Part shown: one piece after another, positions 1 through 64,000 of the stretch
How the letters are laid out: every line of letters starts with the position of its first letter
Numbering within the stretch: position 1 is the first letter of the stretch
Source: Octopus vulgaris
Taxonomy: Eukaryota
Reading direction: 5' to 3'
DNA length: 64,000 nt
Assembly (NCBI GenBank): GCA_951406725.2
Contig: OX597814.1
Coordinates: forward strand, 120,466,001-120,530,000
The notes under the pieces: generated by a model
The model's input: the letters and a program-made list of their open reading frames with translations, nothing else
Database searches by the model: none
What the model was told of the DNA's origin: nothing
Made by a program: the position numbers and the translations under genes

Positions 1-179
1 CGACTCTGTTCTGTGAACATTACTAATCTTTCAATGCACGAACAAATAATTTTGTCCATCTTCTTCATATATTTATGATGCAAATTCTCAACAGAAATGA
101 ATAGTATTATCGTGTCCAGAGGTAGCAGAGATTTTTCTTTTACTTGTGTCTACTTTGATTAAAATCGCATTTCTGTTTA

Positions 180-830
180 ATTCCATCTGGCTCTGCATCT
201 TTGGCATCGATTACTGAATGATAATGACTTAAAGTAATTAGCGATGGTGAAATAGCGCGAAAGGTGTATGTCAATCTATTTAGCGTTAATGATTTTTAGA
301 ATTCGTTAACTGCAAGTTACACGCTAAATGTCTCTCACCATTACTCTGTTATTTAGGGAAGAAACCTATTCAATGCTTTATAAAGAATATGTATATAATT
401 GGAAATCACAACCGAAGCCAAATATATTCAATTAAGGAATTTCCTAACTTGAAGAAAATTTAGAGATTAAATGGGAAGGAAGCCTGAGACTTGCAATAAT
501 TAAGCAATGACCACATATTATTTTGATTTTGAATCTCTTAATACTTTCTAATTTTACCTTGTAGCCCGTTTTAAGATAATATGATAACAATCTATGCCTG
601 GTAGTCGTAGAACAAAACTGATCCTAAACTTGTAATTGGGAAATAGAGTAAGACGAAATATCTAAAATTTGGACAGATGTAAAGATAGGCAAAATGAGAA
701 TAGTAGAAAAGATATAAAGCTTACATGTAGTGAGCAGAATGATGGGTTTTAAATCAATTTAGAAGACGCATTGGACTCTGGGTCGATAGGTAACACAATA
801 ACAAAATGTTATAAAGAACTTGACCTTTGG
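180..830 (-). mobile_element. Highly decayed Penelope-like element relic (RT C-terminus/GIY-YIG region)
   Basis: The minus strand gives SYSISQLQV*DQFCS, loosely like the PLE motif SIPYSQFLRLRRICS. Many stops and frameshifts; similarity judged by eye only. Confidence 0.3.
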
Positions 831-1624
831 ACTTTATAATCGATAAATGTCTAAAACAGAGCCAACAGAGCCAGCAGAGAATAAGCTCAGTTCGAAGTTG
901 AAGTATTTACATTTATCTATAGAGAACTGATTTTTTGTTTTTGTTTTTGTAGCAGATGGAAAAGACACAGCAATTATTACATAGTAGTGGTTCATTTCAT
1001 AGCTATCGTAACAGAACACAGAAGGAACAACATACAGTGTTACAGTTGGCAACGGTACCACTTTATTATTTTTATTTTTATATTAATAGAAATGGAACCT
1101 AATGAAACCGTGTTATTAATCTTACTACGAAAGTTATCATATATAATTATAGTCTTACTGATTATGAATAAATTATACATATCTAACTTACATAAATGAG
1201 TAATGACACGTTATAATTGTAAAGTCTTTAATTTTTAAGCTTTACGCTCTTTAATTATAGGGATACATACGTCAGGTCTTTCGCCAGCATGACTTATACT
1301 AGCATCGTTGTTAACTTGGTATTAGGATATGTATCTATACATGTGTGGCTGCGTGTGTGCGTTTATCTGTGTGTGTGTATGTGTGGTGGAGTAGGGCTTT
1401 GTGGATGTAAGAGTATACTAGTGAGTGCTGTGTATCTTAGTATAGTGCATGTAATGTTTATATAACCGGACAAATTCGGCAGTATAGTATGTAATCGGTG
1501 GGCATCTGTATGAAAGTCTCTATCAGAAGAGATGAAAGCAAGAGCGAGGATACTAGATCAATGGAATTTATGAAATAAATAGGACAATAACAGTGCTGTA
1601 AGGTGATATTTATGCGCAAGTAGG

Positions 1625-1835
1625 GCTGTGGGCTGGCAGAATCGTTAACATGCCGAGAAGAACGTGTCTCAGCATTTCGTCCGTCTTTTCGTTCTGAGTA
1701 CCAATTCCGCCGAGGTCGACTTAGACTTTCATATTAACGAGGTCGATAAAATAAGTACCAGTTGATGATTGGAGCTGATATAACCAACTCACCCCCGTCC
1801 GCGAAATTGCTGGCCTTGTGCCAAAAATTAAAACC
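1625..1835 (+). mobile_element. tRNA-derived SINE family B (B2-type tail), diverged
   Basis: gctggcagaatcgttaac head, ttccgccgaggtcgactt core, gtcgataaaataagtaccagtt; matches the 16241 copy. Confidence 0.85.
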
Positions 1836-1893
1836 AATACTTATGTACAAGTGTATCCGAAAAATGCGAATGCTCGGAAATGCCATTTTTCGC

Positions 1894-2284
1894 TTACTCT
1901 TTTACTTGTTTCAGTCATTTGACTGCGGCCATGCTGGAGCACCACCTTTAGTCGAGCAAATCGACCCCAGGACTTATTTTTGGAAGCCTAGTACTTATTC
2001 TATCAGTCTCTTTTCCTGAACCACTAAGTTACGGGGATGTAAACACACCAGCATTGGTTGTCAAGCGATGTTGGGGCGACAACCACAGACACAAACACAC
2101 ACACATATACATACATTTATACGACGGGCTTCTTTCAGTTTCCGTCTTCCAAATCCACTCACTAGCCTTTGGTCGGCCCGAGGCAATAGTAGAAGACACT
2201 TGTCCAAGGTGCCACGCAGTGGGACTGATCTCGGAACTATGTGGTTGGTAAGCAAGCTACTTACCACACAGCCACTCCTGCGCC
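1894..2284 (-). mobile_element. tRNA-derived SINE family A, full length
   Basis: Minus strand: ggcgcaggagtggctgtgtggtaag A-box-like head, B-box-like segment, internal (TA/TG)n, gagtaaaa-type tail; about 10 copies in the window. Confidence 0.95.
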
Positions 2285-3129
2285 TTATTTATTTTTATTC
2301 GAGATGTAAGCTTTCTATTAATATTTGAAAATAATTGAAAAATAAATGAATTCAATCAATTCAGGAAAACGAAAAATGCAATTAATAACTGTTACACAAT
2401 GATGGTGTGAGAAGAAAGTGACAAATTCCACGAAGATGGAAAAGACCACAATGTAAAAACTGGTAGAATTCATAGAGAAAATGTAACTGTGGTGAAAGAT
2501 TGGAAAGGTAAATGTAACACACGTGGTGTAGATTGGAAACGGCAGTGGGGGAGAAACTTTATCTTTTTTGTGTGAGAAGAATGGTCAGTAAGGAAATGAA
2601 GCAGCAGGGAACAGAAGTGTAATTGGGAACGAAGACGAGGCGGGTGGAATTGGGGAGGAAATAAGCAATTCGAAGCTGTTAACCAAAACATGGGTAGCGA
2701 CGTCTAATAGAAAGTATGAGTGTGTACGTGTGAGGTGTGGTGGTGGTGGTGGTGGAGGTGTTGCAGGTGGGGCTTGTGTGTGTGTGAATGAATGTGATTC
2801 TAGATGCGAATAAGAAATAGATGCATCGTTGATGTCGAGTGGCGTGGAATATAGTGTTCGAGTCTAAACGTAAGACTTAGGGATTTGAGTGGAATAGTCA
2901 CTGGAGAGGATTCTCTGCAAATCTTTTGGACAAATGGTGGGTAGTTTGCTCTATAAAGATCAGAGAGCATATATCGTAGCTCGCTCAACTTACACATACA
3001 CATATACAAACATAAATACACACAAACATACACACAAGTGTGTTTGCATATATACACACTTGTGATCACTTCAAACACCATGATTTTGATATATCTATCT
3101 ATATATATATACATATATATACATATATA

Positions 3130-3626
3130 ATCAAAATCATAGTGTTTGAAGTGATCACAAGTGATGGCGAAATTCTACTCCCATTTATCTTCCCACACTG
3201 CCTCGACTCAACACGGAGACGTATATCTAGTCCTGGAGGATGGAGTGCAGCCCTGGGTCAAGAGAGTGGCTGCTGGAAGACACAAAAATCCCAGTCATGG
3301 CTGTCAGTTAATTTCTGCGACCACATTACCTCTAACGCCTGGCTACCTAACTCTCCAGATTGCAGCTCCTTGATTATTATGTTTTGAGTGCAGTTGAGCG
3401 ATAGAGCAACGAAACTCCTTGAAACACCAAAGATGAACTGAATGCAAAGATTATGGCAACATTCACGCTCTTAATCAAGATGACTTCCCAGAAGAGGTGT
3501 TGGAGATTCTGACATCGTTCGGAGCCAATCGGGAAAAAATTTGAGTGAATAAATTTAATCTTTCCAAGTTCAAGATGTCGGTGTTATTTTCATTTTTGTG
3601 TAATTTAGACGACTGTTTATTCACTG

Positions 3627-3633
<7 letters not shown>
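3130..3633 (+). mobile_element. maT/DD37D-type Tc1-mariner transposase 3' relic with right TIR
   Basis: VFEVITSDGEILLPFIFPH, QPWVKRVAAGR and WLPNSPDCSSL motifs; 3601-3633 is the reverse complement of the TIR at 27905. Confidence 0.85.
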
Positions 3634-3717
<84 letters not shown>

Positions 3718-3901
3718 GAATGGAGTCGAACGAAGATGTTAACAAAATTCCTTTACGAATTCTCCATACTGCCGATAAACATAGGATAATTCATTCACCT
3801 GCTTATATATATATATATGTATATATATATATACACATATATACATATATATATATATACACATATATACATATATTTACATACACACACACACGCTCAC
3901 G

Positions 3902-3944
<43 letters not shown>

Positions 3945-4004
3945 CCTTTTCATCAATATAGATATGTTTGTGATTGTGTAAGTGCGCTGAATATTTATTA
4001 CAGA

Positions 4005-4499
4005 CTAGCAGTATCGCCCGGCGTTGCTCGGGTTTGTAAGGGAAATAACTATATAAGCAATTTTAGAGAGTTACTTCCCTTATAGATGCCAATTCGGGCT
4101 TTCTTAGCCATTTCTGTTTTGGTGTCTTCAAGCCATGAAGTCGATGTTCTAAAAGAACGCTTTACGACGTTGATTTCCTTACACTTCCTTCCCCACAGCT
4201 TCACGAGGGAGGGAAGAAGGGGGAGAAGCAAACAGGTGCAGGTGTGACCATGGACGCCAACTCCGCCGCCATCGACACACGAAAAATTATGCATTAAAAT
4301 GGAATAAAAAATGATGTTAAATTATTTTAAAAATCGTAGACTCATCGTAGACGCGCGCTAATACTGAGACGGGCTTGATATGAATCACGACTATAAGATA
4401 CCCGAATTTGGTTAAACTGCACCGCAAAATGTGGGAGTAGTTAGGAATCTAAATCGAAGGGGACAGACACTCACACAACTACAGTTTTATATATATAGA
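4005..4499 (-). mobile_element. Non-autonomous Helitron, complete
   Basis: Minus strand starts A|TCTATATATA (4499) and ends with hairpin CCCGAGCAACGCCGGG followed by CTAG|T (4005); inserted between A and T with no TSD. Confidence 0.85.
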
Positions 4500-6663
4500 T
4501 ATTTAACTGAAAGAAGCTATGAATGCAAACATATGGTTTTTGGGCTAGTGTTGTACAGAACAATAGGAAGGGAGTCTCATAAGTGACCGGCTCATTGTTA
4601 GTTAAACTTTCCAATCATAATAACTTCGATGAATTGATATATTATTGGTAACATTCCAAGTAATTCTGCAAGAACTGATCTAGCAAAAAGAAAATAGTAC
4701 TTATCTTATTACATAACGTTTACCTTATATCTACTATTAATTACTGATGATATTATGACTGCTGTTAGTTTATGTGTCTTTATATGAAATTGTAAGTAGT
4801 AGTAAATTCATTTTCAGGATTGAGCCCGGCTTAATTACATGAGGTAATATATCTAGTAATGATAAATTCATTTTGGATATAAAATACTTTTAACGATATA
4901 AGACTACTACATTGTACCTCTGAAGATTTCGATATATCGCCCCTGAAGGGATTGATACAAAATTCGCATTCATTCACTCGATTTAGTTGCGATACAGACA
5001 TACAGTATTCGTTATCATCCACAGTGGAAATATATGATTGAACAGTGGATCAATAGCTTGGATTCAGACACAATTGTGCAATTAGACCTGGTGCAATATC
5101 TGTTATAATTTATTCTTTCCTCACATATATCGGTCATTCCACTGTAAATTGGCAAACAATACATCAATCTGAATTCAATTAGAATTCATTTACTTTCTCT
5201 TGCAAGTTTTCTTTTCCTGCTATCTCCCTTCCCTCACTTCTCATTCTAAAAACACGTATATGTGTGCATATGCGTGATAAAGAGACTTTTAGTCTATTTC
5301 AGTGTCATTATCTCCCTATATATTTTTCTCTCAATTTGTTATTCTACGTCTCCCAGTCTTTGTACCTTTTCAGCACTACGAAGTAGGTCAGTACATTTTA
5401 CAACTAAACATTCGGCACGTGTAATTGTCCTTAATACACGCACACAAAGAAAACACACGTTTGTTGTACCAACAAAGATGCTTTTATAAACTGTAATTGA
5501 TGTAGCCTTTGCAGGTGACAATATGAATGAATCCCAAAATGCATTTATTTTGAAACTAACGCATGAAAACAACTCTAAATAAACTCACCTACTGCAATAT
5601 AGAGACTGTGAAAGAAGTAGAAATACAATTGATTTGGGAAAGTTATTGAAAGCATATTTAAGAATTAGCGCGCTAAGAGTGATAGAAAAATGAAAAGTGG
5701 TAAGATTTGAGGGACGAGGCAAGTGGAAATGGGTTTAAAAGAAATATAGTAAGTAAAAGCACAAAGTAATCCCCAACGCAAGTGAAAAATAGTTTCTGAA
5801 GGGGAAGAGATGCAATAAATGAACAATTAGTGAATGTGTGAAACACTGTTATGTATGACTGTGACATACAACGAATACTTTGGCAAAAGGGTGAAACTGT
5901 GTGTGGGTAAGAGTTCTGTGAGGATAATTCAGTTTTCTGTAACTGGAAAAAGGTGACGGATTCAGAAGAAGAGGGAAAAACGAAGTGCATTTCTGATCTG
6001 ATTTGCGAGAAAAGTAATGTTTAAACATTCGAAAACATTGTTGACATAAAGAACGGACAGACAGTTATTTCCAAATACAAGAATGTAAAAACTTACTAGC
6101 GACTGACACTGAAGACAATATTTGAAGTAACAATGATTTTAAGAAAGATTAGGTGTTCATTAGAGTGGTACGGGCGTTCAAGTTCTGAATAATGTCGACA
6201 AGTGAATATTAATGCTTGGAGGGTTAAAATCCTACAGATTATACATAGTTGCCATTTCTTTTGCATTGATATTTACTTAACTATCCTCATACTTTAACAC
6301 CAATGGGGAGCACAGTAGAAAATGCTTTCTCTTTCAAGTAGAAGCAAAATTCTCAAATTGATAACCGAATCTCTTGCAACATATTTTGGGATGTGGTGGT
6401 CCTACGCCACGATGCTACGTAAATTGAAGAGCAATTATAACGTTGCCATATATCATTTATAGAAAATAATATTAATCAAGATCTCATAATGGAACATGCT
6501 TGAAATAGGAGGGAAAGAAAAATATGTATATACTGTAGATTTATAATAATCTAAAGCAGTTGAAGAATATTGTGAATGTTTACAAAGTTATGGGCTACAG
6601 CGTTTACCAACGTTGTTGATATTGGTAATTACACAACACATACGTATGTATTTATATATGTAC

Positions 6664-7040
6664 CTCTTTTACTCTTTTACTTGTTTCAGTCATTTGACTG
6701 TGTCATGGTGGAGCACCACCTTTAGTCGTGCAAATCGACCCCAGAACTTATTCTATCGGTCCTTTTGCCGAACCGCTAAGCTACGGGGACGTAAACACAC
6801 CAGCATCGGTTCTCAACCAATGTTGAGGAGACAAACACAAACACATAAACACACACACACGCACACACATATACATATAAACGACGGGCTTCTTTCAGTT
6901 TCCGTCTGCCAAATCCATTCACAAGTCTTTGGTCGGCCCGAGGCTGTAGTAGAAGACACTTGCCCAAGGTGCCACGCAGTGAGAGTGAACCCGGAACCAT
7001 GTGGTTGGTAAGGAAGCTACTTACCACACAGTCACTCCTA
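6664..7040 (-). mobile_element. SINE family A, internally deleted
   Basis: Alignable to 1894-2284. Confidence 0.95.
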
Positions 7041-7045
7041 TGTAT

Positions 7046-7118
<73 letters not shown>

Positions 7119-8933
7119 CTGTAATTACCGCGACTCCCATAATACAGTTATTCGAGTTGCTTAAGTTATCAAGGAACGCTGTGCAAGTTCATTTGACTTT
7201 TGTAATACCGAATCATAAATCGTACAGTCACTCGCATTTAAATTAGTTAAGTTAATATTAAACGTATGTGTTAAAATATCAGATAACAGATACTTATTTC
7301 CTGTTTTCTATTAAAAAGAAAATTAAAATGCTCTTACATTATTTTAGCAAATCTATCAATAGTGATATTGTCATTGATTGTTCACAACTTCTTGAAATAT
7401 ATAAAACTGGGGGATAGAAAAACACTGTAAAATACACTGATCCATGATATAATTTTCCCTCATTGGTAGTTCAATTCCTTGAAATTCTACATCAAATTGA
7501 TGCAGCAAAATAGAAACGGCAGCCGCAGAATACCGATTCTGCATTTGGCAAAGAATGATTCAGTCGACGCATTGTAATCTCTCTCTCTCTCTCTGTCTCT
7601 CTCTCTCTCACTCACTCTCTTTCCCTGTGACTTTCATTTTCAACTTTTCGTACGATGATTACAAAACTCCTGAATGAATTTGCTATCAATACACTCCCAA
7701 AACTTATTGCGTTTCTCCTCAAATTTAATTCCAAAATCATCCCTAGTGAATTCTCTTTCGTTTTCAGTTCGATAAATTACTTCTCTGCAAATTGCTTCCA
7801 TAAAGTAATCACTACTATAGTTTAGATATAAACGGAACGAACTTCACCGGTTTTCTCAACCTCTCTAAGTAAGTGCAATTTATAATCATATATTAGCAGT
7901 AGAGACTTATACTTAATAAACTATTCTATCATAATTGTCTACAATCTATTATCCGTTTGCCATGAGTAAGCTGAAATGGATTACATTTCCATAGATTAGT
8001 TTTCCATGAATCCTACCTTTTGCCGATTCTACTCATTAACTGTTTCGAAAAGAAATGATTGATCACTGTGGAACAGTTTAAGCAAAGGTAGCCAACACTC
8101 AGATCGCTTTCAAATACTCATGAAGACAATGAAATCACTATTCATTTCGTAAGCTTTCGGCGGGTGTCGTAATTTTACGGAGCTCAATATCTGTATACTT
8201 TGCAAAGTTGACATAAGTTGATTTATTTTTGTTAAAATTGAATTAGTCTCTTTAATATCCTATTTCGAAATACTGGTAGGCGACGCACAAGATTTACTAG
8301 TCCTTTCGTGAAACATAAATATAATTAGAAACTCCTATGCTTTTCTCCAGACAAGTGGTAGACGAAATGAGCGGTTGAATGCTGGTTTAGATACAATACA
8401 TTCGAAAAGTGCATAAGTATATCCCCAGTATATAAAACCAGCACCATTTTCCAAGATGTCAAGGGGTGCTAAATAATAGTTTATGTGGACTGTATTGCTA
8501 TATTTAGGTTAACATCTAGGATTTGAAATTATTCCAACACAACAATCGCTGTACATCGCTGTGTCAAGATATTGAAATGGTGAAGAATAAGTGTTTTTCA
8601 TTTTGGCAGCTGAGAAGTTTTTTGTCCAAGAATTGAACAATTTATTGTAATAAGTATATAACTTTTCGGGTCATTCAGCTCTCCTTTGGAAATGAAAATG
8701 TTGTTATGTCATTTACGTCCGTATCTAAATATGGCCCCAAAAGAAAGCAAAATTTATGATGGTACTATAATTCACTTGAGACATTTAAACATTTATTTTC
8801 ATTCTACTGTCTAGTAGATTGTAGATAATTCTGACATTCTTGAAGACTGCCTCATTTATAGGTTAACTTCTTGTACGTTGTTTATATAAAAATAATTGAA
8901 CAATGTCACAGAGAGAGAGAGAGAGAAAGAGAG

Positions 8934-8984
<51 letters not shown>

Positions 8985-9619
8985 ATCGTGATATTGCATG
9001 TGATTAAGCATCTTATCAAAATAACAGAAAGAGTAAAAATACATGGAATTGGTTCATACAAAAGTAACTAAAATATTTTCGAGCATCCAGGGTTAATATC
9101 CGCTTCAATTTCATTGTATCTGGCGCTTATAATTCTGAAATGTTAACAGAACGTTTTAACAAATTTTTTCACGAGATTGCTGTGTGATCAATTTAACTGT
9201 TATAATTGGTATGTTCTTGTGATGTCGATAAAACACGAATTGTAAAATTTGAGGTCAGTAGCGCATTAGCAAATAAATAAATAATTAAAAAATAAGAATA
9301 TAAAATAAAAATTTAAAATTTAAAATATTAATGTAATTTTCTTAAGATTTTACAAGAATTCTAGACATGATAAGATTGTCGAAAGGAAGTTGTATATGTT
9401 TTATTATTCTTCAAAACATTTTTAAATATTGTGTCTAAACATAGGATTGGATTTTAATGGAAGTGAGACGTAATGGAAGGCCTTGTACTTTTATGAAAAG
9501 TTTTACTATGTATTCATAGAATTTTCTCCACAAATGCTTTTAGGAAATACCAGGATTATAACACAGATATGCATGCACAAAATTGCAGCTCCACATGACC
9601 TCTACGTACACACATGCAT

Positions 9620-9654
<35 letters not shown>

Positions 9655-9959
9655 ATCATACGTACATAAATACAGGTGTGTACGTGTGTGCGAATGTATG
9701 TGTGTGTTTGTGCGTGTTTGCGTGTGTGTGTGGGTAAGTAGAGGGCCAACTGAAAAAAGATAGCTACTTGGAAATTAAAAGGCATGGTACTTTTTATAGC
9801 ATTATACCAAGACTTTAATGGCCATTTTTACTTTATGAATTTGCCATAACTCACACGGTAATTACAGATGTACAGAGGTCCTGCAGTAAGTTCGTGTGAA
9901 AATGGCTACGCGTTCTCCAAACTCTCACCTCAATGAATTTGTTTAGGAAGGACTAAACA

Positions 9960-10014
9960 TTGCTAGTAGATTTCGAAAACAGAAACTGAAAGAAAATACA
10001 CACACACACACACG

Positions 10015-10053
<39 letters not shown>

Positions 10054-10300
10054 ACACACACACCCACACACACAAACACACACGCACATGTTTGTGTGCG
10101 GGTGGGTATGCCTAGGTGTTTGCGTTATTGTGTCTGTGCTTGTGCCCCAACACCGCTTGACAACCAATACGGACATGTTTACGTCAGTTCGGCCAACGTG
10201 TCTCATAGAATAAGTACTGGGATAGACCCGTTCGACTACGATTCTTCCAGACGGTGCCCCCACATATGTACAGTTTAATGACTGAAACAGTTGGAACATA
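9960..10300 (+). mobile_element. Old, degenerate SINE family A relative (3' part)
   Basis: gaaactgaaagaa, ccgcttgacaacc, atagaataagtact and atgactgaaacag motifs in the expected order. Confidence 0.7.
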
Positions 10301-10401
10301 GCAGATAAATGATTCCAAAATATAATTCGCATGTGAATAGTGGTTAGCATGGTTGATGTCAGAAGGGAATCGTATTATTAGTCTCTCTTCATACAGTACA
10401 T

Positions 10402-10632
10402 ATTTCTTTACAACCCTCAAGGGGCTAAACACAGAGGGGACAAACTGGGACAGGTAAACGGATTAAGTCGATTACATCGACTCCAGTGCGTAACCGGTAC
10501 TTACTTAATCGACCCCGAAAGGATGAAAGGCAAAGTCGACCTTGGCGGAATTTGAAGACAGAACGTAGCGGCAGACGAAATATCGCTAAGCATTTCGCCC
10601 GGTGTGCTAACGATTCTGCCAGCTTGTCGCCT
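10402..10632 (-). mobile_element. SINE family B (B1-type tail)
   Basis: Reverse complement of the 16241-16468 copy. Confidence 0.95.
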
Positions 10633-11236
10633 TTAGTCAATATAATGAAGGCTTGTACGTTTTTGACTTCCCAAAGATAGCAAAGACCAGAGAATATTAC
10701 ATCTGTATGCTTATTTCTGGCTATTTAATTTCAGTTAGCTTATGCCACTAATATTAATCCCAATTGCAAAGTAAACATGCAGATATACTGAAGACAAATA
10801 AAGTAATAGAGAGTGCGTGGTACTTCGGGAAGTATTTCATGTATGAAAGTAAAGTAAGTTCATCAGCAAAGCATTGAACAAAAAATCTTCGTAAATACAC
10901 GCAACTGCACACACATATAGATTTAAAGTGTACGTTTGTATAACAGTTCGACAACAAAACACATTCTTTTCGATCGAATTGTCTATAGAATAAGGATGTC
11001 ATAGATTTTCATTTGTGAGAATCAGATGAGCAAAACTTTTCTACAGAAAATAGGAAACACGAAAAACCCGATGCGATAACACCCTCCAGGATATTTCCCT
11101 ATTCCTCTGATAACCTTCATTCTTACGGTTTCTATTTATCAATTTGTGTATGTTTCAACTCACCATAGCTGGAAGGTATGAAAGCTACATCTTTTCATTG
11201 CTAATACAATGAAGCATTATATCTGAAAACAGATCA

Positions 11237-11285
<49 letters not shown>

Positions 11286-11337
11286 TGTGTGCGGGGGTGG
11301 ATGTATGTGTATGTATATAAATATGTACATATACATA

Positions 11338-11388
<51 letters not shown>

Positions 11389-11910
11389 AAACTCACATAC
11401 ATGCACATAAATATATATATGTATATTTATATTTATATATAAGGCTGTATCAAAAAGGTCTCATTTATACGTATGTATTCCTGCAGCAATATTAAAAGTT
11501 GTTCTTGTGTAGAAGAAAGAGAAGAAAAACAATCGAACCCCATAATACGTTATATTGTAATACCAAATGTATTTCATTATTTCGTTTACCAGAAAAAAAT
11601 ATGTAGTACGTACGATATAACGGAACGGGATAACATTGGTATCACAATGAATTCCCTTAACAGCATATTTCCTTAAAATGCCTTATTTGACTAACATAAA
11701 TTGTTATGATTGCTATAACTGGTAGGCATAAGTAACAAGAACATTAAATAAGGTCCTTCATGCCCTTGGAAATATTAATTTACATTAAAATAATGTTGTT
11801 TTATGGCTCCAAGCTAGATATACGTTGGGGCATTGCTCACTTGACTGCATTACTGCTACTACTGCTACTGTTTCTCCAGTGAATGTTGCATATACATACA
11901 ACCAATTCTA

Positions 11911-12476
11911 TTGGGTTGTCCGGAAAGTTCGTGCCGATTTATAGCAGCTTACCTTTCGACGTATGTTAGAACATGGTTGAGTTCACAAAATAGGATTTGA
12001 CTACACCTCAATTTAGAGCTCAGTTTAAGCTATCTTTTCGTGGAAGAAGGTTTATGTTCCTATAACCTGTGTTAATTCTGTAACCCTTTAAAATGGAAGA
12101 TAAGAAAGTTAATTTTCGGCACTTGATGCTTAGGGAATCAGACAAAAATTGCTGCAGCTCGGCTGGGATGTGTTACCCCATCCTCCATATTCACCAGATA
12201 TTGCTCCTTCGGATTTCCACTTATTCAGGTCTCTGCAGAATAGTCTTAATGGTAAAAATTTCAATTCCTTGGATGACGAAAAAAGATACCTTGATGAATT
12301 CTTTGCCATGAAATCACCTCAATTCTGGGAAGAGGGTATTTTCAAGTTAAAGGAAAGATGGAAGCGCATTGTGCAACAAATTGGTTCATATTTGGTTGAT
12401 TAAAAATGTAATGGCAAGTATTTATTGACCTTTTTCTATCCTTTAAAAATCGACACGAACTTTCTGGACAACACAA
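11911..12476 (+). mobile_element. Internally deleted mariner (DD34D) element with both TIRs
   Basis: TA|TTGGGTTGTCCGGAAAGTTCGTGCCGATTT ... AAATCGACACGAACTTTCTGGACAACACAA|TA. The N-terminus MEDKKVNFRHLML is joined to the C-terminal LGWDVLPHPPYSPDIAPSDFHLFRSLQNSL. Confidence 0.95.
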
Positions 12477-12912
12477 TATATCCAAAAAATATCATACATA
12501 TGTTGAGCAGCTAGATAGTCGGCAATATTCCATAACCGCTATCTCGAACACGCACTGGCGTCTCTCTGTAGCACTGATCAATTCAAATCTAAAAACGAAC
12601 TTCAATAATTAAATAGATTGTAAGTTTAATTACTATGAATGGACTGGTAAAATAATTGATTGAACCTCTTCTGTAGAGAAAACAACATTGTTCAACTATG
12701 CTTAAAAAGAAAACTAAGAAATGTGTGTAAACACAAGCAAACATGATAGAAGAAACAAGTACAACCACTGAAGCCTATCAACGTGTATATCAAAATTTTC
12801 GTAACAAAAATCCTACACCGTCTGTGTATTCACACCAAGGACGTCCATTATCATTCTTAATCGAACTGTAAAACACTTGACTTGCACATTGACATGGAAA
12901 CCATATCGTATG

Positions 12913-12983
<71 letters not shown>

Positions 12984-12984
<1 letters not shown>

Positions 12985-13950
12985 TTCTGAATAATAAATG
13001 GCAAGAAAAACCTCTCTATGGCAAATACCCAAAGAGAGTGAATAATGCAGGTATTGACAAAGCCCTGACCCACCAATGGCTCATGGCCTCTGGCTTAAAA
13101 TCTGAAACAGAAGGGTTTATCATAGCAGCTCAAGATCAATGCCTGCCAACAAGAAACTACCAGGCCAACATATTAATGAACGGCAGTAGCCCAACATGTC
13201 GTGTATGCCGACAACAAAATGAAACCATTGATCATGTTGTCTCCAAATGCAGTCTTCTAGCGCCTACAGAGTGCCTCAACAGGCATGATAGAGCTGCACA
13301 ATATATTCACTGGGTAATTTACAAAAACATGGATGTGCCCCATGAAAAACACTGGTGGTAACACAATCCACCTCCAGTGCTTGAAAATGATCACATCTCA
13401 CTCCTCTGGAACTTCACCATTCAAACCGACAGAAAGATAGATGCAAATAGGCCAGACATCATATTGAAAGACTTCAGACAAAGAACATGCCTCCTCATTG
13501 ATATGACTGTCCCAATCGATATAAACGTATCTGTCAAGACCTACCAAAAAACTGAGCAAATATAAAGATCTTGAAATAGAAATCAGCAAAATGTGGAACC
13601 TGAAGACTAAAACAATACCTGTTGTCATAGGTGCCCTGGGAATGATAGCAAAAGGGGCTGATTGCTACCTAACTCAGATACCAGAAAACCCCAAAATGGC
13701 AGATATTCAAAAGATAGTGCTCATGGGAACTGCTCATATCCTACGCAAAATACTCTCTATGTAATCCCAATTTTTAAAACAAACTTTTTTTTAATTCATG
13801 TATTAGACATTCACTAGTACAACACCAAAAAAATCCCAAATATATGGCACACTAGGCATAACAACAACGTGAACTTCCAACCTGTTGTCTCTTGAGGTCT
13901 CTGGGTGAGACTTGGAGCCAACTTGTACAGACATAAAGCAAAAGTCAAAC

Positions 13951-13952
<2 letters not shown>
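12984..13952 (+). mobile_element. 5'-truncated R4/Dong-clade non-LTR retrotransposon (zinc knuckle + restriction-like endonuclease)
   Basis: GFIIAAQDQ, CRVC..ETIDHVVSKC (CCHC), RHD, RPDII..LLID and KYKDL motifs; one stop and one frameshift; ORF ends about 13764; (AAT)n on both flanks. Confidence 0.92.
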
Positions 13953-14014
<62 letters not shown>

Positions 14015-14036
14015 TAATAATGATAATAATAATAAT

Positions 14037-14156
14037 ATGTTTGACTTTTGCTTTATATTTGTACAAGTTGGCTCCAAGTGTCAACCTGTTGTCTCTTGAG
14101 GTCTCTGGGTGAGACTTGGAGCCAACTTGTACAAATATAAAGCAAAAGTCAAACAT
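14037..14156. repeat. 120-bp unit with perfect 43-bp terminal inverted repeats derived from the Dong-like LINE 3' end
   Basis: 14037-14079 is the exact reverse complement of 14114-14156; embedded in (AAT)n. Confidence 0.9.
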
Positions 14157-14157
14157 A

Positions 14158-14235
<78 letters not shown>

Positions 14236-14243
14236 TGATGATG

Positions 14244-14308
<65 letters not shown>

Positions 14309-15579
14309 TATAGTGTGGAAGTTTAGGTGGGGTAAAGGAACTAGAAGAAAGGAAAATGGAATGAGGAACCTGGCGTAGACAAGAAAAAAATAGTCTTTGA
14401 AGGAAAATATGAACATCTACATCCATACAACTGGCATATGAATGTAAAATGTATTTGGAAAAAAAATGGTCATGAAAAGATGGAGAGAGCGCACAGAAGA
14501 CCCGTCGGAGAATGAATAATCTGGAAATCCTTCACCATAGAGCCTTGTAGGCCAAAAAGTTTATAGTCTAAGGTTGAAAATAGTGTCAGGGAAATGACAA
14601 AAGGTAGGGCTCGGGTGCCAAATGCAATAACACGTGAAGTGTTAAAATCACTAGAGGACTATGAGTTTGGCAAATTCACACGCATTTTTATTGCTGTTTA
14701 TATCTCTAATCAACTCTTTGATTAATTTAAAACATTAGTGTATAACCCTCTCGAATAATAAAAGTTAAGGTTAATATGTACTCTGATTTCAGGTGCATTA
14801 TTTTCCTGAAATATTTCTTTCTATCAGATAAGAATAAATAAGAAACAAATCAAATACAGAAATCTAAGTGAACGTTGCACTTTAGAGTCTACAGTTCTAC
14901 AAGATTTGCCCACATCTACTTCAATATCGAAGCCCAGAAGCAAGTGCATCAACATAAATTCTATTTGCTAGCGTCATTCGCTATGCAAAAACATTTGATT
15001 GCGTACACTAGAGAGAGATCATCAGCTCTTTAGAGACTGCCGGCTTACAAAGAAAGGAGATTAGAATTATCTCTGTTGTATTGGAATTATAAAGGCGGCC
15101 ATCAAAATTATCAGAGCCAACAGAAATCAAAAGCGGAAAGAAAAGGATATGTGTTATCGCTATACCTATTTAATATCTAAACTAACTATATATTCAGAGA
15201 GTCAAATGAGATCAAAAGACACGGTCAATCACCTGAACATAATCAAATATAAGAATGAAAAGAGTTCGTCACCTCAAAAGACAGCACTGTATCTATGAGT
15301 GAGGTTAGCAAACTGTTATATTATGTCACTCGATATTATACATACATGTATGAATACATACAAGCATGCGCGTGTATGTGTGCGCGCACGTGTGTATGTA
15401 TATATATATATATATGCAAGTATGTATGTATTCCTACTTATATTTATGTATGTGTGTGTTGTACGTTTTTCAGCCCCAAAGACTTTGGACATGCTGGTTC
15501 ATCGTCGTTTAAAATTTTAAGGCCCCGGTGCGGAGTATCTATCACATATGAAAGAATTTTAATGTCTCAACAGGAAACA

Positions 15580-15770
15580 AGGCGGTGAGCAAACAGAATC
15601 GTTAACACACCGGGGGACATGCTTAGCTGCAGTTCGTTCCTCTTTACGATCAGAGTTTAAATGACTCAGATTCAACTTTGTCTTTCATCCGTTCCATATC
15701 GATGAAATAAGTATCGGTGCGGGTATCGGCTATCCACTATACCCAAATTCAAGATTTGGGCCTGCTTTTA
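15580..15770 (+). mobile_element. Degenerate SINE family B
   Basis: ggcggtgagcaaacagaatcgttaacacaccggg head; ctttcatccgttcc core. Confidence 0.7.
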
Positions 15771-16240
15771 AAGGTAATATTTCGAAAAAAGAAAAATAAG
15801 GTAGCAAGCTAGAAGAACGTATAAGAATACAAGACAAGGTTCTCAAATGCGGCGACTGTCTTTCATGTTTTCAGTGAAAATAAAATAATTACCAGGCAAA
15901 TACTGGGCTCCATGTGTTCGACGTTTCCTTTCCCACAAAATCTGCTCAGTTATTACCAAAATCTGAAACCAATATTATAAAACAAAACAGTTCAAGGAAT
16001 AACGCCTGCGCATCACTTCTTGGTGAACATTGAGATATACTGTGAAGATAATGTCACCTTCTTGTAGAAGCCGTTAATCGAAGCTTGAAGCCCCATACAA
16101 TTTAAGCGGCGAAACGTATACATATGAACACACACGCGCACGTGCACACACAAACATATGGATAGCGAAGTACATTTCACATACTTATATATGCTTAGAT
16201 ATAATACCTTTTTGCATTGGAATATATTAATAAAGGTTGA

Positions 16241-16468
16241 AGGCGGCGAGCTGGCAGAAATGTTAGCACGCCGGGCGAAATGCGTAGCCGTATTTCGTCT
16301 GCAGTTACGTTCTGGGTTCAAATTCCGCCGAGGTCGACTTTGCCTTTCATCCTTTTGGTGTCGATAAATTAAGTACCGGTTCACTGGGGTCGATGTCATC
16401 GACTTAATCCGTTTGTCTGTCCGTGTTTGTCCCCTCTGTGTTTAGCTCCTTGTGGGTAGTAAAGAAAT
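16241..16468 (+). mobile_element. SINE family B (B1-type tail), full length
   Basis: A-box-like gctggcagaaatgttagc, B-box gggttcaaattcc, central gaggtcgactttgcctttcatcc...gtcgataaattaagtacc. Confidence 0.95.
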
Positions 16469-16719
16469 ATATATTAATAAAGTTTAAGTTATTTGTAAAT
16501 ACTTGTGTATTGGCCACATACCGTCTTTGTTATTGGCTGTTTATATGCATTCTAAAGTGCATAACACCTTTAAAATAAGAGAGTAAATCCTAATTTTTCA
16601 TATCATCATCGACACATCATAGTTTTTTCTTTCACCTACTTCTCCTCTACCATCTCGTTGATTTTATTATTCTATTTATTGTTGGTGTCCTTGTTGTTGT
16701 TAGTCTTCTTGTACTTCTG

Positions 16720-16745
16720 TATCATCATCATCATCATCGTCGTCG

Positions 16746-16780
<35 letters not shown>

Positions 16781-17095
16781 TTCATCATCGTCATTGCCAT
16801 CATCATCATCATCGCCATTATCATCATCGAAATTATCATCGTCATCGTCTTCGTCATCATCATCATCATCATCATCAACATCATCATCATCTTTTTCTCT
16901 TCCTCCCCACCCCCCTTCTTTCCTTCCCCTTCTCGTATTCTACCTTCTCCTTCACTTCATCCCTACTTTTCTTTTTTTATCGTTTTTTCTCTTCGTCATC
17001 TTATTTTCTTTATTCTTTCTTCTTCTTCTTCTCTTCTTCTTCTTCTTCTTCTTCTTCTTCTTCTTCTTCTTCTTCTTCTTCTTCTTCTTCTTCTC
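16720..17095. repeat. Compound (CAT)n / pyrimidine-rich / (CTT)n microsatellite block
   Basis: Directly visible. Confidence 0.95.
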
Positions 17096-17662
17096 ATTAT
17101 CCTTTTGAACCTCCTTTAACGAACGTATACGTGGAATATGCACCACACCCTGTACTTAACCAATTTGTTCTTCGTGTTATTATTTTTTTTACAACATACA
17201 GTTTGAATTTGCCCCCAAAACAACATGTCAAATTTGTAATTTAAAATTTTCATTTTCACATTGTTCTGAATATTTTTTCTGTAAAATGTTCGATTCAGAA
17301 AAAGAAAAGAATAAAAATGTCCAACGGAATGACGTAGAAAGAATAATTATTCGTAGGCGAATTCCATTTTGGCTTCTCGTTAATGAGCGTTTTGCCAAAA
17401 ATATTCCCGTATTTTGGTGCGAAAGTTTTCAGGTTAAGTAAGTGAGAGGTTTCGCGGCATTAACCGGAAATTGCATAACAATCAGTGGGATATTTTAATG
17501 CTAGTGGAATGTGAAACTGGGTAGTGGTGAAATAACGAATGTTTCGAAAGTGGTACCGTAATGTTTGTCATAAGAACTGTTACAAAGATAGCTTTCTATA
17601 AATTTCTCGTTAATAATGGGAGGAATCGAAAAATAAGCAGTTACCTGAAAAATAGTAGTAAT

Positions 17663-18058
17663 ACTCTTTTATTTGTTTCAGTCATTTGACTGTAGCCATG
17701 CTGGAGCACCGCCTTTAGTCGACTAAATCAATCCCAGGACTTATTTTTGTAAGCCTAGCACCTATTCTATCGATCTATTTTGCAGAACCGCTAAGTTACA
17801 GGGACGTAAACACACCAGCATCGGTTGTCAAACGATGCTGGGGGGACAAACACAGACACACAAACATACACACACACACACACACTCACACATATATATA
17901 TATATACGACGGGCTTCTTTTCAGTTTCCGTCTAACATATCCAATCACAAGGCTTTGGTCGACCCGAGGCTATAGTAGAAAGAACACTCGCCCAAGGTGC
18001 CACGCAGTGGGACTGAATCCGGAACAATGTGGTTCATTAGCAAGCTACTTACCACACA
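17663..18058 (-). mobile_element. SINE family A; 5' end abuts (AAT)n
   Basis: Alignable to the other copies. Confidence 0.95.
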
Positions 18059-18088
18059 ATAATAATAATAATAATAATAATAACAATG

Positions 18089-18157
<69 letters not shown>

Positions 18158-18169
18158 GCAACAACATGA

Positions 18170-18285
18170 AAAATACCTTAGGAATAAGAACCCAGTTTCG
18201 AAATTTCCCGAAGACACCTGATGAAGGCTGGATTTTATATTAACCGAAACGTTATATCCGTCAAATGTAAATAATATAAATAATA
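18170..18285 (+). ncRNA. Short Penelope-type repeat with a minimal hammerhead-ribozyme core (partly deleted)
   Basis: gacac-CTGATGA-a-ggctg..taacc-GAAAC-GTT at 18213-18253; same repeat family as 49660-49910. Confidence 0.6.
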
Positions 18286-19142
18286 TATCAAAATATGTTT
18301 TTAGAGTGTTTTTAGACAACTGAAATTTTGAAAAAAATGAAATTTTGAGAATTATAATCAATGTATCATTCTATGCTTGTGTTAATTATATTCAATGTTT
18401 TCTTTGATTTTCTAAGATGTTAGATGCACGTGATCTTGTAGTGGTGGGGTGCGGGAGGAGTCAATATTTGCCTGCTACTTTTAGCATGTCCAGCCAACCT
18501 TATGATATCTCGCCTGGCTGGCAAGTGCATATGAACGAACAAGTTTAAATTCTTCGAAAAATTGGTGTAGGCCTTTGAAAGCCGAAAATTGTATTTACAG
18601 GAAGGGTTATAAAAAAATCAAATTGAAGTTTTGAAAAAAAAAAATCCCTGTCAGTTGCAATCTCCTTGAATATAGAATTTTGAAAGTATAAAATACAAAA
18701 ACAACATTAAAAATAAAAGAAACAGAAGAGTCAAGAAAAAGAAATTAAAAACAAAACTTGGTGTTGAAGAGGAAATCTAAAATTTGATAAGCTGTCTAAT
18801 TTTTTTCCTTTTTTGCCGCAGTGGTAATCTCTGTTGTTTGAAATCACAGAAATTCGAAGGAAAATCTGGCGTGTAACGCCCGTTACAATACCGCAATTAC
18901 TTTTCTTTGCTATGGCCTTTAACTACCACAATTATTCAGAGTAAATTAAATACGTAGTATTTTAAAACCTCCACAATCAAATTCAGTATGTTCGTTCAAA
19001 TTAATACCCGTCGGTGTTGCTGATTGTATGTTGAAGTGACATTTTCGTCGTTGGGTGACAGTATTGCAGGGTGAGTAACTTAATCACCTCTGCCGTGCCT
19101 GCATCTTTTTTGATACATATCTGTATCCCTTAGTACACTTAC

Positions 19143-19242
19143 CCCACAACCACAATCATGAATACAACGATCGTAGCACCCATGGAACTGCAGGGTATGG
19201 CAAGTATCACAATATGAGATAAGACAAGTATTATTCCACAAA
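19143..19242 (-). CDS. Candidate internal exon of a multi-pass membrane protein (MFS transporter, SLC17-like)
   Basis: Acceptor ttttcttcag and donor GG|gtaagt; open frame CGIILVLSHIVILAIPCSSMGATIVVFMIVVVG with two hydrophobic stretches; no repeat similarity seen. Confidence 0.45.
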
Positions 19243-20864
19243 CTGAAGAAAATCTTGGTAATCACAATTTGAAACAGATATCTGTTTCCGAGGTATTATT
19301 TTCCTACATCTTCTCATCTTCTCTATCTTCTTTGTAATCTTTTCCGCATTTTCGTCTTCTCTTATACATTCTCCATCAATTTTGTTCCCTCCTTCTACCT
19401 TTCCCACCCTACTGTCATCTTTCTTTCTTTATTACTTCCCCTGTTTACTTTTGTTATTTTTTTATATCTTGTTGTTATTCATCTTACTGTTTCCTCTATC
19501 GTCTCATATTTCTTCTTGCGGTGTATATATTTTCCGATAGTTTTTCTTATTTGATTAAATTTCTCTTATCTTCTATCATTTCAGATAACTACACCTTGAA
19601 ATAATTTGAAATGTTTCCTGTAAAATTTCGTTGTCATAAAACATTATACTGTTTTACTGCATTAATAATGTCATATCATTTCTGGTATAGAATGCAAATA
19701 GAAGTTTCTGTTTTCCAAAATGATAAGTAAAAAAACATAAATGTTACAAGACTATCAGCTTTCGTCACCGATAAATATTTGCACGTCATGAAAAAAGAAA
19801 AAAAAACGCCAGATATATTTTTAGATCGATATAGTAGATTCAATGAAAAATGAAACCTGTTGAATATTGTTATAGTGAATAATTTAATCCATTATCTTTA
19901 TACAACAATATCTCGGTCTTTATACGACCTTTTGTTTATTATCCATAATTTATTTGGTCTGTTAGTTTAATGGTTCTTTGATACGTGGCTTGTTGAACGC
20001 GTATTTTATTACAGTGAATATTTTTTTTTACATTGATATAGAATAAAAATAGTTTCTGTGACAAATATATTTGATTTTCTAGTTGTATGCACAATAACCT
20101 AATCTTGAGATATATCAAAGAATGTGAGAAAAAAGAAGTAGAAAAGTGTAATTGTTTCTTTGGAAGCTAACATACAAATTGTTTTTCACTGACGTTGTGT
20201 TTCATTATCTCCTGCACTTGTTCTTCAGCCTGGAGTCTGCAAACATCTGTACACCTTATACAAACTGACTGTCATGTGCTTTTTGTTTTTCCATCGCTAA
20301 ATTTCAATACGATTCTTTGTTGTGAAGACTCACATATGTTCCTAAAGTCAATTACGTAAACTAAGTATTAAAATTATGTTATTTTGCTAACGACACTCGT
20401 TTCTATGGACATTTATCCAAAAGAAAAAGAAAGATAATCAGAAAATAAGAAATTTAATTAGAGAAAATTATTTTCAACATGTGTATTTTCCTTTCACGTT
20501 TGATTCTACTCAACGTGCTGTTTTATGGTTTGCCTTATTGCAAAACTATTTCTGCTGCATCGATTGCCAATTACAGTGAAGAGTTCTTGCTGTTTATTTA
20601 CAATTACTTTCAAATTGACAGGTGTTAGTAATTTTCACAGTTCTCTTCTTGACATATGTTTTATACAGTGAAAACAAAGCTATCATTATTGATATGTGGT
20701 TGTTAACACTTTCTCATAAACCAAATTCACTTTGTCCAATTTAAATTGTGATTCCGAAGTTTTTTCTTCAGTTTTTGGACAAAATACTTTTCTTGAATCA
20801 TATATATTGTCAGTTACATGCCGTATAATTTTCTGTCATATCTTAGAGAGATGGAAGCTAAGAT

Positions 20865-21050
20865 ACGGCATATTGTGGTTTCAAATTTTAGCACACACCA
20901 TCAATGTTGGGAGGCGGTTAGGATGATTAATTCGACCCCACTGCTCAACGGCTACATATTTTATTGACCACCAAATGATGGAAAGTGAAGTCAACCTCGG
21001 CGGAATTGAACTTAGAACGTAAAGTCAAACGAAATACCACTAAGCATTAG
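20865..21050 (-). mobile_element. Degenerate SINE family B
   Basis: aagtcaacctcggcggaattgaact...gaaataccactaagcat. Confidence 0.8.
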
Positions 21051-21655
21051 GAGCTTATTCAGCTTTACGTTTGCTATCAAAGTGCAAGTTTTACACTGTG
21101 AAATGTTAGAAAAAAATTTCGTTGAATTTGCGTGGATAATGACATGTGTAGTTCGTAATTTATTGTGAATACTTTGCTTACTTCACTCTATGGCAGTTTA
21201 CACAAATAAGGTTGTGACTCGCATCGTCAATATAATTAGTTGTATTTCTGTATGCTGCAATATCTACTTCCAGCAGTAAGGTGTTCGATTGTTTCAGCCA
21301 TGTTTTCTTAATTTTACTGACTTGCTTCGCACTTGTTTAATAATAAAGGATGTTTCATGAGATTTGGTAAGAAGTCAGGAATAGTGTAATGCAAAATTGC
21401 TCGATATGCACTAAGAACTCAGTGTACATTTGAGATGTAGAGTGAATCTAGGTTTGATGCCATTAGTTTACAGCTTGATTTATTTGTATTAATTTCGACA
21501 AAGGATATGATTCGTGCATTAAAGCCAAACGATAATAACGTGATTGGTTACGTTTTTGTACAAATATATATCAGAGGGTAGCTTTGAGGAGTGTTCGAAG
21601 GAGATGCTTGGTATTTCTAAGTCTGTTAGGATAATTCATATATATATATATATAT

Positions 21656-21744
<89 letters not shown>

Positions 21745-22059
21745 CCTGTCTATATTTTTAGAGTCGAAGCATGTAAGATATGTATAATGAATACATGCTA
21801 AGTTAGATGCTTTGTAACTTCCACCCTGAATTTAAATATACTTCTTTAGCGTAATACATAAGTTATGAAATTTGGGGCATCTTTGTCGTTTCGTTTGTCT
21901 GTGAAGAGATTACATATCAGCTGGGATACTGTTTTAGGTTACTAGGTATCAGAATCGGTGTATCATCTCCTATAAGAAAAGAAAAAAATCGGCAATACGT
22001 AAATACATACACATACATACACATATATGTATATACCCTCACACATATGTGTAGATATG

Positions 22060-22115
<56 letters not shown>

Positions 22116-22353
22116 GACATATATGTATGCTTATATATGTATGTATATATATATATATATATATATCCATTTATATATATATATGTATATATATATATCC
22201 ATTTATATATATATATATAAACATATATGTATGCTTATATATGTATATATTTACATAAATGTACACTTATACACATATATACATATATAGATTATCTATT
22301 ATATCTATATCTATTTATATATTTATATAAATAAGTATACGTGCATTATGTAC

Positions 22354-22391
<38 letters not shown>

Positions 22392-22748
22392 ATATGTATA
22401 TGTGTGAGTGCGTGTGAGTATGTGTGACTCTGTATGTGTGTGTTTGTGTGTACATGTACTTAAGCTATTATCTTGCTAAGAAATAAAGATAACAGATTAT
22501 ACACACGTTGTGGAAGTTTCTGGAACATTTGTAAGGTAATTACTTTTCCTGTTATTCAGTTCTTTGAACGAGAAATGCTTGTACCTGTCAAAACGTGCTT
22601 TCCAATCTTGTTATGTCACTTCAATAAACAATTCTGTATTTGTTAACGTTACTTCGCCGTTTGCCACCACACGGTACATACATCCCCTTATACTTACATA
22701 CATACATACACACATACAGACTTATATATATATAAATATAAATATATA

Positions 22749-22801
<53 letters not shown>

Positions 22802-23619
22802 CCAGACTTATATATATATATGTGTGTGTGTGTGTCTGTGTGTGTATGGAGGAGTAACTATGTGTTTGTTTGAGTGTGTTTGTGTGTGTCTCTTTATGTA
22901 TCACTATGTTCCTATGTATGTGTACTTATGACTGAATTTATGCCTGTGTACATACCTTCGCGCGCACACACGTATGTATTACGTGCAATATACATTTATA
23001 ATTTTATACTGACATACATATAATGGCATATATACCCGAAAACCCTGACGCGTATTCACACACATACACTTCTTAATATATCTGTATATGTCAAGATGTA
23101 TTTACAAGGAACAAGCAAATATCTGTCTACACAATATTTACATTCAAATACTAAGGAGACAGCGATATGTTCAGAACACTGTCTTCATAGTAAGAATCAT
23201 TTTAGCAATCTCTGTAAGTTATGGAAAGAAATTGTTCTTAACGGTAATAGACTTAGTCTGAGTTGGCTCATCATGTACTTCAGCACCCCAAGCGTCAGAT
23301 ACGCTGTTATTTGTAAATCTGTAACAAATCCAGCAAAGCCACTGGTTATGAGCCACGAAAGACGAGATTACAAGTGGCTTTCAAATATCATATGTTCACA
23401 ACATTATTCGTAAAACAGTCTGGTGGTCAGACTGCAGTTTTTGTGTGTGAAACGCTGTTTAGGGTTCCACTGAAACAATAATTCTGTATTATTTAATATA
23501 CCTAGAAAAATACGCATATGCACGCATATAACCATATCTACATAAAAATGTTGATCTTTTTACTTTACTATTAATGTTGCTGCAAATGTTTTGTTAAAGT
23601 TGCTGTTTCATTTCAGATA

Positions 23620-23955
23620 TCATCAGACAAAATGTAATTGAAATTCATTAAAATGACAGATCTATTGGACTTTCAAGACGTCAAATTGTTGGCGCACGTA
23701 CGGCAGGCGCTAGCGTAATGAAAACAGCCGAATTGTTTGGTATATCAAGAATTATTGTCTCGAACATAATGACAGCTTTTGAGAAAGATTAAAAAACCTC
23801 GAAACAATAATCCGGAAGAAAACCAAAACTTTCAGTTGGAGACCGTCGGACTCTTACTCGAATTGTTAGAAAAGATCACAAACGTGCAGCTCCCAAAATT
23901 ACTACGGATCTTAATGACCACCTCGGGAACCCAGTTTCCACAAAAACTGTTCAAT
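23620..23955 (+). mobile_element. Tc1-like transposase N-terminal (HTH) relic
   Basis: MTDLLDFQ/RQIVGARTAGASVMKTAELFGISR and GRKPKLSVGDRRTLTRIVRKDHKRAAPKITTDLN, across frameshifts. Confidence 0.8.
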
Positions 23956-25548
23956 GAAGTCTTGAAGCAAGGAAAGTGACAGAATATGAAATCAATATTA
24001 TCATGTGGAACAGTTGCAAAAGGTTTCAGCTTAACATGTCTAGACAGGACAATCTGTAGTGACCATCGGCTCAATGTGCAACTAAACTGCAGGAGGTTTA
24101 AACCAAGCTCGGAAAAGCAACATTGAATGATCGATAGCGGAGCAGAAATTCACTTACGAGTCAAACTTAATAAAATGCATACCAGGTGGTAGTGGTGTCC
24201 ACTTTCGGTATTGATAGAAAGCATTTATTTGTACTGCGATTACTTACTATTCAAAATCGTGAGACAGACAACTCTCTAAAATAATTCGGAAGAATAATTT
24301 GAGCATCAACATTTCCACTGGCAAATGTAAAATGTTCAATAAATGCAGAGAGCTCGGATACAAAGACATGTTCTTCTCACAGCTCCCAATATGTGATCGA
24401 GTTCAGGGAGATTCTGATCGAGTTAAAAAGATGCAGTTAAAAAAACGTGATGCTACAATCGTTATTATATAGGCAGTTTGTTTTTGCAGATATGGAAGGA
24501 GTACGTATGTTCTATGTAGGGGTGTGATAAAACAAATAATATTCTCATTCCAAATAAGTAGGAATCCTGAAAAAAACAATAAATAAACGCCTTTTCAAGA
24601 TAAAATAATTTTCACGAAAGTGTATATTGAGGCCTTAGCTTTTATTCGTAGAGACATACACAGTTACAATAATCAGGATTATGCACTATTTGAAAATTTC
24701 CCAAGTGCGAGCTTGTATAATTTTGCTGCATCGGGCATCCTTTATGTTTTCATAATTGGTATCCATTTAACATAATAGCATTATAATCGCATATAATTTT
24801 CTAAGTATGTGTAATAAGAAAAAATGTATTAACGAAATAATGCGCTGAAATATACTAAAAATATTTAAGCTTTTCCTGAAAGAAATGCTTAGAAAATATT
24901 TCAATTGCTATATATTCTATAGCTTTAAATATACTGAGAAGATTCAACGAGCAGTTAGTGTGTCAGTGTTATATTCAGTCAACACAGAAATTAGGAGTGG
25001 GACTGGTAAAATCCAGGTTAAATAACGTTTCTAGCTAGAAGACCTTCTGATGTAATAATTATTGAACTAGGAGTACTCGGCCAGCAACTATTGTTCCTGA
25101 ACGTCGCTTTCTATATTTACCACGGACTGCTCGAAAATTACAACCTTCCTACACTTAGATCGCTGGATATTATAATTACACACGCACGCACACATACGCA
25201 CGGGCATGCACAAACGCACACGCGCACACATTTACAGAAAATCACACACGTATATATGCATATAATTTATAAACTTTCAAGGGAATATGGAATAGTTCCT
25301 ATAATTGGAAATTTGGAATTGGCTCCAGGACGCAAAATAACAAGTAAATATTGGTTTGAAAACCTTTGGATAGAATAAAGTGGAAAATCTATCCCAAAAG
25401 GTTTATCTGCCGAATATTTACATACGCCTATTTATAGGTTTCAATATAGCTCGAGACCCAGTTTGTACATACAAACACTGACTCACACAAACACACACAC
25501 ATACATACTACACACATGTGCACACGCACATACTATACACACACAAAC

Positions 25549-25655
<107 letters not shown>

Positions 25656-26071
25656 TGTGTAATAAAAGAAGGAAAATGCACAGAATTTACATATATTAAA
25701 TGAAAGTATATTCTGGTTTAATGTCCTGTTTCGCTTTCGCCAATTGAATGTCTTGTGGATTCGTATTTTCTTAAGAGGTTTTAATCTATGTTCTTTTTTA
25801 AAAGTATGCGAATGAATCAACTTTCGCAAACTTTCATACAAGAACATGGACAAAAAAAGTCTTAAGAATATATACAGTCACAATAATTCCGATGTCATGT
25901 TTAGCCAAAGCGAAACTGGTCGACAAACTCTTTCATTTAAAATATATTTAATCTATGTAGACGGAGTGCGTTTTCCTACTTTTATTATATATATATATTT
26001 TTTGCATTACAAATCACACTCTGGAGATGATCGAAATTCTCTTCCTCCTTTTTCTTACTATATATATATAT

Positions 26072-26281
26072 TCTCTTTTATTCTCTTTTACTTGTTTCAG
26101 TCATTTGACTGTGGCCATGCTGGAGCACTGCCTTTAGTCGAGCAAATCGACCCCCGGACTTATTCTTTGTAAGCCTAGTACTTATTCAATCGGTCTGTTT
26201 TGCTGAACCCCCAAGTTACGAGGACGCAAACACACCACTATTGGTTGTCAAGCTATGTTGGGGGAACAACAATATACCCAC

Positions 26282-26379
<98 letters not shown>

Positions 26380-26536
26380 GACGGGCTTCTTTCAGTTTCC
26401 ATCTACCAAATCCACTCACAAGGCTTTGGTCGGCCCGAGGATACAGTAGAAGACACGTGCCCAAGGTGCCACGCAGTGGGAATGAACCCGGAACCATGTG
26501 GTTGGTAAACAAGCTACTTACCACACAGCCACTCCT
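26072..26536 (-). mobile_element. SINE family A with expanded internal (CA)n(TA)n
   Basis: Alignable to the other copies. Confidence 0.95.
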
Positions 26537-26550
26537 ATATATATAAGTGG

Positions 26551-27882
26551 TATCCATGATAGGACTCCCTTACGCTAGAAGGAACGGCTAAAGTCCAAAC
26601 CACTAATTAGGGTTAAATTTTCGAAGGGAATGAAAAATATAAACATTTACCATCTATTTCCTGGACCATGGTTTCTGACTTTTTTAGCAAATAATATCAT
26701 TTGCAAGGCGAAGTTTTCGTCAACAGGTATGCCAAAATTAAACATATAAAGACGAGGTCAATCCAGCAAGCGCCTTTTTCTTATACATTAAAATTTTTCA
26801 AAACCATTGCGAAAGCGCAGTTTTTTGTCGGCGGCAAAAAAAATGCCCGCAATTTCTTCGAACGAATTTTTCAGAAAGCATTATACATAATTAATAATAT
26901 CGGCTCAGTGGTTAGAGCGTCGAGCTTACGATCGTGAGGTTGTGAGCTCGAATCCCGGACCGGGCTGCGTGTTGTGTTCTTGAGCAAGGCACTTTATTTT
27001 CACGTTGCTCCAGTTCACTCAGCTGTAGAAATGAGTTGCGGCGTCACTGGTGCCAAGCTGTATCGACCTTTGTCTTTCCCTTGGATAACACTGGTGGCTT
27101 GGAGAGGGGAGGCTGGTATGCATGGGCGACTGCTGGTCTTCCATAAACAACCTTGCCCGGACTTGTGTCTAGGAGGGTAACTTTCTAGGTGCAATCCCAT
27201 GGTCATTCATGACCGAAGGGGGTCTTTACCCTCAATAAAGATTTTAGAAATTTTTACTACCAGTGGCCTAGCGTATAGAAATATTAGTCAATATACTTTA
27301 TATAATTCTTATAAAATACAGTGTACATTTACACACATTAAGATGTATCCATCCTATTACTCCCGTATGCTAAAAGGAACAGCTAAAGTCCAATCCATTA
27401 ATTAGGGAATACATTTTCGAAGGGAATGAAAAATAAAAACTATGACCATCTATTTCCTGGACCAGGTTTCTGCCTTTTTTTAGCCAAAAATAATTTGTCA
27501 GGCGAAGTCTTCGTCAACAGGTAAGCCAAGATTAAACATATAAACACGAGGTCATTCCTCTTGCTTATACACCACGCAAGCGCAGTTTTTGTCGGCAGCA
27601 AAACATGCCGGCTATTTCTTCCAACGGATTTTCCGGAAATCATTATACATAATTAATAATATCAGGGTAATAAAGATTGTAGACATTTTTACATGAGTAC
27701 AGAAAAATTAGTCAATAGACTATATATTATTCATATGATGTACAGTGTACATTAACGTGTGTAAATCTACACTGTATTTTATATGAATAATATGTAGCGT
27801 ATTGACTAATTTTTCAATACACTAGTCCACCGCTAGTAAAAAATTCTAAAATCTTTATTAACTAGATGTTATTAATTATATA
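26551..27882. repeat. Diverged tandem duplication (~410-460 bp unit) plus an inverted partial third copy
   Basis: 26551-27345 (excluding the inserted SINE) aligns with 27346-27756; 27757-27882 is the reverse complement of the unit tail. Confidence 0.85.
26902..27232 (+). mobile_element. tRNA-derived SINE family C
   Basis: ggctcagtggttagagcg...gagctcgaatccc tRNA-like head, then ttgagcaaggcactt and cactcagctgtagaaatgagt central motifs; absent from the second tandem unit. Confidence 0.85.
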
Positions 27883-27904
27883 TATATATATACGTATTTA
27901 TGTA

Positions 27905-29135
27905 CAGGGTTCGGTGAATGAACTGTCGTCTAAATTACACAGAAATGAAAATATCACTGACACCTCATTTTATCAGATATAAAATTAAAGTATCTTGAAA
28001 TAGTAAAGAGTAAATTTATTCAATAAAATCGCCATTGGTTTCATTCCATGGCCTCGCAACGGCTTCGGAAGTTCCTCCAACTCTTCTGGACGGTCTTCCT
28101 TTTTAAGTTGGTGAATGCTGCTGGCTGTGTGGTAAGTTGCTTGTTTACCAACCACATGGTTCCGGGTTCAGTCCCACTGCGTGGGACCTTGGGCAAGTGT
28201 CTTCTACTATAGCCTCGGGCCGACCAAAGCCTTGTGAGTGGATTTGGTAGACGGAAACTGAAAGAAGCCCGTCGTATATATGTATATATATGTATGTATA
28301 TGTGTGTGTGCGTGTATGTTTGTGTTTGTCCCCCTAGCATTGCTTGACAACCGATGCTGGTGTGTTTACATCCCCGTCACTTAGCGGTTCGGCAAAAAGA
28401 GACCGATAGAATAAGTACTGGGCTTACAAAGAATAAGTCCCAGGGTCGAGTTGCTCGATTAAAGGCGGTGTTCCAGCATGGCCGCAGTCAAATGACTGAA
28501 ACAAGTAAAAGAGTAAAAGAGAGTAAGAGTATGGTGTTTCAGGGAGTTTTGCTGGTCTCTCGCTCAAATACACCCCATGCATAATAATCAATCGGGTTGC
28601 AGTCTAGGGAGTTAAGGCTAATTTGGTCACAGAAATTAGCCGACAGCCATGAGTGGGTTCTCCTACTTGTATGGCATTGTACAGAACCCTGTTGCCAGAC
28701 ATAGGATCCTCCAGCAGTCACCCTCTTAACACAGGGCAGCACTTCCTCCTCCAGGGACTTCATGCAGACCGCCTTGTTGAATCTGAGGCCCTGTAGGAAG
28801 ATGAATGGAGGCATAATGTCGCCATCACATGTTCACTGGATGTTCACACATATCACTCTCGGTATATGTTCTCAGATTGCATTGCTCACAGATTGATACC
28901 AAAACACTAACAATTGTTCGTATTGGAACTTCCGGAGAAAATACCAAGCAGTACACCCTGTCGTTTCTAACTTTCTGGCAGAGTGAATTGCAACATGGTG
29001 CTGTGTTTTTCACAGACGGTGTCCGACTAACCATACTATACTGTGTAGTCGACGAAATCAAAAACAAACAAACAATGTGCTTGCGCGAGATAAAAATATA
29101 AACTGGCGACAAGTTATCCCTCGCACGTTTTATGT
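27905..29135 (-). mobile_element. Internally deleted maT/DD37D element interrupted by a SINE
   Basis: MPPFIFLQGLRFN..VLPCVKRVTAGGSYVWQQGSVQCHTS..SLDCNPIDYYAWG; TIR at 27905 after TA; degenerate second TIR near 29100-29135. Confidence 0.85.
28122..28530 (+). mobile_element. SINE family A nested in the maT element
   Basis: Alignable to the other copies. Confidence 0.95.
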
Positions 29136-29652
29136 ATATCTGTATCAATGTAATCACGGATGGATGTACACATATCATACTTAACCACGAAAGCAATCAT
29201 AACAATTGTATATACTTCTGAGTCATTCAACGAATGTGTAAAAGTATAAGTATATCAGAGGTTCTTGTCCTAACGTAAATCACTATTAAGTATATATTAG
29301 ATAAACAGTTTATCTATTTATAGATCTCAGTTTATTTTCAACTTTCTAAATTCAATAAACAAGAAATAATTGTCTGTAATATAACATATATATGCATATA
29401 TTCATACACGTATGCATGCATACGAATACCATCAAAGAGGCGGAGGCAGACACGTGCACACAAACACATACACATACACACACACACACACACTGAAACA
29501 GGCACACCTGCTCACACACATACACACACACCGACTCAAGCTTATACAAAATGTAAATAATTTTCCAAATTTCCATATATACATTAACATGCTTCTACAT
29601 AACTTTTCCACATATTCCCTTTGCTCTCTTTCTCCTTCTATATCTATATATG

Positions 29653-29687
<35 letters not shown>

Positions 29688-29799
29688 ATGAACATAGAAA
29701 GATACACACGCAAACATATACATCTATCTGTGTTCGTATGTCTATATCTATCTATCTTTTTATCTATCTACTTATCGATCTACATTCCAAAATGTAACT

Positions 29800-29962
29800 A
29801 TTTGTAGATTTTTGGCGATTTTTCCCTTTGTCTTGGAATTTCCTCTGTCTCCTGTTACTGAAGAACTTTACCGGGAACGTAAAACACCCTTTCTTTCTTT
29901 GTATGTACCACGTTCTTGCGTTCTTGTTTTCTTTACTTGTGTTTTTCTTCTTTATTAAATTC
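29800..29962 (+). mobile_element. Degenerate relative of repeat family F with a hammerhead-like core
   Basis: gtta-CTGAAGA-actttaccg-GGAAC-GTA-aaac, then ccacgttcttgcgttcttg resembling 58568-58590. Confidence 0.45.
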
Positions 29963-30067
29963 ATTTATATATATATATATATATATATGTGTGTTTGTGT
30001 GTATGGATATGCATATATATACATATACATAAATATATATATGTGTGTGTGTTTGTGGGTCTGTATA

Positions 30068-30509
30068 GGCGTAGGAGTGGCTGTGTGGTAAGCAGCTTGC
30101 TTACGAACCACATGGTTCCGAGTTCAGTCCTACTACGTGGCACCTTGGGCAAGTGTCTTCTACTATAGTTTCGGGTCGACCAAAGCCTTGTGAGTGGATT
30201 TGTTAGACGGAAACTGAAAGAAGCTCGTCGTATATATCTATATATATATATGATGTGTGTGTGTGTGTGTTTGTGTGTGAGTGTGTGTGTGCATACACTT
30301 GTCTGTCTGTGTTTCTCCCCCCAACATCGCTTGACAACCGATGGTGGTGTGCTTACGTCAACATAACTTAGCAGTTCGGCAAAAGAGACCGATAGAATAA
30401 GTAATATGCTTACGAAGAATAAGTCCTAGGGTCGATTTGCTCGACTAAAGGCAGTGCTCCAGCATGACCACAGCCAAATGACTGAAACAAGTAAAAGAGT
30501 AAAAGAGTA
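30068..30509 (+). mobile_element. SINE family A, full length
   Basis: Alignable to the other copies. Confidence 0.95.
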
Positions 30510-31205
30510 ATGAGTATATATATAGATGCATATTTATGTATATGTATGTATAGAGATAGATACACTTACACACGCATTAACGCAGATATATGTGTGTGTG
30601 TGTGAATATGCGATCATGTATACATATGTATACATATGTATACACACGTACATACTTATATATACATACATACTTACGGACGCACAAATAGACGCCTCAC
30701 TTGTGGAAACAAAGATACCCAGTAACAGATAGGCAATGCTTCAAGTATTCTCTTGCCGTGCTATTAATCGATATATGTTTTGGAAAACAAAATCACGACA
30801 TTTACCAATTTTGGCTTTTATCCAATATTTTCAAATCGGAATCCTATATTTTATTCTAATCCTGCTGTTACTTACAGGAGATTAGAGCAATGTCATATCG
30901 CCTTCTCATCATTTTCATATGGTCGCCAACATAAAGATTGATTTTTCCTTACCAGATCTATGCAGTTAATGATATGCACATCAAAATATATTGGAGTGAT
31001 GTAGCTCTAAAGCAAAGATTTTATTTCGTAAAAATATTTTGTTTTTCTCTTTTCTTTTGTTGTTTTGGTGGTCAGCTTAACATTGATTCAACAATGTATG
31101 CCACTTTCAGTAAAACGAAAATACTTTGATGTCTATTTAATTCCACTTTTAATAGTACATTTGATGTTCATATATACACGCACACAGAAAAACACATATG
31201 TATAT

Positions 31206-33030
31206 TAGGGTTATGGCTTTTCACAACCTAATAACTCTGTACTGCAATTCGATGAATACTTTTACGAAAGTCAGGAAGCTAATATGTTGTTTGCTTTATT
31301 TTGACATAACGTCACCCCTAAATCAAGGAATTGATAACCACTTTTTACCCAAATCATGCAAAATTCTCCTGGGGTGTTCATAACCCATGCTCAAAATTTT
31401 CCAAACTTGGTGTGCTGACTCAATGCAATGCAGAAGTGAAATATTATATCTGAAATATCAGCTTTCTACTTCGAGTAGTTTCGAAGTTATGGGCTTTTAA
31501 AACTATAATCACAAAGTGGAACTAGATTCCCACTTCGGTATTTCTGCTGCCGAAATCCTTGTAAACGCAAGGGTGGTGTGGAATAAAAGTGCTTTTGTAT
31601 ATTTTAATGATGCAAAGGTTCGAAACTAGGCTATTTAAATGTAGCGGTCACTATAACCACTCGATAACATAAAATTAAAAGCAATACATATTTTTAACTT
31701 TATAGGTTTAATTCCAATTTTAAATAACTGTATAAGAAAAAGGGTGCTGGTAGTTAGCAAATTTGTTAGCACAACAAAGAATTAATATGTTTTGTTTGGT
31801 AAAATAAACTGTAGCTGACGTTTCTCCTTCTTTTTATGAACGTCATAAAGATCCTGAAGGCACTTGTTTGCCCGTTCTGCAATCTGACTTGTTCTGGAAA
31901 TTTTTGGTTTTGATGGTTCTCAACTCCAAAAGTTTTTTTTTTCAAAGTGTTCAATGGTTTTTATGAACTTACAGGCTACCAGATAACTTCTGATAATCAT
32001 GTGCATTGAACATTTGGTCACTTAACAAAACATTTTCCCAGCTGTAAGAGATGAATCGACAACCATTCAGAAGCAAATTCCTTTTCTCTGGTAGAAGTAT
32101 AAATACCAAAAGAGCAGCTAGTATTGCTCGAGAATTCCAACGTGCTTTACTTAAGTTGGGTATTTTTTGTAACTTTACAATAGGAAATTTGCCGGTTTTT
32201 TCAAGAGAACGAAAAACTTTGGTCCAATGAAATAGAAATTTCATGCCATGTCACACCATCTTGCTGATTCAGTAATCTTTTCTTCGACATTAATAAAATT
32301 AGCCCGGAGATTCTCGTAATTACTAAGAAGCTCTGGGATTAAGGTATATTCAATATTAGGAGATTACTTTTTTCTCCAAGTTCGTAATCCACTACCATAC
32401 GAAGAACTCTATCAAGGATACGATGCTGACAACCAATAAATTGCGGTTCTTTGAAACCCTTTTGAGTAAACAGTCTTTGCAACTGAATGATAATGTCGTT
32501 TCTTTTCCCAGTGACCACATTCGTTGTATCTGCGACCGTCATTTTTACACAGCTCCATAAATTGTATTCATCTAAACCAGCTGTATTTCCTTTCAAAACA
32601 CTATCGGCTTTTCCCTTTGGTAACTGAAGTGCTTCTAATTTAATATCTCTGTTCATTCTTCAAAATGCAATGACCAATTTTTCTTAATTTTCGTTTCTTA
32701 GTTTAACAGCTTCTTTGATAGTCGATATGTAAATACCAGATTGGGAAGGGGTCATGACGTTGATTCCATCTTGAGATAATGTTCGACAAAGTTTTGCTGC
32801 CTTTATTGTTGATAGTTTGGAAGGTATTACTAACTTGGTTGCATGTCCAATTTTTGGTATACTTCATCCTGGTTTGTGTAGATACTTCATTTGATATTCA
32901 TTTTCAGTCTCTGCTTTAGACGTTGATGATGACTCCGAAATTGCTATGCTTTGGGTCAAAAGTGGTGTTAGATTTCTTCAATTGGGGGTGACAGTTTTTA
33001 ACAAAACTTAAAATAAAGGTTATTTTCCCT
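31206..33030 (-). mobile_element. Decayed hAT-like (hATm-type) DNA transposon
   Basis: ADTTNVVTG, IGCQHRILDRVL (CxxH-like) and ARWNSRAI motifs in ORFs 32339-32656 and 31969-32244; imperfect inverted repeats at 31311-31362 / 32941-32993; left end TAGGGT. Confidence 0.7.
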
Positions 33031-33465
33031 GATTATATGAAATACACATGCATGTTTGCTCACGTGCGAATACGCACATTCGTATATTAATATAACATGA
33101 TCATTTCGTGTAAGCTCTACTTATCACCTGTGATGCTGCTCCCCATCATGTAGAGAGTGGAGGCCTATCGATCATTTCTTCCTGCGAGGCGCGTTATACC
33201 TTGAACATTACAGTCATTTGATACAAATTAATGTTGATTTATTTTACACTAGTTTCTATCAGATGCCTACAGTATATAATTATTTGTTATGAAACAATTA
33301 AAATATAGTAAATGTAGGGAGGAATATACAAAACGATATTACATTGGGATACTCGCTGATAGAGTAGTTAGCAGAATGATTGGGTATAATATGAAGTGTC
33401 CTTAAATAGGTCTGAAACGCTATTTTGAGATGACAGTTGAAAGTGGGTATCAAGGGAATCAGAAA

Positions 33466-33509
<44 letters not shown>

Positions 33510-33988
33510 TTGCCGTAAGGCTTCGTTTCCATACACGCCAGCTGAATTCAATTCGTCCCCAGTCGAAAGACGCCTGTCGTTATGTCCTGTTATTATTATT
33601 ATTATTGTTGTTGTTTTATTGCAATTTTGTATCTATATTCGTGTAACATCGTCTGTTTTTCCGTCCTTGTTTCGTATATATTCGATGCTTTTTTTCCAAA
33701 GAATCTAATGCACTTAGCTTAGCTTTACCTTGGAGCGGGCCAGACTGGAGCAATCACAGCCGAAATTGCGAGGATGATCCGGTTCTTAACTGAAGATAAA
33801 AGGTTTCGAATGACACGTCCGTGTTTTTTTATGTATCGTCTATCTGTATATTTTGTTGTCCCTTTTTGTATCACCTAGTTGTCCGGATGTTTGCGTTCTT
33901 GTCACATTGTGTATTTTATTATATATATAGATATATCTGTGTTATATATCTGTGTACTTTCATACACACACACACATACAGACAAATG

Positions 33989-34025
<37 letters not shown>

Positions 34026-37000
34026 TTGTGTGTTTGCTTGTATGTATGTGTGTGTGTATGTCTGTATGCATATGTAAGCTAGTATGTGTGCATCCTGATG
34101 TAGGAAAATGTGCATGTAAAGAGAGAGGTATGTCCAAAGAATTTCTCTTCGTTTCTAAATTTCTGCATCATGCTAAACAAGCACCCAAAGTAGATCGTTT
34201 ACCTCATTTCGCCAACAATAGGGTAATAAAACACCATGTTTTTTTTCTCTTCCTGATAGAATTATAAACGAATTTTCATGTCATTTCATGGAAACAAAAG
34301 AATGAAGTACAATACAGTAAACAAGTTGTTTATTACCTAAAAAGTCTTACACAAGTAAAATCTTATGTTTGTGCATTTCAATTTCCTCCAACCATTTGCT
34401 GATATCATTTTATTTCGCTGATTGCAGAGGCGAATTGCTTTCCCATTACTGTTTTACATTATCATTTAACTCACCAGACAGATGGTCGTTTCATTGCGTC
34501 TGAAACTCATTAATTTATTCATGAAGAGTTGTGATGAGCGTCTCTTCTCAGTTATTATTGAACTGAAGTAAAATAGTGTGCTTGCTATTTCAGATACAAC
34601 AGCTTATTTGCTTGGTCGTTGACGGCTAATAATTTCAATTAGTTCTAAAATTGAGCCATTAGACTAAAAGCCAACAACTTTCAATCCAATCATTCATGCA
34701 TATATGATGAAACTCTGACGTTATTTTAGATCGTTATATATATATATATTGTCATAGACGTGCCTTATACATTTTAGGCAAAACACTCAAAATGCAACAT
34801 TTAGGTTATTTTATTGTTCTCCAAGTATATTTTGAAGAGGATTACTAATTCATAAAAGATGCAACATTTGTTGTCTCTTATAGAATTTTTGATATTTGTT
34901 TCATAATACACACACACGCAGAAACATATATATGAAACAGACATGTGAATGTATGTGTGTGTGTGTGTGTGTGTGAGTGTATGTGTATGTTTATATAGAT
35001 ATGTTAACATTCTAATTCTAAAACATTGCAAGTTATAAAAACAATATAGACTTATGGAAGTAGTTATCTAGTATCTAGTATTTCTACATTTCGGGTTCAG
35101 GTCTGCTTCACCAAGAAATTTACTGAGAAGAGAAGTTGACAACTGACACCTCTACACTCGAGCGTGGGTTTATATGAAAAGTTGCTTTGCGTTGCTAAGG
35201 TATCCTTCAGCTGCCTGTATTTCAGAGCGGTTATTGAGTCTGGGCTGTAATCGTTAATGAAAACAGATTCTTTTGTTATTGTTTCATTCAGTAGTTGCAA
35301 AGGAAGCTTGGAACACGTGAGTGTGACATTCCCGTATGTGAATTTTGACGGAAGAAGCATTAGTGTAGAGGTGATATTTAGTCTGTATGTGAACTTCACT
35401 GACAGTATTTCAAATTCCTTACATTTGTCATGAATTGCTTTAAATTAGGACTCAACTCGGAGAAGTCCTGGGATATGCCAGTGGTATATATAATTCCACC
35501 CCAACGATAATATGGCAGATTAAAGTAGTTCATTTTTCGTTAAAATGTCAGTTTCACAAAACACGTTATTCTTGGATGTCTGGGTTTTGTTATCTGGTGA
35601 TTTCCTGGTATTTACTGAAAATTATAGAGGACCATCTTTTTCATGACTTTTCTGGAGTTGACGGTGTTGATGCATTTGCTTCCTGCATCTCTGCATCTAC
35701 TGCGTATCCTGTGGATATTGTTTCTAATGTAGAAATGTGTAATGCCGTTTTTCTCTACCAAGTCATGTTCTGTGACTTTATGCACAAAATCAAGCAAAGA
35801 TAAGGAACGAGTTTTATAGGGGTGTTCCCCTTCGAATTTTATAAATTTTATTGTACATGTTGTATATTTTACTTACCTCCCCGCAAGATGATGCTAATAT
35901 GAGAATATCATTTAATTTTCTGGCGAAGAAGGGACAGATGTGACAAATGTTGTGTTCCCTACGTTCAAACCGGCCCATATATGGGATGAGCTATAGGCTT
36001 CGCAAGCTTGACCCAGTTTTGTGTTCAGAGTTTTGTTCGTAAATATACCCCGCAACAGATATGCATATGCAAGTATTTATATATGTAGGTATGTATATAT
36101 GCATATATGTGTACGTACATGTATACATATATATATATATGTGTGTGTGTATGTGTGTGTATACTTATATATATTAATTACTTAAATAGTGAAAATTCAG
36201 TTGTCTATATTCAATTGTTTGTATGTTTGTATATATTCTATTAAAAATGACTTCACACCAGAACAAAATCGGAAAGCTCTCAGCGTGACTTGTTTCAACA
36301 TCTACGTATAGTCATGAATAACAGGCTAATATTTACAAGAAATTAAACTTCGCAGTTACACACTCACAGAGAAATATGCATCTGTATTATTTGCGCCTGT
36401 TTAGCCTAGTTTTGTTTGCTCCATTTTTTCTTTGTATTAGTAGCTATAACACTTAGACAATGAACTTCATATACAATCCAACATCTCGTTGGATATTATA
36501 AATAATAAAGTTATTTATGCGGCATTAGTAAACAGGTAGTTTTGATGGCCTCTGATATTTTTATTGTTTACCGCAATCAATATTTTTCCGCTGTAGTAAT
36601 TCTGTATGGAGTTGATTCTGGTTTCTTTAATAATTTACTGAATGAAGTTGCCGCAAAATTCATAAATACAACTTGAGTATTTTAGCTAAAAATAAGGTAC
36701 TTTATCAATTCCGGTTGGTTTCAAATTCCTAACACTAATTACATTGGGGAATTACTCTCTATTTTTGCTCCGTAATGTTTGTTGTGTTACATATTCTTCT
36801 TCATTTCATTTCTAATCCATTGAACACTTTGTGTTCAACATTGTTAATTCATATTTTCTGCTACGTTGTCATTTCTGTTGAAGTTAGTGTCATATATGAT
36901 CATGCACTTTTTGTTTTTGTTGATGTAGATGTATGATATTTTGTTCTTTTGGATATTTAAAAAAAAAGATTTTTTGCACTGATTTATAATGCCATTTTTA

Positions 37001-37092
37001 TGAAAGAAGATATCACGCTTTTCGAAGCATATTATACTGCATGACAATCGCCTTGAAGTCTCCCCTTCATGTTCATGTTAACGTCACTTCTT

Positions 37093-37303
<211 letters not shown>

Positions 37304-37983
37304 ATAGTTTAGATGTTTAAAAAACATTTTTCCTTTAATATTGATATATTTTACTTAATTTTATCATTTAGAAGGAAACAAAACTCGTCCGTGTTTGCAT
37401 TATTTTGGTATTTCTTTCTCATTGTTATCATTACTTTATGTTTTCTTTACATCAATCCATAATTTGGTTTCAAATGATCAGCCTTGATCAACTTTGTCTT
37501 TATCAGTCGGTGTTCGATAAATACACATTTGTAACATCCTAGATATCAATTTCGATTAAGTGCCTTATGTGTTCTACCGAGAGGTGTGGCCTAGGTAAAA
37601 ATCATTACTGTAATGGAATAGCAGTAACCAGGGAGTAACTTGCAGTAATTTAGTAATATAGCATATTTCTGTGTGTTGCAATATCATATGAAATGCTCAT
37701 TAAGTGTACTGGTTATAATTTAATCGGCAATATCCTTCGTTTTTGAAATCGGTAGACCGAACTGAATGGAGAGTGTATAGGTCAGCAGATTTATGATCAG
37801 TGTAAGTGAGGGGCCCTAAGTTGTGCAACCCAAAATAAGATGGCTAAGGTACAAACGAAACGATCTTTGTTACGTCTCAATGCCTGATGTTACGTGTATA
37901 TTCTAATATCCAATCATATGTATTTATGCATGCATGTCTGTATGTATGTTTGTATGTATATGTATTTATAAATCTTTCTCATT

Positions 37984-38373
37984 GGCGCAGGAGTGGGTTT
38001 CTGGTAAGTAGCTTGTTTACCAACCACATGGTTCCAGGCTCAGTCCCACTGCATGGCACCTTGGGGAAATGTCTTCTACTATAGCCTCAGGCCGACCAAA
38101 ATCTTGCGAGTGGATTTGTTAGACGGAAACTCAAAGAAACTTGGCGTATATATGTGTGTGTGTGTGTGTGTGTGTTTGTTTGTTTGCTGGTCCCCGCTTA
38201 ACAACCGATACTGGTGTGTTTATATCCCCGTAACTTAGCGTTTCGGCAAAAAGTGGTCGATAGGATAAGTATTAGGCTTACAGAGAATAGGTCTTGGGTT
38301 CGATTTGCTCGACTGACGGCGGTGCTCCAGCATGGCCGAACTCACCTGTGTGAAACAAATAACAGAATAAAAG
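37984..38373 (+). mobile_element. SINE family A, diverged
   Basis: Alignable to the other copies. Confidence 0.9.
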
Positions 38374-38617
38374 AATCGTATATATTTATACTCGTATACA
38401 AACGTGTATATATATGTGTGTGTGTGTGTGCATGTGTATTTGCATGTGTGTATTTATATATGCATATACATATATGTATGTCAATATGTATACACCCTCC
38501 CAATATATATATATATATATATATACGAGTGAGTGAACAAACGAAAAAATGGCACTCAAATTTGTCGGTACTCGAATTTGAATCAAACTATTTTTATCTA
38601 TCTATCTATCTATCTTC

Positions 38618-38764
<147 letters not shown>

Positions 38765-39479
38765 TGTGGGAGATTGTAGTGTCCGTGTGTGTGTGTGTGG
38801 TAGGTGTGTCCTTGCAAATATTTATGAGATTGTAGTATAGTTAGCATCTAACATCACGGTTATGTCACCAATGATTCTTTCCAGTTTTCTTACTTGGTAA
38901 GAATGTACAAAAGGAAATACATCCGGCCCTAGAAAATTTCTCTCGAGAAAGTCTGTGGACCCATGCAAACATGAGTAAATAAATGTTAAAAAATGATGAT
39001 CAAGAATATGATGATGATAATGACACACACACACACGTATATGAAGATATATAAAATATATATAGGAGAAAGTAAGAAGAAAAATATGGCGAAAATGCAC
39101 ATTGGAAATCGAAAAAAGTAAGGGTTTTTATGGAAAGTAACGATAGATATATACAATTAGATGAACTGAGGTCGGAATAAAATAATAGAAGTCATTATTG
39201 TACATTGTTGAAGAGATTTAAAAGCATAACCGTTTTCCTATATCACTAATCATTGTCTTGAATGCACATTGACTAATGAACAGTGTCAGGTCTATTAGTC
39301 CCTCAGAACAAAGATTATGTGTAAGTGAGGTAAGTAGTTCCGGATTTGGTGCAATGAATGTAAATATAGATCTGTAATGTGAATTGTTTATGGGATATAT
39401 GGGGGTTAGTGGTATTAATGGAAATATTAGTAATGTTCTGTATTATGTTATGTCTTCATATTGTGTTGGGGAAGATATG

Positions 39480-40190
39480 TATGGATGGATGTTGCCTCTT
39501 TATTCATTATTTGTTGCATTAGGTGTTCTGTGAACATTTTAATAGAAGGGGAAAATTAAGAAATTTGGATTAAGATTCCTAGCGAACATTTCTATGGGTT
39601 CACTAATCTTTAACTGTCTGTATTGTGGGTGGCGGATTTGTTCTTTGTGGAGAGTGGTTCTTCGACGGAGTAATATTCCTTTTTGGCCAATATAATTGTT
39701 ACCACATCCGAAAAATGTAATGGCAGATATTACAATTTCCGAGGCACAGGTGAAATTTGATTTGATCTTAAATATTTCACCTCGTTTAAAGTGGAATTCT
39801 TAGCCCTCCAAAAGGTGGGGCATGTACTGCAGTTAGGTCCACCATATTTTTTCCCTTTTGGTTCTGTTGTTCATGGATATAGTCTTATGCTTTTAATTTT
39901 TTTTTCAGTGATTTAGGTTGCCTTTTGCTTTTGATAATTCTGTATGAGCTTAAAATTTTGTTCGTTGTTCTATCTCCTGTGAGGATTGGAAGATTTTGGG
40001 TAATAAATGAAGGTATTAAACAAGATAAGGCAATAGATATACGAACATTACGAGAAGCCAGCCGAAATACTAAACCAGATTTAAAAATAGTCCCGTACAT
40101 CTCCACACATAACCCTAGAAACAACGAAGCCTTCAACATTATCATTGAAAAACCTCCCATCCTTACAGGAGATAAAACAATGAACAAATG
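39480..40190 (-). mobile_element. Penelope-like element relic (GIY-YIG endonuclease) with an inverted 5' segment
   Basis: Minus strand: FKIKSNFTCASEIVISAITFFGCGNNYIGQKGILLRRRTTLHKEQIRHPQYRQL, preceded by CxxC. The upstream part (VPYISTHNP) lies on the plus strand at 40005-40190. Confidence 0.85.
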
Positions 40191-40873
40191 ATAGATTTAT
40201 AGCTGGGTAAGTAATTGACGAAAACATAAAATGAAATTGAGCCAGTGCATGTATTCATTATAATTGGCGTAATAACCCTCACAAGATACAAGATGATAAA
40301 CGTATATAAACAGATTAATAATGGTAATATTTAATCGATTGAACGTGGAATTGAAGAATTATTCAATACATTAGGGTAGCATTTGTTAGTCTTACATCAG
40401 GAGTAGATAAACCTGTAACATTTCTCTCGTACGAGGAAGGAAAATTCTCAGCTTTTAGTTTCAGTGAAACGTTTAATTAAACCAAAATATTAGCAATAAG
40501 CATGTATAGAATTTCATTTTCGTAAAAGTGCAATTTTCAGGTTAAATTTTCTGGAACATTTCTGTTGCTGAATGTGTTTTTCTTACTAATTAACAAATCT
40601 AAATGAAATAATTAAAATTTAAAAACCAACTATTTTTTTCTTAAAAATAGACTCGTTTCCCAGAGGTTATGTAACTGTAACTTACTTAGCGAAGAGCTCC
40701 AATATGTTTCTAACCTCGGAATTTATGTACACAAATATCAATAACCACGAAAATGCAGCTGCACATACTTACATAGCAAAATTAATTATGCATATTTCCA
40801 TAGAGATATGCATCTATAAATACTTACAATGATAAATACACCTACATATATACATTTTTACACACACGTATAA

Positions 40874-40928
<55 letters not shown>

Positions 40929-41749
40929 GGAATACGTGTGTACATAAATGGCTATATACATACGCACACACACAGTTATATAGTTATAGTGAACGTGGAG
41001 TTTTCACGAGAGTATATGTAAAAGTTTGTGGTCTTTTTGAAAATCTTTACCTTAGCCTTGGACATGCAAATGTGAATATAATGTTTTTCGCGTAGATCAG
41101 GCAAGGCTATTTGTGCATGTAGGAAAATATACATTTCTCTCTCTTTAACTATGTTTGATCTATCGATTTATCCATCTATTACTTTACCTATATAACCCTA
41201 TAAATGTGTGAGAACGTGCACATAACTTGAATTTCACATTTGCATATTGGTATCTCTGAGTACATGTTTATTAAAGGCCAAGTTTCAGAAATATTTTATG
41301 GTACAGTACTCAATATCTTTCCTACTATAGATACAAGGAATGATATTTGTGGGGAGGATGGCTAGTTGATTTCATTGACGTGCCTGTTTTACGCATACAT
41401 GTATGTATAGTGTGAGTGATATGGTAGATAATGCAGTGAAAGGGGCAGATTTCAGTTATATGAATATATATAAATTACTTACTCCATTCAACAAAGTTTA
41501 GGAAAATTTCTTAGATATGCAATTTTAAATATACTGCAGCAAATACACCAGCTGTGACCGTGGTAGCAGTTTAAGCATGGGGTGCACTGTCACCTCAGCC
41601 GGAACCTCAGAAAAGAGAACTAGATAAGCAAGATATAACATGGAATGCAGAGCGACATGAGCAAACGACTGGTGTTTGACAATTAAAAGGGACCCAATCC
41701 AGTTTCTGAGCACAGTCGTTCGTTGGATACGAAATCCAATCAATGGTAA

Positions 41750-41933
41750 CCCTTTAAACTGTGAGGCGTCCAGGTGCCAAAGGAGACCTCCCAGATCCTA
41801 GGATACTCTCCAAGTCTCATACATATAGAGGAATACTGGGAGGACAAGAGACCTAAAGACTTGAACCTCTCTCCCCTTGCTCGGATATCGGCAGCGCCAA
41901 GCACTCTAGCCGACTGAGTCCATAAACGCACCA
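41750..41933 (-). mobile_element. Possible old tRNA-derived SINE within a decayed LINE relic
   Basis: Minus strand tggactcagtcggctagagtgc (A-box-like) ... ggttcaagtc (B-box-like); flanking frame RIQR..NWIG..QSFAH resembles CR1/Jockey C-termini. Confidence 0.4.
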
Positions 41934-42399
41934 GTAAGTCCAAGTTCTTGTAAGACTTTGGACTTGCAGTTAATTTGGCTGTGGATCACACTGCCAACAC
42001 AAGTGAAGCACCAGCAACTTCGCCACTCAGAAATGCAACAAAGACAAACGTAGTAGCGTATATAAGAACTATTCAAGTATGTCACAAACTGTTCTATGTA
42101 AAGGAAATCGAATTCGATAATATACATTTTTAAAACGTTTGGAAATAATGATTACGGGACAATTACGGAATAATAAACCAATAAACCGAATATGATACTT
42201 ATAGTCTAGCTACAAACTTATAATAATTAAATTAGAAGTGTATCAATGTTATCGACGAAATCCATCAAGAATTTAGAGTTCAGACAACAAAAAAGCAGAA
42301 TTATGGGTAGTGACTGCAGTCGCCTGAAACGAATGAAAGAAAAAAATTATTTAAGAAATATACATGTGAATGTGTGTAAAATTCTTATCAATATATGTG

Positions 42400-42431
<32 letters not shown>

Positions 42432-42461
42432 TGTATGTATGTATGTATGTATGTATGTATG

Positions 42462-42508
<47 letters not shown>

Positions 42509-42532
42509 ATGTCTACCTTTCTCTCTCTTTAT

Positions 42533-42600
<68 letters not shown>

Positions 42601-42740
42601 ATGTCTATCTTTCTCTCTCTTTATCTATTTATCTATCTATCTATACATCTATGTCTCTCTCTATCTTTCTATTTATCTATCTATCCATCCATCCATCCAT
42701 CTATCTATCTATCATCTATCAATTATCTATCTGTATATAT
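42400..42740. repeat. (TATG)n/(TATC)n compound tetranucleotide microsatellite
   Basis: Directly visible. Confidence 0.95.
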
Positions 42741-43343
42741 ATTGTTCAAACTTAAACAAAACAACTGACGAAGACAGGTGTAGGAACAACAAGCAGGTGT
42801 TTGAGTGTGGATATATAAATTGGGCGTGGCGTGAGTATATACGTGAGGATGAGGTGACAAATATGAGTGTGTGTGTGTGCGTGCATGCGTTTAAGTGCCC
42901 CAGTGCGTACATTACATGTAGTGGTATGCGTTACATATTCTAGTATATATGTGTGAATACATATGGACGTGTTTGCGTATGTGAGCGGTTATCATGTGTG
43001 TGTGTTTACATGCATGGCCCTGGGTGTGCGTGTATCTGTACAAGTAACCTAGTGTATGTATTGTGCTGATTGATGCGCGTTTTATGTATTTGTGTGTTTG
43101 TGCGTATGGACGTGTGTATATGTGTGAGGCTAACCTGGATATGTATGTGTGTGTGCGTCCGTGTACAAAAGCATGTGTTTAGCAGTTTATATGTACTTAT
43201 ACAGATTGTATATATGTGTGTGACTGTGACCATATAGTGTGGATGTATATATTTGGGAGAGAAGGCTATCTCTGTATAAAAGTGTTGCGTGTGTTTATGC
43301 GTGTTGCGTATGAATGTCTATGTGCATATATTCCTTTTTTCTT

Positions 43344-43526
43344 TAGGCACAAGGCAAAAAATTTTTCGGGAGGTGGCCATTCGATTAGTTCGACCCTATA
43401 CGCAAATGGTACTTATTTTATTGACCCCGAAAGTATGAAACGCCAAGTCGGTCTCAGCGGAATTTGAACTCGGATCGTAAAGACAGACGAAATACCACTA
43501 ACCATTTCGCCCGGCTTGCTAACGTT
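43344..43526 (-). mobile_element. SINE family B (B2-type tail)
   Basis: gcggaatttgaact...catttcgcccggcttgctaacg. Confidence 0.85.
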
Positions 43527-43760
43527 TCTTATTTCTTTATTGCCCACAAGGGGCTACACACAGAGGGGACAAACAAGGACTGACATACGGATTAAGTCGA
43601 TTATATCGACCCCAATGCGTAACTGGTACTTATTTAATCGACCCCGAAAGGATGAATGGCAAAGTCGACCTCGGCGGAATTTGAACTCAGAACAAAAAGA
43701 CAGTCGAAATACCGCTAAGCATATTCGCCCGCCGCGCAAAACGTTTTTGCCAGCTCGCCG
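43527..43760 (-). mobile_element. SINE family B (B1-type tail), in tandem with the previous copy
   Basis: Alignable to 10402-10632. Confidence 0.92.
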
Positions 43761-43891
43761 ACTTCAGTGTGTGCGTATATATTGTCTGTGTTCAGTCATT
43801 ATGCACTTGTGTGGGTATGGGAGTGTGTCTGATGGTGTGTGATGTGTGTACTGAGTTGAACAGGGAGTAGAAATGCTCGTAGAGTAATGTA

Positions 43892-43927
<36 letters not shown>

Positions 43928-43933
<6 letters not shown>

Positions 43934-44053
43934 AAATTTACAGAAAATCAGAAGACGAAGACAGGTGTATGAACAACAAGCAGGTGTTTTAGTTTGATGA
44001 CCAGGAAAGTGAGAAAGTCTTTTACGTTTAAAGCCTACGCTCTTCAACAGAAA
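43928..44053 (-). mobile_element. Short repeat family G with a hammerhead-like core; partial second copy at 42740-42805
   Basis: Minus strand ttt-CTGTTGA-a-gagc-gtag-gctt-TAAAC-GTA-aaa; gacgaagacaggtgt..gaacaacaagcaggtgttt recurs at 42766. Confidence 0.55.
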
Positions 44054-44124
44054 ATAATATATATATATATATATAGATATATATATATACATATATATAT
44101 ATATAGAGAGAGAGAGAGAGCGAA

Positions 44125-44409
44125 TATAGCTAGCACTCCACCGGTTACAATGATAGTTCAAAGTGATCACCACTCTTTAAATTAACGTGTAAGTAAATGC
44201 ACACTCCACAGACATGTGCTCACTTAATGTACATCTCAGGGAGACTAAGCAAGTCACAGTATGTGACAAGGAACCATCTAAAATGCAGATGATACTCATT
44301 TGTGACGGCTGCTGACTGCCCTGGAGCAACGAGCGATAAATTGTCTTGTTCAAAGTGACCAGGCTCACACGTGAGCCCAATACGCTACCCACTAAACCAC
44401 ATGCCTTCA
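44125..44409 (-). mobile_element. Degenerate tRNA-derived SINE family E (related to C)
   Basis: gaaggcatgtggtttagtgggtagcg head; ttgaacaagacaatttatcgctcgttgctccag resembles the family C core. Confidence 0.6.
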
Positions 44410-45229
44410 AACGTCCCCACACGCACTCATACTTATATATAGCTGTATGTGTATGTGTATGTGTGCGTGTGTGTGTGTATGTAAATATGCAGTTTAAAGA
44501 AAAGGTTTGCAAGAAATATATCAGAGTTCACATGTCAAATTACAAGCAGTAGACTGTCACATACAATATTACGGTATATGAGTTTTATATGCGAATCATT
44601 ATTGTGTCATGTTTATATTGCCTAATCATCATCACCGAATTCTTAATGCAGTTACTTGTCAATATACACCGAAGTAAACATTCGTGCACGCGGAAATACA
44701 GGTTTTTTAATCTACAGACATATGTGTAAACAATCAATCATCAAACGAATGAGAGGCATTCTGTTTATTCAAGTAGAGGTCGAATCAGATACACATCTGG
44801 AAAATGTTGACAAAATTCTTATGGAACCTGTCTGATAAAAAATTTCTTGGTCGTTATCAAGCGTTTCCATTAACACACACATAATGCATACGTGTATGCG
44901 TCTCCGTATGCGTGTGACTAAGTTGTTTTTGTGTTTGCGTGCGCGTGCGTGTGAGTGTATGATGGTATAGTATCATGTGTCTAGTAAAGAGTGTATCAAG
45001 AGATATATTAACGATCAGAAAACAGAAGTCACACGAACGTCCATACACTCTCCATCAATGCATATTTACATATATACATGAACACATACTCAATCACACA
45101 AACACACACATACAAATTTATATCGTTTATGTATATCCTCATATATATATATCAATACATGTATTTATAAATATATACATCCGTATATATATCTATACAT
45201 ATATACATATATGCATGTATATGTACATT

Positions 45230-45338
<109 letters not shown>

Positions 45339-45971
45339 TGTATAATTCGCCATGGTACATATGTATATACGACTCTGTCTTTGATAGTACTAATGGCAGA
45401 GACATTTCTAATGTTGTAGTGATCAGATCAATAAGGACTGCGGGGAGAAGGGGGCTGCTAGTGAAGAAGAGTTCAACGGACAAAAGCTTTGAAAGAGAAT
45501 CCATTAAGAATGTTTATTTAGAGACAGTCTAAACTCAGATACATTACAAATGTATTAACTGAAATAGCGTGTTGAATATTGTATTGTGCGATGTGAAAAA
45601 ACCTCTTTGATTCTTCAAATTGGAAAACTTACTGAGTTGTATATCGTTAAGTGCTCGGTTGTACTGCTAGAATTAGCAGCCAATCAACCTCAAAATTCAC
45701 CCAATTTCTCTCGAAAATAAGAAAAACGGAAGCGCTTGTGAGATGCTTTGGTCCAAAATATATTCAATTGGTAATTGCTGAGTGGTGATATTTTTGTCCA
45801 TTTGATCAGAAATAATTGGGGAATTGACATCAAATCTAAAATAATTTCAACAAATAAATGTACAGAGTAGGCAGTAGTGCGGGAAAGCAAACATCGCTTG
45901 AAAGTCTGGAGATTAATGACTATATTCCAATTCGTTAATTCCTCTAATTTATGTAATTAGACAGGGTACAT

Positions 45972-46044
<73 letters not shown>

Positions 46045-46413
46045 TCCAAATGGCAGGACCTACTCACATACAAGCGCAAGTTGCATAATTTATCTTTCAG
46101 GGGAAAATTGGAAGTATAAAGTTGATTACATTGCTTAAGAACTGACAATTCTTATCACATGTATGTCGAAATTGTAAAGTAGCAATCATGGAAATATTTT
46201 GTTGACGAGAAAGTATTTCTGCAGAAACAAGGAATCAAAACGGAAGCTCACAACATTGTCGCTTCACGTGTTCAAATTAACTACATTTCGTTTTGGAATG
46301 TGGTATACAATATAGTATGTGCTTTCATTACAACATTAGATCATTTTAGCTCTTATTTCTAGCAATGTATGCGTTCTAACACCCTAGACATATTTATTGA
46401 CAATTATAGTCCC

Positions 46414-46767
46414 TTTTACTCTTTTACACTTTTACTTGTTTCAGACTGTGGCCATCCTGGAGCACCGCCTTTAGTCGAGCAAATCGACCCCAGAACTTAT
46501 TCTTTGTAAGCCTAGTACTTATTGTATCGGTGTATTTTGCCGAACCGCTAAGTTACGAGGACGTAAACACACTAGCATCGGTTGACAAGCGATGGTGGGG
46601 GGACAAACACAGACACACAAACACACACATATACATATATACATATACGACGGGCTTCTTTTCAGTTTCCGTCTACCAAATCCACTCACAAGCTGCCACG
46701 CAGTGGACTGAACCCGGAATCATGTGGTTGGTAAGGAAGCTACTTACCACACAGCCACTCCTGCGCC
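46414..46767 (-). mobile_element. SINE family A with an internal deletion
   Basis: The segment between ccactcacaag and tgccacgcag seen in other copies is missing. Confidence 0.93.
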
Positions 46768-46776
46768 TAGTCTTTA

Positions 46777-46845
<69 letters not shown>

Positions 46846-48162
46846 TATCACTAGCGGTGCACCAGCATGGCCACAGCATTAGGGCGGAAACGCACAACAG
46901 AGTAGCAGAATATGTTTGTGTGTTTGTATTTTTTGTACGTATGAATATATATCAATTATTTAGTGGCAATTATAATTTTCCTCTTTTGTAAAACATTCCA
47001 CACTGCTTGATTAATTTCATGTATATATATATATATAAGCATACATAGTCATACATATACATGCATATACATACAAAGAAGTGTGGGTGTGTACGTATGT
47101 AAAAAGCAAATACAGACACACACGCTCATACACACATGAACACACGCGCACGCACACACATGCTCATGCCCATGTACAGATAGATATCAATTTATTCAAA
47201 ATTCATCAAACAAGATGGTTTAACTGTGTGTGTCTCTTCCATAAAGAAAAACAAAAAATTTTTATGCATTTATTTACATACTATTATCATTTGTCCATAG
47301 ATACATGAGAGCTTTATGATTCTGGAGTGTAACAGTAACAACACCGTATATGCACCTACATAGAAGCATGGTCACTGACACCTTTACACATTACGTTTGA
47401 GTATGTACGGCTTGGTTCGTTGAGCTACTATTTATTTTGAGGTGCACTTAGAAAATGTGATTAAAATTATTGCCCATAAGCACATGCGCTTGCTTTTTGA
47501 ACTTTTGAACTTATTCAAAGCCTACTGTTGTTCAACACAATTTGTTTTAATCTTTACATCCCCAGGTGTCTAATCCCTATATGATTCATTTTTGTTGTAT
47601 TTTCTTCATGTATTTCATTAACATTTTAAGTTATTTATTTCTTATAAATTTCCTTTAACTACCTTACTTCATCTTCTATCCCTTTCTGTTGTTTCTTAAC
47701 AGTAACCATACTAAATTCCCCGAAGTTCATTGTAGTAATCTCATTGATATTTTTTCTACTGACCATACCAAGCCAATATTTTTAATCTCCGTCTTCCATA
47801 CATTCTATATACAAGAAGAAAATAGAGTGTATATTGATGTAAGCGTTATGTTCTAGTAATCTACTGAAATAGATTCCTTTATTTATGTCGGTTTGAGAAC
47901 ATAAAATGTTATTGTATAGTATGTAGCGTGCATATTAATATAAAATTTGTAAACTATGTAGTTCACACTGAAATTCTGACTGCACGAAGAAGTCTGAGAA
48001 ACGGCTTTAATCCACAGGCTGTAATGTGATTAAATAAATATATTCTTGATATTTAATGGTTCATAGGTATATACATGAATTCATATATATATATATATAT
48101 ATATGTATGTATATGTATGTATATGTATGCATGCATGTATGTATATATGTATGTATGTGTGT

Positions 48163-48196
<34 letters not shown>

Positions 48197-48405
48197 GGAT
48201 ATTTATGTAAGAATAATTACGTAATATGTTAATAGTGAAACATGTATGCGAATAATCCATATTTTTATTGCTTTTTCTTTTGTCTTGCTCGATTACGTTT
48301 TGGTTGTTTAGCTAAATTTTTCTTGAGAACATTTCTTAGTGGTAAGACCGTAGCAGATCCGATTCTACCATAAGTGTGTGCACATAGTGGTTTCCCTCTA
48401 ATATG

Positions 48406-48449
<44 letters not shown>

Positions 48450-48453
<4 letters not shown>

Positions 48454-48652
48454 ATCCAAACAAGAAAGCACAAAAAACACAACAACGTGAGGACTTGGAC
48501 GCTCAGGAAAGAAGGAAAGAAGGAGGGTTTCACGTTTCGAGCGGAGCTCTTCGTCGGAAACATAGGAGAAAGAAAGATCCAGAGAAGGGAAGACAGAGGA
48601 AAAATAAATCGTCAACGGTACACACGAGGTCACATTTTGAAAGACCGGAAGG
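48450..48652 (-). mobile_element. Short repeat family F with a hammerhead-like core, flanked by (TA)n
   Basis: Minus strand gttt-CCGACGA-a-gagc-tcc-gctc-GAAAC-GTG-aaac (48528-48561); second copy at 58420-58617. Confidence 0.7.
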
Positions 48653-48680
48653 AATATATATATATATATATATATATATA

Positions 48681-48986
48681 CCTCACCTCACGTGACCGAC
48701 CAGACCATCAGATGTTGCTACATATCGCTGGTCACAATGCGTTTGCATTGTTTTAGCCTTCGAATGACGCCACTCCGCTGGCTAAGCGAGCAGGCCAACA
48801 GAAGAAAGAGTGAGAGAAAGAGTGGTGAAGAAGTACAGCAGGTATCACCACCCCCTGCCAGAGCCTCGTGGAGCTTCTAGGTGTTTTCGCTCAATAAACA
48901 CACACAACGCCCGGTCTGGGAATCGAAATCGCGATCCTACGACCGCGAGTCCGCTGCCCTAACCACTGGGCCATTGTACCTCCACC
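48681..48986 (-). mobile_element. tRNA(Arg-like)-derived SINE family D, full length
   Basis: ggtggaggtacaatggcccagtggttagggcagcggactcgcggtcg...tttcgattccc head, unique body, (gtgag)n tail; inside (TA)n. Confidence 0.85.
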
Positions 48987-49659
48987 TATATATATATATA
49001 TAGTTGTACTCACTGCTTTCCTGTGAGAGTTAGCGGTACTTCATGCATCTTTCATGTATATGCAAAACATTGGAATCCTTCGCTGTGAGTGAACTAAGAA
49101 TGAAAACATACTTTCTTTACTACTATAAGCATAATGTTACACATTAGAAATATTGGTGAATCAAAATATACACATGTGCAGTAGCTTATTCCAATGGTTA
49201 AATCTATTTTATACCTGGTGATTTAGGGTTATTTGTGCTCTCAGATCCACTCACCTGAAGAGGTGCAGATGGACATTTACATTTAGATCATATTGATGCA
49301 AGAATACATATAATATGCATTACACTCAGCAATTATCAGATGATACTAATGTGTAGAAACAATTGTAGTGACTAGGATTAAAACCAGTTCATTCGATCTA
49401 CTTGTATCATAAGGATATCTATATATCAGATGTGTGCTATTTATAGCAAAAATGCCGGGTATATTTTAGAAGAGGGTAAGAAATCCGGCAAACGGCTCAG
49501 CAAGGATATTTGAATTATTCTAATCTATGTTGCTTTGTGCATAGCATATGTGTGTCTGTACGTGTCTTCAGTATTGCAGAAGAGTTTATAATTTAGTTTC
49601 ATAATTATGATTTCCAGTTTCTATTTAACAGCGTGGTACCTTCATTTTTTTCTGTCCTT

Positions 49660-49910
49660 TGAGTTCAGTTCTATATTTAAGAGATGAGGAATTATTAACA
49701 TCATTTAGAGTATTTGCAGTTGACGGATATTTGTTCTCATCTTGTTTGCTTTTAACACAACCTTTCGGCTGATATACCCTCCAGCCTCATCAGGTATCTT
49801 GGGAAAAATACCTTAGGGATTAGAACCCAGGTTCGAAAATTCCCCAAGACATCTGTTGAAGGCTAGGGGTATATCCGTCAAATGTAAATAATGTAAATAA
49901 TGTAAATATC
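49660..49910. ncRNA. Two inverted copies of the hammerhead-bearing Penelope-type repeat
   Basis: Minus strand 49754-49799: gatac-CTGATGA-ggctg-loop-cagcc-GAAA-g-GTT-gtgtt. Plus strand 49806-49900 aligns to 18172-18280. Confidence 0.65.
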
Positions 49911-50511
49911 CTTTGAGCTGCTTGGAAATACGAAAATTGTAAATGAAACCGAAGTGTGAGTAGTACTAATAAATTTAAGATCCAACTTTGTCACTCTATT
50001 TAAAGTTGATTTCAACTATGCCTTAAATGAAAGGCAGCCGTGTTAGTAGATTATCTCGCCACTTGCACGCGACGTCATCTAGCCACGTGATTTATTTAAA
50101 TGGAAACAGAACTTGCTTGTTGAAGTTATATGTAAAAAGTAATTTGGCATTTAAGTGATGGACCACTGAATACTTTTAGTAAAGTTCACATTTATATGAA
50201 GCATCATTTTGTCAGAACATTCAACGTCACTAATATTGGTCATATTGCTAACACTTTCCATGGTGATTGATTTTGCAGTTATTGATATATATTTATATAT
50301 ACTGTGATCCTGACTAGATCAGCCAACACATCCATCCGTGTGTAAATTTCATGGAAATAAGGATTGATGAAGCGGGACAAAGATGTATTGAAATGACACG
50401 CGTCTGATATTATCACAATATTATGTGAAGATTAAACGCAAGTATACAACTCTCACACATTTATGAATATACTTACGTATAACTATAAAGAGCTATACAT
50501 ATATAAATATG

Positions 50512-50572
<61 letters not shown>

Positions 50573-52329
50573 ATATGTGTGTGTTTATGTGTGTATGTAT
50601 GTGTGTATAGATATATGTGTTTACGCACATGTGTATTCATAGATAAATAGATAGATAGGTATTAATGACGTCAAACAGTTAGATATAAATATATTGGTAT
50701 ATATAAATAGATGGGAAGATTTAATTTCATGATATACGCTATAGAACTTCTATAAATTTAAAAGCCATATTTCAAAGTGAAATATTGAAATGATTATACA
50801 TGTTTCTGTCAATGATGATTTGAAACAAATCAATTTTAATCGCCGCGTTTTAGTATAAACTTTAAATAATCACAAAAAATATAACATATCATTGAATGGT
50901 TATTTTTGTTTGACTCATGGACCAGTTTCCATTTACAGGAAGGATGGTAGGATACCAGGGGAACATTTTAAATGAGATATTATGCTTTGATAAATTTTAT
51001 ATGTTTTCTACTTTTGAAGTCACCGATGTGTGTCAATATGAAATATGTCGGTCATAGTGATGTATTACATACGGCTGATGAAACTGGAGTGATCATTGAT
51101 GCACGCAATCTATATCTCACATTAATTTAATATTGTTTAAAATATCATAGATTCTTCACAAGATATGAAGGATTTAAACTGTTTAACGCTTGATAAATCT
51201 CTATACATATGTGTTTATTTTCTCACTGGCGACTTGGTTAGTTCCATAAAAATCTCTGCTTGATATTCGATTTAAATTGCGTTACCATGACAACAACCAA
51301 GTTACGTACTGCAAGAAGAGACAAGTACCACATTTAATTAATATATTAGTGTATCGTACTGCTTAGGACATGCTTTTTTTCTGGTAGCTTGTACACCTAC
51401 TCAAATTCTATACACACTAACGAAAATCCTGTAGATTAGTAAGTATCACAGGGGTCACAGGGATATTGTTGACCTACATTTTCGTAATTTATGTAGTTCA
51501 GTAAAATGGATGCGCAAGAATGGCCATCGGCATTTCATTTTAATAGCCACCGGGGCATTTTAGCCTTGAAGAGAGATCTACATTATATTCACCCGATATT
51601 CTATGATGTAAAATATACAGTCACATACTTACTCCTCTATAAAACGCAGTGAAAGTCGTCCAAACGGTTTCGAATAACCCTCAAGCAGATTTGAACTGGT
51701 TACACGTTTGTATTTATATACATCAATCACTGATTAGCTCTGTTACCCCATATTTTATTTAAGGCGAGCCGCCGATTACTGCTACCGCTTATTAAAAGAT
51801 GACGGGAATGTCATAAGAGAGAATGTCTCTCGTGTCTTCTCGTAGTACCGCTTTATCCGGTTTCGCTAGCTGTAGAATAGATAACTACTCCGAAATGCAA
51901 TATCTCCTAGAGTCTGGACAATGTGGCGGTGCGAGTTGATTCGTCGTATTTATACCCATTTGTTAGCGGTGTAACATTTTCACTTTACACCACTTTTCTC
52001 TTTAAAGTTTTCAGTTTAAAGTTTTCATGGCAAAACACAGTGAACGGATTTCTTACGAGTTCGAATATGCCTCAATCACATTTGAACTTGTAACAACTTT
52101 GTACATACTGTCTTAGGAATCTGATGTATTCTAAGCAAAGTATCAATCTTTAAATCTTTCTTTCAACGGAAGGAAACCATTTTGAATGAGTCAACTCAGT
52201 CTCTGACCGGATTCAATGCCCGTCCATAGTTCATTCATTTCCTTTGGTAAAGATAATTATGATGAATATCTTAGTATCAGGGACATGATAGGCTGACTCC
52301 AGAACCTGCCTTTTATTATTCAACATGGA

Positions 52330-52460
52330 ATTGAGATCAAATTCCAGCGAGGTCGAATTGGCTTTCATCATTACTTGGTGGTTAAAGTAAATATCAGTTG
52401 AACAGTGGGGTTGATCAAATGGACTTGCTGCCTCCCCCGAATTGGCTGGCCTTGTATCAT
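52330..52460 (+). mobile_element. Degenerate SINE family B
   Basis: gagatcaaattccagcgaggtcgaattggctttcatc...gctggccttg. Confidence 0.65.
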
Positions 52461-52684
52461 AAAGCATTATGTGCCTCAAATGCTCTTTGGATACTTGCAT
52501 GTTAGAAAGGTTTTAATTAAAGAAAGTTTAATTCTATTATTCCGTAAAATAATATTTAATTAGTTTAAATGTACACAGATGCATCAAAATAATTTTTATT
52601 TCCATTAGACATTCCAAAATACTATTAAATTTCATTCACTTTTAAAAAAAGATAAAATCGGACAGGACTTATGGGATGACCTGA
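52456..52684 (-). mobile_element. Mariner 5' fragment (TIR, leader, first ~15 codons)
   Basis: MQVSKEHLRHIMLYD from the ATG at 52500; TIR TCAGGTCATCCCATAAGTCCTGTCCGA (52684-52658) next to TA. Confidence 0.85.
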
Positions 52685-52689
52685 TACTC

Positions 52690-52890
52690 TAGGCACAAGG
52701 CCGGAAATGTTTTTGATGGGGGAGGGGGCCAGTCGATCAGATTGACTCAAGTACGCAACGGGTATTTAATTTATCGAACCCGAAGAGATGAAAGGCAAAG
52801 TCGACCTCGGCGGAATTTGAACTCTGGACGTAAAGGCAGGCAAAATGCCGCTAAGCATTTTGCCCGTTAGTTTCTGCTAGCTCAGTGCCT
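52690..52890 (-). mobile_element. SINE family B (B2-type tail)
   Basis: gatgaaaggcaaagtcgacctcggcggaatttgaactc. Confidence 0.88.
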
Positions 52891-52894
52891 TATG

Positions 52895-53073
52895 ATAGAT
52901 AAGATATTGCTGAAAAACTGTCTGATGAGAAACAATAACTTAAGGATGATGTGGCTGGACTTCCAGAAAGCATGTGCTATGCCTCTTTATTAGTGGATTC
53001 TGGATTACTGAAAAAATTTGGAATTACACAAAATATCCTAAATCTACTGAATAGATGGACCAAAACTTGGAAC
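52895..53073 (+). mobile_element. R4/Dong-type reverse transcriptase fragment
   Basis: IDKILLKNCLMRNNNLRMMWLDFQKA..*WIL/KKFGITQNILNLLNRWTKTW. Confidence 0.7.
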
Positions 53074-54584
53074 AAATATTCGGCATGAAGTTTAGGATAT
53101 TTAATGCGATGAGATATTTCAGCATAAATAGGACATATAACTAAACTATATATGAGGAAAAAAGACTAAACTACGGGCAGTTTTGAATTCACTAATGAAA
53201 AGACATTATTCCTATTAGCTCATGATAATGAAAATTATTACCAGGAAATTACGATTTTATTCACAGACGAAGTGTTTCTGACGCTACTGGAGTTTTAGAA
53301 AATGCTATCAGTTAATGGGTATTTCTAAAGATGAGATAGTTATAGTTCATTATCACCATTTATCCTTGTATTTCGATGAATACACCATCGTTTTTGTTTT
53401 GTTTTATTTCTCCAGATGTGAAGTGTACTAATATTCTTTATATTCTTTAAAGGTTAAATGAATCGTGAATAAAAGAAACCGACGTAGGTGTATAAATAGT
53501 ATCATGTAGACACACTAAGCAGATTAATACCTACAATAACTTGCTTTGAGTCAACTGCGCAGTTTTTCTGAACTTGAGGTCAATTTGATTATATATTGAA
53601 CATCGCATGGTAACAAGTCAAAAGATTGAAAATTTAATATTGCATGATAAAAATAAAAATTTCAATCTAATCAACTAGCAAACATCATGAAAACAGACAG
53701 CGCAATGATTGGCATCGTTAAAAATATTCATTAATGAAAACATAAATAATCCGAAATTCCAATCGATTTTCCCCGACAGCCAACGTCATTTACAATCAAA
53801 ATGTTTTCGTTATAAATTTCCAACACTGGTACTTATACTTTGTACGCTACATCAGTATGCTACAACGCTAAATAAATGATATAATCAACTTATTATTTGA
53901 TAACTTTCAAATATTATTTAAGCGTCGGCAGGAATTCTAAACCATAGAAAGAAAAGTCAATGCTCTCCCACACATTTTCTAATCCTTGTCAGAACATTCC
54001 ATTCACACGCAACATGCTAAGAAAATGCATTCATATCAACACATGTACCTACAGACGCACAAACACTGAATTGCACATACATATATGGACACATACACAT
54101 GCACACCGACATATATTTTAATTGCATTCATTACCGGAATAATAATACGCCAATGGTTTTATGAATTTTTTCAGTGACTTAAGGCTATAAAAGAAATTAA
54201 TTTTTTTTTTAATAACCTAGATTCACAGTGAATAAATACCGATATACACATAAAGAAATACGTACCATAGTATTTGGAACATTAAATCTAGGTTCGATTT
54301 CGTTAAGGTGGATATAAATGTAAAGAAAGTAAACCGTGTATGAGTTGAGAGGGATGATAGCCTGTGTTATTTGTTAACGTGTTACAAAAATGTTGATTAC
54401 AAAGGAACTTACCATTTCATACAAATTAAAGATTATCCGCGCCAGGAAATAAGAAGTGAGTGGAAATGGGTAATGGCTTAGTACATGGTGTAGAGAGTGG
54501 TGCTTGAGAAACAATGTGCTTAAATATGTACTTCAACATCCAGCCGGGTATTTATGAGAAAAATATATTTATAGCTATCTTACA

Positions 54585-54999
54585 GCAGGAGTGGCTGTGT
54601 GGTAAGTAGCTTGCTAACCAACCACATGGTTCCGGGTTCAGTCCCACTGCGTGGCACCTTGGGCAAGTGTCTTCTGCTATAGCCCTGGGCCGACCAACGC
54701 CTTGTGAGTGGATTTGGTAGACAGAAACTGAAAGAAGCCCGTCGTATATATGTATATATATATATGTGTGTGCGTGTATCTTTGTGTGTCTGTGTTTGTC
54801 CCCCTAGCATTGCTTGACAACCGATGCTGGTGTGCTTACGTCCCCGTTACTTAGCGGTTCGGCAAAAGAGACCGATAGAATAAGTGCTGGGCTTACGAAA
54901 GAATAAGTCCTGGGGTCGAGTTGCTCGATTAAAGGCGGTGCTCCAGCATGGCCGCAGTCAAATGACTGAAACAAGTAAAAGAGTAAAAGAGTAAAGAGT
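54585..54999 (+). mobile_element. SINE family A, near full length
   Basis: Alignable to the other copies. Confidence 0.95.
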
Positions 55000-55017
55000 T
55001 ACCATAATATCTAATTA

Positions 55018-56005
55018 TCAGGTCATCCCATAAGTTCTGTCCGAATTTTGAATAAAGAAACCAAGTGATCATATGTTATATTTAATTAAAATTTAATCAT
55101 CAATATACTTTTCCTGATTATCTATGGCTTCCTTCTATCTATTTACAAGCTTTTTAATCCAATCAATGTAAAACGCTTTCGGTTTCAAAATGAACACTGA
55201 AACCTCAGTTACGATCTCCTCCTGGCTTGCGAAAGTTATATCCCCCAAATGATTCTGTAAACTACAAAACAAATGGTAGCCTGAAAAAACAATGTCGGGA
55301 GAATAAAGTGGATGAGGAATTTTTTTCCCAACCAAGCTCTTTGATTTTCTGTGATGTGAACTTTACCGTGCGGTGTCACGCATTGTCCTGATGAAACATC
55401 ACTCATTTTCGATTCAATAAAGCGGGTCTTTTTTTCTCCAAAGCTTGGTTCAAACGCTCTAATTGCTGACAGTAGACTTGAGCATTGATTGTTACATTAG
55501 GCAGTAACAATTCAAACTGAATTATTCCTTTGCAATCCCACCAGATAGAGAGAAGAAACTTTTTTTCCATGAAGGCACCTTCTCGTTTGTGGTTGAGCTT
55601 TTTTTCCATTTTACCAAGCCACAGATTATGACGCTTAACATTTCGATAGAAGATCCATTTTTCATCACCAGTCACAAGTCTATCCAAAAAGGGTGAAATG
55701 AGTTTGCAAGAATGTAGAGGAGAACAAATGTCAACTGTCTGGTTACCTTGGTTTGATATTGCTTTCCCTGCACATCATGCTTGCAAACGGTCTGAACCGA
55801 TCTGCGCCAAATCCAAGTACCTTCCGATAAATTTACGTTGCACCCACCATATCTCAGTGATCACAGGATGTTATCAGTTTCTGGTTTTGCCTTCCACTGC
55901 TTTCCACATCTCCTGGATTGCACCTGATTTCTATATATTTCGACTATTTCAGCATCATCGCCGTTCGTACCTTCCCTACTCTATAAATTTTGATTGTTGA
56001 CCCCT
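55018..56005 (-). mobile_element. Mariner (DD34D) relic lacking its 5' end
   Basis: LVTGDEKWIFY, LSIWWDCKGII and PHPLYSPDIVFSGYHLF motifs; TA|TCAGGTCATCCCATAAGTTCTGTCCGA TIR at 55018. Confidence 0.92.
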
Positions 56006-56237
56006 CTGGTAATTTCAAGGAGCCTGATTTTATGATAGACTTGAGCTGTTCTATATCGGAAGTATGCCTAGTCATTTTGTAATGAACACATTACACTTTT
56101 GCGCAATGATCTGATCTTGTGGTAGTGAAACCTCGTATACTGAAAGTGGCCACATACATATACATGTATGTATGTGTGCGTGTGTGTTTATGTAGGAATT
56201 TATGTATGTATATAGGGCTTTAAATAGGACTTTATCA

Positions 56238-57793
56238 GGTATTCATTGATATCTTACTAAGGCTTTTGACTTTGTCGGTCGAACTGCCTTGTGAGAGATT
56301 TTGAGGAGACTTGGATGCACAGTAAAGTCTCTCACTTTTCTGAAGCAGTTTCATGATGGCATGGAGGTAAAGAAAAGCATTCGCGAAAAGCTCTCGGAGC
56401 CTATCTCTGTCATGAATGGGGTAAAATAACATGACATGTCAGCGCCCACTCTCTTCACCCTCTATTTTACTATAGTTTTTCCATTGGCTTTCAATGGCTC
56501 CTTTATTTATATATCATATACCGCACAGCAGTAAAAATCCTAAATATCAGAAGCCTGTCAACTAAGTCAAGGACGTTCTCAACTCTTATTAGAGTTTTGA
56601 TATTGTCATTCCTACTGAGGAGGACATGCAAAATCTTATGAATGCAATTTCAGTGGCTTGTGAGGCACTTGACGTAAACATAAACCTGTTTTAACTAAAA
56701 CTGTTGTCATGTTTCAGCCAGCACCAGGAATGCCATACATAGAACCTGGTATCTTCGTGTATGGAAGAAAACTTTGTGTAGTTTCTAGGTTTGTTTACTT
56801 AGGGAGCACACTAAACAAATCAGCGAATCTTGATGATGAAGTGTCACTACGCATTCAGAAAGCCAGTTTTGCTTTTGGCAAACTGGAAGACCGTCTATGG
56901 TCTAGATATGGTATTTCCACTACTTCAATGATTAAGATGTATAATACATGTATCTTAACCTCTTTATTGTATAGTTGCGAAACGTGGGATGTGTATTGTA
57001 AGCTTTTAAAAGTTATGGAACTTTTCCATCAACAATGTCTCAGAAGGATTTTGAGGATCAGCTGGAAAATGCTTGTGAGTGACGATCAGGTGCTGAGATA
57101 GGGAAATGCTTCTGTATTGGACCTTTGCTATTGCAGTAGAGGTTGTGATGTAGTGGACACCTTAGAATGACAGACAACAGAATGCCTAAATAACTTTTTA
57201 CAGAGAATTGGTGACAGGTAAGTGTCCCTCCCACAAACCAAAACGTTCAAAGTCCTGAAGTCGGGATTGAATAAGATAAAATGTCCAGTTCACAATTGGG
57301 AGAATTTAGCGCATTGCCGAGACAAATGGAAAAAAACTGTGTATATAGGCAAAAATGAATTTGAAAAGAAGAGAATGAGGCATGCAAAGATCAAAAGAAA
57401 GGTGAGAAAAAGTGACAGGAATGTTTTAACAAGCATTAATGAACGTGATGATCTTACCTGTGATCAATGTTGTGGAAAGATTTGCCTTATTAAGGCTGGG
57501 CTAAAGAACCATATCAAATCACACATTGCACAACCTGACATCGATTAGAGATGGACAGCTGATTTCGAATGCATACTCTGTCATAAAGTGTGCAGATCAA
57601 AATGTGGATTGCAAAGGCATAGTAATGCTCATGGAGCTGTAATCACCAGGCTTTCTTGCACTAATTGTCAAAAAGCATGCAAGTCTTTGACAGACCTCAA
57701 AAGTCATATTCGTACAGCTCATCGATGATATTATAGGGCATAAAGGAGTCAGGTAATGGCTCAACTCGAAATTGAGTTGGAAACCATCATCAT
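56238..57793 (+). mobile_element. 5'-truncated RTE-clade LINE with three C-terminal C2H2 zinc fingers
   Basis: LTKAFD, FVYLGS, LLYSCETW and FHQQCLRRILRISW motifs; three CxxC-x12-H fingers ending at the stop at 57728; 3' hairpin and (CAT)n tail. Confidence 0.92.
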
Positions 57794-58419
57794 GTACGTA
57801 TGTAGTTATGTATGCATGCATATATGCATTTATGAATGTATGTATGTATGTATGTATGTATGTATGTATGTATGTATGTATGTATGTATGCATGTATGTA
57901 TGTATGCATGTATGTATGTATGTATGTATGTATGTATGTATGTGTGTATGTATGTATGTATGTATGTATCTATGTATGTATCTATGTATAAATAAAACGT
58001 GGCCGAGCTAAATTTGACATCTTGCCTAAAAGGGAAAGAAATAGGGGCTAGTGCAATCACTGAAATTCTCCAGCAACGACTTCTGAATTTTTTCCGCAGA
58101 TTCCTGCTGTCACACATATGGCCTTCCAACAGCAATCCTCTGCTGCCACGATTTGACCACAGTCTCCAACAACCTAAGATGGCCGTCTAAATTGAGCCTA
58201 ACACCCATTTCAGAGAGGTCTACATTAATGTTTTAGTACTCTCACTTTCCTGCTGTCCATGTCTTCGTAGTTTCAGTTGCAGCTGTCCATGTCACGTCTT
58301 ATAGCCTTCACAGACCACTGAACAGTACATTTTCTCAACTCCAACTTTATTGCTCTGAAAAACGATGATTGTTAAACAATTCCTTAAGCTGTTCCCAAGG
58401 AAGGAGGCATAACATGGAC

Positions 58420-58617
58420 TGTCCTTATTCAAAATGTGACCTCGTGTGTACCGTTGGCGATCTTCCCTTCTCTGGATCTTTCCTTCTCCTATGTTTCCGA
58501 CGAAGAGCTCCGCTCAAAACGTTAAACCCTCCTTCTTTCCTGAGCGTCCAATAATACTATATTTGTTCCACGTCCTCGCGTTGTTGTGTTTTTTTGTGCT
58601 TTCTTGTTTGGATTAAC
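58420..58617 (+). mobile_element. Short repeat family F, second copy
   Basis: Reverse complement of 48450-48640; gttt-CCGACGA-a-gagc-tcc-gctc-AAAAC-GTT-aaac. Confidence 0.7.
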
Positions 58618-58641
58618 TATATATATATATATATATATATA

Positions 58642-59649
58642 TTGTTGGCATCCTTTTTGTCTCGGGAGACAATGGAGTTGCGCATAAAATTATCTAGTCT
58701 GGCTTTTACATTTCATGTCCTAATACATTTCCTGCTGTGGCTGTGTAGTCCTATCCTGGACAAACACTCCCTCTGGCAGGTGCCGCAAATGTAGCGAAGA
58801 CTTTGCCTGGCTGGGTGTAATGCCATAGTTTCTCGTTGACGTTATTTCTTGTTTTTCCATATCTCCTCTCTCTCTATCTGTCACTCCTTTGTGTTCCCTC
58901 TTTTACGGTACGTCGCCAATCTCCACGGTTGCTGGCAACTGCTTCCCAGTTGCTAATATTGATGTTGCAGGCATTCATGTCCCATTTGCAAACATCCTTG
59001 TATCGTAAGAACGGTCTTCCCACATACCTAGTGCCCCTAGCAAGCTCTCCGTAGAGTATGTCCTTGGCGATTCTGCCATCTTCCATACGGCTAACATGTT
59101 CAAGCCAACTCATACGTCTTTGTGTGAGGAGTGCAAACATGCTTGGTATTCCTGCTTGCTTGAAGACACCTTTGTTGGGGACATGATTCTGCCATTTGAT
59201 GCGAAGGATTTCCCAGAGGCAGCGCAGATGAAAGATATTTAGGCGACGCTCTTGGTGTGTGTATGGCGTCCAAGTCTCACTTCCATACAGTAGAGTGCTA
59301 AGTCTGGTAAATCTTCCTTTTTGTGGTCTTGGTCAGCTTATTGTTGTCCCATGCCCGTTTGGAGAGTTGGACCATCACAGTAGCTGCCTTGCCAATGCAT
59401 ATATTGAGCTCAGCATCAAGAGATAGGTTGTAGGTGACGGTAGAGCCAAGATAGTTAAACTTCTCCACCACCTGTAATCTGTTTTGAGCAAGCGGGAAAC
59501 AACTTTGGCTTAGTTATCAGCCTCAAGAAGACAAACATCATGGTTCAGGCTACATGGGACATCCCAAACATACATATTAGAGACCACAGATTACAGGAGG
59601 TGGAGAAGTTTACCTATCTTGGCTCTACCGTCACCTACAAACTATCCCT

Positions 59650-59653
<4 letters not shown>
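58642..59653 (-). mobile_element. 5'-truncated RTE LINE (second family) with a 5' inversion, inserted in (TA)n
   Basis: WLEHVSRMEDGRIAKDILYGEL..GRPFLRYKD; 3' end ccattgtctcccgagacaaaaaggatgccaac; segment 59490-59653 (GLVISLKKTNIM..EKFTYLGS) lies on the plus strand. Confidence 0.92.
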
Positions 59654-59706
<53 letters not shown>

Positions 59707-59774
59707 ATCGACTCATATATACCACGTCTCCTCAATAAATATCCGGATAATTGCCATAGTAACGACTATTGCTA

Positions 59775-60010
59775 AAGTACGCAGAGTAAATCTGTTCTGC
59801 ACAGATTAACCTTCAACTCTGCTGTGCATACATACACAGTTTTCGCGTTCTATCTCACTTCCGCTGATTACAGCAGTGCTTGGAAGGAAGATATGTAGCG
59901 TGTGATCGTCGCATTGACAATTACAGAGAAATTCTGCCAAAAGCTTGACGATACCTGCTCAGAGGCCTATGTAAAGTTTTCGAAATATTTTCACCGTTCT
60001 CCACACAATC
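59775..60010 (+). mobile_element. Possible mariner-derived 5' relic
   Basis: KFCQKLDDTCSEAYVK resembles mariner N-terminal (IKFC.KLG.T..E) sequence. Confidence 0.45.
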
Positions 60011-60794
60011 AAGGAAATCTTTTGCAGCTGGCATAAACGTATCAGACACACGTCTCGTACACAAGTCGTCAGTGATAATGTATTAAACTGAACCGCACTT
60101 AATCTGCACATCCTCTGATAACTGATTTTTTTGGTCATCCGGGAAACGCCTGAAACACTCGTACACTTGCGTGCGTCTCATATACTCTTCCCCATACGCG
60201 TACTTCTTAGGCCTCTAAGCAGGTACCGCCATGACAATTTTCTCTGTCATGGTCCATACGACGATCACATGCTACGCAACTTTGTTCCAAGCAGTGCTGC
60301 AGTGAAAACTTCGTGCGCTTGCGCAGCACATGTCAAGGTCAATATCTGCCGAGCGGCTTTACTCTATGTACTTTAGCTTCGTTTGTATCGCAATAGTGCG
60401 TATACTTATTGATCAAATATATATATGTATATATATATATATATATACACGCACACACTCATACATACATGTATATGGAAAGAAAAAGTGTATTCCTACA
60501 CAGGAAGAAATATTGTTTGGGGTTTGAAAATACATCTGAATATGAAAAAAAAGCGTAGATATTTTTTAAAAGATTTATTCACATGCATTCCAAATTGGTT
60601 TCAACAAACTATTTTAAGAATGGTACAAATAACTATAAAACAAGGAGATTTTAACGGAGTTTAAAATCTTCAACAGGTTTAAAAAATATCAAATGAATAA
60701 ATGATCACATAAAATTAAATTAGTTTCACAGGGATAGATACTATCAACGTAAATGTCAAATGTATCTATCATTATATCTATCTATCTATCTATA

Positions 60795-61023
60795 TAGGGT
60801 GGCAACAATGTTGCAGTTATTCAACTATCTCTTTCGCATTCATATATTAACGATTTCGATCTTGCTTATAAAAAAAAGTGAAACCATTATTATATGTTAA
60901 TTTAGTTAATTTTTTCAAGCCTTTTTTCAGTTTGTAAGAAACACATTTAAATGTAATGTCATGTGTTTAAATAAATTTTAGGCGCCTACATGATAACTGT
61001 AAACCTACATTTTGTACACCCTG
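60795..61023. mobile_element. Possible Tc1/mariner-type MITE
   Basis: Left end tagggtggcaacaatgttgcagttat; right-end reverse complement cagggtgtacaaaatgtaggtttacagttat; TA flanks. Confidence 0.5.
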
Positions 61024-61055
61024 TAGATCTATTTATCTCTCTCTCTCTCACTCAC

Positions 61056-61093
<38 letters not shown>

Positions 61094-61292
61094 TGTATAT
61101 ATATATATATATATATTATCGAGGCAACCATGCCTCGAAACCTAAATGGAGGCCGGAGCAGTTTTCCGCCAAGACATCCGAAACTCGGAGTCTTATAATG
61201 GCCACCGAATAATTGTCATATATTATATTACAGATAAATTACTCTATTTATATAATATCAAGATCTCATTCATTCTTTCGTTGTCTTCCTAT

Positions 61293-61352
<60 letters not shown>

Positions 61353-61925
61353 ATATATGCATGTCGTATGTTTTCATATAATGAATTGTATGTCAGTGCA
61401 AATAGTGTGTACAGGTACTATATGATCAGTTATTGTTACGAGGTAGGTAGGAGTATCCCAGATATATTCAACATTCAATATAACATAGACACCCAGGTAT
61501 AATTTCAACGACAACAGCAAGCTGTGAATAGAAAGACTGGAGACGAAGTCGACTATAACATTATCGGTTGGAATATTTGCAAGATTTTATACGTTAAAAC
61601 TGTATAATTTTTAGTTAAAGATAGTTAGACGTTTGTTGTTGATGTATCTGTATCAAATACCTTACATTCTGTACCGTTGGTCGTTTTCTTAAAATTTTAC
61701 TTTACATTAATTGCACAAATTTAATTTACGCTGATTTATATCCTACTGATTTTTATTGGTAAACTTGGTAAATATAAGGTTATAGATTACTTTTGAGACT
61801 CAAAGTATAAGGTGAAATGCATAATAAAATGTTTTAACCTTTAAATGTCTAAGAGATTCCTTACGCGCGCACACACAGACACACACACATATATACATAC
61901 ATACATACATGCATACATACATATG

Positions 61926-61963
<38 letters not shown>

Positions 61964-61964
<1 letters not shown>

Positions 61965-63028
61965 TAGCATTAATGACCCGTCGTTGCCGGGTCATAGTCC
62001 TAGTGCATGTATATATGTGTATATATATGTGTACATATTACATGTACATCTATATATATACATCTACACATAAAATACAAAAAATACAAAGTTATATCGT
62101 GATATCGCTAGTGATAACAACACTCAAAATATATAACAGACTGGAATTTTTAACCCGTCTCTTGTAATTTCGATCAATTGTATCTTGTCCTCCCTCTTGT
62201 ATAGAAGTGTGGCTACAATCCAGCCTACCTCTACTTATTTTTTTTCCGGGACGTCCTACGTCCCAGATATAAAGGTAAAGATAAAATATTTCCACTTTGC
62301 AAGTTCGAGTCGAGTACTCCCTTGAACGCTCTGTTGACTCTTTTCGAAGGTGCTTTCCTCCATGTGTTCAAATCTTTTTTCTCTACATTGTATACTTTAT
62401 AGACAATAGTCTTTTCTTTAATTTATTTTTTAATTATTCAGCTGGACTATTCCATTTCTGCACGCTAATTTTATTTCTAATTTATTCCCATTCAAGTTCA
62501 AATCACTGATGCAATTTTATACCAATTGCTATTTTTACTTCTTTTCTATGTTACGATTATATTATACTTTAGTTTGATTTTAATTATTACTTACTACATA
62601 TAATTTAATTGTTATTATTATTTTTATTGTTAAAGTGAAAGTATCTGACATAAAATAGAGAAACGTTTTTGTTTCACTTTTAACACGTAATATTGAAATA
62701 GTGGAGAAGATGTGATATTGCTATGGGCTCGCTCTAGGCAAGAAGTTGAACATTTTTTTGCCCATGAAACTACATGTACACTAAGTAAGGCATGTGTAAA
62801 ATTTGAATGGAATTGGTTGCGTAGTTCTCAAGTTCTAGGGAATCGTAGTGGAGAAGATATGATATTGCTAGGCAAAAAGTTCAAAATTATTTTGTCCGAT
62901 GACACTTCCCGGACCCTAAGTAACGTATGTGTAAAATTTGAATGAAATTGGTTGTGTAGTTCTCAAGTTTTAGGGAAACACACAGACAGACAGACAGACA
63001 CACATTCTCAGTTATATATATATAAAGA
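61964..63028 (-). mobile_element. Non-autonomous Helitron (second family), complete, in (TA)n
   Basis: Minus strand A|TCTTTATATA start (63028), (GTCT)n near the 5' end, hairpin ATGACCCG..CGGGTCAT (61973-61995), CTAG|T end; internal ~140-bp tandem duplication at 62701-62979. Confidence 0.85.
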
Positions 63029-63078
63029 TATATATATATATAAATATATACATATGTATGTATGCATGTATGTATGTA

Positions 63079-63129
<51 letters not shown>

Positions 63130-63184
63130 GCATACATACATTCATAGAAATACACTCACACACAGAAACACACATATATATCAT

Positions 63185-63232
<48 letters not shown>

Positions 63233-63819
63233 GAAGGAGACAGTGAGATGCAGATTGCCGTTAATTTGTTTCATATAAAGCTTGAAACGATTATTTCAAC
63301 AATATATTCAGAATGATGCTTCTGAATATATAGCGTCTGATTAATTTGCACCAACGTGTTATGATCAAGTAGGTAACCTTACATCGTAAACGATTTTCTT
63401 AACTATGATTCCGTGAAAAGCAACACAAGACTAAATTCTATTACTTATGTCAGTACATCTTTTACTCAATTTAGTAAATCAGGTTTTGCTGAAACCTCCA
63501 CTATACCCACACACACACACTGCTAATATATATTTCACAAACGAACAGCAAATATACTCCTTCAGAAGAAACATTCCACGAAAATTAAGGTTGTTTTCAA
63601 TTTTAGAGTCTAAAACTTCTATTTCATCTTCCATTTAATTTATTTTGCCAAGGCTATAAAGCACGGGTTTCATCGTCTCTACCTTTAAAGTATTTATCTA
63701 ATAGACTTGAAATAATTTTGAACGTCTATACAAGCTTTAATTTTGTCAAATATATACCCTTCGCTTCTTTCCCCTTAATATCACCGAACTACAGTATGCC
63801 TAGATACTTGTATCCATTG

Positions 63820-64000
63820 CCAAAGCGTTATAACATCCGTTAAGTATATTCTTATTCTATCTAGACACAACGCCCGAAATTTTAAAGGAGGTGGGGCAGT
63901 CGATTAAATCGATCCCACTACGCAACTGGTACTTAATTCATCGACCCCGATAGGATGAAACGCAAAGTAGACCTCAGCGTAATTTGAACGTAAAGACAGA
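63820..64000 (-). mobile_element. SINE family B (B2-type tail), cut by the window edge
   Basis: cgcaactggtacttaattcatcgaccccgataggatgaaa. Confidence 0.88.

What the first reader, a model, noticed from the sequence alone, without database searches (positions are those of the whole stretch)
18170..18285. Dispersed short repeat carrying a minimal type-I hammerhead ribozyme
Seen: CTGATGA-stem II-GAAAC-GTT with the palindrome AACGTT in place of helix III. Combining this copy with the 49754-49799 copy reconstructs helix I (GACAC/GTGTT), helix II (GGCTG/CAGCC) and both conserved core strands. Established: Penelope-like elements carry minimal hammerheads with palindromic helix III that cleave as dimers. 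Inference: a non-autonomous, ribozyme-processed retroelement family (retrozyme-like or solo pseudo-LTR) with no ORF. Each copy here has lesions, so activity is not shown.
Basis: partly seen in the sequence, partly recalled or inferred. Interest (0 to 1): 0.75.

Follow-up and report, generated by a model that had tools for sequence, protein, structure and literature searches.

The report
Penelope retrotransposon end with tRNA-type promoter
This is a broken end-piece of a common protein-coding jumping gene that carries a known, probably self-cutting RNA motif; the unusual part is that the gene's copies begin at a captured tRNA-like sequence and its family sequence lacks the stop signal of the cell's tRNA-making enzyme, so that enzyme likely reads it.

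Summary
The motif is real, but the family is not ORF-less. 18168-18284 is a 5'-truncated, internally deleted copy of the terminal repeat (pLTR) of an autonomous Penelope/Poseidon-type retroelement: 18 of 30 reverse-transcriptase loci run through a GIY-YIG nuclease into this repeat, and 9 of 30 ORF-start loci show the repeat running in frame into an 831-codon ORF. About 42,000 loci (12 in 800 kb). The minimal type-I hammerhead is the kind already described for these elements; both window loci are damaged, and RNA reads show no cleavage ends. What is unusual: the pLTR starts with a tRNA-derived A/B-box head, 22 of 30 copies that reach it start there, and the 2.6-kb sense strand has no run of four T's, against 7-9 in another Penelope-like family of this genome. 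This points to RNA polymerase III transcription, which I found in no paper for an autonomous Penelope-like element; it is untested, and 1 of 37 headless relatives is also T-run-free. The scan noted this family and its tRNA head before on other DNA (e1-8669850, e1-8663237).

The parts
18058..18167 (+). (AAT/AAC)n run; in full copies it lies inside the pLTR between the tRNA-like head and the body; this copy is truncated within it, so the head is missing
18168..18212 (+). pLTR body; holds the family's ORF start codon, here mutated to ATA at 18184-18186
18213..18253 (+). Minimal type-I hammerhead, damaged: helix I 5' strand, core CTGATGA, bulged A, weakened helix II, GAAA, palindromic AACGTT; predicted cut after 18253; helix I 3' strand deleted
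18254..18284 (+). pLTR 3' part after a 28-nt deletion, ending at the shorter of the family's two 3' end clusters (inferred RT start site)
49666..49807 (-). Second locus, copy with the long 3' end ('tail'); hammerhead at 49754-49798 with both helices but broken palindrome and no bulged A
49803..49901 (+). Second locus, inverted partner with the short 3' end and an internal deletion through the hammerhead; the back-to-back pair is the typical Penelope-like insertion

Best explanation
[quoted passage not shown] Shown: unit order is ORF (RT, GIY-YIG) - stop - about 24 nt - tRNA-like A/B boxes - (AAT)n - ATG - hammerhead - two 3' end points - ORF of the next tandem copy. Inferred: transcription starts just before the head of an upstream pLTR (a TATA-like TTTATAA formed by the previous ORF's stop lies about 25-30 nt ahead); the RT starts internally at one of two sites about 30 nt apart behind the hammerhead, as shown in vitro for the anole element; starting in the first pLTR of the RNA copies only head-to-tail, which gives the mass of short copies that begin at the head; starting in the second pLTR gives ORF-bearing copies; fold-back or strand switching gives the inverted partners. 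The window copies are passive leftovers.
For: 18 of 30 RT loci carry ORF end plus this repeat downstream in the same orientation, 24 of 30 carry it at all (about 0.05 per locus expected). 9 of 30 ORF-start loci match continuously from the repeat into the ORF. Family majority ORF: 831 codons, no stop, RT and GIY-YIG motifs; Pfam RVT_1; full-length relatives of 813-855 aa. Inverted partner in 35 of 58 loci; 3' ends in two clusters, 17 and 9 of 29, as in PMC11167929 and PMC8557442. Hammerhead: the only subfamily-level change in the core is at the free position N7 (T 62, A 33 of 98); 20 of 79 related metagenome loci hold a minimal hammerhead on the coding strand, with compensatory changes in 9 of 10 pairs across 12 sequences (partly by construction). 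Head: 50 of 78 columns identical to a genomic tRNA-Arg(TCT), z 6.1; matches an A-box/B-box pattern; 5' ends pile up there in 7 of 12 arbitrary-sample loci and 22 of 58 loci chosen by their 3' part. No T>=4 run in 2,614 nt of sense strand (expected 2.9 in the ORF, P=0.027; whole-unit shuffle P=0.008) against 7-9 in 2,343 nt of a second Penelope-like family with the same T content.
Against: No direct evidence of Pol III use or of cleavage: RNA reads lie equally in both directions, 88-89% run on into unlike sequence, and no place has a pile of starts or ends (one study, possibly another species, ordinary RNA-seq). The T-run test is modest, uses a majority sequence while most controls are single copies, and 1 of 37 related ORFs without a head is also T-run-free over about 2.1 kb (L341). 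A small palindrome sits at the head's start and could stop or fold back the RT by itself. ARAGORN and Rfam do not call the head a tRNA. An uncapped Pol III RNA would need an unusual route to translation. Only 8 of 93 copies keep a strict intact hammerhead, no long ORF copy exceeds 95.4% identity to the majority and the longest open frame seen was 569 aa, so the family looks inactive now. Clade placement rests on domain features, not on a tree with named references.
Confidence: 0.65

Rival explanations
1. Same autonomous element, but transcribed by RNA polymerase II like Drosophila Penelope; the tRNA-like head is a passenger (an old SINE head in the 3' UTR) and copies pile up there because the start site or a hairpin that stops the RT happens to lie at it.
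For: D. virilis Penelope has a LINE-like internal promoter (PMC2377424, passages). A palindrome overlaps the head start and several copies fold back exactly there. A TATA-like element lies 25-30 nt upstream and would suit Pol II too. T-run-free coding DNA occurs in 1 of 37 headless relatives. No Pol III-type RNA seen.
Against: The pile-up coincides with tRNA position 1 and intact A/B boxes while tRNA stem pairing has decayed (and inspection); 14 of the 22 piled ends lie at 149-164, at or past the palindrome's centre; T-runs are absent from the whole unit including the UTR; the head is also present in an older RT-linked variant (L104, L182, L227).
Confidence: 0.25
2. One reading: a non-autonomous, ribozyme-processed retrozyme or SINE lineage that multiplies on its own with borrowed Penelope enzymes.
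For: None of 12 arbitrary-sample loci carries RT sequence and 7 start at the head; tRNA head plus hammerhead recalls Schistosoma SM-alpha (PMC6765202, passages); retrozymes derive from pLTRs (bioRxiv 10.64898/2026.07.22.740005, part 1 of 5).
Against: The identical head, body and hammerhead are part of the coding element; short and ORF-linked copies share the N7 variants (7:3 and 42:26) and have similar divergence (90.2% and 92.0%); no tandem arrays noted; no 5' or 3' ends at the predicted cut site as a class.
Confidence: 0.08
3. Chance resemblance to a hammerhead core in an unrelated repeat.
For: The bare pattern occurs 4 times in the window; no Rfam match; monomer folding is not better than shuffles (z -0.9 to +1.0).
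Against: Complete helices and core in the family majority, right position in a Penelope-like element, same architecture with different helices in other families.
Confidence: 0.01

Closest known systems
Penelope/Poseidon PLEs, e.g. Poseidon_Ac of the green anole (Frangieh et al. 2024, PMC11167929; parts 1-2 of 4 read: main text and start of methods)
   Same: Single RT + C-terminal GIY-YIG ORF, tandem pLTR, hammerhead overlapping the ORF start, two internal RT start sites leaving a 30-40-nt tail, no reads ending at the cut site in RNA-seq.
   Different: Here the start codon lies about 34 nt before the core rather than at helix II; the pLTR carries a tRNA-like head and an (AAT)n run, not described for that element in the parts read; activity was shown there, not here.
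Minimal hammerheads of metazoan PLEs (Cervera and De la Pena 2014, PMC4209133; parts 1-2 of 4 read)
   Same: Type I, helix I of 5 bp, enlarged helix II, unpaired base between 9 and 10.1, G10.1-C11.1 pair, palindromic 15.2-16.2, mostly dispersed single truncated copies and inverted pairs.
   Different: Nothing in the ribozyme itself; activity there was low and only as dimers or trimers.
Schistosoma SM-alpha / Sj-alpha SINE-like repeats (seen only through the review PMC6765202, passages)
   Same: Pol III-type promoter followed by a type-I hammerhead in a high-copy repeat.
   Different: Those are non-coding, often tandem repeats (with canonical hammerheads per PMC4209133); here the head and hammerhead are part of an autonomous coding element.
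TRIMp3 elements Cassandra, Helenus, Ajax (Kojima 2024, PMC10886601, passages)
   Same: Small-RNA-derived Pol III promoter inside a terminal repeat, proposed to arise by SINE insertion into the repeat.
   Different: They are short non-autonomous LTR elements; the paper argues that autonomous partners must use Pol II because Pol III is poorly processive, the opposite of what is proposed here.
Animal non-LTR retrozymes (bioRxiv 10.64898/2026.07.22.740005, part 1 of 5 read)
   Same: Type-I hammerhead, kinship to pLTRs.
   Different: Defined as non-coding tandem repeats with at least two units; this family is coding and its short copies are dispersed or inverted.

Membership tests
Penelope/Poseidon PLE | Single ORF with RT and C-terminal GIY-YIG endonuclease with two cysteines inside the core and two histidines | tested here: met
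   ORFs of L151, L152, L170; 831-codon majority ORF; Pfam RVT_1. Pfam's GIY-YIG model did not hit this family's nuclease; the motif was read by eye, and 55-68%-identical relatives carry the same precomputed domain set.
Penelope/Poseidon PLE | No extra CX2-5CxxC linker before the nuclease (present in Neptune/Nematis, PMC8557442) | tested here: met
   Absent in L151/L170, present in the control family L167.
Penelope/Poseidon PLE | Tandem pLTR, inverted 5' partner, optional 30-40-nt tail | tested here: met
   9 of 30 tandem junctions; 35 of 58 inverted; two 3' end clusters about 30 nt apart.
Penelope/Poseidon PLE | RT phylogeny with named clade members | not tested
   No named reference sequences were fetched; no tree built.
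Minimal type-I hammerhead | Core C3 U4 G5 A6 N7 G8 A9, G12 A13 A14, A15.1-U16.1, H17 | tested here: met
   Family majority; core letters also present in the copy at 18218-18253.
Minimal type-I hammerhead | Helices I and II with compensatory changes | tested here: met
   Met for the family majority and across families (sequences were picked by a descriptor that demands the helices). Not met by the single copy at 18168-18284 (helix I strand deleted).
Minimal type-I hammerhead | Self-cleavage as dimer or with protein | not testable with these tools
   RNA-seq shows no piled ends, as also reported for the active anole ribozyme.
Non-LTR retrozyme | Non-coding | tested here: not met
   Repeat is contiguous and in frame with an RT-EN ORF.
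Non-LTR retrozyme | Head-to-tail tandem units each with a hammerhead | tested here: not met
   None among 12 arbitrary-sample loci, whereas a true 353-359-nt array of another family was found in the same sample (L171).
tRNA-derived SINE | tRNA-derived head with A and B boxes at the 5' end | tested here: met
   parent tRNA not resolved; ARAGORN and Rfam negative.
tRNA-derived SINE | Own lineage, separate from the autonomous partner | tested here: inconclusive
   No difference seen at the few sites compared; only 12 arbitrary copies.
tRNA-derived SINE | Transcription by RNA polymerase III | not testable with these tools
   Indirect only: boxes, 5' pile-up, no T>=4 run.

The most novel reading that the evidence does not exclude
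An autonomous, protein-coding Penelope-like retrotransposon that captured a tRNA-type promoter and purged Pol III terminators from its whole 2.6-kb unit, so that RNA polymerase III makes both its coding RNA and, through internal reverse-transcription starts, tens of thousands of SINE-like copies: a coding element with a built-in SINE, and a direct route from PLE to hammerhead-bearing SINEs such as SM-alpha.
Probability: 0.33. Interest if true: 0.75.

Novelty: new variant of a known kind. Interest (0 to 1): 0.45.

Why it matters
The hammerhead as flagged is ordinary for Penelope-like elements. The promoter question is not: autonomous retroelements are assumed to need Pol II (argued in PMC10886601) or host co-transcription. 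A coding element read by Pol III would make testable how an uncapped RNA is translated, whether the in-ORF hammerhead removes the start codon to switch the RNA from message to template, and how SINEs can be born inside an autonomous element. It also warns annotators that a tRNA-headed 270-290-nt repeat here is not an independent SINE.

Tried and rejected
Rfam scans of the window, a full copy, the head and an intact hammerhead gave no hammerhead or tRNA match among listed rows; ARAGORN found none in 19 loci and was pure noise at a lowered threshold. First reading, a stand-alone tRNA-headed SINE, was dropped when copies extending into the ORF end appeared. A CCGA core variant looked common but was query bias: 5 of 98 in the less biased set. 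The idea that this family seeds the genome's (AAT)n runs failed: 2 of 107 runs in 800 kb were flanked by family sequence (crude motif test). Monomer folding energies are not unusual. The look-up of sequencing runs: no RNA holder listed; not used as evidence. The first read-laying used a reference with a 3-nt gap at the cut site, so it was repeated on a gap-free one. The A/B-box pattern was faulty (missed the family itself) and was corrected: 2 of 79 related loci match, neither between stop codon and hammerhead (L413 inspected, L412 not). One search timed out and was rerun. In one search two loci (L118, L119) were oriented wrongly for the printed tails; counts were taken from the BLAST rows and one search's strands. 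Lunse et al. (PMC5785218) is not held; one search fetched an unrelated paper. Look-ups by words and by sequence in earlier findings returned nothing.

Full report
Observation. The copy at 18168-18284 has the core CTGATGA, a bulged A, a weakened helix II, GAAAC and the palindrome AACGTT, then a 28-nt deletion that removes the 3' strand of helix I. The second locus (49666-49901) is a back-to-back pair; its minus-strand copy has both helices but a broken palindrome. The bare pattern is only slightly above chance (4 against 0.82), and Rfam lists no hammerhead (in one search only 150 of 251 rows were shown). The case rests on the family.

The family. The window lies in G000, 2.8 Gb in 227 contigs; its size and repeats look octopus-like (my recall, not a tool result). 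In 80 stretches of 10 kb taken at round coordinates a profile found 12 family loci (one weak; one further weak hit to an unrelated tRNA-like head was not counted), i.e. about 42,000 loci, Poisson range roughly 22,000-73,000. Full short copies read: small palindrome, tRNA-like head, (AAT/AAC)n, unique body, hammerhead, about 85 nt of 3' sequence.

It is not ORF-less. Some copies continue upstream into the end of a GIY-YIG domain. Starting from an RT fragment beside one copy, 18 of 30 RT loci carry the ORF end and this repeat downstream in the same orientation, 24 of 30 carry it in some form. Searching from the ORF's other end, 9 of 30 loci match continuously from the repeat into the ORF: the tandem pLTR layout. 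The majority ORF starts at an ATG about 34 nt before the hammerhead core, has 831 codons and no stop. The hammerhead is thus read in frame; a 55%-identical 847-aa protein from another source shares that N-terminal peptide (P0003). There is no zinc-linker before the nuclease, so the element fits Penelope/Poseidon by the features in PMC8557442 (passages); no tree was built. Inverted partners occur in 35 of 58 loci and 3' ends fall in two clusters about 30 nt apart (17 and 9 of the 29 loci whose query did not demand the long end). This matches the two internal RT start sites shown for the anole element (PMC11167929, parts 1-2 of 4). Long copies are 81.6-95.4% identical to the majority (median 92.2%, 79 hits), and the longest open frame among 150 RT matches was 569 aa: the family looks extinct or nearly so.

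The ribozyme. The majority has a 5-bp helix I, 6-bp helix II, G10.1-C11.1, the bulged base and a palindromic 15.2-16.2, the features listed in PMC4209133 (parts 1-2 of 4). Among 105 less biased copies the core decays like the rest (0.91 against 0.93), CpG sites fastest; the one subfamily-level change in the core is at N7, the free position (T 62, A 33 of 98); 8 of 93 copies are strictly intact. Other families in this genome and 20 of 79 related metagenome loci have the same core with other helices; across 12 sequences 89% of cells pair and 9 of 10 pairs show compensatory change, partly by construction because the descriptor required helices. Published relatives cut weakly, as dimers or with the protein. 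Three RNA-seq runs of one study, perhaps of another species, show about equal depth in both directions, 88-89% of reads running on into unlike sequence and no piled starts or ends: read-through of embedded copies, no evidence on cleavage. All this is a known kind.

The unusual part. The head aligns to tRNA genes of this genome (best Arg(TCT), 50 of 78 columns, z 6.1; Cys, Arg(TCG) and Thr(TGT) close behind; only 8 anticodon types were among the 30 loci). It keeps A and B boxes though ARAGORN and Rfam do not recognise it. Copies start there: 7 of 12 arbitrary-sample loci begin at profile 140-165 (tRNA position 1 is 150) and 1 further upstream; of 58 loci chosen by their 3' part, 22 begin at 134-165, at most 8 further upstream (two of these are fold-backs miscounted), 15 at the (AAT)n run or with an unlinked head, 13 elsewhere. 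The previous ORF's stop forms TTTATAA about 25-30 nt ahead. The sense strand of the 2,614-nt unit has no T>=4 run, the Pol III stop signal (established knowledge), against 29 A>=4 runs; synonymous permutation expects 2.9 (P=0.027), base shuffling 4.5 (P=0.008). A second Penelope-like family of this genome with the same T content has 7-9 in 2,343 nt (6 copies), four other retroelement frames have as many or more than expected, and 37 related ORFs from metagenomes have 376 against 342 expected. Against: one of those 37 (L341, no head) is free of T-runs over about 2.1 kb of coding DNA; two frames of our family that include flanking DNA had 4 runs each and one single copy had 3; majority and single copies are not strictly comparable.

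Mechanism. Shown: anatomy, in-frame overlap, end positions. Inferred: RNA starts at the head, likely by Pol III with the upstream TATA supplied only in tandem copies; RT starting in the first pLTR copies just head-to-tail and yields the short copies; starting in the second yields coding copies. Solo copies lack the upstream flank and the downstream ORF bases that the anole protein needs, which would explain why no separate SINE lineage was seen (small sample). I put identity as a PLE pLTR at 0.95, Pol III use of the head at about 0.55, and full-length Pol III transcription at about 0.33.

Literature. I found no description of a Pol III-type promoter in an autonomous PLE, or of this family, in searches with terms octopus/Penelope/hammerhead, SINE/tRNA-derived/Penelope/hammerhead, Penelope/polymerase III/SINE/pseudo-LTR, SINE/'mobilized by Penelope', Penelope-like/RNA polymerase III/tRNA/promoter, octopus/SINE/tRNA-Arg (77), autonomous/'transcribed by pol III', octopus/Penelope/Poseidon; most hits were seen as listings only. 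Repbase, Dfam, subscription papers and all supplements were not seen and may hold it. Nearest precedents: Schistosoma SM-alpha (via PMC6765202, passages), TRIMp3 (PMC10886601, passages), the LINE-like promoter of D. virilis Penelope (PMC2377424, passages), retrozymes from pLTRs (bioRxiv 10.64898/2026.07.22.740005, part 1 of 5). PMC6962438 (passages) only counts hammerheads in a squid genome. Two earlier notes of this scan reached the same family and the tRNA head on other DNA; my reading was set down before I saw them, and they are not independent support.

Verdict. Observation confirmed; interpretation partly right. A known ribozyme in a known retroelement class, with a promoter variant that is plausible, testable and unproven. 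Interest 0.45.

Noticed in passing
L171 about 3075-4560 and an inverted part: Tandem array of 353-359-nt units, each with a type-I hammerhead with a longer palindromic helix III: a true retrozyme-like family, 7 hits.
   Followed up: no
L183, L203, L227, L241, L244, L247, L020: A second common minimal-hammerhead family with different helices, the same AACGTT palindrome and often C at core position 4.
   Followed up: no
L182, L228: Hammerheads with the U3-A8 core variant, as reported for Schistosoma elements in PMC4209133.
   Followed up: no
L311-L340 (from L167:7909-8787): A young Penelope-like family with a zinc linker (Neptune-like) and many intact 781-aa frames; used only as control. A diverged fragment seems to lie at window 39883-40191 (by eye).
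   Followed up: partly
window 17662-18058: Copy of a very frequent 400-bp repeat (about 9 copies in the window) whose tRNA-like head on the minus strand is cut where the (AAT)n run of the finding begins.
   Followed up: no
L104, L182, L227: Older variant of the family with a short insertion just after the start codon; it also has the tRNA-like head and is RT-linked in L104.
   Followed up: partly
window 12861-13361, 55403-55774, 56673-57548, 58874-59809: Fragments that look like an R4/Dong-type LINE beside an (AAT)n run, a mariner transposase and RTE-type LINEs (names by recall).
   Followed up: no
L204:5916-5978, L240:1321-1381, L197:4849-4913: Other tRNA-like SINE heads weakly similar to the family's head; possible donors, not traced.
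   Followed up: no
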